A DNA stretch of 64,000 bases, taken from IMG/VR virus record IMGVR_UViG_3300050821_004383, positions 34,516-98,515 of that record. One strand, 5' to 3'. Shown in pieces: positions 1-64,000 of the stretch. The translations under genes and the position numbers were made by a program. Below the pieces are notes generated by a model. The model worked only from the letters and a program-made list of their open reading frames with translations. It did not search any database and was not told the DNA's origin. How positions within the stretch are numbered: position 1 is the first letter of the stretch; every line of letters starts with the position of its first letter. Origin of the DNA: a virus.

Positions 1-33
1 CTACCACGGAAGCGGAGCGTTGTCAAGAACTAT

Positions 34-207
34 TTACAGAACGGCCTTCACGCGGGCAATGACTGCCTTTGCGTCAGCAACGACTTCTGCTTCAATCTTT
101 GCAATCTCGGCCTTGACAGCACTTAGCTTCAAGTTGGCCGGATGCTTTACTCGCCCGAAGCCGAAGCCTACGGCGAGCGCTACTGTAACTGCTGCGATGG
201 TGAACAT
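34..207 (-). CDS. small membrane-anchored protein (holin/lysis accessory candidate)
   Basis: AAGGAG RBS before MFTIAAVTVALAVGFGFG; N-terminal hydrophobic helix then an amphipathic helix. Confidence 0.55.
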   Translation of the reverse strand: MFTIAAVTVALAVGFGFGRVKHPANLKLSAVKAEIAKIEAEVVADAKAVIARVKAVL

Positions 208-477
208 TGATTGCTCCTTAGTTATTCGGCCCGTGAGTCTTGTGGTTCGCCTCATGGGAATTGATTGGGTATCTGTTTTCGCCCGTCTGCTGTTTCGCTA
301 GACGTACTGCCGCGCCCTTCTCAATCGTGGGCGACGCCTGGACGTGCTTGTCTTCTGCCGGGACACCGACACGGGTCGGCGGCGTATCTGTGAAAGTCGG
401 ATTTACGGGAGGCGCATCGTGTTCGCCGCGATTCAAGTTACCGTTGCGTGTTGTTTCTGGGAACTGCATAAACCCTC

Positions 478-654
478 TTATGGATAAATCTTCTCGTACA
501 ACCAACCTGCCATCGAGACGCCGAGTCCGACGTAAGCAACCAGCGGGTGACGGAGAACCAAGCCGCCGAATGCCAGCATGTAACCGACGAACTGGAGCCA
601 AGGTTGAATCTTGATGTATTGGTCAATGCTGTTGAAAATCGTTGAGAGACTCAT
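478..654 (-). CDS. 58-aa two-TM membrane protein (not in ORF track)
   Basis: Hand translation MSLSTIFNSIDQYIKIQPWLQFVGYMLAFGGLVLRHPLVAYVGLGVSMAGWLYEKIYP; GGAG RBS; ATGA overlap with the upstream gene. Confidence 0.6.
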   Translation of the reverse strand: MSLSTIFNSIDQYIKIQPWLQFVGYMLAFGGLVLRHPLVAYVGLGVSMAGWLYEKIYP

Positions 655-818
655 ATCACTCCGTCCTTCTTAAGTCTTAACATGTCACCAACGAAATGAA
701 CCGCGAATGCCACACTAAACAGAACCTGTGATAGTCCTCGAAGAAACAGGAGAACGGCTAGCGCTGCAACGAAGCCTGCTGTTTGAATCACTAAAATCGT
801 TTTGTCTGAGAACTTCAT
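651..818 (-). CDS. 55-aa two-TM membrane protein (not in ORF track)
   Basis: Hand translation MKFSDKTILVIQTAGFVAALAVLLFLRGLSQVLFSVAFAVHFVGDMLRLKKDGVI; tightly packed in the operon. Confidence 0.6.
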   Translation of the reverse strand: MKFSDKTILVIQTAGFVAALAVLLFLRGLSQVLFSVAFAVHFVGDMLRLKKDGVI

Positions 819-819
819 C

Positions 820-933
820 TCAAGTCCAAGGTAGAACGTACTCGGTGTAAATCACTAGAACAGCGAAAATAATCATGACGACCACAGCGATAGCGCCGAG
901 AACTACGAGTCCACCGAGAGCAATCTTCTTCAT
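820..933 (-). CDS. 37-aa single-TM peptide (not in ORF track)
   Basis: MKKIALGGLVVLGAIAVVVMIIFAVLVIYTEYVLPWT; ATGA overlap with 930..1112. Confidence 0.55.
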   Translation of the reverse strand: MKKIALGGLVVLGAIAVVVMIIFAVLVIYTEYVLPWT

Positions 934-1112
934 GACTTCTTGTGCTCCACGAGCCTTCCGCCTGTGAGAGAACCGGGGTCCTTCCCACGCATGATGGCAC
1001 GCATCGAACTGCCCTTGTATTCGTAAACTCTGTGTCCGTCCGGATTCTCGAAGGTGACGCGGACTGTGTTGTTGTCAATCTTCTCTTTCGAGAGAATGTT
1101 CTTCTTGCTCAT
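930..1112 (-). CDS. hypothetical protein
   Basis: ORF with ATGA couplings on both sides. Confidence 0.6.
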   Translation of the reverse strand: MSKKNILSKEKIDNNTVRVTFENPDGHRVYEYKGSSMRAIMRGKDPGSLTGGRLVEHKKS

Positions 1113-1252
1113 TGTCGGAGCCTGTTAGACATCTGCACGAGTTCGTGAAGAGTCATCTCGTCTGGGAGTTCGTTGAAGTCCACGCCGAGGTCGAGCAATT
1201 CCTCGAAGAGTTCTTCAACGTCTTCTGAGGAATAAATGTCTTTGTACTTCAT
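1109..1252 (-). CDS. 47-aa acidic protein (not in ORF track)
   Basis: MKYKDIYSSEDVEELFEELLDLGVDFNELPDEMTLHELVQMSNRLRQ; 13 of 47 residues D/E; ATGA overlaps at both ends. Confidence 0.55.
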   Translation of the reverse strand: MKYKDIYSSEDVEELFEELLDLGVDFNELPDEMTLHELVQMSNRLRQ

Positions 1253-1500
1253 GCGAGTGCTCTCTGGTAGAAGACGAACCACTTAGTGATTCTGGGTTCT
1301 TCTCCGCGCGTCTTCAACCACATCTTCTCGCCGGGTCGGAGAACGTAAACGGCCTTGTCGTGGGTTAGTTCCACTTCATGCTTGCCGACGTTGTGGAACT
1401 GGAACTGCTTTCTAAAGTCGCTCGGGTCCATAGTGACGGTGCACTGGACTCCTGCGTCCCAACAAATGTTATTGAACTCTTTCGAGACGTAATCAGGCAC
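1249..1500 (-). CDS. hypothetical protein
   Basis: ORF packed into the minus-strand operon. Confidence 0.5.
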   Translation of the reverse strand: MPDYVSKEFNNICWDAGVQCTVTMDPSDFRKQFQFHNVGKHEVELTHDKAVYVLRPGEKMWLKTRGEEPRITKWFVFYQRALA

Positions 1501-1789
1501 GGGAGGTCTCGGACAAGAATCTGTAACTCTGTCCGGCTCGGTGACTTAACTCAGCGGCGGCTTCCGCCACGGAGTCGTCTATCGCGGACGCAAGAGCGAA
1601 GCTGGAGAAGTTCGCGTAATCCGCGTAGCCGCTAATGACAGCGTCCTGCCCCATGATGTACGTTGTGTACGCCGCTGGTGCAGCAACGGGTGCCACGCAA
1701 GCGGGTCCCTCGGAAAGGAGGATGCTTGGGGCGACTGCGGCCCCCACTGCTCCCACCCCTAGCCATTGAAGGAACTTGCGGCGGTTCAC
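1493..1789 (-). CDS. twin-arginine (Tat) signal protein with capsid-like segments
   Basis: MNRRKFLQWLGVGAVGAAVAP matches the Tat consensus RRxFL plus an h-region. Confidence 0.7.
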   Translation of the reverse strand: MNRRKFLQWLGVGAVGAAVAPSILLSEGPACVAPVAAPAAYTTYIMGQDAVISGYADYANFSSFALASAIDDSVAEAAAELSHRAGQSYRFLSETSRA

Positions 1790-2406
1790 GGTCTCGGTGC
1801 CTTCGGTCGTCCTAGGAGAAACGCGGATTGCGCTTCACGAAGGTCGTTAAGAAGTTCAGCCTCTGCTTCCAATCTTTGAACTCGCGATTCCAAATCTGTA
1901 GTCGTGTCGTAAACGCCGGACAACTTCTTGTTGACCCAAACGTGGTCGGACGGCATCGACGGCGCTGGTGCTGGGTTGCCCAGCGACTTCTCAATCTTGG
2001 TAACACGCGCTTCCACGCCTACCATGTGCTGGTAAGCAGCGTTTCCTACGCCGACCTGACTTTCAACTTGGCCGACGCGCTCGTTCAAGCGCTGAATCTG
2101 TTTCAACAGCGCTTCCACATCTTTGCGAACTTGGTCGAAACCCTTCTGGGTCGATTCGCGGAGATTGACCAGCGATTGAACGTTAGACTGGTCGCGGAGG
2201 GTCTGCGCGGTCTCTCGCTTGTCGTTCACAGCGATGGCTTCATTCAGCTTCACGAGAATCTCTTCTTCTCGTTTGAATGATAGTTTCGCTACATCGATAA
2301 CTCGGCTTTCTACCGCACGAATCTCGTCGGTGTTAGCGGCAGTTTTGCCGATTAAATCGAATACCAAGTCGATGATAGATGGCTTGGGGGTCTTCTTGTT
2401 TGACAT
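1786..2406 (-). CDS. coiled-coil protein
   Basis: Heptad-rich sequence; AAGGA RBS. Confidence 0.7.
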   Translation of the reverse strand: MSNKKTPKPSIIDLVFDLIGKTAANTDEIRAVESRVIDVAKLSFKREEEILVKLNEAIAVNDKRETAQTLRDQSNVQSLVNLRESTQKGFDQVRKDVEALLKQIQRLNERVGQVESQVGVGNAAYQHMVGVEARVTKIEKSLGNPAPAPSMPSDHVWVNKKLSGVYDTTTDLESRVQRLEAEAELLNDLREAQSAFLLGRPKAPRP

Positions 2407-2418
2407 TGGGTACGTCCT

Positions 2419-3111
2419 TTACTTTCCGCTTTTGCGGGATTGGGTCTTACGTGACTTTCGAATCTTGGTGTTTCTCTTAATGGGTTCGGGGTCGAAACCG
2501 CGAACACGATTCTCGGGAATCAGTGTAGACGGCTTACTCATTGCCTTCTCTCGCTGGCGCAAGTGGCGTAGCTTAATGCCACGCTCCACGATTGATTCCG
2601 GTGCTTCCTTCGGGTCCGGGTGTGGAAGAAGTGCGCCGAGGATTGGGTCGTCCGCCTTGATGCGTCCGTTTTCCAAACCTTGGGTGATGCTCTTCCAAAA
2701 CAGGTCGGTCGATTCTTTGATGCGCTGACGGTACTCGTCTGAGTAGGTCGGCACGGGTCCCGGGTCTCTCTTACCGCTTGCTACCTCGGAACTGGCACGG
2801 GTGTTGGAACTGGGAAGGTCGTACAACTGATTGAAGGCGTTGACCAAGTCTTTCTGGTCGGAGCGAGCCTTCAAACCACAGTTGTACAAACACTTGACTT
2901 CGGTGACACCGTTAGGGAACGTGAAGACGCTGAGGTTGTAGTCTTTCCCTATTCCGTTCAAAGAACTGCGACGACCGCCGCCCTTCAAGTGGGTGCAAGC
3001 GAACCTGAGTTTGCTTTTGAACTGTTCGAGGACGTTCGCGAGGGAATACTTCCCCGGCGCAACCCTTTCCAACTGTTCTAGGAGGAACTGCTCAACTGTC
3101 TGTGTTGCCAT
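2419..3111 (-). CDS. hypothetical protein, first gene of the leftward operon (possible Cys/His metal site)
   Basis: 230-aa ORF; CTH...CLYNC; basic C-terminus. Confidence 0.7.
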   Translation of the reverse strand: MATQTVEQFLLEQLERVAPGKYSLANVLEQFKSKLRFACTHLKGGGRRSSLNGIGKDYNLSVFTFPNGVTEVKCLYNCGLKARSDQKDLVNAFNQLYDLPSSNTRASSEVASGKRDPGPVPTYSDEYRQRIKESTDLFWKSITQGLENGRIKADDPILGALLPHPDPKEAPESIVERGIKLRHLRQREKAMSKPSTLIPENRVRGFDPEPIKRNTKIRKSRKTQSRKSGK

Positions 3112-3408
3112 TGGGTGCTTCCTATCCGGCGAACCGGGATTGGTACTTCATCGGTACTGCTAGCCCCGCTGTGCGGGTATAAGGTCTTAGCTCAAAAAGT
3201 GTAGTACACTGTAATCCGTTGTTAGTGACGACACGTACGTGTCACGACGTATTTGCAATCCGACCCGGGTATCTGCCGGGGGACCCTAGTCACGTGACGG
3301 GTAGCGGTGTAGAGCGGGGTTGCCACGTAAACGTCTACGAGCCAGCGAAGCCGCCTAGGGGCGACTACGGCATGCCAACCACCTACCCCCTACGATTGGC
3401 CCTCGACG

Positions 3409-3762
3409 TGCTGGGGGAGCAAATTTTCTACCAAACTCTAACTCATTGAAAACAAATAACATCATGTTTCGCTGCGAGTTCGCTGTCGGCTCGACACCTC
3501 AGTTCGTTGCGCGTTGCAAATCGTTGCAAGGAGGGTTGGCGGTTAATAAGGCATTAACCGTCAAAGGCCCGAAAGAGCGCTAAGTCGCTGATAATAAAGG
3601 CTTTCAGGTTTGGCAAGCCGATTGCTGGGGGAGCAAATTCGTTGCCAAACTTGCAAACTGTTGAAAATAAAGGATTTGTTGGAGAAATTTTCGTTCTTAA
3701 GATTTCGCTGGCAATCACTCGCGCGATACTCGGTCGAGTCACTGGCTTGTAAGTGATTGATT
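3409..3762. promoter_or_regulatory. cluster of IHF-like boxes with direct and inverted repeats (packaging/terminus-like region)
   Basis: YAANNNNTTGATW-like sites at 3439, 3581, 3654 and 3750 (the last a perfect match); 17-bp direct repeat TGCTGGGGGAGCAAATT at 3409 and 3623; GTTTGGCAA/TTGCCAAAC inverted repeat at 3608-3650. Confidence 0.45.
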
Positions 3763-3848
3763 GTGTTGAGGTTGTTGGTGAGTTCGAGCGTTTAAGTTTG
3801 GGTTGATTCTGACTGAATCGTCACCCGAGACGGTCACCATCTTCCTTC

Positions 3849-3873
3849 CATAGGTAGCTGCTAACTGCCTCAT
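3849..3873 (-). promoter_or_regulatory. ATGAGGCA-box putative phage-specific promoter pointing into the leftward operon
   Basis: Reverse complement ATGAGGCAGTTAGCAGCTACCTATG; related boxes at 13551, 14007, 18711 and 33931. Confidence 0.45.
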
Positions 3874-4056
3874 TGATTTTATCTTCATTGTTGTCATCGT
3901 GTTATAGACTATGCTTCGAACGAGCCTTGATAACACTTCGAAGCCCAGGCCGGGAATCAAGCGTGTCACTCGCCTGCCGTTCGATTGTGTCATAGTGTCA
4001 TAATTGTGTCATAAATGACCTTTTTGGCACTTAACCTTATGAATCAACTGGTCTTA

Positions 4057-4282
4057 CACGAATAGTGTCATACGAAAAGGGCTGTTGCAGGTATTACGCG
4101 GCGTGCAAACTGATATCATTTCGAAAATAGAACCTTGATTTATATAATATATGATTTTTCATATTATTCTTCTGAATGTAACACCCCCCTCAAACTGATA
4201 TCATTTCGAGGTGCAAACTGATATCATTTGTGCGCTCGCCTGTAATACCTGCAAACGGCATTTTCGTATGACACAATTCGTG
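4057..4282. repeat. 41-bp imperfect inverted repeat flanking an AT-rich core (origin-like)
   Basis: CACGAATAGTGTCATACGAAAAGGGCTGTTGCAGGTATTAC (4057-4097) is mirrored at 4242-4282; AT-rich tract at about 4125-4180. Confidence 0.75.
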
Positions 4283-4574
4283 CAACTCTTGTAGAATGAG
4301 CACTATAAGCCACAAAAATAGTGTCATACAGCATCCATGACAGAATGACAGAATAGCCTAGATGACACGCAAACTGATATCATTGTGCGTCCAAACTGAT
4401 ATCATTGTGCGTCCAAACTGATATCATTGTGCGTCCAAACTGATATCATTGTGCGTCCAAACTGATATCAGTTTACGCGTGACCCCAACACCTGCACCCG
4501 CGTCAGTGACCCTCTCAAACTGATATCAGTTCGCGTACCAAGCCGCATTTCGTGCTTGACACTGATATCAGTTT
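4106..4574. repeat. ten ACTGATATCA boxes, five in a 22-bp tandem array (about 4370-4474)
   Basis: Copies at 4107, 4192, 4215, 4371, 4393, 4415, 4437, 4459, 4517 and 4561; unit CAAACTGATATCATTGTGCGTC; perfect palindrome AAACTGATATCAGTTT at 4459. Confidence 0.9.
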
Positions 4575-4585
4575 CGTGCTATGCT
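4556..4585 (+). promoter_or_regulatory. sigma70-like promoter with a TGATATCA box in its spacer
   Basis: TTGACA (4556)-18 bp-TATGCT (4580) with extended -10 TG. Confidence 0.6.
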
Positions 4586-4604
4586 CCCGGTCGGAGGTGA
4601 GATT

Positions 4605-4772
4605 ATGGCCCGCACAGTGAAGAAGGACCAGGACCCCGTCACCCGTGAGTTTACCGTGGTGGACACGCAAACGAAGCTGATTCTCTTTCGCTCCCAGGAG
4701 CGATACGAGCGAGACAGGTTTTTCATGCAAGAGTGTAAGCGTCGCATCGCCCGAGAAAGAGAGCAACCATGA
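4605..4772 (+). CDS. hypothetical protein, first rightward gene
   Basis: GGAGGTG RBS before ATG MARTVKKDQD. Confidence 0.6.
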   Translation: MARTVKKDQDPVTREFTVVDTQTKLILFRSQERYERDRFFMQECKRRIAREREQP

Positions 4773-4939
4773 CACGCGTGTTGCTCCAATTCACTCCCGA
4801 GATGCTCTCCCGACTAAAACGCCAAGCGGAATTGAAGGGCACGACGCTGGCCGGATTGGTTCGCGTCATCTTGGAGAACTGGCTCGATGGAAAGTACCAG
4901 ACCCCGAGTACCACTCAAAATGAACCGAAAGTACTATAG
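4769..4939 (+). CDS. ribbon-helix-helix (CopG/Arc-like) DNA-binding protein, 56 aa (not in ORF track)
   Basis: MTRVLLQFTPEMLSRLKRQAELKGTTLAGLVRVILENWLDG fits the beta-strand/helix/G-turn/helix RHH pattern; ATGA overlap. Confidence 0.7.
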   Translation: MTRVLLQFTPEMLSRLKRQAELKGTTLAGLVRVILENWLDGKYQTPSTTQNEPKVL

Positions 4940-4968
4940 GTTCTAATCCAGGCTGTGATAGACTAAGC

Positions 4969-5550
4969 GTGTTGGAGGACAGCATGATTAGCAAACAGAC
5001 GGACGCAGGCCGCAACCAATCACACCCCACCGAGCGGAACGATTGCACCGTGGTAGCGCTAGCGAATGCCGCTGGAATATCTTATAGGGAAGCGCACGAG
5101 TTTGCATTCCAGGTCGGACGCCGCCACGGTCATGGATTGAAGAAAGAAGCGATTAGAACCATGCTGCGCAACGTGGACATCTCAGGAGTAGCGACCGCGC
5201 GCGAGTTGGCAACCATAGCGCCCGTGTTTCACATTCACAACAGTGAGAGCATATACGGATATCGCCGCCGCGCACGCCGGACTGGTATCTCGGTCGCATC
5301 CTACCTCGCGACGCTGCCGAAGAAAGGCCGATTCTATCTAGGCTGCACCTCACACGCGTTCGCTTACGTAGACGGCGTAGTGGTGGACAATCTGAGCAGG
5401 CCCAGGACTCGCGCTATCATGCTCCTCGCTTATGAGATTGTCCCGACTGTGAAGAAGGCGGAGACGGTCTCGCCGTCTATCACTCAACCCCAGATTAACG
5501 AGTTGTGGGAGAGACTGAACAAGCTGGAAGCACAAAGGAGAGCATCATGA
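4969..5550 (+). CDS. conserved phage protein, papain-like Cys-His-Asp candidate
   Basis: NDCTVVALA ... HAFAYVDGVVVD pattern. Confidence 0.55.
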   Translation: MLEDSMISKQTDAGRNQSHPTERNDCTVVALANAAGISYREAHEFAFQVGRRHGHGLKKEAIRTMLRNVDISGVATARELATIAPVFHIHNSESIYGYRRRARRTGISVASYLATLPKKGRFYLGCTSHAFAYVDGVVVDNLSRPRTRAIMLLAYEIVPTVKKAETVSPSITQPQINELWERLNKLEAQRRAS

Positions 5551-5698
5551 ACATTCGCCGCATGTGGATAAACCAGCCTTCAACGTCGCAGCCACTTCAT
5601 CATCTGCACGGGACAAACGTGCTAGCGGTCGAGGACGACCGTGGAGCCATCAAAGAACGACCCCAAGTTTGGATTCTATAAGCGCCCGAAGCTGAGCG

Positions 5699-5747
5699 GT
5701 ACCAGTACGGAAGTACCATTGACCTGAAACTCGACTCGCGGTACACT
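5699..5747 (+). promoter_or_regulatory. early promoter with upstream GTAC boxes
   Basis: GTACCAGTACGGAAGTACCA then TTGACC-17-TACACT. Confidence 0.7.
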
Positions 5748-5753
5748 TTAAAC

Positions 5754-5966
5754 ATGGAGGCAACACCAATGATGGGAGCGAGCTACAAGACGAAGAAAGA
5801 ACTCAAGGCCGCAGTCGGACAGCCGCTGCGATATATCGAGACCAGTTTCTTCGGTCCCGAGTTTAAAGAGAACGGCACGTTTTGTGTCGTTGGTCCTTCA
5901 CCCGAGAAGCGCGTTTGGTTCGCATCCGTAACGATGGAGAACGGTCTAATCAAAAAGGTGTCGTAA
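5754..5966 (+). CDS. hypothetical early protein
   Basis: GGAGG RBS (true start probably near 5769); directly downstream of a promoter. Confidence 0.65.
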   Translation: MEATPMMGASYKTKKELKAAVGQPLRYIETSFFGPEFKENGTFCVVGPSPEKRVWFASVTMENGLIKKVS

Positions 5967-6352
5967 TGACTCACACTTTCACATTCCCGTGCACCGCAGA
6001 GGGGAGTCTTCAACGGACTCTCCTCGCTATCAACCTGCAAAAGGTAGGGCACACGACCGAGAACAAAGAGGTAACGGTCGCTGGCACCGTGCTCCTGGTC
6101 TTGGAGGTTACAGGCAAAAGGGCAGGCGAGGGTCTGATTGCCCTTAATATGAAAGCGAGGAAACATGGGAATCGTTAACCCACGTCCCGCAATGAGAGCA
6201 GGCGAGGAGCGACGCCTTCGCAGCACTCTTCAACAGCACCAAGAACTGCGCACCCAGATTCGAGAAGCAGGCGCGGAGGACAGCGTCGCATCTAAGATAG
6301 CGTTCGACATCGTTACCACGCACGCGAAACGGAAAGCAATCTGGGGGGCAAA

Positions 6353-6679
6353 GTGAAACTACTCACGGCAGAAATTATCAAGCGTTTGGAAAAGACCCCG
6401 TTGTACTCGACCGAGAACCAGGACGTGGCACCTGTCCTCGTGAAATTTTTCAACCCCTGCGGCGCTGGCACGTGGTACGCGCTGGAAGCGGAGAAGCAAG
6501 AGGACGGCGACTGGCTGTTCTTCGGGCTGTGCGAAATTCACGAGAAAGAACTCGGCTACTTCACCTTGAGTGAATTGCAATCTGTCTGCCTGCGATTCGG
6601 TCTCAGCATTGAGCGCGATATGTACTTCGATGGTATGGTGGTGGACAAGACAACGAACGACGTACGGAGAGCATCATGA
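6353..6679 (+). CDS. DUF2958-like protein
   Basis: KFFNPCGAGTWYALE ... FFGLC ... ELGYFTLSELQS ... IERDMYF signature. Confidence 0.8.
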   Translation: MKLLTAEIIKRLEKTPLYSTENQDVAPVLVKFFNPCGAGTWYALEAEKQEDGDWLFFGLCEIHEKELGYFTLSELQSVCLRFGLSIERDMYFDGMVVDKTTNDVRRAS

Positions 6680-6911
6680 CATTCCTAATTGTGATTCGAA
6701 ACATAGAGACGAACGAGAAGCGCACCTTCGAAGTCGGCATTGACCCTAACCGCGTTAATCTAAGTCAGGAGTCGGATGCTGTCTTTGCGATTCGTTCTCA
6801 GTACGGATTCTGGGACCGTCAGAAGTATCGCCTGCACAGTCTTCGCGTTATTCCAAACGGTATCATGGAGCATGACAAGGTCGAGGAACTGAAAACATAT
6901 GGAGGCATCTA

Positions 6912-7199
6912 ATGGCACTCTGCGAAAGTTGTAAGATGCAAATACCTACAATGGAAAAGCGCCTGCGTCTCGTGAATAATACTCTCTGGCAATTAGGATT
7001 GGAGTATCACAAACATCTTCCAGTGCACGCGTTGGATTATATCCTAACTTCTCACGGGTTCAATCCTACATCCGTGTGGACATTTCAACCAGGGGGAGAA
7101 GTTCGAATCCACGAAGAAGTTGGTGAAGGAAAATGGTTGTCGGTCGCAGCACACAAGATGGACTCAGGACTCTGGGAAGTAACAGCCTACGTAAACTAG
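6912..7199 (+). CDS. hypothetical early protein
   Basis: GGAGG RBS; HKMDSGLWEVTAYV C-terminal motif. Confidence 0.6.
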   Translation: MALCESCKMQIPTMEKRLRLVNNTLWQLGLEYHKHLPVHALDYILTSHGFNPTSVWTFQPGGEVRIHEEVGEGKWLSVAAHKMDSGLWEVTAYVN

Positions 7200-7207
7200 G
7201 AGGAGGA

Positions 7208-7678
7208 ATGCACCTGCACGCTATCTGGCTCGAAAATGCAATCGTGATAGACAACGCGAAGCACGCCGTTAAAAAGGCGGTCGAGGTATTGAAGGAGAGC
7301 AAGGTCGAATTTGATACCATTGCGTTCTCCGGTATGAGCGGAGCGCTGTTCGCTACTCCCCTAGCGCACCGCATGAACAAGGAAATGATTCTGGTGCGCA
7401 AGAGCAGCGACCAGAGACATAGCTGTCACAGCGTGGAAGGATATCAGGCGGCAAAGCGAGTGCTAATTGTCGATGATATTTGCGCCAGTGGCACCACGGT
7501 GAAACACATCATAGCGGGCATTAGAGCGCACTGCAACGGACCCGTTAAGATTGTGGGAGCATACTTCTACGGAGAAGGCCGAGGCGCGTGGGGAAGCCCG
7601 GTCGGATTCGTGGAAAAGATTCACATAAATACAGAAGGTCTTATTCCTACAATCATTGACATCGAGGTGAGCCAGTGA
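7208..7678 (+). CDS. type I phosphoribosyltransferase-fold protein
   Basis: PRPP-binding loop VLIVDDICASGTT; ILVRK motif; GGAGGAGG RBS. Confidence 0.85.
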   Translation: MHLHAIWLENAIVIDNAKHAVKKAVEVLKESKVEFDTIAFSGMSGALFATPLAHRMNKEMILVRKSSDQRHSCHSVEGYQAAKRVLIVDDICASGTTVKHIIAGIRAHCNGPVKIVGAYFYGEGRGAWGSPVGFVEKIHINTEGLIPTIIDIEVSQ

Positions 7679-7959
7679 ACAGCAAGCGCCTAGCCCTGCT
7701 GTTCATTTTCAAACTCGGATGCATCGCGACCACAGATTGGTTCAACGCGCACCGTGTAACGATTGGTCTAGTGCTCTTATGGTTAGCGTGTATGCCAACA
7801 CAAACCGCGCTCACCGTAGTGAAGGCCAGTAACCCGATGCCGCGCTATTTCGAGGGCTATCTTCCAATCCCAGGACCCAGGCCGGAAGATTGCATCGCGG
7901 TACCGCTAGCGAACCCGAAGCCACAAGACACCGTGGGATATCATCTGGACATCACGACC

Positions 7960-8010
7960 TAGTACTAGTACGTTTTTGTTGTTGACACGGTTTCGCATCT
8001 GTGAGAGGAT
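7960..8010 (+). promoter_or_regulatory. early promoter with upstream GTAC boxes
   Basis: TAGTACTAGTAC upstream of TTGACA (7982)-17-GAGGAT with extended TG. Confidence 0.5.
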
Positions 8011-8016
8011 AACGAC

Positions 8017-8388
8017 ATGGCACGCAAACACATTCAACAGATGAACCAATTGGAACGCGCATTCATTCACGGGTATCTGCGCAGTCCGAAGCGCGACTAC
8101 CACGCGACTACCTCACACTTTCGGGACCGCGCAAGCGAGCGCGTATTCAGCGTACAAGACGCCGTGAACGCACTTCGCAACGGATTGGTAGTCGAGGTCC
8201 ACAACGACCGTGCGCCCTCCCTGCGTGCCCTGGTACGCGATTCTAAGGGCACCTGCGTCATCGTGGAACTGCAAACGGGTCTCATTATCAGCGTGTACTA
8301 CAATTCACCGGATGATAAGCACGAGACGCTAAATTGGGCACCGTACCGATGGACCCAGGACATCGTCGCGCTGGTGAAGGGACTATGA
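8017..8388 (+). CDS. DUF4258-like (colicin E5/RelE-fold) protein
   Basis: TSHFRDRASER ... ALRNGLVVE ... IISVYYN..DDKHETL pattern. Confidence 0.55.
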   Translation: MARKHIQQMNQLERAFIHGYLRSPKRDYHATTSHFRDRASERVFSVQDAVNALRNGLVVEVHNDRAPSLRALVRDSKGTCVIVELQTGLIISVYYNSPDDKHETLNWAPYRWTQDIVALVKGL

Positions 8389-8680
8389 AAATGGATTGGC
8401 TCGACTGGCTCGATTCGTATCACGACGAGTTGATTATCAGCGTCCTGGCGCTCACCGTGATATGGTACTTTCTGCAATAGGAGCGTACGATGAATATCAG
8501 ACAGACAATCATTAAACTGCTCACCCGCTACTTGCCTGAGCATATCATCATGCACTTGTACCACGAGTTGGAACTGGAAGCGAATCATTACGAAACCGTG
8601 GGAGCGCCGATTCGCGCGGCATACATTCGTCGTCAGGTTGCGGTACTACACGAGACCGAGAAGAAGTTGAACGAACTCCC

Positions 8681-8729
8681 GTACCAGTACGAAAGTACTA
8701 TTGACGCGAAACCCAAACCGTGAGATACT
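8681..8729 (+). promoter_or_regulatory. early promoter with upstream GTAC boxes
   Basis: GTACCAGTACGAAAGTACTA then TTGACG-17-GATACT; same AACATGGAGG leader as the 5699 promoter. Confidence 0.7.
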
Positions 8730-9329
8730 TTGAACATGGAGGACACGCAAATGCTCAAAGGGCAAGCAATCTGCAAGGACTGCGGCAACGGAACTTTGAA
8801 CAACGAATTGCTGGAACGGTTCGCTGTAGACGAGGTTAACGGAGTTTATTGCGTTCAGTGCGGTGGAAACCACATCGACGGCGAGTTGTACGAAGGGGGT
8901 GAGTAATGTTCACCATATACCATAACGCAACGCGCGGCGGATTGTACAGCATCGCGCTCCTCTTGCACGAGGATGGCACGTACTGCATCCAAGAATACAA
9001 GCGCACGAATTTGCAAGGTGTCGCGTGGCTCGGACAGAAGAGTGCCGTTGACGCGGTCACCGAGTATAACAAGCGAATCGATGATTCCGCGAAGTACGAT
9101 GGCATCTTCTACACCAAGGACTTGAAACCAATCCTGGACGGCGGGGTACTCTAATGACACGCGGCGAACGTTACCAAGTACGCGCTAAAATTTCAATACT
9201 GTACCGGGAAGCGAACCTCTTCGAGGACCGTGCCAGCGAAGAAGGCCGCGTAAAGGCCCAGGCGCTGCGCCACGAGGCTAACGCGTTGAACGACGGACTC
9301 AAGGCAACGATGATGAAAGTGAGGTCACT

Positions 9330-9716
9330 GTGAACACTATCGAAAACGCACCCGTACTCGACCTGGACAAGGTTCTGTATTTTAGCAGAGGCTTGAAGCC
9401 CTCACCCCGGACAATCCGGGAGCGCCGGGTAGTGTGGAACCTTTTCAAACACCTCCTAGCCGATGGCTGGCATATTGCATCCGTCTACGACGGCGACGAT
9501 TACGTGAAGGTCACGGACCCGAAGTCGGCATTAGAGATTATCTTCAACCTGGATGACACGACCGTTTCTTTCGTGAAAGCGGGAGCACAAAGGCACGGCG
9601 TCAAGCTGGTGCTGGGTAATGACCTGGATGTTATCAGTGACTGGTATTTCAGCGCTGGCGACCCGGACGGTTTCAGCGCAACGATGGACAAATTCGACGC
9701 GGAGGTGTGCGCATGA
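9330..9716 (+). CDS. hypothetical early protein
   Basis: GAGG RBS; acidic; LVLGNDLDVISDW motif. Confidence 0.6.
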   Translation: MNTIENAPVLDLDKVLYFSRGLKPSPRTIRERRVVWNLFKHLLADGWHIASVYDGDDYVKVTDPKSALEIIFNLDDTTVSFVKAGAQRHGVKLVLGNDLDVISDWYFSAGDPDGFSATMDKFDAEVCA

Positions 9717-10718
9717 ACGAATCAACACTCAGTCCTTTTCAAGCAGTAACCATTCGCCACAAGATTCGCGGCGCATACGAGGAGCGCATCAACGAACTAA
9801 AGGCGATTCGAGCGCGTCACGTCGAGAGACTTATCGACGGCGGGTCAGACTTAACCCGCGTCAACCTTCTACGCACGCTGATTCGAGATATCGACACCCA
9901 AGTTAAAAACCACGAGCAGATGCGGGTCGTGATTCTCGCGGAAATCGAGGTGCCAGAGTGAAGATTCGCATCTGGCTCCTAGCGACCGCGTTGTCCGCCG
10001 TCTTGCTCTACCTGACGCTGGACGGAGTTAGCAGACTCATTGCGGCAATCTACCACGTACGGAAGCCACTACACGCTGTACCGCTGGTAACCGGGAGGGC
10101 GAAATGATTGGATGGATACTACTCGGTGCCCTGGTCTTGTGGGCCAGTCGCATCGTTCAAGCGTTGTACATCGTGAGGAGGGCAGGCCGTGAGAACAACG
10201 AGAGCATTTGAGATATTGAAAGCAATCAAAGCACACTTCGATGAAGGCGCGGATTGCGTGTACCGCGACGGGCTGATTCTTTCAGACGAGAGTACGTTGC
10301 ACGAAGCGATAAAGGACTGCCTACAAGAGGAAGAAACTATCCCCTGGATACCGCGCAGGTTGCGCAAAAAGATAGGCAAGAACTATTACGGGGATTGGAA
10401 CGGCTTCGAGGGCAAGACGAAGGTCAAGGAGTTCGGCAAGGACCAGGAGGCAGCACACAAGTGGCTGCACGAAAATGATTAGCACCAACATTCAGTTAAT
10501 CGACAAGGCAGTATTTGCTCGCCGCGCAGCACGCAAGAACGCGGCGAAGCCTGGGGCTACTCAAAAGATTGAAGACAAGCGCCGAAAGGCACCGAAGCAC
10601 CGCAAGCCTTTGAAGGAGGAGTAATGGTCAACGTGCTACAAGGTGTTGCAATGGCGGCTGGTCTTATAGGACTCTGGCTCTGTTTGATGTACGAGCCAAA
10701 GAATGAAAGGAAAAACAA

Positions 10719-11147
10719 ATGAAAAAGTCAGAACTAGAAGTCGGTCAGAAAGTTTTCGTCCCCGCGAGCCTCAACGATTATTGGACAGGTGAGGGCATCG
10801 TGGAAAGAGTCAGCGAGAATCACGATATCGCCATCGTTTCGATGAAGACAGGCAAACAGGTTGGAATCTCAGGCGGTTTCGCTGTCTCCAAATTGCAGCC
10901 AGCGACAGGGATGCAAATTGTGAGTTTGAAGCGCAGCACTCACCGAACCGGGTTGAAAGTTTACGGCAAGGTCCTCGGTGAGTCTGGCAAGGAGTACAAC
11001 GTCGCGTACTTCCGCCGTCCGAACTTTCGCGGGTGGATTTGCTCTTGCGAGAATTTCTTCTTCACGATGTTCGCGAAGAAGCGCAACTGCAAGCACCTCC
11101 GTTTCGTTCGCGGACAAGTCGGTCGGTTCGCAGCGTCCGTAAAATAG
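10719..11147 (+). CDS. SWIM zinc-finger protein
   Basis: WICSCENFFF ... RNCKHL (CxC...CxH). Confidence 0.75.
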   Translation: MKKSELEVGQKVFVPASLNDYWTGEGIVERVSENHDIAIVSMKTGKQVGISGGFAVSKLQPATGMQIVSLKRSTHRTGLKVYGKVLGESGKEYNVAYFRRPNFRGWICSCENFFFTMFAKKRNCKHLRFVRGQVGRFAASVK

Positions 11148-11189
11148 TACCAAAGTACTATTGACGGAAAAACAGAACGGGTGTAGTAT
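11145..11189 (+). promoter_or_regulatory. GTAC-box promoter in front of a non-coding region
   Basis: TAGTACCAAAGTACTA then TTGACG (11161)-17-TAGTAT (11184). Confidence 0.7.
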
Positions 11190-11196
11190 TCTTTCA

Positions 11197-11417
11197 GAGT
11201 CGGACACCTTAACCGAGGTGCAATAAGTGGCCCTCGGACGTTGCTAGAAGCACCTTAGAAAAGTAGGATGGCGCAGCAGGCCAGTAATGCCGAGAGGCAA
11301 TCCTACACGGGCGCAACGGTTGGATGCGGAGGCCGCAGGGAGGTTCATCACCTCACCTCGACGCCTTACCGGGTAGGCTGATAACCCCCGGTGGTTCGAA
11401 TCCCGCCCGACTCACCC
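11197..11417 (+). ncRNA. about 220-nt structured RNA with tRNA-like acceptor stem and T-arm
   Basis: 5' GAGTCGG pairs with 3' CCGACTC, followed by ACCC and a T-run; GGTTCGAATCC T-loop at 11393; many internal hairpins; start matches the predicted +1. Confidence 0.7.
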
Positions 11418-11675
11418 TTTTTGGACGCGTGAGTGTACCGCGTCAAGCGAGACGGCTGCAAGCGCCTGCCCGTAGGTCGAAACGGGTACCTTCCCCTCCT
11501 TCGGTCGGGAAGGGTACACGGCTTGCACGCGTATGGCGACTATATCGAAAGTCGTATCCTTCGAGAAGCGTCGCTCGAAGGATTATTAGACGCCGTGCAC
11601 CGGGTGCCACGTTAAACAATGCGATGCGCTAGGCCAGCGCAAGGCGAGCACCCGGACTAAATTAGAGGAGGCACC

Positions 11676-11801
11676 ATGTGGGACCTGCAAACTCTGAACC
11701 GATTGAACGCGGAAGTGGAAGCGAAACAAAAGCAGGAAGCGAGCGAAGGGGAGTTGGAGTTTGAAGAGGCTCGCAGGTTGGATACGCGTAACAAAGATTA
11801 A
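11676..11801 (+). CDS. 41-aa acidic helical peptide (not in ORF track)
   Basis: GAGGAGG RBS; MWDLQTLNRLNAEVEAKQKQEASEGELEFEEARRLDTRNKD. Confidence 0.6.
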   Translation: MWDLQTLNRLNAEVEAKQKQEASEGELEFEEARRLDTRNKD

Positions 11802-11820
11802 GCTGGGAGCGACGTTGCTT

Positions 11821-11976
11821 CTAGCAGTACAGGGCGGCAATTCTGGCGTCCGGGTGAACACCGCAGCGGCGGGAGCCGAAGAGCGGAACCGGGGAGCGTC
11901 GGTCGGCGGTAGCACCCTAGGGCGAAACCAAAGTCTAACCCAAAGTCTAACCCAAAGTCTAACCCTGTACTGCTAG
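11821..11976 (+). ncRNA. structured element closed by a 14-bp perfect stem and containing 3 x 12-nt tandem repeats
   Basis: CTAGCAGTACAGGG / CCCTGTACTGCTAG; (CCAAAGTCTAAC)x3 at 11928-11963; internal CGGC-GGGA-GCCG GNRA hairpin. Confidence 0.5.
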
Positions 11977-12209
11977 GCGCATCGGAGCATCAGGCATCAC
12001 TCCTGACGGAACCGGAAGGAACTTAAAAATGTCAGGGCAGTCCTTCATGACTGGTGCGCCACTAGTTGTACGAAAACGTGTCGAATTGCGGAATTGTACG
12101 GGAGAATACAAGTGCTCGGACTGTGGATTATCATCGCAGCAGTTTTTGGACTGGTCGCGATTTTCGTGATTGACCTCGGTAGAGTAGACAAAATATCTAG
12201 GAGAAAAAG

Positions 12210-12794
12210 ATGAGCAATAAAAAAGTACCAGAAGGTTTTCATAAGCATACGAACGGCGGCGGTACTGTTCAGGACACCGCTCACGTAGAAGAATCAGTTT
12301 ACGTTGGGCCAGACGCGCGGGTGTTCGGCGACGCGCGGGTGTCCGGCAACGCGCGGGTGTCCGACAACGCGTGGGTGTTCGGCGACGCGCGGGTGTCCGG
12401 CAACGCGTGGGTGTTCGGCGACGCGCGGGTGTCCGGCGACGCGTGGGTGTTCGGCGACGCGCGGGTGTCCGACAACGCGCGGGTGTTCGGCGACGCGCGG
12501 GTGTCCGGCAACGCGTGGGTGTTCGGCGACGCGCGGGTGTCCGGCAACGCGTGGGTGTTCGGCGACGCGCGGGTGTCCGGCGACGCGTGGGTGTTCTCAC
12601 CACTTTACATTCAAGGACCACGCCACGCTCTTACAAATTGCAAATACGGCTACATACAAATTGGTTGCCATTGCAATACTTTCGCATACTGGCAGAAGCA
12701 TTACAAAGCAATCGGGCGAGCCGAAGGCTACACGGAGGAAGAAATCGAACAATACGGTCTCTTCATTCAAATGTTCGCAAAGATAGGGAAATAA
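12210..12794 (+). CDS. hexapeptide-repeat (left-handed beta-helix) protein
   Basis: About 16 near-identical 18-bp units encoding (D/N)A(R/W)V(F/S)(G/D); typical IQIGC C-terminal cap. Confidence 0.85.
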   Translation: MSNKKVPEGFHKHTNGGGTVQDTAHVEESVYVGPDARVFGDARVSGNARVSDNAWVFGDARVSGNAWVFGDARVSGDAWVFGDARVSDNARVFGDARVSGNAWVFGDARVSGNAWVFGDARVSGDAWVFSPLYIQGPRHALTNCKYGYIQIGCHCNTFAYWQKHYKAIGRAEGYTEEEIEQYGLFIQMFAKIGK

Positions 12795-13550
12795 TGAGCG
12801 ACACACAAGGCTACGAGGACGTTAAGTGCCAAGTGAGAGTCAGCAGACAGTGCGAGGGCGGAAACGCGGGCTATCAGCGTACGAAGCAATTCGCACGTGT
12901 CGGTCCCTGGCTTGACGCATGTGAACCTTGTGCCCGCACCGAGTACGAGCAACCCACACAGTTTCAAAAAGAGGAGGACCCTGAACAAGGGTTTTGATAT
13001 GAGCAAAACATACAGAGACCAACCGCGCAGCAAACACTCAGACGAGACGCCTCAGAAGGCGATTGACCGTCTGCGCAAAGCAGAGGCTCGGGAAGATATT
13101 CGAGAGGCCCTAGCAGCCTCCCAGGAGGCAACAAATGCAGGCAAGTGACCACTGGCCGACCCCGTCCGCGCACCGCGAGTATTGGGAGCACCGCCACAAC
13201 GCATACATCTACGAGTATGACCCAACAGATGATGGACAAGAATGGTTTACTCTTCGCATCATTCTCGCGACTCATGACCCGGAAGAACTGGAAGTGGAGC
13301 GCCAAGAAACAATGGAGCGCCGCTGCGGTCGCATCAAATCGAGGTACTACGTATGACGTTCATCCTTCTTCCATATGGTAGCGGTGGATTTTCAATCGAG
13401 CGAACGTTAGCGCGATGGTTCCCTCCCGCGTTAACACCTCTGGACCTGGACTCTCACAAGCAATCCCTCGCGTATCAATATCGAATTTCACGCAAGGGCG
13501 AGGACCGAAACCCGACGATGATTGCTGGCGTGCAGATTGTTCGATAAACA

Positions 13551-14003
13551 ATGAGGCATTTTCTTGCTCCTTATGTGAAAGAGCAAGCAAAAGAAAAGGC
13601 GCGAGCAAAGCGCTTAATGGACAACTACAAGCTGACGGTGGAACAGTATGACGCCATCCTTGCGTACCAGGGTGGCGTTTGCTACGTGTGCCAGTGTCCG
13701 GAACCTGTAAAGGGCCGTCGATTGTCTGTGGACCACGACCACGACACCGGGGAGATTCGCGGACTCGCCTGCTCTCGCTGCAATCCACTTCTAGGCAAGA
13801 TAGAGAACGCGTTTAAACGTTACGGACTCGGAAAGGTCCCAGGCTTAACAGTGGCGATTGTAGTGTGCCGACTGTATCGATATCTGGCAAGACCGCCAGC
13901 CCGCATTGCGTTAGGCGGGACACACATCGGTTACCCTGGACGAACCGGAACGAAGGCGCACCGCGCTCGGCTACGTAAAGAGAAGAAAACAAAGGCCACA
14001 TAA
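13551..14003 (+). CDS. endonuclease VII family (recombination/resolvase) nuclease
   Basis: YQGGVCYVC ... LSVDHDHDTGEIRGLACSRCN signature. Confidence 0.9.
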   Translation: MRHFLAPYVKEQAKEKARAKRLMDNYKLTVEQYDAILAYQGGVCYVCQCPEPVKGRRLSVDHDHDTGEIRGLACSRCNPLLGKIENAFKRYGLGKVPGLTVAIVVCRLYRYLARPPARIALGGTHIGYPGRTGTKAHRARLRKEKKTKAT

Positions 14004-14038
14004 ATCATGAGGCATTTCAGCGCTTCTTTCGAAGGGAA

Positions 14039-14131
14039 GGACGAGCTAATTCTCTTAAAGGTAACGGCACTGCTGAGGAATTGAGACGAGTCGCAGAATA
14101 CGCAGAACAATGCGGAGGCCAAAACGTATGA
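14039..14131 (+). pseudogene. C-terminal remnant of an HNH-type endonuclease
   Basis: Start-less frame GRANSLKGNGTAEELRRVAEY ending in an ATGA overlap with the next gene. Confidence 0.5.
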
Positions 14132-14868
14132 ATTTACCCATCGTGACTAATGCCGAAAACGTCGTGAAGAAAGACCTGTCCTGGATTACACATCACCTCA
14201 TTTTAGTGGGCGTGCTGGTCGCAGTTTTGTTTCTCGGTATCTGGGAAGTCCAATCCCTTATCGAGAAACACGACGAGAAGAAAGCACAGCAAGCGAACAC
14301 CGCGCTGCAAGTGGTTGTTGACCAAGTAAAGAGATTGGAAGAACACCAAGCACAGAACGACGTAGCCATCGCGCAGCGCGAGGCCGCTCGTGATGCCCTC
14401 GACAAAGCACTTATCGCAACTATCAACGCTCGCGACAAAGCGCTCACCGACCAAATTCAAAAGAACGCCACACTCACAGCACAGCAAGCCGCTGCGCGAC
14501 TCTCGGAGCAATATAAGGCACAGCCGGGAGAAGTTACAGCAAGTGGCGACACCGTTATAGCGGACCTCCCTCTCGCTCGCTCCTTCGTAAACACGTTTGA
14601 CCAACTCAACGTCTGCACCGCTAATTATGTTGATGAACAAAAGCAACTGGCTGCGGAGCAAGCGCGTACCGCTGACTTGAAGACCCAGGTGTCCGACCGC
14701 GACAAAACCATCACAGGAAAGAACGAAGAACTCGTTAAGCAAAAAGCAAAGGACGACGAGGGCAAGAAGGTCGCTGTTGACAAAGAGAAGAAGAAGCACA
14801 AGTGGTACGCACTAGGCGGCATCATCATCATCGAAGCAGTTCGATTTTATCTTACGGGGAAACCATGA
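14128..14868 (+). CDS. membrane-anchored coiled-coil protein (spanin-like)
   Basis: N-terminal TM, long coiled coil, C-terminal hydrophobic segment. Confidence 0.55.
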   Translation: MNLPIVTNAENVVKKDLSWITHHLILVGVLVAVLFLGIWEVQSLIEKHDEKKAQQANTALQVVVDQVKRLEEHQAQNDVAIAQREAARDALDKALIATINARDKALTDQIQKNATLTAQQAAARLSEQYKAQPGEVTASGDTVIADLPLARSFVNTFDQLNVCTANYVDEQKQLAAEQARTADLKTQVSDRDKTITGKNEELVKQKAKDDEGKKVAVDKEKKKHKWYALGGIIIIEAVRFYLTGKP

Positions 14869-16523
14869 ACGTACCGAAGCGCGATAGAAAATCAGTTGAA
14901 GAAGTCTCCGCTGTTTACGAAGCGACAGGTGGAAACATTCGCCAGACTGCGAAGAAGTTAGGCATCAGTCGCTCCTCGGTGCGCCGTATTTTGGAAGGCA
15001 CCGGGATAATGAAGAAGCCGTTAGTCGGCGGCACCAAGGGCGGCACAGAGACGCAGGTTCGACCTCTGCCCAAGAAGGGTGAAGTCAACCGCTACATTCT
15101 TACTTCCGCGCAGAATAATACACATGTTCACGCGGAACTGCTAGCGAACCTGAAAGCACTAGCGAACCACTACGGCGCTGCAATCATTGTGGGCACGTAC
15201 ACATACAATCAGAATCATTACGGTAAGCTGAGCGTAAAGCGCGGCAAAGATAAACCGGAAGAGACTCAGTTGTGGTACGACCCGGCCATCGTAGATTACA
15301 TCAAGGATTATCGTATTGAACTCGGTAAGGGTCTCGTGTGGTGCGGCGAATACAACGCGCTGCCGACGAACGTGAACCCGCTGGCCGGACTCGAATCGTA
15401 CACCGGACGCCAAAGCGCTATCTTCCCTCACGCCAAGCTGGCGATGCGCAGCATTGCAACGATGCAAAACGAGGGCGTGAAGCTGAACTACACCACAGGC
15501 ACCGTCACTCAGCGCAACTACATCCAGAAGCGCGAGGGTGTGATTGCAGAGTTTCATCACATCTATGGCGCACTGCTCGTGGAAGTGAACAGTGAAGGCA
15601 ATTGGTGGGTCCGCCAGTTGAACCAGGACGAGGGCACCGGGACGCTGCAAGATTTGAGCGTGCTCGTTAAGAACGGCAAGGTTATCGCAGAGGACGCTGG
15701 GGTAGAAGCTATCACATACGGCGACCTGCACGGTGTCTTTGCGGACCCGGATGTAATCAACGCGTCGCTGGACATGCGTTTTCACCTCGCGCCGAAGTAT
15801 CAGTTCTTGCACGACGTGATGGAAGGCGCGGCAGTCAATCCGCACCAACGCAAGTACCAGACGAACCACGAGAAGTTTCACACGTGGCTGCGCGGCTATC
15901 ACAAGCTGGACAACGAACTGGTGGACACCGCCAAGCTGTTGGAGCGCTTCGATGTCAACACGACTAAGACGGTCATTGTGGATTCGAATCACGACGACGC
16001 GTGGTTGAAGAAGTGGCTGCGCGAGTACGATTATCGTAAGGACCCTCCGAACACCGAGGTCTTTTTGAAGCTGCAAGCGTATCTGTATGGGCAGATTCGC
16101 AACGGAGTTACCGACGAGCAGTCTCGCGCACGCACCGCGAACCCGAAGATGGTACGCGACATCAACGTGCTTGAGTATGCTCTTCGAGAAGTCGGCGGCT
16201 ACAAGGCTAAGGCGAAGTTTCTCCTAGCCGACGAGTCATTCCTTACGTGCGGCAAGAAGATTGAGAACGGCATGCACGGTCACCTGGGGCCAGCCGGACG
16301 TTTCGGGACCCCGGAGAACTTGTCCAAGATGGCACGCAAGGCCAACACCGCGCACACGCACAGCACCGGAATCTGGAATGGACTTTACGTCGCGGGAACG
16401 AGTAGCAAGCTGCGCTGGGATTACACCAAGGGACCCAGCAACTGGACACACTCACATATAGTGACGTATCCGAACGGCAAGCGCACGATTGTGACAATCT
16501 ACAACGGCGCGTGGAGAGCATAA
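14865..16523 (+). CDS. T5 A1-like metallophosphoesterase-fold nuclease with N-terminal HTH
   Basis: YILTSAQNNT, GDLH, SNHD, GMHGHLGP, AHTHS and GPSNWTHSHIVTYPNGKR motifs; HTH NIRQTAKKLGISRSSVRR. Confidence 0.8.
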   Translation: MNVPKRDRKSVEEVSAVYEATGGNIRQTAKKLGISRSSVRRILEGTGIMKKPLVGGTKGGTETQVRPLPKKGEVNRYILTSAQNNTHVHAELLANLKALANHYGAAIIVGTYTYNQNHYGKLSVKRGKDKPEETQLWYDPAIVDYIKDYRIELGKGLVWCGEYNALPTNVNPLAGLESYTGRQSAIFPHAKLAMRSIATMQNEGVKLNYTTGTVTQRNYIQKREGVIAEFHHIYGALLVEVNSEGNWWVRQLNQDEGTGTLQDLSVLVKNGKVIAEDAGVEAITYGDLHGVFADPDVINASLDMRFHLAPKYQFLHDVMEGAAVNPHQRKYQTNHEKFHTWLRGYHKLDNELVDTAKLLERFDVNTTKTVIVDSNHDDAWLKKWLREYDYRKDPPNTEVFLKLQAYLYGQIRNGVTDEQSRARTANPKMVRDINVLEYALREVGGYKAKAKFLLADESFLTCGKKIENGMHGHLGPAGRFGTPENLSKMARKANTAHTHSTGIWNGLYVAGTSSKLRWDYTKGPSNWTHSHIVTYPNGKRTIVTIYNGAWRA

Positions 16524-16746
16524 TGCCCGGAAGAAAACGAGAAGAACCGAAGCACAACTCCGCAGAGCGCACTGAACGCCGCGCGAAGCAGGGACCGAAG
16601 AAGGTTCTCTACATCAACGGTAAACTCGCCTGCCAGCGCTGTTCCAACGGCTGGGTGGTGGTTGACCTTAATTCGGAGCACAAGGTCGTGAAGTGTCCGA
16701 TATGCAGTTTTCCGAATGATATTCGAGAGGCTATCAAGAGGGCAGC

Positions 16747-17415
16747 ATGATGCAGTTAATCCTAGGTATCGGTCACAAGTCTCGCCACGGCAAAGATTCT
16801 TTTGCCTCAGCGATTGAGAACCACTACGCGACTCAGTATTACGCCGCGCAGAAGCATGGACTGAGCAGTTATCGCCCCGTGATAGTTCAACGTCACGCGT
16901 TCGCTGACGCGCTGTATCACGAGGTCAACGAGTGGCTAAGAATTAATCCGGAGTGGGCCAAAGACGGAAAGGGGCCAACTAGTTTACCGTCTTGGGTAAC
17001 CCCTGACCCTAATCCGGAAGTCAGCGTTCGCGCACCGTACGGCAAGCACGCGAAGTTGTTGCAGTGGTGGGGCACCGAGTACCGCCGCTCTCAAGACCCT
17101 CTGTATTGGGTGAAGAAGTGGAAGTCCGGAATCAATCCGAAGGCGCAGGTTGTGATGGCAACCGATATGCGCTTCCTCAACGAAGCAGAAGCAGTCCTCG
17201 ACTTGAAGGGATTCACAATCGACGTGAGCCGCTTGAATCCAAACGGCACCAACTTCATCGATGGGAGCCGCGACCCGCTGCACGTCTCGGAGACTCAGTT
17301 AGATGACTACAATTTCGATTATCGCATCAAAGTGAAAACCGGGGACCTCGTCTTGCTAGAAGAGTGGGCGATTACGTTGGTTCACTATCTGCGAGCGTTG
17401 AAAGGACACAAGTGA
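16747..17415 (+). CDS. deoxynucleoside monophosphate kinase
   Basis: GHKSRHGKDS P-loop variant, FADAL, LLQWWGTEYRR, TDMRFLNE, HVSETQLD. Confidence 0.85.
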   Translation: MMQLILGIGHKSRHGKDSFASAIENHYATQYYAAQKHGLSSYRPVIVQRHAFADALYHEVNEWLRINPEWAKDGKGPTSLPSWVTPDPNPEVSVRAPYGKHAKLLQWWGTEYRRSQDPLYWVKKWKSGINPKAQVVMATDMRFLNEAEAVLDLKGFTIDVSRLNPNGTNFIDGSRDPLHVSETQLDDYNFDYRIKVKTGDLVLLEEWAITLVHYLRALKGHK

Positions 17416-17975
17416 AAAAATCAAAAGAATCGAATGCATCAATCGAGACGTTTACAGGAAAGCTGTTCGATATTCGAAATCCGAAGCCAGAGATGGTTTG
17501 TATCGAGGATATTGCTCACTCGCTTTCCGGTCTTCCTCGATTCACGATGCATTGCAAATTCCCTTATCCGGTAGCACAGCACTTGCGCATCGGGAGTTTC
17601 TTCATCCCAGATGAATTTGCATTCGATTACTTTTGCCACGACTTCGCGGAAGCATACCTAAACGACATGAGCCGCCCCTTGAAACACTTCACGATGGTAG
17701 GCCGGGAGTACAGGAAGATAGAACGACGCGTACAAGCCGTGGTCGCAGAAGTCATTGGATTCCACAAAAAAGAGCCGAAGATTGTGAAACTGTACGATAC
17801 CCGGATGCTTTATACGGAAAAGGCGCAGTTGATGCACAGCGGCAACTTTCATCACGAGTGGACGAACAGAAAAGAAGGAAGAGAGCCGCTTCCGGTGACT
17901 CTTGAGTACGCGGATTTTTGGACTCAAAAAAGGTTGTTCATGGAACGATTCAATCAATTAAGGAGAAATAAATAA
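17412..17975 (+). CDS. HD-domain nucleotidase (YfbR/YfdR-like)
   Basis: IEDIAHSLS..RF ... VAQH ... HDFAEAYLNDM..PLK. Confidence 0.85.
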   Translation: MKKSKESNASIETFTGKLFDIRNPKPEMVCIEDIAHSLSGLPRFTMHCKFPYPVAQHLRIGSFFIPDEFAFDYFCHDFAEAYLNDMSRPLKHFTMVGREYRKIERRVQAVVAEVIGFHKKEPKIVKLYDTRMLYTEKAQLMHSGNFHHEWTNRKEGREPLPVTLEYADFWTQKRLFMERFNQLRRNK

Positions 17976-17978
17976 ATA

Positions 17979-27530: not shown

Positions 27531-28889
27531 ATGACCAAAAATCAGCTTGTTATTCAGCACGACCTTTCGAAGTTGTCCCCAGAACAGTTGACGCAGTATT
27601 TGCGGGACGTGAGCGAATTTATCGGGCTGGACCCGAACTTGAACGCGCTCGATACCATCTGGATGCAGAACGAGAACGGTCCCGGTCAGTCTCTCGTTGT
27701 CTACGCCCGCCGTGGCACCGCAGAAATTCTTCGCAATTTGTACGGCATCAACATCACCTCTCTTCCCCACGTAATCACTCCTCAAGGTTCAATCGTTTTC
27801 ACTGCGACCGGAACAAATCAGAAGGGCCGTCAAGAGATTGCAATCGGTTCGAAGTACATCGCCGCGCTCTCAGGCAAGGCTCTCGATGACGCCATTATGA
27901 CCGCGAGCACACGCGCGATTCGCCGCGTCACTATGCAGTTCACCTCTCTCGGAATCTTGGATGTGAGCGAAGTCGAAGCGATTCAAGGCAGCACCGTGAA
28001 TCCCGCAGCAGGCGCGACACTCGCAGGCAGTCCGGTGGTGCTCCCGCCCGCGCCGTCCGTCCCGGCGAACAATGCCCCAGGCCGCGACATTACGATGATT
28101 GCTCCTTCCCAGGACCCTAAGACCCAGGCGCAGGTTGCCGCCGTGATGCTCATTAATCAGGCCGATAACATCAAACAAGTTTACGAGGAAGGCAGAGCCG
28201 CCTTGGCCGCGATGCCGGAACCGAAAGCGGACATTTATCCGGCTATTTCGAGCGTCCTAGCGCCTGTAACTCCTGTAGAATCACCAGTTACGACCGTTCC
28301 GGAAGCGGACAAAGAAGCGGCTAAACCGCGCCGCGCTCGCAAACCGCGCAACACGGTCTCTATGGACGGCCCGGAGCCGGAAGTCGTTCTCTCGCCCGCT
28401 CAAGTGGACGAGACTGTCCGGGCCATTATGACGGCAGATAGTGCGCCAGCGCCCGCCCCAGTGCCAGCAGCGCCTATTTCAGCGCCTGCCCCGGTTTCAG
28501 CGCCTGCCCCGGTTTCAACACCCGTTGAAACGGCCCCAAAGACTGAAACTGCCCCGCCGCAAGTCGTCCCCCAAACGGGAGCCAATCAGGTCAGCACCAA
28601 TTCCGCCTCGGCTGCACCGTCAACTGACTTCCCGGGCAAGCCGACCGACGCGCAGATGGGCGAGTACCGCAAGCGCGTGTCAGTCTATACCTCGGAACTG
28701 CCTAGCAGCGAGAACATGGGCAGCGTGCAAAAGATGCGTGCCTTCATTACCCGCCAGACGGGTGCGGCACCTCAGTTCATGACTGTTGAACAATGGGAAG
28801 AAATGCTTTCCTGGTTTGAGTCCTTCGTGGAGCGCAACAAGGTCAAAGGGTTGGTGAACTACATCAATGATTCTCTAGGGGTGAAATAA
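27531..28889 (+). CDS. RecT/Bet-like ssDNA annealing protein with long Pro/Ala linker
   Basis: GLDP, AIMTASTRAIRR in the N-terminal domain; promoter TTGACT-17-TATGGT at 27484; clustered with UvrD and a PD-(D/E)XK nuclease. Confidence 0.6.
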   Translation: MTKNQLVIQHDLSKLSPEQLTQYLRDVSEFIGLDPNLNALDTIWMQNENGPGQSLVVYARRGTAEILRNLYGINITSLPHVITPQGSIVFTATGTNQKGRQEIAIGSKYIAALSGKALDDAIMTASTRAIRRVTMQFTSLGILDVSEVEAIQGSTVNPAAGATLAGSPVVLPPAPSVPANNAPGRDITMIAPSQDPKTQAQVAAVMLINQADNIKQVYEEGRAALAAMPEPKADIYPAISSVLAPVTPVESPVTTVPEADKEAAKPRRARKPRNTVSMDGPEPEVVLSPAQVDETVRAIMTADSAPAPAPVPAAPISAPAPVSAPAPVSTPVETAPKTETAPPQVVPQTGANQVSTNSASAAPSTDFPGKPTDAQMGEYRKRVSVYTSELPSSENMGSVQKMRAFITRQTGAAPQFMTVEQWEEMLSWFESFVERNKVKGLVNYINDSLGVK

Positions 28890-29025
28890 TGAATAAGACA
28901 CCAAAACAGCTAGGACACAACACACGTTACAGCGACTCGTCTCTCTACGACGAAGTTTGCAAAAAGTGTGGTGCAACAGACGGTCGCGGAGACGACCGAC
29001 TCAACCAGCCTTGTCCCAGGAAGAA

Positions 29026-30654
29026 GTGAGTCTCGAACTAAATCCTGAACAACAAGTGGGTGTCGATGCCGTGGACGGCGACTTTGTAACAATCGCTGGT
29101 CCTGGTTCCGGAAAGACCCGCGTGCTAGTGGAGCGCTACTTGAAAATGAGAGCGCGTGGAATCCCAGACCGCGATATCTTGAACCTCACTTTCACGAGCG
29201 CCGCCGCAACCGAAATGGTGGAGCGAGTCGGACTCCTTAATTCGGCGGAGGTGTTCCGCACGTTCCACTCGTTCTGTCTGCAACTGGTGAAGCAGGAGCG
29301 CGAGTTTCTCCCGTTCCCCACGTGCCCGACCGTTATCCCGGTACGAGGGGAGCAGTTCCTTCTCATGAAGGACCTGTTGAAAATTTATCCGCCCATCTCG
29401 TCTTACCACGCGTTGAACGACCGCATCAGTCAGTGGAAGGCCGAAAATGTGGACCCGGAACAAGCGCTGAACGAGGAGTTCAACGCGGGTATCGGCTACT
29501 TCTACGCGCTCGCATACCGCGACTACGAGAAAAAGCAGAGGGAGCAAGGCTGGCTCGACTTCGATTCGCTGATGAAAGAGACCGCGAATTTATTGGAGGC
29601 AAACGAAGATGTCAGAAAACGAAACCAAAGAAAGTACATCGCAGTTGACGAATGCCAAGACACCGATACCACACAATTCAAACTGCTACGATTGCTGTAT
29701 GGCGGTAACATCTTTGTCGTCGGGGACGAAAATCAGCTTATCTATGAGTGGAGAAGTGCTCAAAGTGGAAACCTCACCAACTTTTCAAAATCTTTCCAGG
29801 GAGCAAAAACTCTTTATCTTGGTAGAAATTATCGCTCTACTGGAAGAATCGTAGAATTTCTAAAAAGGATTCTCCCGGTAGACAACGGCCTCGCGAGTCA
29901 CATGGTCTCTATGCGGCCCCTAGGTGAGGACGTTCGATTCATCCGTTACCGCAGCGAGGACGAGGAAGCGAACGAAGTTTTAAGCGCCGTGGTTCTACGT
30001 GGCATCGAGGACCAATCCGCTATCCTGGGCCGCACCAACCGTCAGCTACAACTGATTCAGCGCCGTGCTATGAGCCGCAACATCAAGGCGGAAATTCTCG
30101 GCAAGAAGAACGTGTGGCAGGAAAACGAAGTCAAGCACTTGGTGGAACTGACGAAAGAGCGCATCATGGATTCTCGCCCCGCCGCTACAGTGATGCAGGA
30201 CCTTATCAAGGAGCACGGGTTGGTGAACCGCTACGCGAACACGAGGGGCAACGCGATGGAGAAGGACCCCGTTGAGAATATGAACGACATCGTTCGCATG
30301 GCGGGGAGGAAGCACCGAGAGACGGGCAAGCCTCTCACGGTTCTTCAATTCCTGGATTGGTTGCGCAAGATAACGCACATGCGCCGCACCAAGACCGAAC
30401 CCATTCTGACGCTCTCGACTGTGCACCAAGCCAAGGGCAGGGAGTGGCAGTACGTCTTCGTAGTCGGCTGCGACCAGGGCGTGATGCCGCACAAAGAGGG
30501 AGAACTACTGGAAGAAGAGAGAATCTTTTTCGTGGCCTGCTCCCGCGCCGCAGACGAGCTACAAATCAGTTTTCACAAGAACCGCAGTCAGTTCTTGAAC
30601 GACTTCCAAGAAGAGATTGAAACCTTTGGAGAAGACGATGAGCATGACGACTAA
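29026..30654 (+). CDS. UvrD/Rep superfamily 1 helicase
   Basis: AGPGSGKTRVL, VDECQDT, VGDENQLIYEWR, NYRST, TVHQAKGREW, EERIFFVACSRA. Confidence 0.95.
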   Translation: MSLELNPEQQVGVDAVDGDFVTIAGPGSGKTRVLVERYLKMRARGIPDRDILNLTFTSAAATEMVERVGLLNSAEVFRTFHSFCLQLVKQEREFLPFPTCPTVIPVRGEQFLLMKDLLKIYPPISSYHALNDRISQWKAENVDPEQALNEEFNAGIGYFYALAYRDYEKKQREQGWLDFDSLMKETANLLEANEDVRKRNQRKYIAVDECQDTDTTQFKLLRLLYGGNIFVVGDENQLIYEWRSAQSGNLTNFSKSFQGAKTLYLGRNYRSTGRIVEFLKRILPVDNGLASHMVSMRPLGEDVRFIRYRSEDEEANEVLSAVVLRGIEDQSAILGRTNRQLQLIQRRAMSRNIKAEILGKKNVWQENEVKHLVELTKERIMDSRPAATVMQDLIKEHGLVNRYANTRGNAMEKDPVENMNDIVRMAGRKHRETGKPLTVLQFLDWLRKITHMRRTKTEPILTLSTVHQAKGREWQYVFVVGCDQGVMPHKEGELLEEERIFFVACSRAADELQISFHKNRSQFLNDFQEEIETFGEDDEHDD

Positions 30655-31627
30655 AACGTTCAGAGATATGATGCGAGGATGGAAATCTTACAAAACTAAG
30701 GACGAGGAGAAAGAGATGACCGAAACAACGAAGAAAGAAAAGAACTACTCTCACTGGGCAAAGCGCAAGGACCGCTTTTATCCTACGTTGGTGACTCACG
30801 ACACCATCCCGGCAGGAGTCTACGAGACCAGGGAAGACTCGGATGGTAACAAGTATCTCCGCAGGATTGCTTTTCCTTCGGATGAATTGATTCTCATTCC
30901 GGGAACTCCGGTTGCTTACGTGTTGGAGCAAATCGAGGAGTTTTGGGGAAGAGAAGAGTTCTTCAAAGAACTCGGACTGATTTACAAGCGCGGTATTCTT
31001 TTCTACGGTCCCGCTGGGTGCGGAAAGACCAGCATCATCCGAATGCTGGCAAGCGAAATCATTAAACGGGACGGCGTTGTACTGTCTATCACGGATATTG
31101 ATAACGACCAGGATGCTCTGCTGAATCTTCGAGAGGTCGAGCCTGACCGCCCGGTTATGTGCATCTTTGAAGACATCGAAAAACTGCTGGAAGACACGGA
31201 CACGGAGAGCAACACGCTGTCCTTCCTCGACGGAGAGAAGCAGATTGGCAACGTGATTTATCTCGGCACTACAAACAAGCCGGACATGCTGGAAGAGCGC
31301 GTCATGAAGCGCCCAGGCCGCTTCGACCTCGTAATCGGACTGAATCCTCCGGTAGCGGAGGCCCGCCGCGCATACTTGGCACGGTTATTCAAGAATCACG
31401 CCAACCCCGAACTGTTGAACCAGATGGTCGAACAAACGGACGGTCTCGGCATGGCGCACCTTCGTGAACTCGCGGTCTCGATGCTCGCATTCAATCATTC
31501 GTTGGACGACACGGTGAAGCGCTTGAAGGGCAACATCAAGGAAGTCTTCCGCATGAGCAAGGTAGGCGACAAGTCGGTCAACACGGGATTCACTCTCGGG
31601 TTTCAGAAGGCGAGTAACGATGAATAA
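30638..31627 (+). CDS. AAA+ ATPase
   Basis: YGPAGCGKTS, IFEDIE, TTNKP, RPGRFD; alternative start at 30716 has a stronger RBS. Confidence 0.9.
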   Translation: MSMTTKTFRDMMRGWKSYKTKDEEKEMTETTKKEKNYSHWAKRKDRFYPTLVTHDTIPAGVYETREDSDGNKYLRRIAFPSDELILIPGTPVAYVLEQIEEFWGREEFFKELGLIYKRGILFYGPAGCGKTSIIRMLASEIIKRDGVVLSITDIDNDQDALLNLREVEPDRPVMCIFEDIEKLLEDTDTESNTLSFLDGEKQIGNVIYLGTTNKPDMLEERVMKRPGRFDLVIGLNPPVAEARRAYLARLFKNHANPELLNQMVEQTDGLGMAHLRELAVSMLAFNHSLDDTVKRLKGNIKEVFRMSKVGDKSVNTGFTLGFQKASNDE

Positions 31628-31801
31628 ACGATACAAAATTATGGCCGATAACAGCGGACACGAATACTTTATTCCTGTTTCACAGGAATCAGAGTTTGAA
31701 GCCTGGGTTGAACAGACGGAAAACGGAGAAGAAACCAACTTCGATTTTGAAGAGAACAGGATTGATGGTCGATTCACGTTTACTGACCCGAGGAACGAGT
31801 A

Positions 31802-33004
31802 ATGGCCTTCCTTTACGTCAACGCGAAGGGACAACCGTGGCGCAAGCACAGCTATTCGGCGGGCAACACTTTCGATTCTTGCCCGCTCAAGTACAAGTTG
31901 CAGAAGATTCACGGCTGGCGTGAGAAAAACTTGAAGGCCCGCTTCGAGCTAGGCCGCGCGTTCGAAGCATCCATTCAGTACTACCACGAGAATCGAGGTG
32001 ACTTGAAGGCTTCGATTGCACACTTCGATGCCGCGTGGCAACCGTTCGCAAACAACAAGGAACTACAGTACACGAAGGTCGAGAAGGACTGGGCGCAGTG
32101 TTCTCGCATCGCACACGATTGGTTGAAGCTATATGCGATTCGTCAACCGAGTCTGCCGATTCCGCTCGGCGGGCAGTGCGTGTTCCAACGCGAGTACGCT
32201 AAGGAAGTATTCCCAGGAGACCCGAACTACGGAGAAATTGAAGATGCTGGAAAACTGGATATCGTTGCGTTCGTTGAACCCGACCACCCATTACTACCTA
32301 AACTTAACTGGCTCCCCGAATACGGTGCCTTCCGTCCAATTATCGTGGACATCAAAACCGCAGGGACCGACTTTCCTGAGCAGTACGGCATCGCAGCGTA
32401 TGATACCCAACTCCGTCGCTACAGTTGGTTATCAGGAATACGTGATGTCGCGCTACTCTGGTTCGTGAAGAAGGGTCTCACGATTCAGAAAGGCTACTCG
32501 GTGACGCTGCTGGAAGACGTAGAGTACATGAAGGCCGGACAGGAGGCTGTCGTCGCGCTGATTGAAGAACGAGGCGTGTGGCTTCTCCCGAACGACTTCA
32601 TGGTCGAAGAAATGGAGCGCGTACAAGGTAAAAAGAACGGCAAGACGGAGCAGACGAACGAGGCCAAGGCCCGCCGTGCCGCGTGGCTGGAAGATAACGG
32701 CACCCTGGCCGGGGAAGATGAAATTACAAAGCAGCGTTTACAGTTCAATGCAGGCTTTGTGACGGTAGAATCAGCAGAAGACGCGGGGAAGATTGCGCAG
32801 TCGCAGATTATTCGAATCGTGAACGCGTGGCACCGAGACGAGTATCCAAACACGTTCGGCGTCCGCTACCCTCACGATGATAGAAGCGACCCGTACTTCC
32901 GCGCCTTCGTATTAAACGACAAGCAGTTTAGGGAATCAAATTTTACAAAGTCCGACGACGATATCGACTTGTTCGCGGACGAGGACAGCGAGGAAATCCA
33001 ATGA
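31802..33004 (+). CDS. PD-(D/E)XK nuclease (RecB/Cas4-like exonuclease)
   Basis: HSYS ... CPLKY, GKLD, IVDIKT, QLRRY. Confidence 0.85.
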   Translation: MAFLYVNAKGQPWRKHSYSAGNTFDSCPLKYKLQKIHGWREKNLKARFELGRAFEASIQYYHENRGDLKASIAHFDAAWQPFANNKELQYTKVEKDWAQCSRIAHDWLKLYAIRQPSLPIPLGGQCVFQREYAKEVFPGDPNYGEIEDAGKLDIVAFVEPDHPLLPKLNWLPEYGAFRPIIVDIKTAGTDFPEQYGIAAYDTQLRRYSWLSGIRDVALLWFVKKGLTIQKGYSVTLLEDVEYMKAGQEAVVALIEERGVWLLPNDFMVEEMERVQGKKNGKTEQTNEAKARRAAWLEDNGTLAGEDEITKQRLQFNAGFVTVESAEDAGKIAQSQIIRIVNAWHRDEYPNTFGVRYPHDDRSDPYFRAFVLNDKQFRESNFTKSDDDIDLFADEDSEEIQ

Positions 33005-33548
33005 GCGTTCTGACGTGCAAGGTAGAAAAATGTGAGTCGCGGTTTGAAACGAACGAGGCGTTCTCTCCCAACGCCAGTTTCATCTGCAAGAACCATCCGG
33101 TGAGCGTTCAAAAGAAGGTTGCCTTCCAAGAGCACGCCTTTGATGCGGCGCTCAACCCGGGCGGCGGGGATAAGAAAGAGTCAGAGGAGTACGACCGCGA
33201 TTGGGGCATGAGCGGAGACCCGTTGACCGCGAGCGAGAAGTGCCCCCACGGTGTGTACGACCCTCACGAGGACCAGCGCTACTGCTCCATCTGCAACCCG
33301 GTGAAGATAACGGGGACGGTGAAGGAAGTCAAGAAGACAAAGAACGGGAAGATAGGAGCCTTCAAAGATTCGAGCGAGCAGGCCGACCAGGAGATTGCTC
33401 TGATTATGTTCTACTACTCGCTTCCTGAGCACATGCAACCCGCGTGGTTCAAAGACAAAGAACTCGCGATTAAAGCGAGAGCGAAGAGGGGTCTGTATTG
33501 GTTGAAGAAGAATAACAAGAGCATCACGGAACAGTTCTTGGAGAACAA

Positions 33549-33944
33549 ATGAACAAAAACCAGCAGCAGCTTCGCCAGTCATTTGACGGCAATGAGAGTT
33601 TCATGTCAGGATTTCAAATCGGTCAACTTCGAAAATATAAAAGAAAGACACCGCCTTGGGTGAATCGTGATTCGGAAATTAGAAAAATCCTCTTGTCCGC
33701 CTTCCCGAAGTTGAAGACCGACCCGAAGCAGCGCACCTCGGCGGCGCGTTGGGCGAACGTAATTCATTGCTATTTTCGACTCAGCTACACGTACGTGCAG
33801 ACGGCGGAAGAGTTAAACCTCAAGCCGAAGATGGTTAGAAATATTGTAGAACGTGTCAAGCGAGTAGCGGTAGGTCGTCGTGCGGATAACACCAAATTTA
33901 AAGGGGGTAATCGAGGTCGTCCTAGAAAGCATGAGGCAGAATAG
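33549..33944 (+). CDS. sigma70 region 4-like HTH regulator (candidate middle/late activator)
   Basis: VIHCYFRLSYTYVQTAEELNLKPKMVRNIVERVK pattern. Confidence 0.55.
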   Translation: MNKNQQQLRQSFDGNESFMSGFQIGQLRKYKRKTPPWVNRDSEIRKILLSAFPKLKTDPKQRTSAARWANVIHCYFRLSYTYVQTAEELNLKPKMVRNIVERVKRVAVGRRADNTKFKGGNRGRPRKHEAE

Positions 33945-33997
33945 CTTTCCCTTCGGAGACAAGGCGCTCGCCGCCTTTTGTTCAATCTAAAGGGGTT

Positions 33998-34603
33998 ATG
34001 AAAATACTCGTCCACCACTGCATCACCCAAGAGGTGATTGTGTACGGACTGATGGAGCCATCGCCGGACATCAAGTGCCGTTGCAGTAAGAAAATCAGTT
34101 TGAAGAGAGCTACCCAGCTTGTTAAGAACGGGGAAGCGAGTTGGATTACAGCCGCCAGAGTGCGAGGAGTAGCAGATAAACTTTGCCGCCTCTGCGAGGG
34201 TAATAAGGAAGTCAAAAACTGTGCGTTGTGCCACGGTAAAGGATTCACGTCAGAGCCTTTCGTAGAGGACACGCCCGGTAATGACATTCTCTTAATTTCT
34301 AGGAACCCGTCGGACTCGAAGGATAAAAAGTCGTACTTCTTGAAACCGAAGACCCCGAGAACTCCGACTATCGAGAAGAGCCATATCGAGAGAGCGATAG
34401 ACTTCGAGGACGTGAAGGAACGCATCGAGGACTACGGCTGGGCGATTCAGTTGGTGCTCCACGAGCTAGGCGCGGAGATTCGATACCGCAAGCAGCCTGG
34501 GGCAACCTCGAAGACGCTGGAAGGATACGAGGGCCATCCGGAGCCAGCGGACAACCCGAAGACCGGGGAAGGCCGAAATTACGATTATGGGAGAGCGATT
34601 TAA
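33998..34603 (+). CDS. zinc-finger protein with DnaJ-like CxxCxG repeats
   Basis: CRLCEG ... CALCHGKG. Confidence 0.6.
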   Translation: MKILVHHCITQEVIVYGLMEPSPDIKCRCSKKISLKRATQLVKNGEASWITAARVRGVADKLCRLCEGNKEVKNCALCHGKGFTSEPFVEDTPGNDILLISRNPSDSKDKKSYFLKPKTPRTPTIEKSHIERAIDFEDVKERIEDYGWAIQLVLHELGAEIRYRKQPGATSKTLEGYEGHPEPADNPKTGEGRNYDYGRAI

Positions 34604-35431
34604 TGATTAAGATAAACGTCCTTTCTCCGGAGCAGCGTTTACTAAACGCGGCTATCGCAGACTTCAACACCGCCCAGTACGAGAAGTCATTCTCCGGTCG
34701 TCATCCGGAACTCGGCAAGATGGTTAACTGCAAGGTATGCGGCACCCGTCACCGCGTTAACGAGAAGAAGTGTGAGCAGGTCTTCACGTATCGCATAGGC
34801 GACTACGAACTCTTTCGAGAGAACGAGAACGGTGAGCTAGTTCCAGATTACAGAACGGCTATCCGTCCCGACCAGAAGCAGACCAAGAAGCAGAGAGAAG
34901 GCAGCGCAAGGTTTGCTAAGAAGCGCTTCAACCCGCACTATTCTAAGGAGAAACTGCTCTTCGTGGAGCGCACTCGTAAAATCTTTCAAGAACTCGGATT
35001 CTCCTTGGAAGACACGGGTGAGGTATTTCAAAAGAACTTGCACCGCGCTCGCATCCTAGCGGCTAGGGAGATTCGAGAGGAGCGAGAGTTGAGAGACCGT
35101 GCTATCCGCCGCCGTCAAAAGGTTTCTCGTCGTATCAACAAAGGACTAGCATGAGCCACGAAGAAATAATCGGCAAGCACATTCATCTTTTCGCGAAGCC
35201 GGAAAATTTCACGCCTCCGACCAAGAATCCAGAAGACTGTATTTGTGGAGGCGGCTGGCCCGGTTCTACGGGTCGAACGCTTATCCCTAACTGTCCGTGC
35301 TGTGCAGGCGTGCAGGGTTTGGTGGAAGACCTCTGCGATTGTCCGGACCCGAGTTATATCAAATTTCGAGTCGTGATACCGCCTGACATGAAGTTCAGAA
35401 TCAGGCGCTTAGAAAATGTGGAGCCAATAGT

Positions 35432-36358
35432 ATGAACTTTATTATCTATCACAATTCATGTCCAGACGGCTGGTGCGCCGCGTACATCTGCAAGAAGAAG
35501 TACCCGGAAGCGGAACTGATGCCGCTCAATCACGGACTGTCCCCGGAGCAGATGGACAAGCTAATGAATGCTTGCTTTGACAAAGACGTTATAATGGTCG
35601 ATTACTCTCTTCGCACCCGATTTGATAACGACCAGTTGAAAGTGGCATCGAAGTCGTTCCGCATCCTAGACCATCACAAGACGGCGCAGGCCGTGCTGGA
35701 AGGCGCACCGTACGCAACGTTCGATATGAAGCGTTCCGGCGCAGGACTCGCGTGGGATTACCTGTTTGGAAAAGATTCTCCTGAATTAACCGACGCCACA
35801 GATTCCGTGAAAGAGTATCGCCCTTGGTGGGTGAAATACACAGAAGACCAAGACCTCTGGAATTGGCAGCTAGACCACAGCCAAGAAATCAACGCCTACT
35901 TAATGGTGCAACCTCGAACGGTAGAAACGTGGAACGAGATAACCAGAATTGGTGTAGATGATGCTTATGCTAACGGCGTTGGCGTTCGTCAGTACATCGA
36001 CTACTACACCCGTTCCGTGGTAGCTGAACTGCAAGAGGGCGTGCTGGTATTCGAAGGCCGCAACTACCGCACAGCCGTCTTAAACATCCCATACGCCGGG
36101 GTGAGCGAAGCTGGCAGCGCACTGGTCGAGAAGGGCTACGACATCGGCCTCGCGTGGTTCGAGCGCGGCGACGGCGTCACTCAGTTCTCTCTTCGCAGCA
36201 AGAAGGGCGGCGATGTAGACGTGAGCGCAATCGCGAAGAGCTACGGAGGCGGCGGGCACCAGTCCGCAGCAGGCTTTCAAATGAGTGTTGGAGAAGCACG
36301 AGATTTAGTGGACGATATTCTAGGGAGAGTCGATGTACCAACTTCTAGTTGCAGTTAA
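35432..36358 (+). CDS. DHH/DHHA1 phosphoesterase
   Basis: YHNSCPDG, LDHHKT, SLRS, GGGGHQSAAGF. Confidence 0.9.
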   Translation: MNFIIYHNSCPDGWCAAYICKKKYPEAELMPLNHGLSPEQMDKLMNACFDKDVIMVDYSLRTRFDNDQLKVASKSFRILDHHKTAQAVLEGAPYATFDMKRSGAGLAWDYLFGKDSPELTDATDSVKEYRPWWVKYTEDQDLWNWQLDHSQEINAYLMVQPRTVETWNEITRIGVDDAYANGVGVRQYIDYYTRSVVAELQEGVLVFEGRNYRTAVLNIPYAGVSEAGSALVEKGYDIGLAWFERGDGVTQFSLRSKKGGDVDVSAIAKSYGGGGHQSAAGFQMSVGEARDLVDDILGRVDVPTSSCS

Positions 36359-36980
36359 GTCGAACAACCGAGCCAAGAACGATGGCACCCATAACCGGAT
36401 TCGAGGGACGTGGGGTCAGGCGTTGCGCGGCAAGGCTACTCTGAAATTCTTTGTCCCCGCTGAAACGAATGGGCGCTCTGCTCACTTGTATAGCAGTGAC
36501 GAGATTGCGGTCGATGCGCCGGACTCTCCGGACGCAGCGGTATTTCTGACTCGCGCCATCTGTCGGTACTTCATGAGCAAGAACATGGACCACGTTCTGG
36601 TGGTGGATTCGAACTCTTGCGTGTTCCCCAGCCGCATCTGGATTCAAAACTACGAACTCGCGGATTACGCGGGCGACTTCGATAACTGGGGAGATTGTGG
36701 TCCTCAAAGTTTTACCACAAGCAACGTAGTCGAGGTGATGGAGAAGTGCTACTCGTGGGCAAAGAACCCGGGCTACTTTCTTTCCCGCAATGCGGCGCTG
36801 GAAATTGCGGACCTGTTCCCGAAAGAATCCAAGTATATCTTGGGACGCAACGACGACGTGTGGGTCGGCCAAGTCCTGGGTCCTCTGGCAGTGAGAGGCG
36901 GATTAATCTCGATGCCTTTGGAGAGACCCGTAGCCGTAGCAACGACGAACTTAGAAGAGACGTGGAAGGAAGGACAGTGA
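36333..36980 (+). CDS. GT31/Fringe-like glycosyltransferase (DxD motif degenerate)
   Basis: IRGTWG, GYFLSRNA, NDDVWVG; VVDSN sits at the expected DDD position. Confidence 0.55.
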   Translation: MYQLLVAVKSNNRAKNDGTHNRIRGTWGQALRGKATLKFFVPAETNGRSAHLYSSDEIAVDAPDSPDAAVFLTRAICRYFMSKNMDHVLVVDSNSCVFPSRIWIQNYELADYAGDFDNWGDCGPQSFTTSNVVEVMEKCYSWAKNPGYFLSRNAALEIADLFPKESKYILGRNDDVWVGQVLGPLAVRGGLISMPLERPVAVATTNLEETWKEGQ

Positions 36981-37621
36981 GAATACATATCATCGGTGAC
37001 GTGCACGGCAAGACTCACCAGTATCAAAAGATGCTGCGCCAGAAGTACGCAGGCGAGCGCACGATTCAAATTGGGGATATGGGCATCGGTTTCGCGGGCA
37101 CCCCGGGTCTGCACAAAGACATCATGGGAGAGAACCACAAGTGGTTTCGAGGCAACCACGATGACCCGGCGAAGTGCCGCGCGACCGTCGGATACCTAGG
37201 CGATTACGGATTCCTGCCGGAAGATAATCTCTTCTGGGTTGCAGGCGCGTACTCCATCGATTACGCGTGGCGCACCCCCGGCCACACGTGGTGGGGCGAT
37301 GAAGAACTTAGTTGGGCAGAACTCGATGCGGCTATCGAACTCTACCGAGAAAAGAAACCCCGCTTTGTAATCTCACACGAGGCCCCTCAGTCCGCTGCCG
37401 CGTGGATGCTCAATTATATCGCGCCGGGTTTCCGACCGGAGAAGTTGGTGCAAACTCGCACCGGAACTGCTATGGAGCGAATGCTCGATTATCACCGTCC
37501 GGAGAAGTGGATTTTCGGGCACTACCACATCAACAAGACTTTCGAGTTTCACGGCGTGGAGTACACGTGCGTGAACGAGCTATCAACTTTTCTCTTGACA
37601 GATGAACCGACTGTGGTATAA
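36977..37621 (+). CDS. calcineurin-like metallophosphoesterase
   Basis: GDVHG, GDMG, RGNHD, SHEAP, FGHYH. Confidence 0.9.
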   Translation: MRIHIIGDVHGKTHQYQKMLRQKYAGERTIQIGDMGIGFAGTPGLHKDIMGENHKWFRGNHDDPAKCRATVGYLGDYGFLPEDNLFWVAGAYSIDYAWRTPGHTWWGDEELSWAELDAAIELYREKKPRFVISHEAPQSAAAWMLNYIAPGFRPEKLVQTRTGTAMERMLDYHRPEKWIFGHYHINKTFEFHGVEYTCVNELSTFLLTDEPTVV

Positions 37622-38343
37622 TGAAGACTCGCGACTGGTACGATGACTACATTCAGGAAGCGGAGAACATGAACGTATACCTCATATCCGACACTCACTT
37701 GAAGCACGAGAAGATGGAAACGTACTGCCAGCGTCCGCCCGACTTTACGGAACGTATCCACAAAAACATCATGAATACGGTGAAGGATACCGATCTGCTG
37801 ATACACCTCGGTGACGTTGGCATAGGCAAGTATCAGGATTGGGAGTGGATGGTGCACGCTTGGCCGGGACGTACCGTACTGGTGCGCGGCAACCACGACC
37901 GTACTCATTCTTGCTCGTGGTGGATGGAGCACGGGTTTGACTTCGCGTGCGACTCGATGGTTTTCCGCAACGTGCTGCTCACCCACGAGCCAGCCAACGC
38001 GGTCATAAACTCGAACGGATACAAGTCTTACGGCGCGGTGGAGTGGGGCCTGCCGGAAGGCTGTGTACTGAACGTGCACGGACACCTTCATAACATCTGG
38101 GACGGCTTCCACAGCCCGGAGCGCTTGGAGCGAGACAAGGCTCTCCTCGGCATAGACCCAACTAAGCAGTTGAAGCATAAGTGGCAGCGTCTGTTCGCCG
38201 TAGAATACACGGACTACAGGCCAGTGGAGTTCAACAAATTCATATCACACCCGGACAAGTATCAAGCGAGAGGACCTCGCCAGAAAAAGTTTTCGGAGTT
38301 GCGGGACCAGTTGATTCTGCCAGCGGAGGAAACAAATGGCTGA
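37621..38343 (+). CDS. calcineurin-like metallophosphoesterase (likely start 37669)
   Basis: SDTH, HLGDV, RGNHD, THEP, HGHLH; TTGACA-16-TATAAT promoter at 37595 overlaps the first ATG. Confidence 0.9.
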   Translation: MKTRDWYDDYIQEAENMNVYLISDTHLKHEKMETYCQRPPDFTERIHKNIMNTVKDTDLLIHLGDVGIGKYQDWEWMVHAWPGRTVLVRGNHDRTHSCSWWMEHGFDFACDSMVFRNVLLTHEPANAVINSNGYKSYGAVEWGLPEGCVLNVHGHLHNIWDGFHSPERLERDKALLGIDPTKQLKHKWQRLFAVEYTDYRPVEFNKFISHPDKYQARGPRQKKFSELRDQLILPAEETNG

Positions 38344-38812
38344 TTTTAAAACAGCGGTTCAAAAGACCCTCGTTCACGAGGGCGGTTATGTCAACAACCC
38401 GCACGATAAGGGTGGGCCAACTAAGTACGGCATCACTCAAGCCGATATGCCGGGAGTTGATATCAGCGGGATTACTCCGGACCAAGCTATCGAGTATTAC
38501 CGAGAGCACTATTGGAAGCCCTTGTACTCTCAAATCAACGACCAGCTTATCGCAGAAAAACTGTTCGACCTCGGCGTGCTCTTCGGAACAAAGGTCGCAG
38601 TCAAAATTTTGCAAATCACCGTCGCAAAGGATATGAGCATCGTCTCGGACGGAGAATTTGGACCGACAACGCTGTCCGACTTGAATCAAGAAGGACCGGA
38701 CTTGCTCTCTCGTTACAAGACGGCCTTCATTCAGCACTGCATCAACATTGTGAACAACAACCCCGTAGATGGCGAGTTTGTCCACGGGTGGATTAACCGA
38801 ATCAACTCATGA
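38336..38812 (+). CDS. GH108 endolysin with PG_binding_3-type C-terminus
   Basis: HEGGYVNNPHDKGGPTKYGIT, DGEFGPTT, GWINRI. Confidence 0.9.
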   Translation: MADFKTAVQKTLVHEGGYVNNPHDKGGPTKYGITQADMPGVDISGITPDQAIEYYREHYWKPLYSQINDQLIAEKLFDLGVLFGTKVAVKILQITVAKDMSIVSDGEFGPTTLSDLNQEGPDLLSRYKTAFIQHCINIVNNNPVDGEFVHGWINRINS

Positions 38813-40414
38813 TAACAATGGGCCAGTCCTGGATGCGGTACATAAAGGCGTGGATACAAGGCCAGAAACACCCCGATACGCCGCGCATCGTCTTTGTGAA
38901 CGTGTACGAGTACGACCGGGTGCGCAAGGCGCTGCCTTCTCGTTGCACTATCTGCGACTTCGTTGTCTCCCGGGACGAACGGGCTGTGAGAGAGTTAGTT
39001 TTCATTTGCAAGGACAGCCAGTGTGATTGCAAGAAGATGTACGGCCCAATTAGCCACAAGGTCTGCAATCTCTGTTATGACATGTTTCACGCGCTGTACG
39101 TGAACTACGGTTTGAAGAGCATGAACTACTTCAAAGCAATAGACGAGAAGTTGAAGTCGGATTATGATGACTTCAAAAGGAGAGACAAGAGAACATGAGG
39201 AACAAACTCGGTACGATAGTATTCGCACAAGGCTGGCTGGAGGGTCAGATAGAGAGCATGGTAAGCAAGACCGACGGGACAAAGAACGAAGACCCAACCT
39301 CTCACCTTATCGCGACCCAGATGTTGGAACAGTGGAACATCATCAGTCAGTCTCTGGATGACTTGATTCGAGAAAAGAACAAGGTTGACACCGCGCTCTC
39401 GACTATCTTGAGCGGGGTAGAAATGTTGAAGGGATGAATCTCCGCTGGAACGGAACATACCGCCGCTTCGAGGCCGAGTTCAGCGCGGACTTCCAAGGAG
39501 ACCTCGCTGCCGTGAAGGCGGCAGGATTCCGAACTGACGGAGCACCTGAATGGATATGGTACACATACAAGGCTGGACCTCTTGGAAAATTAAGAGAGAA
39601 TCGCCCTCCTTCGGGACTCACTATTACCCCGGAGGCCAAGGAACAGTTTGTGTCTTTGTGGGCGGTGGAAGAGAAGAACGCGAAGCTGAAAGCAGAAATC
39701 GCGGAACACAACAAGACCCTCAAAAAGAAACTTAAAATTGCGGACCAGGATGCGAAAGCATCGGCTGGTCCCCAGATGAAGATGTGCTCGGAAGGCTATC
39801 TGTGCCTTTCGAAAGAAGACCTCCCCCTCGCCCCTCCCTTCGCTCAACCCCGCCCAGAGCCATCCCTGAAACCTAACGCGCCGAAGTGCATCATCTGCAC
39901 CGCCGCTGTCTATTTCTACGAAAAGTTGGACCCGCCGACTTGTTTATGGTGCGAGAAAATAGTGCTTGACAACGCTTCGGAAGTATGCTAGGGTAGTGAA
40001 GGATTGGAGGATTTATGAAACTACTTTCTGTTTTCGTGATTGCCTTGGCAGGAATTGTCGCACCCGCTCTGCTCAGCGCTTACCCGACCATGTGGTTTAT
40101 CAACTACGTGTTCGCGCCTTCTCTGTTGCTGTCCGTATTCGGGGTTTCTAAACTCGCGTTCTGGCAGGCATTCGGACTCAATATTTTGCTCGGTTGGCTG
40201 GGCGGAAGTAAGTCCAGTTATAAACCCGAATCCGAGTGAAGCACGATTGCCGATTAACGAGTAAGGACGGCGCGTACGTCTTCATCTGCTCTCGTTGCGG
40301 CGCTTGTTACGTGTGCCGTCACAAGGCGGTTCACTTCGCGGATGATGATAAGTGGATGTGGAAGTGTAGGGACGGAAAATTTCGAGAAGTCATAAACGAC
40401 GGGAGAATGAAATC

Positions 40415-40672
40415 ATGAGCAGAAAACCAAGCACAAGGAAACACGCGGACGGAAAATGGGGACTGTACGTCGGAGACATTCTTCTCGGCACAGCCAAATC
40501 GGAGACCCGCATTGAACTCGGGTTAAAGATTCTTGAAAGTGCCTTTTCTGACGTGTACGAAGACGCCCGTCGCGACGGGTACGACGAAGGGCATGCCGAC
40601 GGGTACGACGAAGGGCATGCCGAAGGGTACGACGAAGGATACTCAGATGGAGAATTTGCAGGCGGCAATTAA
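40415..40672 (+). CDS. protein with FliH/Yae1-like GxxxG repeats
   Basis: (D/E)GYDEG repeated three times, encoded by 24-bp tandem units at about 40574-40640. Confidence 0.6.
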   Translation: MSRKPSTRKHADGKWGLYVGDILLGTAKSETRIELGLKILESAFSDVYEDARRDGYDEGHADGYDEGHAEGYDEGYSDGEFAGGN

Positions 40673-41198
40673 TTTTAAGGAGAAAACATGAGCGATAAAC
40701 CACAACACAAGAACCGCCATCCTCAAAAGAAAGCGCCCGTACTCACGCCGGAAGAGCAGGCGAAGGTACTAGCGGCACGCGCGAAAGCCTTGGAGGAAGA
40801 GAAGGCGGAAAGACAGCGCATCGAACTTTACGGCAAGTCGGTAGAGAAGATGTCGCACCGCCAGCTTCGAGGCGAACTGACTCGCTTGATTAAGCGCGAA
40901 TACGCGGGCAAACCACCGGAGCCTCAAGCCGGGTTGAACATCTGTCTCGGTACCGTTTTCCTAGCCGTGCTGGATAACACCAAGACGGTTCGAGACAAGT
41001 ACACTCGCCCGGACCAGATTAACCCGTCCGGCAAGTTGATGTGGGCACCTCGGTAATGTTCGAACTTTTGCTCTGCCCCCAGCACGGACTGCCTGCTGTT
41101 TTGATGGCGTTCTTCACCGGGAGCAGCCCAGAAATTTTCTACTTGACAATCCAGTTGTATTATGCTAGGCTTTCTCAGTTGTTCAAATAAGGAGGAAT

Positions 41199-41459
41199 AT
41201 GGCAATCACTTTAACAGAACTGCAACGGCTTTTGCTCGGTATCGTCTCCTCGGTTGAGTCCGGCGTTACCACGCCAGCGGAGGCTGCAAACGAACTCGCT
41301 AATTTGAAGGCCCGCGCTGTGAGCGCCGGGTTGAAGTTCCACGCCGATTACACGGAGGACGACTTCCAAAAGATTCGAGAGAACTACGTCTCCATGTATG
41401 AGACGAGCACCCCGTACGTGGAAGAGTCGTACGAACAGTCTTACGAATCGAGCTACTAA
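41199..41459 (+). CDS. small protein with acidic Tyr/Ser-rich tail
   Basis: AAGGAGG RBS; promoter TTGACA-17-TAGGCT at 41143; tail YVSMYETSTPYVEESYEQSYESSY. Confidence 0.7.
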   Translation: MAITLTELQRLLLGIVSSVESGVTTPAEAANELANLKARAVSAGLKFHADYTEDDFQKIRENYVSMYETSTPYVEESYEQSYESSY

Positions 41460-42388
41460 TGCTGGTAATAGGCTCCCAAGCGATGCGCACCGGGCTAGAG
41501 AAGGTTGGGCTGGGACTCCGCAGAGTCCCGGCTGACCTGGATATCTTTGCTCGGGAAAACGAAGTGTTCAATGCCGCGAATTTCATGGGGCTTACTTACG
41601 AGAGCGTCAAACCGGACAAGGTTCTCTGCAAGGCCCCGGACAGCAAGATGGTCGAGTTTGAAATTGCGGGGAGCGGTAACTCTACCGACTTGTATATGCA
41701 GTGGGGCGAGAAGATGGCCGTGTTGGACCAGCAAGAATTTTACGGATTGAAGATTGACATCGCGCCGCTGGAAATGATTTACAGTTTGAAAAAGGCGCAC
41801 CGTCACTCGCCTCGCATGTTCTCCAAGAACAACGAGGACTATAATCTCCTCCGCGAACTGTTCGGCGGACGGGACATGTTCCCCCGCATCACAAAGATGC
41901 GATACCAGGAGACCGTAGACCGAGAGAAGTTGAAGACGCCGTCTCTGAACAAGTCCACGGCAGACTTCTTCGATGACCTAGTGTCGAACCGCACCTTCAT
42001 TCACGACCAGATTCACGAAGTTATGGCATTCGGGGAGCGCCCGATGTTCGAGAAAATCAAGATTGACCCGGACAAGGTCGCGTGCTCCCGGGAGAAGTTT
42101 TTCGCGTTAACTGAGACGCAACAGCGTCAGTGCGTGCAAGAAGAAGCGTATGTTATCGCGTTGGAACGTGCTATGATTCCGATGCTCTTCGAGGGCGAGA
42201 AGCTAGCGAATCCGTTCGAGGCGTACAAGTGGGCCGTGATGCGGATTTGTACCACGCTTTGTTCCGGATGGTTCCGGGAGTTTGCGGTAGAACATTACGC
42301 CAACATAATATTCTGGTACGACAAAGATTATGTGGAGAAGTTCCTGCGAGCCGTAGAGAGCGGACGCATTCAAAGGATACAAAAATGA
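41459..42388 (+). CDS. Pol-beta-superfamily nucleotidyltransferase-like protein
   Basis: LVIGS ... DLDI N-terminal motif; HDQIHE and EEAYVIALER helical C-terminal domain. Confidence 0.65.
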   Translation: MLVIGSQAMRTGLEKVGLGLRRVPADLDIFARENEVFNAANFMGLTYESVKPDKVLCKAPDSKMVEFEIAGSGNSTDLYMQWGEKMAVLDQQEFYGLKIDIAPLEMIYSLKKAHRHSPRMFSKNNEDYNLLRELFGGRDMFPRITKMRYQETVDREKLKTPSLNKSTADFFDDLVSNRTFIHDQIHEVMAFGERPMFEKIKIDPDKVACSREKFFALTETQQRQCVQEEAYVIALERAMIPMLFEGEKLANPFEAYKWAVMRICTTLCSGWFREFAVEHYANIIFWYDKDYVEKFLRAVESGRIQRIQK

Positions 42389-44004
42389 AAAACGTTTGGA
42401 GAACACTCGCGGTTCTAGCGGTCCTGGTTGGGGCATCGCTGATGCTTCCCGGCCCGAAGGCGCAAAGCGCCCAAGAAGTTGCGCCGTACGAGTTTGCTCA
42501 CATCCCGGTTGAGTTCCACGCGGTAGACGTGAAAGTCTACAAGGTTGTTCACCAGGGATGTGAAATTTTCGTTGCGACCAATGGCGCAATGGGGCATGAA
42601 GCCGCCTCGATTGCGATTGCGACTGGACGAGGCTGCAAGTGAGGAGCGAAAAGGGCCATCGCAACAGGAAGAATCCGGCCAGCTTGCTGATTCAACCGCC
42701 TCAACATGCACCGAAGGCAGAGAAGCAGTAATGAACGAGACCAAGAAATATTTGGTCGCGGGTATCCTCGTAGAGGCCGTCAAGAGTGAGGGAGGCGGCT
42801 TCTACGAGTTAACCGTACTGGCAACAGGACAGAAGCAGAGATACTTGGCGGACGTTTTTGAAATGGTTGCAAAACCAGTTTACAGCAAGACGGAGATAAA
42901 ATCATGAAAGCAGCGTGGTGGAACGGCGTATTCACAACACTCAGTCTTATAAACGTTGGATATTTCTTGCACACCATTTGGATTCATGACGTTAACGGAA
43001 TCCTTGCTAGTTTGATAATAGGATTCGCGTTGTTTTGCGCTCACTTTATTACTCTAGTGGAAATGAAGTGATTGTTGCCTTCCAACCCGGTGGCTCCGTT
43101 CGAGACGCTCGCGTCGTGTTGAAGCCGGACGAGCTAATTCCGAACCGATACAACGTCGCGGAGGCTATCGTGTACAAAGAGGACCCGGAGAATCCGCGCG
43201 TTTGGATTCTGGTGAAGCCGAAGTTTCAAGTTCTGCCGTCGGATTCTCCTCTCTTGTCGCAGCCGAAGTTACCAGAAGTCGATAACTTTTCCTTGACATT
43301 ACCGGAAACAGGTGATACGGTTTACGAGCATCAAGACATTATTCGATTCGAGGAACCAGATGAAACGACAAAATCTTGAATTAGAAATGAAGCTGATGCG
43401 AGTAGCCGAAGCCGAATACAAACGCCTTGTTCGAGAAATAGAAAAGGCGAAGCACTTGAGTGACGTTGAGTTCGTGAACCAGAACGCGAGGGGTAAATGA
43501 ACAAGGTTTACATCGTTATGGAGGGATGCAAGTACGAGGGGTGCGGCATCAACTCCGTCCACGCGTCCGAAGAGGGCGCTCTCTCAACGGCAAAAGCGAT
43601 TGTGGAAACGAGTAACTATCGAAATTACACGAAGGACGCGCAGCCGGATTCGGGTACCGTGTACAGTTGGTCAGACGAATCGGACATCTTGATTATCATC
43701 ACCCGGGAGGTGAAGCCGTGACAAAATCCGAAGCACAAAGGCGAATGAATGAACTCAACTGGTCCCGAGACCTTTTGATGGAAGAGATTCGACAACTGGA
43801 CCAACGTCTCAAACGAACCATCGAAGAAGGTCGAGAACTCCTGAAAGAGTACCCTACACTGAGTTTAAAAGCGCCCAAGCCTGTTGAACTTCCGTGTGGC
43901 TGTCCGAGTCCCGCGAAGTCTAAGTTTGATTTGTGTCCGCACCACCGCCGTATGTGCGGACTTTAGTTTTCTGCCGGGGGCGGCAGATATCAAAAGGAGG
44001 TAAT

Positions 44005-44748
44005 ATGAAAAAGTTGTATGCATTGTTTGCAGTTCTTGCCTTGCTTGTCGTGGGCGTCGTAATTGAAGCACAAGCTACCGGGTGTTTTCAACCACCCTCC
44101 ATACCTATCCAGAATCCATCGTTCGAACAAGTGAACACCGTTTATGGGGACCAAACTTGCGGTGAGAATTTCTTCGGCATAGTTGGTTGGAAATCGGAGT
44201 CGGACTCTAGTTATTGGTCCGGTAACTCAACGCTTAGACCATCGGGTAATCCAACAGGCAGTAATCCTTGCAGAGTTGCAACCCCTGTCCCGGACGGGGC
44301 AAACGCCGCTCAGTTATTGAATAACAGGATTCTCCAAGACTTGGGCGTGAAGTTTTCCGATATACAAAAGTCGCCCCAGGGCACTTGCTGCATCGACGGC
44401 CTCTACGTGATGAAATTTTCCCTGACGACCGTCTTTGGTCCTTACAGCGGCTACTATGAGGCCCACGTTTCTCTCGGGAACACGGACGCGAACGGCGTGA
44501 TTCACGTGGGGGAAGACTTGTGCTATACCACCGGATGGTCAACACAGAAGTGGAACCAAGTGATACTCACGTGCCCTGCGCCGGGTGGACTGATTGCTAA
44601 CCCGTGGCCGGGTCCTGCGGGCTTCGACCCGCGCGGCGGTCACGATGATGTTATTCTTTCTCTTTCCGAGGGGCCGGACGACCGAGGGCAGGTAGGCTGG
44701 CAACTTTTGTTTGATGATGTTTCTCTGACGTTTACACCACAGCAGTAA
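44005..44748 (+). CDS. secreted Cys-rich protein, carbohydrate-binding-module-like
   Basis: Signal peptide MKKLYALFAVLALLVVGVVIEAQA; IQNPSFE start and FDDVSLT end typical of CBM jelly-rolls. Confidence 0.7.
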   Translation: MKKLYALFAVLALLVVGVVIEAQATGCFQPPSIPIQNPSFEQVNTVYGDQTCGENFFGIVGWKSESDSSYWSGNSTLRPSGNPTGSNPCRVATPVPDGANAAQLLNNRILQDLGVKFSDIQKSPQGTCCIDGLYVMKFSLTTVFGPYSGYYEAHVSLGNTDANGVIHVGEDLCYTTGWSTQKWNQVILTCPAPGGLIANPWPGPAGFDPRGGHDDVILSLSEGPDDRGQVGWQLLFDDVSLTFTPQQ

Positions 44749-44764
44749 ATAAAAAGGGGGTAAT

Positions 44765-45232
44765 ATGAAAAAGCTGTACGCATTGCTCGCAACACTCGCC
44801 CTGCTCGTCGTGGGCGTATCAGCACAATCCACCAACACCGATACTTGGACGAACGTTCCGGGTTCGGGAACCTGTCAAACCACCGTCAAAGCGCCATCGT
44901 ACTACTGCTTTGTTTCGGTCAACGAAACAAGCGGCACGTCAACATTGTGGTTCTACGTGACGGTGCAGCCCGACGGGACGTTCACGAACGGGCAAATCAA
45001 CAAGAGTCCGCTGTACAATTATCCTCCCTCGTTCAACGCCGTCAACTGGACCGGGTCCTTCTTGAACAACACGTTCACGGGGACGTTCAGCGGGACGCAG
45101 CCTGATGGGACGCCGTTCACCGGGGACGCTACCGAAACGCTGGGTCTGGTGCGTCGTTGCGCGGGACGCTACGGTTGCCACTTTGTAACAGGGCCTGTTA
45201 GCGGAAGTGGAACAGCGACGTACGGGCAGTAA
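44765..45232 (+). CDS. secreted beta-rich protein
   Basis: Signal peptide MKKLYALLATLALLVVGVSA; Thr/Gly-rich with paired Cys. Confidence 0.7.
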   Translation: MKKLYALLATLALLVVGVSAQSTNTDTWTNVPGSGTCQTTVKAPSYYCFVSVNETSGTSTLWFYVTVQPDGTFTNGQINKSPLYNYPPSFNAVNWTGSFLNNTFTGTFSGTQPDGTPFTGDATETLGLVRRCAGRYGCHFVTGPVSGSGTATYGQ

Positions 45233-45239
45233 GCAGTCC

Positions 45240-45268
45240 GGGGGTCGAAGTTTGACCCCCTCATTTTT
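45240..45268 (+). terminator. intrinsic terminator
   Basis: GGGGGTC..GACCCCC stem followed by TCATTTTT. Confidence 0.65.
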
Positions 45269-45319
45269 CTCTTGACAAAATCTTGAAAGTGTGCGACACT
45301 TCCGGAATGGGAGAACGCG

Positions 45320-46219
45320 ATGAACTTTAAACAGCAGGCAGAAGTATTCATGACGGAGATTGCCAGCCGCAAGAGCGACCCCGTTCGCTCGAATACCCTG
45401 CACGTTTACCGTTCCCTTCTGGACGCCCGCATCTTACCCGCCATCGGTGGGGTAGAAATGGCGGACGTTAACAACAAGACCGCCAGGATGCTCGTGGGCC
45501 GTCTAACCGAGGCCCAACTGAGTCCCGCCACAATCAACTTGGCGGTTGCCTTGATGAAGCAGGTCGTCAAATCAGCCGTGGACGACGAAGGGGACCCGTT
45601 ATACCCTCGCACTTGGAATAGTCGTTTTATAGATGCTCCCCGGGTGGTCCCGGCGAAGCAGAAGACCCCTATTGCCCCGGTGGAGGCCCTTTCCAGGGCC
45701 GTAGGGACGACTTCCGGGGAAGTTAAGGCATTGGTAGCCCTTCTGGCTGGAACGGGCCTCAGAATTGGGGAAGCGCTGGCCTTGATGGTCGGACCAGACG
45801 ACGGAAAGAACTCATTCTGGATTCCAGAATCCGGAACGCTGATTATCCGCACCACGATGGTGGACGGGGTTATCCAGTTGGACACAAAGACCAAAGCAGG
45901 CACTCGTATCGTGGATTTAGACCCTAATCTCGCGTGGCTCCTCCGCGCGACATTCAGGGACCGCGAGTCCGGGGTGTTGTTTACAGCCTCGGAGAGTACA
46001 TTCCGCCGCTGCATGAAGGAGCACGGCATTTCTGGCTTCCACTCTATGCGCCGTTTTCGAATCACCTACCTGCAAAACAGTAGCGTACCAAATACTTTGG
46101 TGAAGTTTTGGGCGGGACACGCTGCTGGTGATATGACGGAGCGTTATACGAAATTTGGCGCTCAAATCGAAGAGAGAAAGAACTGGTCTGAAAAGGCCGG
46201 ATTGGGGTTTAGCCTATGA
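45320..46219 (+). CDS. int: tyrosine recombinase/integrase
   Basis: TGLRIGE (R), TKTK (K), FHSMRR (HxxR), WAGH, ERY (Y); own promoter TTGACA-17-GACACT at 45272. Confidence 0.9.
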   Translation: MNFKQQAEVFMTEIASRKSDPVRSNTLHVYRSLLDARILPAIGGVEMADVNNKTARMLVGRLTEAQLSPATINLAVALMKQVVKSAVDDEGDPLYPRTWNSRFIDAPRVVPAKQKTPIAPVEALSRAVGTTSGEVKALVALLAGTGLRIGEALALMVGPDDGKNSFWIPESGTLIIRTTMVDGVIQLDTKTKAGTRIVDLDPNLAWLLRATFRDRESGVLFTASESTFRRCMKEHGISGFHSMRRFRITYLQNSSVPNTLVKFWAGHAAGDMTERYTKFGAQIEERKNWSEKAGLGFSL

Positions 46220-46755
46220 GAACCGAGATATTCAGAGACACTAGTTTCAGGGATTTAACTGCTCGCATGGAGGCCATAATTGCAGTCCTTTTAGGACAAG
46301 GCAATGAGATTGTCGCAGTGACAACTACCTCCACGGCAGACTCGATGACAGTATCGTATTACGGCGCTATCTTTTACAGGAAGGCCGCATGAGGTTACCG
46401 CGCTGGCTACGACACTTCGGTGCAAAGTTCCTCGCGCTCCACGAAGAAGAATCGGGCGGCATGATGCACGATTACGCAAACGGTCAGTGGAATGAACTAA
46501 TGACCTGGACCGACGATAAGGGGCAAGCAGAGGCGTTAAGCATCGTGGACAGCATCTTCTCTGGCGCTAGGGATGCGATTTACATCGTTTGTATTCGAGT
46601 CGGACCCAGGAGGGGCTACTTCGTAGTTTACGATTCTAACTTGACGTATTATCACCGTTCGTTTTGGACGGGGATTTACGAGCCGGAAGAAGCATTCGAT
46701 GACGTTAGAGCATACTGTCGGCAAGTTGCAGACAAGATGGGATTCAGGAGGCCAG

Positions 46756-47577
46756 ATGAAGCGACTGACAATCAATATCCCGGGTGACCGTGGAAAGTTA
46801 TACGAAGTCATTCACTACCCGGCTGGGGAGATTCAGACCCGTCTGACTCCGGAAGGCATTCGTGCATGCGCTGACAAAGAGGAGTATGTCATTGTCGCGA
46901 ATCCGATTCCCGATATCATCGAACTAGCGCAGTTGAAGGATGCGCTGGATGCGGAGTCAACCGTATTTTACAGAAAGCTGGAACTGCCGTATCTCCCCTA
47001 CGCTCGGGCTGACCGCCGTTTTGTAAAAGGTGATTCGTTCGGACTGGCAGTCTTCGCGAGACTGATTAACTCGCTCCACTTTGACACCGTTACCACGTTT
47101 GATGTTCACTCGGCCTGTGCGGAGGTGCACATCAACAATCTTCTCAATCTCGACCCGATTCATCACTACGACCAGCTTACCGACTGCATCAAGTACCTCG
47201 GTGGACCAAACGGCGTCGTGTTAATAGCACCAGACAAGGGCGCGAAGAGACGATACGACTTGGAGAGTTACGGCTTGCAGGTCTTAGAGGGCGAGAAGGT
47301 CCGCGACCCGAAGACCGGGAAGTTGTCCGGATTCAAGATTGACAAGCGGGTTGCAGAGTACCCGTCCGGCCTTATCGTGGATGATATCTGCGACGGCGGC
47401 GGGACCTTCATCGGCCTGGGACAGGAGATTCGCAAACTGAATCCAAAGATGAACCTGGGGCTATACGTCTCCCACGGCATCTTCTCTCAAGGCACCGAAA
47501 AGCTGTATGAAATTTTCAACGCGGTGTTTATTTCGGACTTTTCGTTTATCGGGAATTATCCGTTCAAGAAAATTTAG
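46756..47577 (+). CDS. PRPP-synthetase-like protein (NARP1 Adps-like)
   Basis: PYLPYARADR, DVHS, APDKGA, IVDDICDGGGTF, VSHGIFS. Confidence 0.9.
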   Translation: MKRLTINIPGDRGKLYEVIHYPAGEIQTRLTPEGIRACADKEEYVIVANPIPDIIELAQLKDALDAESTVFYRKLELPYLPYARADRRFVKGDSFGLAVFARLINSLHFDTVTTFDVHSACAEVHINNLLNLDPIHHYDQLTDCIKYLGGPNGVVLIAPDKGAKRRYDLESYGLQVLEGEKVRDPKTGKLSGFKIDKRVAEYPSGLIVDDICDGGGTFIGLGQEIRKLNPKMNLGLYVSHGIFSQGTEKLYEIFNAVFISDFSFIGNYPFKKI

Positions 47578-48274
47578 AATGGGATTAACGAGAAAACGAA
47601 ATCGAATCAGCGGTGGATGCCCGGTCGGAATCGAGACCTGGACCGATATTTGGTTGTTGACAAACTTCCCCACTTTGTGGCATATTGCACATGGGATGGA
47701 ATACGAGATAAAGGAGAAATCATGAGCAAACTTAGCAAGACAGCAGCAGCCTCGATGCGCGGAGGACCAGTAGAGAAAAAGACTGACCCGTTCGACACGA
47801 ACGAGAAGAAAATCCAGGAGCTACGCAACCAGCGTGCAAACAAACTCGCCGTCAACCGATATGATTTCATCGACGCTTTGATTGAGGAGTACGATAAAAT
47901 GACGCTCGTCGCACTGGAAGCACTCAAGTCAAGACCGGAGGCAGTATGAACTTCGTTGAAAATTTCAAAGACGTGGAAGACATCGTGAGAAACTACGGCG
48001 GCACCTCTCAAGAGGACTTGGAAGGCGCTACGATTCATCTCGCGTGGTACGGCTACGGCTCGTACAGCGGCGATAGTTTCGTTCTCTACGAGAAGGGCGG
48101 CAAGCTGTTCGAGGTGAACGGGTCACACTGCTCTTGCTACGGCCTGGAAGGCCAGTGGGAACCGGAAGAAACTTCCCTGGCGGCGCTCGCAATGCGCGAC
48201 CTGTCCAGCGCCGAATACGAAGGGTCCTCGGACGCGCAGAAAATTTTGACGGCATTCATTAAGGGGAGGGCTTC

Positions 48275-49813
48275 ATGACGGAAAATTTTGTGGACGATAA
48301 CTACGTGAGCGACCCGAACAGTCCAATCTTCATGATTGACTTCTACAAGTTCGGGCACGTGGACCAGTACCCGAAGGGCATCAAAAGAATCTGGGTGAAC
48401 TTCACTCCCCGTTCGACGCGCGTGGAAGGCGAGAAGGGTGTCATCTTTTTCGGGTTGCAACGGTTCATCAAGAAGGTCTTAATTGACCAGTTCAACGAGA
48501 ACTTCTTCGAGCGTCCTTGGTTTATGGTGGAGCAAGACTATAAACTCGTGATGAAGAAGACTCTCGGCGTGGACGCTCGCACAGACCACATCGAACAGTT
48601 GCACGACCACGGCAAGCTGCCGCTCGATATTTACGCGCTACCGGAAGGCACCTACGTTCCGCTCGGAGTCCCCGCGATGGTCATCGTGAACAACCAGGAT
48701 TGGGCGTTCTGGCTCCCGAATTACATTGAGACCATGTGCTCCAACAATCTCTGGCACGCGTGCACCTCCGCGAGCACCGCGCACCGTTACCGCCGTCTCT
48801 TCATTCAAAAGGCAATCGAGGCCGGGGAGACCGACCTCAGCTTCATCGATTGGCAGGGTCACGACTTTTCCTACCGTGGGCTGTCCGGCTACGAATCGGC
48901 GGCGCTCTCAGGCATGGGGCATCTGCTCTCGTTCTCCGGTACCGACACGCTCCCAGCGATTCTGGAAACGAACCACTATTACGACGCGGACCTTTCGGTC
49001 GGCGGCTCCGTTCCCGCGACGGAGCACAGCGTTATGTGCGCCGGGTCTAAGGAGTCGGAACAGGAGACGTTCCGCCGCCTGATTGAGGACGTTTACCCCA
49101 CCGGGGTCGTTAGCATCGTTTCCGATACCTGGGACCTTTGGAAGGTGCTGACGGAGATTATCCCCAACTTGAAGGATAAGATTCTCGCCCGTCAACCCGC
49201 TGGCTATCTGCCCGCGAAGGTTGTCATCCGCCCTGACTCCGGAGACCCGGTCAAGATTCTTACGGGCGACGATACAGCGGAGCGCTTCACCCCCGCGTGG
49301 TACGGCGCACTTTTGCTTCTTGCGAGGGCCTTGGGTACCGACGAGGATGGCACCGGAAAATTGAACCGTCACATAACAAAGGGCGGACTCATTTACGGTG
49401 ACAGCATCACGGTAGACCGCGCGGAACAAATTCTGACTCGCGCTATCCGCCTCGGTTACTCGCCGTATAACTTCGTCTTCGGTATCGGGTCTTACACGTA
49501 TCAGTATGTGACCCGCGACACTTACAACTTTGCATTCAAAGCGACCGCAATCGAAACAGAGAACGGCGTGCAGGCTATTTTCAAAGAGCCTGTCACCGCT
49601 GGTGAGTTCAGTAAGAAGTCGCACCGTGGAATCCCTGCCGTTATGACTGAATCAGATGGAACATTCGCGGTACTACAAACGGAGGACCCGCGTTGGCTCG
49701 ACCATCCGGACTCCGCGTTCCGCAAGGTCTTCAATGGCTCACTCCAGGTGGATGAACCGTTCGGAGTGATTCGAGACCGAGTCCGTGCGCGTGACTTCAA
49801 GGACACGCTTTGA
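48275..49813 (+). CDS. nicotinamide phosphoribosyltransferase-like protein (NARP1 Namat-like)
   Basis: DFYKFGH..QYP, HDFSYRG, PATEHSVM, SIVSDTWD, IRPDSGDP, IYGDSIT, FGIGS. Confidence 0.92.
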   Translation: MTENFVDDNYVSDPNSPIFMIDFYKFGHVDQYPKGIKRIWVNFTPRSTRVEGEKGVIFFGLQRFIKKVLIDQFNENFFERPWFMVEQDYKLVMKKTLGVDARTDHIEQLHDHGKLPLDIYALPEGTYVPLGVPAMVIVNNQDWAFWLPNYIETMCSNNLWHACTSASTAHRYRRLFIQKAIEAGETDLSFIDWQGHDFSYRGLSGYESAALSGMGHLLSFSGTDTLPAILETNHYYDADLSVGGSVPATEHSVMCAGSKESEQETFRRLIEDVYPTGVVSIVSDTWDLWKVLTEIIPNLKDKILARQPAGYLPAKVVIRPDSGDPVKILTGDDTAERFTPAWYGALLLLARALGTDEDGTGKLNRHITKGGLIYGDSITVDRAEQILTRAIRLGYSPYNFVFGIGSYTYQYVTRDTYNFAFKATAIETENGVQAIFKEPVTAGEFSKKSHRGIPAVMTESDGTFAVLQTEDPRWLDHPDSAFRKVFNGSLQVDEPFGVIRDRVRARDFKDTL

Positions 49814-51534
49814 TGCCGGGTCCCGGGATTCCGGAAATCAAGTGGGGAACATTCTTCGACCCGGGCGGTACGCCCCACGTCGCTCCCGCTATCGAGGGGT
49901 ACTTGATGAAGGGGCACAGACTGGCGCTCGGGTGCAACTGCGGTCCCCGGTTGGAAAAGGGGCCGGACAACATCATCGTAGTTCACTATATTGTTCACTA
50001 AGGTGCAGTTTAACCAAGTATTAATTGGCGGTCAGGAGGAAACACTATGTTGAGTATTAAATGCACAGTTCATCCGAAATACCAAGCTAAACGTGTACCA
50101 CGTTCTTCGTGTAACGGGTGCCAGTTGTTGTGGACGCTTCGTTATCAGCACACCAAAGAAGCCAATGACAAGCTTGGCGGTCTTAATCCGTATCAATTTT
50201 TCGACGCGGAACAAGGCGCAGAACTCTTACGTGCAATTTAAGGAGCCGTTAATCCCCGCTATTTAATGGAGGAAAGTATGAAAACGATAGAAGTGAGCGA
50301 CACAGACTATCAAACCCTGGAATGGCTCGGCAGCGATAAGTGGATGTCCATTAAAGGGGAGCCTCCTCTGCCGGTCGAGAAAGTTTTGCACCGCATCATC
50401 GAAACAGAATATGACCGCGCCAATCCTCCGAGATATAGGAGCATTCAGGAACGTGGTGATTAAAGCCAACCAAGTCGAGACCTGGGACGGCATCGACTCG
50501 AAGTACTGGAAAACTTTTATGCGAACGAGCCACGAAGTCCGGTGCGGTTGCGGAGAACCTCTTTGGAAGCACGGGCAGCCGTTGAAGGAATTGTGCCCAA
50601 CGATGATTCAAGACTGTGAAGGAAGGTGGTGGAAGACATGAAGAGATTATGTGTGTTTTATTATAAGGCCGATGCTTGGTTTGGAAAGAAAATTGAGTGG
50701 ATAGTCTGTAAAGAGTGTCAAAGGAAGTTAAAACGCGGCTACACGTACGAAAACAGACTTCTTACTTTGAACAAACCAAAAGCCCCATTTCCGCATTCAT
50801 GGAATGACTACAATTTCAAAGGCGCAAATTAATAGGTACTTAAATGGCATGCATCACAGTTAAAGGCAAACAGTTTCGTCACCAGTTCGTCTACGACGGG
50901 GTGGGAGACGGCGTGCACTGCATCTTCTGCCGGGTTCAGTACCCTAGTCGAGTGGAAGCGGAGAAGCAGTTCGAGGCAGAAAGTCGGTGGAGAGAAGTGA
51001 GCGAGTCAATCAGATGGCCGGAAGTTTAGGAGGAAACATGGAAAACACAGAGATATACCCGAAGACTCTGTACGTGAGAGAAGACAATTTATATCCCTAT
51101 ACAGGGGTGAAATTTCTCATTGGTAGAAAGGACCTGGAAGCTACCGTTCGGGATAATAACGAAGAGAACGTGGTTGCCGTCTACCAGTTGGTCAGCGTCA
51201 ACAAGTACAAGAAGACGGTGACCAAAACTTCCGTGGTGGAGCAGGTAGGATGAGAGCAACCATCGTTAAGAGAAGCGAGAAGGAGCACGCCTTGATGCTA
51301 GGCGACCACGAGTTGGGAGTCTCGAAGACCGACTTCGATGCGCGGTTTCACATGCACGCAATCAACGACGCGCTCGATGTCGCGGCAGGAATGGAACGGG
51401 AACGTATTACATATTTGAAGAATAATTTTCCGGCTTGTACAGAATGTTTCAGTACCAGCGTGGTCCACGAAAAGACCTGTTCTTGGTATCACCCAGGTGA
51501 TGAACGAGTGGAAGCCGAACTGAACAAATAGAAA

Positions 51535-51556
51535 ACCCCCGGGGAAACCCGGGGGT
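51535..51556. terminator. hairpin at the convergence of the rightward and leftward arms
   Basis: ACCCCCGGG-GAAA-CCCGGGGGT preceded by an A-run (U-tail on the - strand). Confidence 0.8.
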
Positions 51557-51576
51557 GATTTGCTACCTTGCGACGA

Positions 51577-51762
51577 TTACTTCTTGTTCTTTTTCTTCGG
51601 TTCCGGTGTTACCGCTGGGGTCCTTCCGAGGAACTTATCCAGGTCAAAATCCTGAGTCGCTTCGTTGTACTTCTCTTCCGAGACGCCACTGGCATTGCGG
51701 AACTGAACTCGAACCGCGCCGCGTGCTAGCTGGTCTCCACCGCCGTTAACTGTTGCTCCCAT
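51577..51762 (-). CDS. hypothetical protein, last gene of the virion operon
   Basis: AAGGAG RBS before MGATVNGGG. Confidence 0.55.
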   Translation of the reverse strand: MGATVNGGGDQLARGAVRVQFRNASGVSEEKYNEATQDFDLDKFLGRTPAVTPEPKKKNKK

Positions 51763-51919
51763 CGTTGGCTCCTTTTTCTTGAAGTTGTGGAGGGAGTTGG
51801 GACTCTTCTTCCGCAGAGAGAACCGCAGGCGGCTGCCCCAGGTATGCAAAATCGAGGTAGTTTTTCCTGGTAGGTTCGACGCCTAACTGCTTCATCTTCG
51901 ATAGAACGATGTCTTCCAT
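51746..51919 (-). CDS. 57-aa protein coupled to the large multi-domain gene (not in ORF track)
   Basis: GGAGG RBS and TAATG overlap; MEDIVLSKMKQLGVEPTRKNYLDFAYLGQPPAVLSAEEESQLPPQLQEKGANDGSNS. Confidence 0.6.
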   Translation of the reverse strand: MEDIVLSKMKQLGVEPTRKNYLDFAYLGQPPAVLSAEEESQLPPQLQEKGANDGSNS

Positions 51920-54900
51920 TACTGCCCTCCTAATCCGCTCATGATACCACTGTACTTCATTTCCGCTTGTTTGTCAAGAGGTTTCTTGGTCTTTGTTTCG
52001 GCCTTCGTCTTGACCGCCGCTCTCGTGTCCGCGACCTGCTTTTGAGCATCTTCTGATAACTTCAAGATTTGCTGGCGGGTAGCGTCCAAATTCTGCTTAC
52101 CATCCGAGTACTTCTTCCAAATATCCTTCACGACCTTTTCGTTCGCGGGTGACTTCCACTCGGATGGGAATATGTTACGAACGTGCTCCCACACGACCGA
52201 CTGTAGCTCTCTAGGCTTGATGCCCAAGTCCTTGGCGGCTTGGCGGTACGCTTCCGCGTACAACGGATATGTGCCCTTCACTCCGGTCCCGGTGTGCTTC
52301 CCCGCCTTCCCGAAGTTGTCCAAGACTTCCTCAGCGGTGCCGCCCAATGGCTGTAACAACGCCGCAGCGACCGCGTGGGTGTCAATCGTTACGTCCTGGT
52401 CGTTGGTCGGGTCAATGATGTTGTTGTAGAAGTTTCTAACCTTGTGCATCCCGCCCAGCTTGTCCGAGATGTTCTCTCTGCTGCCGTCATCCAAAATAGA
52501 CAATGCGTTAGAAATTTGGGGTAGACTCCCCCAAGCAATCTTGGACGGGCTTCCATCAGCATTGGTGCGCAGCCCGGTGCTCTCTCCCGTTCCCGGGTCT
52601 ATGCTCTCGAAGCTGCGAGGGTTGTGAGCCTCGTCGCGGAGACGGACCCAGGCCGCGCGGTCGTACGGGTCGGTAAGTTCAGACAACTTCTTGCCTTCCA
52701 GATTCTTAATTGCCTTCCCCAAGTCTTCGTTCGCGCCCGTCTTCTTCACGATATCGAGACCCTTTTGAATCATTTCCGGGGTCGTTACCGTGTCTTGGTG
52801 GTTCTTGTAGATGTCGGTGATGCGGCGAGCCAGCGACACGTTCATGTCCCAGTCCTTTTGAGGAGACTGAGTCGCGATGGTGCCAGCCGCTTGCGGCTCC
52901 GTAATCCCGTGCTGGTCCGATATTCCCTTCGACAGCTTGTTCGCGGACTCGTACCACTTAGCGTTCGCAACCTGCTTTTCCGGAGCAACTTGGTTGTAGA
53001 GGAACTTCAAGTTGTCTTTCGCGTGGTCCACGAAGCGAGACAGAACCTTGGTCGGGTCCTTAACACTTCCTGAGATTTTAACTCCCGGGTAGTTGCGGAC
53101 GGTGTCGGCAAACTTCTGTTGCAGCTTGTCTGGCGTCTGCTTAAGCGAATCCATTCCTACGGTTAAAGGCTCGCCTTCCAAAGCGTTCTCGGTAGCGTTC
53201 TTCCCCTCCGGAACGCGGGTTGATACGCGGTCCTTCGCGATGTTGCTCTGCTCTATTTGAGGAGCTTCCCCGGTGCCGCCCGTCGGAATTGTTTCTCCAC
53301 TTCCAAGATGGTAGATAGCCTTCTGGTTCGCGGCCTTGCCCGCAGCGATGGCTTCGTCGTGGTCGTCTATCGTTCTGCTGATGTCAAGGGTCGTTTTTCC
53401 GGTGTCTGGGTCCTTCCAGGTGCCGACCGCGTGTCCCGGCTGCGACAACACATCAACGTTGTCTTTCTTAAACTTGTCCAGAACTTCCGGAGTCAACTTA
53501 TCAACTTGCAAAGTACGCTCCGGGTAAGAGCCGACCGCATGCAAGTTCTCCCCAGCGAGGTTCTTGCCTTCCGGCGTGAACGTAGAGCCGCCCTCTGCTT
53601 CATGCGCAGCGATTTGAGGCTCCGCAGTCTTGCTTATTCCGCTTCGCTCTCGCTTTCCTGCTGCGCCTTCATCAGCTTCTCGTACTTCTTTGGATGAAAC
53701 TCTTCCAGCAGCCCCATCTTGTTCTTTTCCTTGTCTTCCGGACTTAGAGGATTTTCTTTCAGATAATCCTGCATCGGAATCCCCTTCATGAACTCCTGGG
53801 GTGGTTGGTGTTTCACTGCCATTGTAGACTCCTTGTAGTTTCTTAACATATTCTGCCAAACGTCCCGGACTCATGTGATAATTTACGTGCAGACCTTCCT
53901 CACGTAGAGGAATGTTCGCTTGCACGAGAGCCAGTGCTTCCGGGTTCGATACGTGCCCCTTAGCTCTTTCATACAGCGCATCAAAGACCTTATCCAGGTC
54001 CTTGCCGCTCAATCCGCCTTCTTCTCTAAGAATCTGGCGGGCGCGAGCGATGTCGGTACGCGCTCCCGTATTCTGATTCATAGGAATGTCGTTGTGAACT
54101 TCATCAAATGCGGGACCACCCAGGATTCCAACCACGCGTTGAGCCAGACCCTTCGGTCCCTCTTCCGCGTCGGAAACATCTGTTTGTACCGCAGCCGCAG
54201 CGCCTGTTTCTATCGCGTCCGGGTGGTGCTCCGAGATGAAGTTAATCGGATTCAAACCCTCCGCGACGTTCGCCATGATGTGGCCGTGCTCGTGCTCATG
54301 ACCCTGCTTCGAGGTTCGGCCTTCCACGCCGCCGATATCCATCGGAGACTGGGTTGCCTTCATTACCGGGCTGTGAGCTATTCTCTCGTCTGCGAGAACG
54401 TCGGCGTCCTTCTTCTCTTCTTCTACCTTGGTTTCCGCAGCGTGCTTCTCTTGAATCTTCTGAACTTCTTTCTGCCACTTCTCACGCGCGGCCTTGTTCT
54501 GGTCGTACGCCTTTTTAACCGCTTCGGTAATTTGAATCTTGCGGTTTGCTTGAGAGTCATTCAACTGTTGTAGAAGCGCTCTATCGCCCTCTGTTCTCTT
54601 ATCAACCGGAGTTTTGTCAAGATACTCTTGGAACTTCGACAATAGATTATCGAAGTTGCTTCTCTCTACGGTCGTGCCAGCGAGAGACGCTAGCGCAGAG
54701 TGTAGCATGTGGTCCGGTGGAGGCATTTGTGGCGGAATAGGCGCAGGCGGCGGAGGAATGTCCGGACCAGCCGGACCTTGTGGGTACGGAACGTCTATAG
54801 CCTGGGACGGTGGAACTGACGGGCCTCCCGGTGTTGCAAGAGGACGGTCCCCGGCGAACGAGCGGGCCATAAGTTCGTTGCGTGTCATATCAGAAGGAAG

Positions 54901-56766
54901 GATGGCTCTGCTGATGCCTTCCCCGGCTACGGTGCCAGCAGCGCCGCCGATAATCGCGCCCGGTACGCCGCCGATAGATGCTCCCAAACCAGTACCGATT
55001 GCGGTGCTTCCCGCTCTCGCTACTTGCGCGGCAACCTTGCGAACTGGTCCTACGTCCGCGCTCCCGCGCACGGTCTTCTCCGCGTTGAATATCTGGCGGT
55101 CTAAAGCCTTACGTACGCGGATGTGGGCAGCTTCGTCGCGTGCCCAATCGTACGCTTCCGGTACGCCCGCTTCTTGTAGAGAGCCGTAGATGCCCTTGCG
55201 CAAGCTGTCGATTACCGCCTCGCGAGCCGCGTATTCCGGGCTGCTTTCGCGCAGGCTGGCAGCGTCCCACGGATTCTTTTCCATCAAACGGTTCTTCGCA
55301 ACCAGGGTCTTGCGGATTGCGTCCGCTTCCTTGTTGGTCAAGTCCTTGAAGTTGTGTTCATCAAGAACCTTCATACCCTCGTTTTGGAATCCCGGGGTGG
55401 TCTGGTCCTTCTCTGCTAGCGCGTTTGCAACGTCCTCGAACACGTTGGTGGTGATTGGCTTGTCGCCGTGCTTCTGAACCGCGCCCCCACGCTTAGCTTC
55501 GATTGCTTGACGCCCGTCTTCCACGATGTCGCGAGCGGTCTCGATGCCTGAAATGCCTTCTCCGCCTGCTAACTTGTCGGCCTTGTGATTCTCTTCCGCT
55601 GTGCGGCGAACAATCTCGTAATCGTTATCGTCGTACGGCGCAGCCTTCGATGGGGGTGCAGCCGTCTTGAAATCTTCCTTGGCGGCGTTTGCTGCATCGC
55701 TCACCGCTGGCTTCAACTTTTCCTTGAATGCGTCGAATGCGGCTTTCGCGCCCTTTCCAAGTTCATGACCCTTGTCGGTGAAAACGCGACTCGGGGTCGC
55801 AGACTCTTCTCCGGAGATTCTGCCGTGGACGTGCTCCGCAGCTTTCAATAAAGCGATGTCTGCTAGACCGCCTGATACGTCGCCGTTCTCGAACTTTTCC
55901 GAGATGCCGTTAACAAGAGGACCTAGCATCGGAATCTTCGACATCATCTTATCCGCTGCGCCTGATACTGATTGTGATAGAGCAATCGCGTGACCTAGAG
56001 GTAGAGAGATGCCCATCCCCAAAGGTCCGATAGGAACTGATACGCTCCAATCGTTGCGCTTATCCCACAACTCACGAGCAGTTTCTAGTTCCTTGTTTGC
56101 TTTTGCATCGAGTTCGTCTGCTGGTGCGTCAATCAATCGATGAAGCGCAAGCTGTGTGCGAGACGGTGTTGGAGTCTTCTTGTCGTACGTATTGGTTGCT
56201 GCGTCCAAGTATTGACCTGGGACCGCAGGCAAGGTGCTGGCTGCTGGCATCCCCTGTCCGGCACGCATCTGATTCATCTTCTGTTGAATCGCTAGTTTTT
56301 CTTGTTCTGTCGCCGGGTCTTGGAACGCGTGATAAAGTGCGTTCGGGAAACTCAAGAACGTGTGAAGAGAGTGAGCTACGCCCTTGTTCTCTTCTCCCTC
56401 AATCGGCTTCGCGAAGAAATACGGAGCAAGCGCTGCACCGGGAGATAGTTGAGCTAGCTTTTCCGCAGTTGTCGGCGGCGCAACAGGCTTGAATCCGAAA
56501 TCGAATCCAGACGACTGCTCCGCAGCTTGTGCGGGTTGCGCAGCGTGCGTTTCCGCAGGCTGTGGCTTGAAGCCGAAGTCAAACGCGGGTCCCGTTGGCT
56601 CGGGAGCGGTCTGCTTCGGTTGTCCGTTTTCATCGACACCACCGAGAACCTTGCCTGCTACGTCGAAGGCTTGTCCGTTCTCGATTTTTGATGTGCCCGG
56701 ATACGGCGGCTTATCAAGCTGCTGCGGCCCCTGGTCCTGTTCTTCCACTGTGTTTGGCTCAGCCAT
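51919..56766 (-). CDS. large multi-domain (polyvalent) internal virion/ejection protein
   Basis: 1615 aa after the ejection genes; Gly-rich TM-like segment; HEHGH zincin; GTW..LDIS..QKAIY domain; C-terminal SPQ/KVRNFY/VTIDTH/ELQSVVW domain. Confidence 0.8.
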   Translation of the reverse strand: MAEPNTVEEQDQGPQQLDKPPYPGTSKIENGQAFDVAGKVLGGVDENGQPKQTAPEPTGPAFDFGFKPQPAETHAAQPAQAAEQSSGFDFGFKPVAPPTTAEKLAQLSPGAALAPYFFAKPIEGEENKGVAHSLHTFLSFPNALYHAFQDPATEQEKLAIQQKMNQMRAGQGMPAASTLPAVPGQYLDAATNTYDKKTPTPSRTQLALHRLIDAPADELDAKANKELETARELWDKRNDWSVSVPIGPLGMGISLPLGHAIALSQSVSGAADKMMSKIPMLGPLVNGISEKFENGDVSGGLADIALLKAAEHVHGRISGEESATPSRVFTDKGHELGKGAKAAFDAFKEKLKPAVSDAANAAKEDFKTAAPPSKAAPYDDNDYEIVRRTAEENHKADKLAGGEGISGIETARDIVEDGRQAIEAKRGGAVQKHGDKPITTNVFEDVANALAEKDQTTPGFQNEGMKVLDEHNFKDLTNKEADAIRKTLVAKNRLMEKNPWDAASLRESSPEYAAREAVIDSLRKGIYGSLQEAGVPEAYDWARDEAAHIRVRKALDRQIFNAEKTVRGSADVGPVRKVAAQVARAGSTAIGTGLGASIGGVPGAIIGGAAGTVAGEGISRAILPSDMTRNELMARSFAGDRPLATPGGPSVPPSQAIDVPYPQGPAGPDIPPPPAPIPPQMPPPDHMLHSALASLAGTTVERSNFDNLLSKFQEYLDKTPVDKRTEGDRALLQQLNDSQANRKIQITEAVKKAYDQNKAAREKWQKEVQKIQEKHAAETKVEEEKKDADVLADERIAHSPVMKATQSPMDIGGVEGRTSKQGHEHEHGHIMANVAEGLNPINFISEHHPDAIETGAAAAVQTDVSDAEEGPKGLAQRVVGILGGPAFDEVHNDIPMNQNTGARTDIARARQILREEGGLSGKDLDKVFDALYERAKGHVSNPEALALVQANIPLREEGLHVNYHMSPGRLAEYVKKLQGVYNGSETPTTPGVHEGDSDAGLSERKSSKSGRQGKEQDGAAGRVSSKEVREADEGAAGKRERSGISKTAEPQIAAHEAEGGSTFTPEGKNLAGENLHAVGSYPERTLQVDKLTPEVLDKFKKDNVDVLSQPGHAVGTWKDPDTGKTTLDISRTIDDHDEAIAAGKAANQKAIYHLGSGETIPTGGTGEAPQIEQSNIAKDRVSTRVPEGKNATENALEGEPLTVGMDSLKQTPDKLQQKFADTVRNYPGVKISGSVKDPTKVLSRFVDHAKDNLKFLYNQVAPEKQVANAKWYESANKLSKGISDQHGITEPQAAGTIATQSPQKDWDMNVSLARRITDIYKNHQDTVTTPEMIQKGLDIVKKTGANEDLGKAIKNLEGKKLSELTDPYDRAAWVRLRDEAHNPRSFESIDPGTGESTGLRTNADGSPSKIAWGSLPQISNALSILDDGSRENISDKLGGMHKVRNFYNNIIDPTNDQDVTIDTHAVAAALLQPLGGTAEEVLDNFGKAGKHTGTGVKGTYPLYAEAYRQAAKDLGIKPRELQSVVWEHVRNIFPSEWKSPANEKVVKDIWKKYSDGKQNLDATRQQILKLSEDAQKQVADTRAAVKTKAETKTKKPLDKQAEMKYSGIMSGLGGQ
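53634..53822 (-). CDS. 62-aa gene nested out of frame inside the large multi-domain gene
   Basis: AAGGAG-6 nt-ATG; MAVKHQPPQEFMKGIPMQDYLKENPLSPEDKEKNKMGLLEEFHPKKYEKLMKAQQESESEAE; the host frame here is a G/S/R/E/K-rich linker. Confidence 0.6.
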   Translation of the reverse strand: MAVKHQPPQEFMKGIPMQDYLKENPLSPEDKEKNKMGLLEEFHPKKYEKLMKAQQESESEAE

Positions 56767-56768
56767 GA

Positions 56769-59054
56769 TTACTGTCTCTTACCCGTTTGCGGGTTGTACT
56801 TGTTGCCTTGCGCGTCTTGAATCGAACCGTCCATTGTCTGCCATACGAGTGTTCCATCGGCAGCCTTGCCCGCTGCTACACCCGGCTTCGCGGTCTTGGG
56901 AGGAATTGCGCCCTGGCTCGGATTAATCGGCTTACTGAATGAAGAAGTTCCTTTCGTCTGGGTGATTGCATCTACGTCAACGCCGAACTGGCGAAGAATG
57001 CTGGCAGAGTCTTCTTGTAGAAGACCTGGGATGTTACCCCCACCCATAATGGTGTTATAACGTCCGTTCATGCTCTTCGCGCGAGCGGCAACTAGTCCGG
57101 CCATCGCACGGAACGTTGATTGAAGTTCCGCAGGCGTGTGGTCCATGTTAACCGCTGCGGCCAAGCGCTCTTCCTGTTCTGTGGGAGGAACGTGTCCATT
57201 CTTAATGAAGCCAAGAAATTCATCCTTCGCGGCTTCCGCTTCGACCTTAAATGCTTGCGCTTCCTCGAAGCCAACCGCTCCCGCCTTGACCTTATTGATT
57301 GCGGTGTTGAGAATCGGTGAACCCATGTTGCGCAGTCCCTCGATGCTTCTGTTCGCTGCGCCCGTGTGCATCGAGAAGCGGTTCAAGCTGTCAACCTGTC
57401 CACCCATGCTGGTCGGTGTATCCTTCGCCAAATCTTGCTGCATGTTGTAGCGCTGTCTATAGACGGCCTCGCTCCATTCTGGACCGCCGCGTCTCTTAGA
57501 CTCCGCTATCATTCTGGCCTTAAATTCGGCGTTTGTGTTCTTGCGCATCGAGTACAATTTATTCGGGTCGAGATTGTACTTCAATGCAGAATCAACCAAA
57601 GAATTTACGTCGTCGTCATTGAGAGCGTTCGTAGCTTCTGCCTTGTTCTTCTCTTTCGTATTCTCGTAATCAAGGCTTGCCTTAGCCGATGCTTCCGCTT
57701 GAGTTTGAATGCGGGTAAGCATCTTCTTTTGCTGGTCGGTGTAGTTGTTCTGGCCTGACAGCATTTCCTTCACGGATGCCGCAATACCCGCAGCCTCTTC
57801 GCCGTGGGCCGCGTCAACCTTCTTTTGAAGGTCGGTAACCATCGACATAGCGTCGTCTGACTTCTTCTGGTAATCCGCGATATCCGACTTGCTGACCGCG
57901 ACTCCCAAGAAGTTCGATAACTTGGTGCGCTCTTCGGTATACTGCGCAATCTGGGCGTTCGCTTTATCGAGTGCCTGTTGATTGTTTGCGGCCTTCGCGT
58001 TAGCTGCATCTTGCGTGTATTGAGCAATGTGCTTATCCGCGTTATCCATATGCTGCAAAAGGCCAGCTGCCGCGCTACCCGGGACTTCCGAGACAGCCGC
58101 TTGAACTGATTTATCGTTCAAACCAGAAACAAGGCTCTTCAAATGGTCGTCATCAAACTTCTTCCCGTTCACCATTTCTAGTTTGTCAAGCGCATTACGA
58201 GCCGCGTTCAACTTAGTTGTGTAAGCGTAGTGCTGGTCTTGGGTCAACAAGGTACCGACTGGCAACTTCTCGCCCAGCAATCTGCCCGCAGCGGCTGATT
58301 CGTCTGCCGTAACTTTTTCGGGCGTATCTTGGCCGTCTTTCGCTGTTTTGCTTGAATACGAATAAGTCGGCATCATAACTGGAATGCCGTCCTTATCCTT
58401 CTTAACCTCGCCGCTCGCGTCGAGCATCGGGACCTGTCCCGTAATCTTCATGTAGTGATTAGCAACCCAATCCGGGTTCTTCACAAGCTGCATGGCTTCA
58501 TCGTGAGAAACATTTTCAGTAACGTCGTAGTTCTTCTTACGAACCTCGAAGTAATCCTGGTTCTCTTGAAGGCCCTTCTGACGAAGTTCTTCATCTTGAC
58601 GCCAGATGTTGCGGTTGTGCGCCACAGTCTCTGCCTGATTCTTCGCGTGCAGCATCGCGTCGTTCTGCTCTTGACGCAGTCGCTGTTGACGCGCGTTCAG
58701 CGCGTTTGCCACGCCTGATAGCCAGCCGCCCTTGGTGTCGCTCGCGTGGGCCGCATCACTTCCGATTCCTGTTACCGCACTACTCAACTTATCAGCAAAT
58801 GAACCCGGAGGCGGTTGAGGACGGTCTTCAACAGGTTGCGCAGCTTGTGCCTTCTGCACATCCATCGCCTTCGCCTTTTGTGCGATTTCGGATGTTTGAG
58901 CCTTCTTAGCTAGGTCCATCACAAACAGCTTCGAAAAAGCGTCATGCAAGTCGGGAGAAGCCTGCGAAAGACCGGAAAGAATCGGCGCAGCGCCGGAAGG
59001 TATTCCGGCAGGTTCCTGAGTTTGCTGCTGTTGAATATCTGGTGTATCTGTCAT
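56769..59054 (-). CDS. internal virion/DNA ejection protein
   Basis: 761 aa, helical and Q/A-rich; sits between the pilot-like gene and the large protein. Confidence 0.65.
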   Translation of the reverse strand: MTDTPDIQQQQTQEPAGIPSGAAPILSGLSQASPDLHDAFSKLFVMDLAKKAQTSEIAQKAKAMDVQKAQAAQPVEDRPQPPPGSFADKLSSAVTGIGSDAAHASDTKGGWLSGVANALNARQQRLRQEQNDAMLHAKNQAETVAHNRNIWRQDEELRQKGLQENQDYFEVRKKNYDVTENVSHDEAMQLVKNPDWVANHYMKITGQVPMLDASGEVKKDKDGIPVMMPTYSYSSKTAKDGQDTPEKVTADESAAAGRLLGEKLPVGTLLTQDQHYAYTTKLNAARNALDKLEMVNGKKFDDDHLKSLVSGLNDKSVQAAVSEVPGSAAAGLLQHMDNADKHIAQYTQDAANAKAANNQQALDKANAQIAQYTEERTKLSNFLGVAVSKSDIADYQKKSDDAMSMVTDLQKKVDAAHGEEAAGIAASVKEMLSGQNNYTDQQKKMLTRIQTQAEASAKASLDYENTKEKNKAEATNALNDDDVNSLVDSALKYNLDPNKLYSMRKNTNAEFKARMIAESKRRGGPEWSEAVYRQRYNMQQDLAKDTPTSMGGQVDSLNRFSMHTGAANRSIEGLRNMGSPILNTAINKVKAGAVGFEEAQAFKVEAEAAKDEFLGFIKNGHVPPTEQEERLAAAVNMDHTPAELQSTFRAMAGLVAARAKSMNGRYNTIMGGGNIPGLLQEDSASILRQFGVDVDAITQTKGTSSFSKPINPSQGAIPPKTAKPGVAAGKAADGTLVWQTMDGSIQDAQGNKYNPQTGKRQ

Positions 59055-59066
59055 TTTATTCCTCGA

Positions 59067-59750
59067 TTACCCGAAAAAGCCGCCGGAACCAAAAATCTTA
59101 CCGCCGCCCAGACTGCTCAAAAAGTTCGAATCATTTGCCATGCTAAGACCGCCCGTAGCAGCGCCCATAGCGAGCGAAGTGATGCCGCCAGCAATCATCT
59201 GGTCTCTTTGAGCTTGCTGTTCTTGAATCGTCTTTGCTTGTCCGAACGATGACTCGTTAGAACTGATTGCGCCGCTTGCTGAGGCATTCGGGTTATAGCC
59301 TGCTGCCAACTGTTGCTCAGCACCTTGTGCACGCCAGTAGTTTTCACTACCCTTGGCATAGTCTTGAGCTACGATGTCGCCTTGTACATTGCCGAGGTTT
59401 GTCGCTACCTGGGTGCCGATGCTAGACTCAATCTGTTTTGTGATGCCGGAAGTTACGCCGCTGGTTGCGCCGCCGCCTTCCCCTGCTCCGAACGTGCGTG
59501 CCGCTTGTTGCGCGGAACGGTTTGCCGCGCCCGCCGCGTTGATTGCTTGAGTGTTGCGTGCTGCAAGTTCTTCCGCGCTAAATCCGTGCTGATTCGGTCC
59601 CGCAGCTAGAATCGGGCTGAGAGAGGCACCTAGTTTATCCAGAACATCCAACTGTCTGTTAAACTGGGTGTCGTAGTGCTGTTGCAGTACCGAGGAGAAA
59701 TTCTGACTCGATGCTTGTAGCGATTCTTCTTGGGCTGTTGGTCCGCACAT
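59067..59750 (-). CDS. DNA transfer/pilot-like internal virion protein
   Basis: MCGP start; A/G/S/Q-rich with a Gly-rich hydrophobic tail, as in podophage ejection proteins. Confidence 0.65.
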   Translation of the reverse strand: MCGPTAQEESLQASSQNFSSVLQQHYDTQFNRQLDVLDKLGASLSPILAAGPNQHGFSAEELAARNTQAINAAGAANRSAQQAARTFGAGEGGGATSGVTSGITKQIESSIGTQVATNLGNVQGDIVAQDYAKGSENYWRAQGAEQQLAAGYNPNASASGAISSNESSFGQAKTIQEQQAQRDQMIAGGITSLAMGAATGGLSMANDSNFLSSLGGGKIFGSGGFFG

Positions 59751-60182
59751 TTATTTCTTTTCCTCGAAATCCAGTCGGTAATCGTCATTGCCGACTGACT
59801 TGAAACCTAGATGCTTATCCATAAATCCGATTAGACTCGGACTCACGGAGTTGAACACGAGGCCCTTCTTGCCCTCGCTCTCGTAAAGTTTGATAAGGCT
59901 CTTCACAGCGTAAATCATGCCAACCACTAAACGGCGGTTTGAAACTTCCGTCTTCGGCGCGAACTGGGTGTGAATACGAACATACTCTCCTTCTTCATCA
60001 AGACGCACGTAAGTGAGAGGTCCTCGGTCGTCCATCAAACAGAAGGCTAGCAGACTGCCAGCCGCTCCGGTCAACCACCACTCAGGTTGTCCCAAGTGGA
60101 AATGGTAGGGGTCGTGAAGTATCCACTCCCCTAGCTGTTCCAAGTCTTCGTATGTTGAAGGAGTAAATTTAATCATGGTCAC
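59751..60182 (-). CDS. GNAT-fold virion assembly protein candidate
   Basis: Position just before the ejection genes; FMDKHLGFK C-terminal GNAT-like motif. Confidence 0.55.
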   Translation of the reverse strand: MTMIKFTPSTYEDLEQLGEWILHDPYHFHLGQPEWWLTGAAGSLLAFCLMDDRGPLTYVRLDEEGEYVRIHTQFAPKTEVSNRRLVVGMIYAVKSLIKLYESEGKKGLVFNSVSPSLIGFMDKHLGFKSVGNDDYRLDFEEKK

Positions 60183-60871
60183 GTCGTTATAATGATGACT
60201 GAGCCTCTTTTCGCGGAAGCGGAACCTTTGAAGGAAGTAAAGAGAACGTTCCAGTTGGTGTTGTTGTTCGTGAATGTAACAACCGCACCCGTCTGTAGAG
60301 TGTTTACGACGTTGTGTGCTATACCAGTAAGATTCGTGCTGTTTCCTTGAATAGTCCCGTTGTCTAGCGTGTATCCGCTATTAACGGCGGTGGTTGTTAG
60401 ACCACCTGACACGGTAGAGATAAATGCAATCAGAACTTCGTTTGCTGTTGAGGTTGTGTAAGCTGATGAAGCCCCCGCCGTTCCGTTACCAGTATTCGTG
60501 TTTGAAACATCTAGTACGATGTTAGACGCACCGCCGAGGTCGTAGGCAGCCATCGTAGAGAAATTCACGGTGCCTGTGTAATTAGCCTTTACGATGTTAG
60601 CAGCGTTTCCAAGACAGTTCGATGCAACCCAGATTTGGTCCCAGAGTGTTCCACCAGACGAAAAACCGTGCCCTGCAAAAACAGGCGTATACGTATTACC
60701 TGCTGTATCAGTGATACTCGAAAGTGCGTTGCCGCTCGTGCTCGGGTCGTAAAGTTCTGTTGCTACGACGATGGTGTTCCCGGCAGCTTGGTTGTACGCC
60801 CCCAAAGATATGGACGTGTTTCCACTGTTTCCAGTTCCAGTAGACCCTATGAACGTTGCTGATAGTGCCAT
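60179..60871 (-). CDS. tail fibre/decoration protein
   Basis: T/G/N/S-rich beta domain (SITDTAGNTY), similar to an internal domain of 61603..63090. Confidence 0.6.
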   Translation of the reverse strand: MALSATFIGSTGTGNSGNTSISLGAYNQAAGNTIVVATELYDPSTSGNALSSITDTAGNTYTPVFAGHGFSSGGTLWDQIWVASNCLGNAANIVKANYTGTVNFSTMAAYDLGGASNIVLDVSNTNTGNGTAGASSAYTTSTANEVLIAFISTVSGGLTTTAVNSGYTLDNGTIQGNSTNLTGIAHNVVNTLQTGAVVTFTNNNTNWNVLFTSFKGSASAKRGSVIIITT

Positions 60872-61602
60872 TAGAATCTGTATCCTTGCAGGGTTATTCC
60901 AACATCCGTCAAAGTCGTGTCTGCGGTTGCTGGTCCATCAAGTTCAAAAATGTCTGTTGTCCCGTTAAAGGATGCGTCCGCCGCCTGTGTCCAAGTGTAC
61001 GTAACGCCGCCCGCGTTGAACTGAATCGTTGCAAAGCTGGTACCGTTTTTCTTAAACGTATAAACCGTGTTCGCGGTCGCGTTCGCTGTTGCCGCACCTG
61101 TTGATTTCGGAGCACCAGCCGGAAAGATACAAGTTCTGGTTGGAATGAACTTTGCTAGAACCTGTGCGTTCGAACCCAATCCTGGGGAGAACACCGTTAC
61201 ATCGAATACTCTTGGAGACCCGGTTTCATAGTTGGTGCCATCGGAATAAATTACAACTGCGTCGCCTTGCCACAAATTCATATCGGTAGACTTACCGTCG
61301 ATTGTGAGACCGTTTCGAGAAATGGTCAGAATACCCGTTCCGATATTCTTTACAACAATCTGCCACGTCGATGCTGGCGCGGGATTCAACAGAGTAAGCG
61401 TGGTTGCAGCCGCAGAGTTCATTTGAATCAACTTACCAGCATCACCAGCCGCGACGGCATAGCTTCCAGTCTTAACCAGGACGCCATTCCCGAGTCCTAG
61501 GCCGTAGTACGCAGAATCATTGCCCGCGCCGTCTGTTTGCCACTTGACGTTTGCCGACCCCGCTGGGGCTGCTGGCGTAGTGTCGTTGAAATTACTTGCC
61601 AT
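60871..61602 (-). CDS. tail fibre-like protein
   Basis: YAVAAGDAGKLI, VKNIGTGILTI, TIDG, IYSDGTNY fibre-module motifs. Confidence 0.7.
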   Translation of the reverse strand: MASNFNDTTPAAPAGSANVKWQTDGAGNDSAYYGLGLGNGVLVKTGSYAVAAGDAGKLIQMNSAAATTLTLLNPAPASTWQIVVKNIGTGILTISRNGLTIDGKSTDMNLWQGDAVVIYSDGTNYETGSPRVFDVTVFSPGLGSNAQVLAKFIPTRTCIFPAGAPKSTGAATANATANTVYTFKKNGTSFATIQFNAGGVTYTWTQAADASFNGTTDIFELDGPATADTTLTDVGITLQGYRF

Positions 61603-63090
61603 TTATCCTCCGTCCAGGGTTCCGTTAATCTTAACGCCCCAAGCCGCTGCGAAGTCTTTCACTCCGTTGATATCTACTTCTTTGTCTGTGGCAACTCCGA
61701 TTCCGTTAACTCTCATTGCCACGGGAATCGCCGGAATGATGCTCACGTCCGATGAACCGTTTCCTGGGTTATCCACCACCGTGAACGAAGAAGAGAAGTT
61801 CAACTTCGGTTCTTGCGGGAGAGAAACTCCCGCGCTTTGAACTATTTGATAAAAGAGACTCGGTTGTATTCCGCGTTCCGTAAACCAGTTAGTTCCATCG
61901 TACACTACGATAAGACCACTAGCAGGTCCGATAGTTACAGGACTGCTGCTGTTGTCGATTAGCGCGGTTGACCTAAGTAGAAAGGTTCCGGTTCCGGTGT
62001 TCTGAATGTACGTATACCAGCCTGCCAAAAACCCGTCTGGCAAAAACCCGGCTGGCTTGAAAGCCGCTAGTACTCTACCATCACCGTTATTCAAGTTCGG
62101 AGTCGTGGCGTTTATAACGCTTACCATTGTTTGCGACGCCGTAACAATCTGGTCTTGGATGATTTGAAAGCCGTCGTTATATCTCCCGGTCCACGGAGCG
62201 GCGGAAGCGTGAGCACCGCCTAGTGCTCCCGGTGCGCCAAATACGACCAAGTCGTTCGGAGTTATCGTCACAACGGCGACCGAGGTGTTTCCTCCGAAAG
62301 ATGTAGTATCTAAAGAATTGAGTGTTTTTATTCCGGAGTACTCAACTATCGAAAGAGTCGTCCCGGAAGCACCGCCGGAACCGTGAACCGCAACAACCGT
62401 GATTGCGTTCGCCCCCGGCTTTACACCTTCGGCATACCAAACTGCTGACGCGGTTAATCCCGGGTCAGTTATAAAAGCAAGCTGACGCCACACGTTGTTG
62501 TTCGAATCGGAAACAGCGAAAGTTGTGTTGGCGGCTGCTCTCTGGCTGTTTATAACAAGAAACAACATGTTTCCAGCGTTGTTGGTTATGTTGAGTATTG
62601 TTGTGTCCGGACCCGAAGTGTGTGCGGCTTGAAAGAACGCCGCAGTAGATACGTTCGGGCCTGGGAGAGTTATAATCCCTCCCAAGTTGTTGTTAAACGT
62701 GATAAGCGTATCACGGTCGTTTACTTGAACGTCGTACGTTGACCCTGTTTGCTTGTTCGTCGCAATTGATTCAACGTCCGCCGCAGCAGAACCACCACCG
62801 GAACCAACTATAGCGGTAATTCTTGACGTGCTTTCAGCCGCCGCGTTACTGAACGGGTTAGCCTGATTTCCCAACGGCATCAGCGCGTTCTTTGGAATAC
62901 GCGGTGAAGCCATTTCAGTGCCGACGAACTTCGTATCGTGTTGCAACGCTGGCGACAAAGAGCCGGAAAAATACTGCGGCATATCGTGCGGAACAGGCGG
63001 CGCAGGAGCACCTGCTGGAATTGGATTTTCCACTGGTTGCCAATTTGCAGGGATGTTCTTTTCATCCATCAAATTAGGATTGTCTGGCAT
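61603..63090 (-). CDS. tail fibre-like protein
   Basis: YDVQVNDRDTLI, IQNTGTGT, VYDGTNW motifs. Confidence 0.7.
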   Translation of the reverse strand: MPDNPNLMDEKNIPANWQPVENPIPAGAPAPPVPHDMPQYFSGSLSPALQHDTKFVGTEMASPRIPKNALMPLGNQANPFSNAAAESTSRITAIVGSGGGSAAADVESIATNKQTGSTYDVQVNDRDTLITFNNNLGGIITLPGPNVSTAAFFQAAHTSGPDTTILNITNNAGNMLFLVINSQRAAANTTFAVSDSNNNVWRQLAFITDPGLTASAVWYAEGVKPGANAITVVAVHGSGGASGTTLSIVEYSGIKTLNSLDTTSFGGNTSVAVVTITPNDLVVFGAPGALGGAHASAAPWTGRYNDGFQIIQDQIVTASQTMVSVINATTPNLNNGDGRVLAAFKPAGFLPDGFLAGWYTYIQNTGTGTFLLRSTALIDNSSSPVTIGPASGLIVVYDGTNWFTERGIQPSLFYQIVQSAGVSLPQEPKLNFSSSFTVVDNPGNGSSDVSIIPAIPVAMRVNGIGVATDKEVDINGVKDFAAAWGVKINGTLDGG

Positions 63091-64000
63091 TACGTTTCAA
63101 CCATCAGACGACCGAAAATCGTCATATTGTACAACTCGTCCGGATTAGTGGTGGTACCGAAGTCCACCTTAACCTGCATGTGGCGGCAACGAGCTACCAA
63201 CGCGTTCGCGCTGAAATAGTAGCGATTCGGGCTGTAAGTCAACGGAGTAATCGTATCACCGTACAAAGACGGTGGGTCGAACTGCGGCGTGTTATTAATT
63301 CCGTTTACGAACGGCGTGAAGGTGCCGCTCAGTTCGTTCAACAAATAGCTGACCGTCGGCTGGAACTTCACACCGGAGAAGTCGAACTCCAAGTGCTTCA
63401 AAATTGCAAGCTGTCCGGAGTGAGCGAGCGCGATACTGCCCATCGTGAACTGAGCGTTGTACGGAGTCCCGTTATCCGTGAACGTCGTAAGACTACGAGA
63501 AAGGATGACGCTGCCGGGAGTAGAACCACCAGCTAACAACTTCTTGATACCAGGAGAAACCTCGACGCTCTGAACCATCTTGCAGCCGCCCGTGATTGCA
63601 CCGAACGGGGACCAGATTGGTTCCGGACCTTGTGCAGCGCCCGGTACTTGGTGAGGATTCAAACGATACCACCCGGTTGAGCCGTCTGCAACGAAGATGC
63701 AGTTATCGGTCCCGTTCTGGTGAACCGCAACGTAAACCTTCTTCGGGTCCCAGGTCGCATCCGAGATTCCGGATACAGGCTGATTTGCAAACTGGTCGCC
63801 CAGAGGGAATCCGAAGTTCGACAAGTTCAACGAAGGAGTGATTACGCGGAACATGTTATCGTTGGAGAAGAAATAAATTTCTCCCGCAAACACGTCGCAC
63901 GCGTTGAAGCTGAGCAACCCAACGCCCGGGGCCATCGTCACCGAGAAGAACGTTCCTGTCGCTGGTCCACCGCCGATTATCTCAATGCTGTCGGTCAAGA
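63090..64000 (-). CDS. tail nozzle/stabilisation (beta-propeller) protein, partial; 5' end lies outside the window
   Basis: Open frame runs to the window edge; beta-rich with RCRHMQVKVDF C-terminus typical of podophage nozzle proteins. Confidence 0.55.
   Translation of the reverse strand, partial: LTDSIEIIGGGPATGTFFSVTMAPGVGLLSFNACDVFAGEIYFFSNDNMFRVITPSLNLSNFGFPLGDQFANQPVSGISDATWDPKKVYVAVHQNGTDNCIFVADGSTGWYRLNPHQVPGAAQGPEPIWSPFGAITGGCKMVQSVEVSPGIKKLLAGGSTPGSVILSRSLTTFTDNGTPYNAQFTMGSIALAHSGQLAILKHLEFDFSGVKFQPTVSYLLNELSGTFTPFVNGINNTPQFDPPSLYGDTITPLTYSPNRYYFSANALVARCRHMQVKVDFGTTTNPDELYNMTIFGRLMVET

What the first reader, a model, noticed from the sequence alone, without database searches (positions are those of the whole stretch)
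1493..1789. Tat-signal mini-protein apparently built from major-capsid-protein fragments (capsid decoy?)
Seen: a clean twin-arginine leader (MNRRKFLQWLGVGAVGAAVAP), an Ala/Pro linker, then YTTYIMGQDAVIS joined directly to GYADYANFSSFALASAIDDSVAEAAAELSHRAGQS. Recalled, not searched: the second block resembles the 'GxYADY.xFS...TAID..V...A.E..YRAG.S' spine-helix region of N4-gp56-like HK97-fold capsid proteins, and the first resembles their near-C-terminal 'Y.TYI.G.DA' strand. If so, two non-adjacent capsid segments are joined in reversed order. Inference: a membrane-targeted capsid mimic that could titrate capsid-sensing defences (CapRel- or Lit-type triggers), tether assembly to the membrane, or interfere with a competing phage's capsid.
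Basis: partly seen in the sequence, partly recalled or inferred. Interest (0 to 1): 0.8.

Follow-up and report, generated by a model that had tools for sequence, protein, structure and literature searches.

The report
Tat-exported mini-protein built from capsid pieces
A soil phage carries a small accessory gene that joins a twin-arginine export signal to pieces copied from its own major capsid protein, and similar "export leader plus own-capsid fragment" genes occur in at least two other phage lineages, a design I found no description of.

Summary
Window 1493-1789 (-) is a real 98-aa gene with a GTG start, translationally coupled to both neighbours.

- **Export signal.** Residues 1-25 are a twin-arginine (Tat) signal. 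The RR pair is invariant in 91 of 91 aligned relatives.
- **Capsid-derived helix.** Residues about 48-98 are homologous to residues 85-136 of the phage's own 341-aa major capsid protein (MCP). I take this to be the spine-helix region. hhalign gives 98.4%, E 7.5e-15.
- **Capsid-derived strand.** Residues 40-53 copy a late MCP strand (255-268).
- **Family.** It is large (201 clusters at 50% identity), accessory, and fixed at one hypervariable locus in about 100-kb soil podophage-like genomes.
- **Wider pattern.** A related leader in other phages carries cargo copied from their own, different MCPs (z up to 17.7).

Function is untested. The conserved export leader argues against a purely cytoplasmic decoy. 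My leading inference is an envelope-side capsid mimic used in phage-phage or phage-host conflict, of the superinfection-exclusion type.

MCP structure prediction failed, so "spine helix" rests on topology and weak fold hits.

The parts
1493..1789 (-). Whole mini-protein gene (98 codons plus stop at 1493-1495). GTG start at 1787-1789 overlaps the TGA of the upstream gene (GTGA).
   Evidence: There are 7 homologues and 201 clusters. pN<pS in 21 of 21 ortholog pairs.
1800..1804 (-). Shine-Dalgarno-like GAAGG, 10 nt upstream of the GTG start
   Evidence: Read directly from the sequence.
1766..1789 (-). Residues 1-8: n-region with the twin-arginine motif N-R-R-K-F-L-Q
   Evidence: The family profile's N-terminus aligns, weakly (E 0.1-2), to signal peptides of known Tat substrates in the PDB (NapA, formate dehydrogenase, TMAO reductase).
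1715..1765 (-). Residues 9-25: Gly/Ala-rich h-region holding the conserved A-V-A-P
   Evidence: Column statistics. The mean uncharged stretch in the family is 16.8 residues.
1673..1714 (-). Residues 26-39: Ala/Pro linker or c-region. It ends in A-P-A-A, a possible signal-peptidase site. This is the hypervariable part of the family.
1631..1672 (-). Residues 40-53: copy of the late MCP strand (own MCP 255-268)
1496..1630 (-). Residues 54-98: copy of the MCP segment from the end of the putative E-loop through the putative spine helix (own MCP about 91-136)
1786..2406 (-). Upstream 206-aa coiled-coil gene. It is the conserved left neighbour of the mini gene in relatives.
1249..1500 (-). Downstream 83-aa gene. 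Its start overlaps the mini's 3' end by 8 nt. It is the conserved right neighbour.

Best explanation
**Shown.**
- The gene encodes a small pre-protein whose N-terminus is a twin-arginine signal.
- Its C-terminal 59 residues are exapted from the phage's own HK97-type major capsid protein.
- A late strand (MCP 255-268) is fused at an I-G/S junction to the segment that runs into the long helix (MCP about 91-136).
- It belongs to a large, fast-evolving accessory family. The family sits at one locus, between a coiled-coil gene and an 83-aa gene, in about 100-kb phages distantly related to Tunturiibacter podophage Tunturi_3.
- A related Tat-type leader occurs in other phage groups, with cargo copied from their own MCPs.

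**Inferred.**
- The Tat leader takes the capsid-like module to the periplasmic face of the inner membrane.
- It may stay anchored there, because the conserved A-x-A-P would resist signal peptidase.
- The module keeps the hydrophobic stripe that is conserved in the MCP helix. I therefore expect it to compete with a capsid surface for a partner.
- My leading functional guess is exclusion of superinfecting related phages at the envelope, for example by capturing proteins that normally contact the inside of the capsid and cross the periplasm at ejection.

The stated confidence is for the envelope-side conflict function. The architecture and the capsid origin I hold at about 0.9.
For: **Real gene.**
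- The family is conserved.
- pN<pS in 21 of 21 pairs, and in both the signal and the helix parts.
- Its ends overlap both neighbours.

**Tat leader.**

**Capsid origin.**
-.
- The family profile hits the MCP ORFs of 14 related phage records at E 1e-15 to 1e-19.
- One family member matches Pfam Phage_capsid_4.

**MCP identity.**
- The gene order is portal, scaffold-like gene, MCP.
- It is 37% identical to the Tunturi_3 major head protein.
- Atlas features match N4-gp56 and Phage_capsid_3/4 clusters at 0.98.

**Accessory and hypervariable.**
- The gene is present in G000, G004, G008, G009 and three further contigs.
- It is absent from 6 close relatives and from 5 Tunturi-type genomes.
- G002 shows a clean absence between the same two neighbours.
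- Between the same genome pairs, mini dN is 0.29-0.71 and MCP dN is 0.03-0.07.

**Generality.**
- Leader-bearing small ORFs lie in 47 other viral contigs.
- In one of them the ORF lies alone on the opposite strand inside the head-tail module, like a moron.
- Cargo matches the cognate MCP with z 17.7, 12.4, 8.2, 7.0, 5.5 and 5.4, and only within the same MCP family.

**Comparison with known exclusion proteins.** Several are small envelope proteins, such as P22 SieA (PMC11436027).
Against:
- No dedicated Tat or cleavage-site predictor was available. This protein's HMM scores fall just under both curated cut-offs.
- Whether the capsid elements used face the capsid interior could not be checked, because both AlphaFold runs of the MCP failed (pLDDT 29 and 40).
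- No ejection protein or other partner was identified.
- Virions stay outside the outer membrane, so only ejected components could meet a periplasmic mimic.
- 5 of 13 testable leader-cargo proteins showed no MCP similarity.
Confidence: 0.35

Rival explanations
1. Immune decoy or sink. The capsid-like module binds a host sensor that recognises the MCP (CapRel, Lit or Avs type). The Tat leader holds the sensor at the membrane or removes it, so the sensor is not triggered by real capsid protein.
For: In three MCP families the cargo is always copied from the phage's own MCP family. That is what a mimic of a sensed ligand would need. The gene is accessory, patchy and fast evolving, as anti-defence genes are. 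It sits near the head of the leftward gene block that diverges from the replication genes at the 3111-4580 gap.
Against: Known capsid sensors act in the cytoplasm (my own knowledge), while the leader predicts export. A simple decoy needs no signal, yet 135 of 148 representatives keep one. PADLOC gave no match for this protein and only weak chance-level matches for one neighbour. No sensor is known for these hosts.
Confidence: 0.2
2. Capsid-assembly modulator. As a fragment of the MCP it binds full-length MCP or the scaffold. It then tethers or poisons assembly, either of a competing related phage (dominant negative) or of the phage's own particles at the membrane.
For: The conserved stripe of the MCP helix (N-F-S, F, A, D, V, A, E, L positions) is kept in the mini family. 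The fragments used across the family are the N-terminal region, the helix and late strands. None of the matches found falls in the central 140-250 region.
Against: The predicted topology (N-in, C-out, or exported) puts the module on the wrong side of the membrane. The phage's own MCP is 93-98% identical to those of would-be competitors, so self-poisoning is a problem. The gene is dispensable in close relatives.
Confidence: 0.13
3. Lysis-timing factor. This would be a small periplasmic regulator with a weakly hydrophobic N-terminal signal-anchor, acting like T4 RI on a holin.
For: The size and layout are similar: about 98 aa, a Gly/Ala-rich N-terminal segment and a predicted helical C-terminus. 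Two small two-TM ORFs with weak holin-like hits lie 0.7-1 kb downstream (478-654 and 651-818).
Against: The holin hits are at chance level (E about 0.06). No endolysin was found among the 20 mid-size plus-strand ORFs of the window that were scanned (4.9-46 kb). There is no PHROG match to antiholins. This model does not explain why the cargo is capsid-derived.
Confidence: 0.07
4. Decaying by-product of capsid-gene rearrangement with no function of its own.
For: MCP genes of this clade are broken up by group I introns and homing endonucleases, which could throw off fragments.
Against: There are 201 diverged clusters with an intact leader and an open frame. pN<pS everywhere. Synteny is conserved. 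The paralogous DNA is only 54% identical to the MCP gene, so the copy is old yet still intact.
Confidence: 0.03

Closest known systems
Twin-arginine signal peptides of bacterial periplasmic proteins (Pfam PF10518, TIGR01409), including uncleaved Tat anchors such as the Rieske subunit
   Same: An RR-x-F-L motif right after the start. A Gly/Ala-rich h-region of about 17 residues. The family profile aligns, weakly (E 0.1-2), to NapA, FdhA and TorA-type leaders. One member hits the PetC anchor model.
   Different: It is encoded by a phage. The cargo is about 60 aa with no cofactor domain. The h-region is far more conserved across the family than is usual for Tat leaders. This protein scores just under both curated cut-offs.
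HK97-fold major capsid proteins of the N4-gp56 / Phage_capsid_3/4 kind
   Same: Residues 40-98 are homologous to two segments of the phage's own MCP.
   Different: Only about 17% of the MCP is present, in permuted order, with no A-domain, E-loop or N-arm. It cannot form a capsid shell.
Superinfection-exclusion proteins acting in the envelope (P22 SieA; P1 Sim and T4 Imm/Sp from my own knowledge)
   Same: Small, phage-encoded, accessory, and predicted to sit in the inner membrane or periplasm (PMC11436027).
   Different: No sequence relation. No known exclusion protein is built from capsid pieces or uses a Tat leader, as far as my searches reach.
Capsid-derived triggers of abortive infection (T4 gp23 Gol peptide with Lit; MCP with CapRel), from my own knowledge
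   Same: A short stretch of an MCP is the active ligand.
   Different: Those are parts of the real capsid protein sensed by the host. This is a separate gene with an export signal, and its effect on any sensor is unknown.
T4 RI antiholin
   Same: About 97 aa, with a weakly hydrophobic N-terminal signal-anchor and a small periplasmic helical domain (my own knowledge).
   Different: No homology. No linked holin T-like gene. RI is not capsid-derived.

Membership tests
Tat signal peptide (PF10518 / TIGR01409) | Consensus S/T-R-R-x-F-L-K near the N-terminus | tested here: met
   N-R-R-K-F-L-Q at residues 2-8. RR is invariant and F6 is at least 90% conserved in 91 relatives.
Tat signal peptide (PF10518 / TIGR01409) | HMM score at or above the curated cut-off | tested here: not met
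   19.9 against 22.7 bits and 16.0 against 16.7 bits. Forty of 91 relatives match at E<=0.01, best 5e-7.
Tat signal peptide (PF10518 / TIGR01409) | Moderately hydrophobic h-region followed by an A-x-A cleavage site | tested here: inconclusive
   The h-region is present (residues 9-25). The conserved A-V-A is followed by Pro, which blocks signal peptidase I (my own knowledge). A-P-A-A at residues 37-40 is a possible late site.
Tat signal peptide (PF10518 / TIGR01409) | Export that depends on TatABC | not testable with these tools
   Needs reporter fusions in tat mutants.
HK97-fold major capsid protein (N4-gp56-like) | Full fold: N-arm, E-loop, P-domain with spine helix, A-domain | tested here: not met
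   Only MCP 255-268 and about 85-136 are represented. The protein is 98 aa.
HK97-fold major capsid protein (N4-gp56-like) | Sequence homology to an MCP | tested here: met
   hhalign 98.4%, E 7.5e-15. tblastn to the Tunturi_3 major head protein, E 2e-6.
HK97-fold major capsid protein (N4-gp56-like) | The matched MCP segment is the spine helix of the P-domain | tested here: inconclusive
   Two AlphaFold runs gave pLDDT 29 and 40, although a helix is predicted at 112-136. The Foldseek top hits are capsids including N4 9e99, but with E>=0.05. The assignment rests on HK97 topology.
Superinfection-exclusion proteins | Blocks entry of a second phage | not testable with these tools
   Only circumstantial: small, predicted to be in the envelope, and accessory.
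Bacterial lipoprotein | Lipobox L-[AS]-[GA]-C | tested here: not met
   G-P-A-C at residues 28-31 has Pro at -2. Relatives have Val at -1.
Known anti-phage defence or phage protein families (PADLOC, PHROGs) | HMM match | tested here: not met
   No family in PHROGs or PADLOC.

The most novel reading that the evidence does not exclude
A mobile Tat-leader cassette repeatedly captures pieces of whatever capsid gene its phage carries. This makes "self-capsid baits". The bait binds a cytoplasmic protein that recognises capsid protein, such as a host immune sensor, and the Tat leader then drags that protein to the translocon or out of the cytoplasm by hitchhiking. It would be a decoy with a built-in disposal tag.
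Probability: 0.1. Interest if true: 0.9.

Novelty: categorically new. Interest (0 to 1): 0.75.

Why it matters
Capsid proteins are among the main things bacterial immunity senses. No phage gene made of capsid fragments and sent to the envelope turned up in my searches of Pfam, PHROGs, PADLOC and the paper library.

The pattern recurs in three unrelated MCP families, each time with cargo copied from the resident phage's own MCP. That points to selection for self-capsid mimicry. It also offers a simple rule for finding more cases: a Tat leader followed by a match to the cognate MCP.

If the function is exclusion or immune evasion, this would be a new mechanism class in abundant soil phages of Acidobacteriota-type hosts. 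It is also a clear example of new genes made by shuffling pieces of a structural gene.

Tried and rejected
**Structure and binding**
- AlphaFold2 of the MCP with 17 and then 65 sequences gave pLDDT 29 and 40. No usable map of the fragments onto the fold resulted.
- Foldseek on the poor model gave only weak capsid hits.
- Profile searches of the PDB with the MCP gave noise.
- Complex prediction of the mature mini with the MCP gave no verdict, score 0.00. It counts neither for nor against binding.

Expression could therefore not be examined.

**Ideas tested and dropped**
- A colinear origin of the Tat motif from the MCP's N-R-T-F-F-Q-Y (BLAST extensions). I rejected this as evidence, because profile alignments start only at family position 34-35.
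- An alternative start at M46. Rejected, because the leader is conserved and under purifying selection.
- A lipoprotein reading. Rejected, because there is no lipobox.
- A link to a lysis cassette. No endolysin was found in the 20 mid-size plus-strand ORFs scanned.
- A phage-encoded TatA. None found.
- Other linker types derived from other proteins of this genome. None at E<0.01.

**Searches that gave nothing useful**
- The Atlas search with the mini was uninformative.
- The genome-contig scan gave one hit, an MCP on a contig labelled as an uncultured archaeon and probably a phage contig. It gives no host information.
- Six literature searches found no precedent.

Full report
**Setting.** The window is the last 64 kb of a 98.5-kb viral contig.
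- The contig has a portal gene (SU10_portal), a 432-aa scaffold-like gene and a 341-aa gene in that order at 8.4-13.3 kb.
- The 341-aa protein weakly matches a PHROG "major head protein" family (E 4e-4).
- It is 37% identical over its full length to the annotated major head protein of Tunturiibacter phage Tunturi_3. That phage is a 97.6-kb podovirus of an acidobacterial host (PMC11924767).
- By language-model features it sits with N4-gp56 and Phage_capsid_3/4 clusters at 0.98.
- I treat it as the major capsid protein (MCP).

**The gene.** Window 1493-1789 (-) encodes 98 aa.
- The GTG start overlaps the stop of a 206-aa coiled-coil gene (GTGA). A GAAGG lies 10 nt upstream.
- The 3' end overlaps the start of an 83-aa gene.
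- A word-indexed search found 7 homologues.
- A full HMM search of 1.84 billion cluster representatives found 201 clusters at E<=1e-3. Nearly all are 75-135 aa and match the profile end to end.
- Seven orthologues from related phage contigs give pN<pS in all 21 pairs. dN/dS is 0.1-0.55, with dS saturated.
- Both the leader and the helix parts show this. It is a real coding gene.

**The leader.**
- Residues 2-8 fit the twin-arginine consensus.
- Pfam and TIGRFAM Tat models score just under their cut-offs for this protein.
- In a 91-member alignment the RR pair never varies. M1 and F6 are at least 90% conserved, and a Gly/Ala-rich stretch ending in V-A-P follows.
- Forty members pass TAT_signal at E<=0.01.
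- The family profile's N-terminus aligns, weakly (E 0.1-2), to leaders of NapA, formate dehydrogenase, TMAO reductase and similar Tat substrates in the PDB.
- 135 of 148 representatives have the motif. Most of the rest look truncated or are longer ORFs whose called start lies too far upstream.
- There is no lipobox.
- Whether the leader is cleaved is open. The conserved A-V-A is followed by Pro, which blocks signal peptidase I (established knowledge). An A-P-A-A site lies later.

**The capsid-derived part.**
- Against its own genome the protein has one non-self match, to MCP 83-125 (49% identity, E 3e-9).
- Profile against profile gives 98.4%, E 7.5e-15, covering mini 48-98 and MCP 85-136.
- The only hit in 50,697 GenBank phage records is the Tunturi_3 head protein (E 2e-6).
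- The family profile finds the MCP ORF in each of 14 related phage records at E 1e-15 to 1e-19.
- The copy is old: 54% nucleotide identity, with synonymous sites saturated.
- The block at residues 40-53 scores best at MCP 255-269. P0003 shares 10 of 14 aligned residues with that site (ungapped 15-mer z about 8). The match is also found at the homologous place in the Tunturi_3 MCP.
- The two MCP segments both end in I-G followed by an aromatic residue, so the joint sits at a microhomology.
It applies only to a subfamily of about 16 of 148.
- Other members have a zinc-knuckle-like Cys-rich linker (12 of 148), other motifs, or a short linker.
- A few carry other MCP pieces: residues 298-323 (E 5e-9), 311-335, or the N-terminal 8-62 (E 2e-8).
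- None of these matches falls in the central 140-250 region.

**What I could not show.** That MCP 91-136 is the spine helix is an inference from HK97 topology.
- Both AlphaFold runs failed (pLDDT 29 and 40), although they predict a long helix there.
- Foldseek on the poor model returns capsids, including N4, at the top, but at E>=0.05.

**Distribution.**
- Among 9 large contigs with an MCP roughly 80-96% identical, 3 carry the gene and 6 do not. None of 5 Tunturi-type genomes does.
- Three more carriers were found by a DNA pattern for the leader.
- Wherever it is present and the flank is held, the gene lies just upstream of the 83-aa gene homologue. The coiled-coil gene homologue sits on the other side in four of the six contexts.
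- In G002 those two neighbours abut each other.
- In the same genome pairs MCP dN is 0.03-0.07 and mini dN is 0.29-0.71. Linker types differ between otherwise close phages.
- This is an accessory, hypervariable locus.

**A wider pattern.**
- One subgroup of the family has a leader followed by F-P-F-R-V-F-S-F-P.
- That motif finds 47 other viral contigs, mostly 30-65 kb. The one examined has a P22-like head-tail module.
- Each holds an 80-150-aa ORF with the conserved leader and an unrelated C-terminal "cargo".
- In L172 the ORF lies alone on the opposite strand between head-completion genes, like a moron.
- I aligned each cargo to its own locus. All four non-self hits at E<1e-3 that could be mapped to a complete ORF fall in a 416-446-aa ORF. 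The one in L172 matches PHROG major head protein (E 7e-56), and the other seven are homologous to one another, with one matching it at E 8e-6.
- With shuffle controls, 6 of 13 testable cargos match the cognate MCP at z 5.4-17.7, and 2 more at z about 3.5.
- The significant matches are confined to MCPs of the cargo's own MCP family.
- The architecture "Tat-type leader plus a fragment of the resident phage's MCP" therefore recurs in at least three MCP lineages.

**How it may work.** This section is inference.
- The leader predicts that the capsid-like module is exported or displayed on the periplasmic side.
- The module keeps the residues that are conserved in the MCP helix. It should therefore bind whatever that capsid surface binds.
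- An envelope-side mimic in an accessory, fast-evolving small gene that heads the leftward gene block, or sits like a moron, fits an exclusion role best. That guess is at 0.35.
- A decoy or sink for capsid-sensing immunity is at 0.2, an assembly modulator at 0.13, and a lysis-timing role at 0.07.
- The complex prediction with the MCP gave no verdict. No expression data could be obtained.

**Novelty.**
- Pfam, PHROGs and PADLOC hold no family for this protein apart from the Tat signal.
- Six literature searches found no description of a Tat-targeted capsid-fragment protein.

Noticed in passing
L154 1193-1462; L171 5837-5966 with an ORF at 5172-5987; L156 1362-1463; L153 1676-1873 (-): In many relatives the MCP gene is split into 2-4 pieces. 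One insert always lies right after I-G-E-W, at codon 92/93, just before the helix copied into the mini-protein. It gives sub-threshold group I intron hits (RF00028, E 7e-6 to 0.06). In L171 it holds a LAGLIDADG-type ORF. Double-strand breaks at this site might have seeded the capsid-fragment rearrangements.
   Followed up: partly
L172-L218 (47 viral contigs); e.g. L172 8004-8339 (+): A wider set of small phage ORFs shares a Tat-type leader ending in F-P-F-R-V-F-S-F-P. Their C-terminal cargo is hypervariable, and in several it is copied from the locus's own MCP.
   Followed up: partly
L170 1134-1469; L165 632-958: At the same locus some close relatives replace the strand block with a Cys-rich C-x-C...W-x-G-x-C-x-x-C/H insert. 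It looks like a zinc knuckle and could be one reason for using the Tat route.
   Followed up: no
L002 4610-14500 (genome 24.6-34.5 kb, just left of the window): Thirty tRNA genes on the minus strand, interspersed with several ORFs that look like HNH endonucleases by eye (not scanned). They lie directly downstream of the operon that holds the mini gene.
   Followed up: partly
window 478-654 (-) and 651-818 (-): Two overlapping small ORFs, each with two hydrophobic segments and chance-level holin-family hits (E about 0.06). A 73-aa TM plus coiled-coil ORF lies at 34-255.
   Followed up: no
window 48275-49813 (+) and 7133-7678 (+): Nicotinamide phosphoribosyltransferase (PHROG E 2e-157) and a separate phosphoribosyltransferase-domain gene. 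These are NAD-salvage genes of the kind linked to countering NAD-depleting defences.
   Followed up: no
window 45320-46219 (+): An ORF of the phage integrase family (E 4e-8) in a genome whose cultured relative grows lytically.
   Followed up: no
L002 9244-9846 (-): A 200-aa ORF with a long collagen-like G-x-x repeat, including G-D-K runs.
   Followed up: no
protein P0131 (315 aa, metagenomic): The coiled-coil neighbour and the mini-protein are called as one ORF. The middle looks like an out-of-frame read, so this is probably a frameshift or a gene-calling artefact rather than a real fusion.
   Followed up: partly

Follow-up and report, generated by a model that had tools for sequence, protein, structure and literature searches.

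A short open reading frame embedded in the +1 frame of a giant phage gene is, on comparison of related sequences, very probably a genuine overlapping gene that is under selection. It lies in the window, the 64,000-nucleotide stretch analysed here, taken from the right-hand end of an IMG/VR virus record of 98.5 kb, and it occupies positions 53634..53822 of the minus strand, where it encodes a small helical protein of 62 amino acids followed by a TAA stop codon (53636-53634). The same bases (53637..53822, minus strand), when read in the frame of the giant gene that hosts them, specify a low-complexity linker between two domains, comprising residues 982-1044 of the giant protein.

The host gene (51919..56766, minus strand) encodes, according to its open reading frame and translation, a multi-domain, polyvalent-type protein of 1615 amino acids. 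It is the final large gene of a minus-strand late structural operon that includes genes for the large terminase, the portal, a protein matching major head proteins and a tail-fibre-like protein, and that is closed by a terminator-like hairpin (51535..51556, minus strand). From this synteny we infer that the giant protein may be delivered with the virion. Its sole Pfam match is to DUF7178, near the C-terminus (residues 1248-1354). A nucleotide search of GenBank phages with the giant gene gave no match, and a protein search gave matches limited to the C-terminal domain, in a few phages.

The linker is preceded by an FtsH/M41-like zinc-peptidase domain (53815..54381, minus strand) that carries the motif HEHGH and is not accompanied by an AAA+ module. 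An AlphaFold2 model of this domain, built with 20 sequences, has a pLDDT of 93.7, and the PDB structures that Foldseek ranks highest against it are, without exception, protease domains of FtsH (probability 1.0, TMq 0.5-0.56). Residues E31 and H34 of the domain are invariant in the profile designated A8. At the level of sequence, matches to M41/FtsH are weak, with a Pfam score of 13.5 bits against a curated cut-off of 29.9, and a Pfam search of the giant protein found no AAA+ domain; the domain is therefore best regarded as M41-like in fold and not as an FtsH. The host protein is thus a giant multi-domain phage protein with a zincin-like metallopeptidase domain, the combination by which polyvalent proteins are recognized.

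The start signals of the nested gene lie within this domain. On the minus strand, a Shine-Dalgarno sequence AAGGAG (53829..53834, read from 53834 to 53829) is followed by the six nucleotides TCTACA and by the ATG (53822-53820). The Shine-Dalgarno sequence falls within host codons for K-L-Q-G-V, and both it and the ATG are contained in codons for the last helix of the peptidase domain (helix 172-188 of the AlphaFold2 model of 53815-54381). The signal is of the same type as that of bona fide genes in the window, which have GGAG or GAGG at -8 to -12, and the arrangement AAGGAG-N6-ATG occurs four times in the window, compared with an expectation of 0.38. An earlier note on this DNA had described the AAGGAG-6 nt-ATG arrangement and the 62-residue frame, had judged the product a natural-looking helical protein, and had recognized that these bases, in the host frame, specify a linker rich in G, S, R, E and K. 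Re-reading of the sequence confirms these coordinates and this description. In structure prediction the peptide forms four helices (AlphaFold2, 5 sequences, pLDDT 84.7). Of host residues 982-1044, 83% are G, S, R, E, K, A, D or T and 8% are hydrophobic; the corresponding values for the entire giant protein are 59% and 23%. The nested peptide has no cysteine, is 26% hydrophobic, contains 13 acidic and 10 basic residues, and lacks a signal sequence, a hydrophobic N-terminus or any hydrophobic segment.

Taken alone, the open reading frame in the window is not beyond chance. When synonymous codons were randomized with the host protein held fixed, the +1 frame at this site was open in 48% of trials, and the giant gene contains five +1-frame open reading frames of at least 40 amino acids. 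The peptide matches no Pfam or PHROG family and has no usable match in the ESM Atlas and no Foldseek match in the PDB, and as a single query it found no match among 5.8 billion protein clusters. Because an open +1 frame at this site is not unusual by itself, the case for a nested gene rests on its relatives. A longer, 71-residue version beginning at 53849 was rejected, given that it lacks a Shine-Dalgarno sequence and that stop codons break the extension in two relatives (L007 and L008). We likewise do not claim a promoter dedicated to the nested gene, the candidate being a weak 9/12 match approximately 250 nt upstream.

Relatives were collected from viral and metagenome contigs by a search with the peptidase domain, which is independent of the nested frame, and by a search with the small peptides. 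Together these yielded 25 distinct sequences, and a further scan of viral contigs with the peptidase profile added no contigs. The relatives are diverged soil phages, whose peptidase domains show identities to that of the window as low as 25%. All 25 distinct relatives carrying the domain have, at its end, a +1-frame open reading frame of 42-67 amino acids with a Shine-Dalgarno sequence and an ATG. At every locus GGAG, GAGG or AGGAG precedes the nested ATG by 6-10 nt, and the reading frames finish near the end of the linker. The host residues encoded at the Shine-Dalgarno sequence vary by group (Q/K-G, E-D or R-R), and each of these solutions still spells a Shine-Dalgarno sequence.

The nested peptides fall into three families, A, B and C. 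Family A comprises the window peptide, those of L007, L008, L058 and L061, and two called proteins (P0004 and P0005). Homology between the families is not supported by hhalign (E values of 0.021, 0.54 and 0.0027), and we therefore treat them as positional equivalents only. The three families follow the peptidase subtypes HEHGH, HEWAH and HELGH, a correspondence that vertical co-inheritance explains equally well. At one locus (L027) the HExxH motif is replaced by EEWAH, and the nested frame is still kept.

The distribution of differences among codon positions bears directly on which frame is constrained. Within the peptidase domain, variability at host position 3 greatly exceeds that at position 1, which in turn exceeds that at position 2, whereas in the overlap the least variable position is host position 3, corresponding to position 2 of the nested codons. 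Host third positions contribute 23-28% of the differences in the overlap, compared with 48-60% in the peptidase domain, and Fisher tests on single pairs give p = 1.7e-5 (window and L007) and 8.5e-5 (window and L008). A sliding comparison along the giant gene, covering about 1200 aligned codons, shows a single clear reversal, at residues 985-1041. Amino acid identity is also greater for the nested frame than for the host frame (0.55 versus 0.45 in family A, 0.60 versus 0.50 in family B, and 0.44 versus 0.29 in family C), and this is so for every family regardless of the frame on which the alignment is based; in the control region, the +1 frame is conserved far less than the host frame. The stronger amino-acid constraint in the overlap sits on the nested frame. 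The host frame is nonetheless open at all loci examined, despite a median chance of only about 0.03 (20 loci), and of 1.7% for the window, that it would be open if the nested protein were synonymously re-coded. This low chance of an open host frame, together with the constraint on the nested frame, argues that both reading frames are maintained.

A second small gene, of 57 amino acids, follows the giant gene (51746..51919, minus strand), its start overlapping the giant-gene stop in the sequence TAATG and a GGAGG lying 8-12 nt upstream of its ATG. Its product, which we term module 2, carries the motif TR-K/E-NYL...G-PP, and its homologues are 40-58% identical. In some relatives they stand alone after the giant gene (L017, L032, L034 and L057). 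In others (L002, L006, L014 and L041-L044/L050) they are embedded in the giant gene itself, overprinted in its +1 frame where it encodes a G/A/T-rich C-terminal linker, and these embedded copies display the same reversal of codon-position variability; in L002, L006, L014 and L041 the giant open reading frame extends 30-50 codons further. From these positions in the window and its relatives, the family occurs in three layouts: separated, overlapped and embedded. This second small gene, too, is real, and it probably belongs to the same set of small proteins as the nested gene. In hhalign comparison, homology of module 2 with family A finds no support.

Both small-gene types have relatives outside the giant genes. 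When 1.84 billion representative proteins were searched with a profile of the nested peptides, 85 matched, most of them small, and relatives of families B and C occur as called, free-standing small proteins. Modules of family C are fused to module 2, in either order, in six proteins (P0025, P0029, P0033, P0091, P0094 and P0099), and in Acidobacteriota metagenome-assembled genomes (MAGs) genes for these two modules are adjacent or overlapping, which suggests that Acidobacteriota are the host phylum of the phages. In three such MAGs that were checked, no relative of the phage peptidase was detectable. We therefore consider the small proteins of families B and C to be an independent and probably older family; the host linker would accordingly be the overprinted reading in those two families. 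The fusions and the adjacency suggest, from gene arrangement, that the two small proteins may act together, in a joint function not tied to a single domain. In L055, a 159-residue protein containing HEAGH and GGVAGE is encoded at a distance of about 1 kb from the free-standing small genes, and was considered as an M41-type candidate. It was dropped: it has no Pfam match, hhalign aligns the motif only, and profile A8 finds nothing in that genome.

The nested gene keeps company with the peptidase domain where the surrounding domains change. The domain downstream of the linker varies between loci. The window's post-linker domain is located upstream of the peptidase in L006, where the nested gene is still directly after the peptidase. 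What precedes this post-linker domain in L005 is a region that has neither HExxH nor a nested frame, and whose +1 frame is rich in stops; this applies to the part present, the open reading frame being cut by the end of the contig. The earlier note had looked to homologues for conservation of the nested frame, which is found at all 25 loci with host third positions the least variable in the overlap, and had suggested that nesting would keep the pair linked when domains are shuffled, with which L006 and L005 agree. It had also pointed to the small gene at 51746-51919, which exists as described and which, having homologues overprinted in the giant gene (L002, L006, L014 and L041), belongs to the same phenomenon. 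With its start signals placed in codons of the last helix, the nested gene is physically locked to the peptidase domain and is inherited and shuffled together with it as one block, and for the same reason co-inheritance is expected even if the two have no functional link.

These observations can be accommodated by a mechanism in which ribosomes would initiate at the AAGGAG-ATG inside the long late message and translate 62 codons of the +1 frame, the same stretch being translated in the host frame as a flexible linker between domains. The small helical protein would be produced alongside the giant protein, from the same message and late in infection, and would act on it. By analogy with known protease regulators, it might bind the peptidase module and restrain or time its proteolysis, perhaps self-processing at linkers, until assembly or ejection. 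We put this forward as a tentative proposal, a good possibility that falls short of being probable, and we hold the more general idea that the nested protein is a partner of the peptidase module with the same reserve. An inhibitor or immunity function, which the earlier note had proposed as protection of the producing cell during assembly, is plausible for this peptidase. A strict inhibitor or "immunity" role appears doubtful, and the picture of one inhibitor per domain is complicated by the second-gene family, which is adjacent to or fused with one of the nested-peptide families.

Several other explanations for the nested frame can be weighed against this evidence. If it were non-coding, the open reading frame would be a by-product of linker composition, and the constraint would act on the nucleotides themselves, through RNA structure or through an internal Shine-Dalgarno sequence serving as a pause or ribosome-loading site. 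Such an explanation gains from the observation that the +1 frame is open in 9-86% of synonymous re-codings of host linkers, as it does from the frequency of further +1 frames of at least 40 amino acids in these giant genes and from the failure of the single peptide to find a homologue or a match in Pfam, PHROG, the Atlas or fold searches. We nevertheless consider it very unlikely, given that variation follows the periodicity of the nested frame, with its second position the least variable, that nested amino-acid identity exceeds host identity, and that the placement of ATG, Shine-Dalgarno sequence and stop is kept at all 25 loci. The peptide also has a confident AlphaFold2 model, gene calls include free-standing proteins related to families B and C, and the RNA itself matches nothing in Rfam and shows a fold z-score of only -1.2. 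A programmed +1 ribosomal frameshift, by which the peptidase part would acquire an alternative C-terminus and an early stop, could account for a same-strand +1 frame that is situated where one domain ends. However, in most loci in-frame stops occur 2-17 codons before the conserved ATG (2 in L011 and L015, 6 in L007), leaving almost no room for such an event, and a conserved Shine-Dalgarno sequence and ATG are what initiation needs and not what a shift site needs. We regard frameshifting as extremely improbable.

A more substantial alternative is that the nested gene is real and functions independently of the peptidase. It might encode a late-operon protein that works with the second small protein, for example as an accessory to assembly or packaging of the giant protein, as a minor part of the virion or as an anti-defence factor, and its present location would have arisen when neighbouring genes were fused into the giant open reading frame by read-through of a pre-existing, out-of-frame small gene. 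The second-gene family is found in all stages of such a process, from separate or stop-overlapping (window, L017 and L057) to embedded (L002, L006, L014 and L041), and a stop-loss route has likewise been proposed for embedded spanins (PMC6139136). The same alternative is favoured by the occurrence, in Acidobacteriota MAGs and metagenomes, of module 1 and module 2 proteins that stand free, lie side by side or are fused, by the lack of a phage-peptidase relative in those MAGs, and by the nested frame being the better conserved and probably the older reading. On the other hand, a separated arrangement of the post-peptidase gene occurs at none of the 25 loci, family A, to which the window peptide belongs, has no known free-standing context, and the peptide families follow the three peptidase subtypes. 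We consider a function independent of the peptidase to be possible.

The reading that we prefer, of a nested gene whose product acts on the peptidase module, can be compared with several known systems. In the Rz/Rz1 spanins of lambda and its relatives, a small gene with its own start lies on the same strand within a larger gene, in the +1 frame; such genes are usually missed by gene callers, and embedded, overlapped and separated layouts all exist (PMC6139136). The nested gene resembles Rz1 in being embedded in the +1 frame with its own start, and the second small gene occurs in all three layouts. Unlike Rz1, which is an outer-membrane lipoprotein of the lysis cassette, the nested peptide has no cysteine and is encoded in a linker of a giant gene of the structural operon. 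It is accordingly not an embedded spanin: the peptide has no lipobox cysteine, and its host is a 1615-residue gene of a structural operon. Embedded phage genes are thus already known, Rz1 in Rz among them, whereas the literature searched, including the polyvalent-protein paper discussed next, yielded no description of giant phage proteins whose linkers contain nested genes.

The polyvalent proteins of phages and conjugative elements described by Iyer, Burroughs, Anand, de Souza and Aravind (2017) include zincin-type domains proposed to process the polypeptide (PMC5512222). The host protein is similar in its giant size, its multi-domain build and its metallopeptidase domain of zincin type. Nested genes, in contrast, are no part of that description, and the words "overlapping" and "linker" are absent from its text. 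A small phage peptide that inhibits an M41 protease is exemplified by lambda CIII, which is both an inhibitor and a substrate of FtsH (PMC1838920). The nested product is also a short phage peptide proposed to act on a protease of M41 fold, a likeness that is a functional analogy only; CIII is encoded by a separate gene and targets the AAA+ FtsH of the host cell, whereas the nested peptide is overprinted beside a protease domain that is the phage's own and lacks an AAA+ module. In Escherichia coli, the microprotein GndA is encoded by an alternative open reading frame within gnd, is translated from an out-of-frame start inside that gene and acts on the product of its host frame (bioRxiv 10.64898/2026.10.22.760973). 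The nested gene shares the internal out-of-frame arrangement, and action on the host-frame protein is what we propose for it. It differs in its location in the linker of a multi-domain phage protein, GndA being cellular, controlled by heat shock and associated with membranes through an amphipathic helix.

Immunity genes of polymorphic toxin systems are separate downstream genes that lie directly 3′ of the enzymatic domain and vary with it. For these systems the polyvalent-protein paper (PMC5512222) refers to Zhang et al. (2012). The nested gene is likewise small and directly 3′ of an enzymatic domain, its families follow the peptidase subtypes in a way that vertical co-inheritance would equally produce, and the bacterial copies may represent "orphans"; it differs in being overprinted. 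The free-standing copies could be orphan copies in the sense that orphan immunity genes are. In its broadest and most speculative form, which we think unlikely, the analogy would have giant ejected or polyvalent proteins carrying overprinted cognate regulators (inhibitors, immunity proteins or chaperones) in the linker behind each enzymatic module, so that module and regulator would recombine as one cassette, with the Acidobacteriota copies acting as "orphan" neutralizers of incoming phage effectors.

Giant genes of this kind very probably hide extra proteins, which may be partners of the giant proteins themselves, and such small proteins are absent from phage annotation because gene callers skip nested genes. 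The present case shows a route to gene fusion, by read-through of a small gene in another frame. If giant phage proteins routinely hold genes in their linkers, then "disordered linkers" would be in part the shadow of another gene, domain shuffling would move cassettes of an enzyme plus a small protein, and a new, testable class of candidate regulators of phage effector domains would become available, here for an FtsH-like peptidase.

The region downstream of the giant gene holds one further small gene. It encodes 61 amino acids (51577..51762, minus strand), begins with the arrangement AAGGAG-N6-ATG, overlaps the end of the second small gene and is the last before the terminator. The L006 giant protein resembles, in its C-terminal tail, the product of the separate gene found downstream in L017, but only over a motif of 5-6 residues, and we make no claim from this. 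A gene similar to the third small gene, with the motif G-D-K/Q-LARGAVR, is present downstream of the giant gene in L039.

The operon encoding the giant protein (51919-56766, minus strand) ends with a third small gene of 61 aa (51577-51762, minus strand), which overlaps the final bases of the 57-aa gene (51746-51919, minus strand) and whose start signal is a perfect AAGGAG-N6-ATG. This is the final gene ahead of a strong terminator located 3′ of it (51535-51556, minus strand). A gene resembling it, with the motif G-D-K/Q-LARGAVR lies downstream of the giant gene in the related locus L039. In the 3′-terminal part of the giant gene, approximately 30 nt upstream of the 57-aa gene start, there is a promoter-like site, TTGACA-17-TACAGT (51949-51977, minus strand; 10/12 match). 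The 57-aa and 61-aa genes might in addition be transcribed independently of the rest of the operon. Just past the operon end, on the plus strand (45320-49813), reside genes for a tyrosine integrase, a PRPP-synthetase-like protein and a nicotinamide phosphoribosyltransferase, the latter two of which could, as read from the DNA alone, constitute an NAD-reconstitution pair.

The order of homologous domains is permuted between the giant protein and its relative at L006:4780-9294, in which residues 408-525 match residues 1044-1161 of the former and are situated upstream of the peptidase domain (613-777). In two other relatives (L003 and L004), an insertion of 240-290 aa follows the linker. The peptidase motif at L027:2519-3085 reads EEWAH in place of HEWAH, and thus the first zinc ligand has been lost; the ORF nested in the linker is nevertheless retained, with an earlier end (…PVGEL).

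Free-standing proteins bearing module 1 (a nested-peptide family) and module 2 (the family of the 57-aa gene) exhibit a recurrent third mini-motif, L/F-T-x-x-D-x-x-F/L/M-L-x-x-x-G-I, at the N- or C-terminus (P0013, P0025, P0029, P0094, P0099 and L054:6116-6370). Module 1 occurs twice in P0014, and in P0092 it is joined to a protein labelled CheY-like in a source (precomputed Pfam PF00072). All bacterial-genome matches to the small-protein modules occur in Acidobacteriota MAGs (L054-L057), and members of this phylum are probably the hosts of this phage group. Many of the related phage contigs originate from JGI metagenome records.
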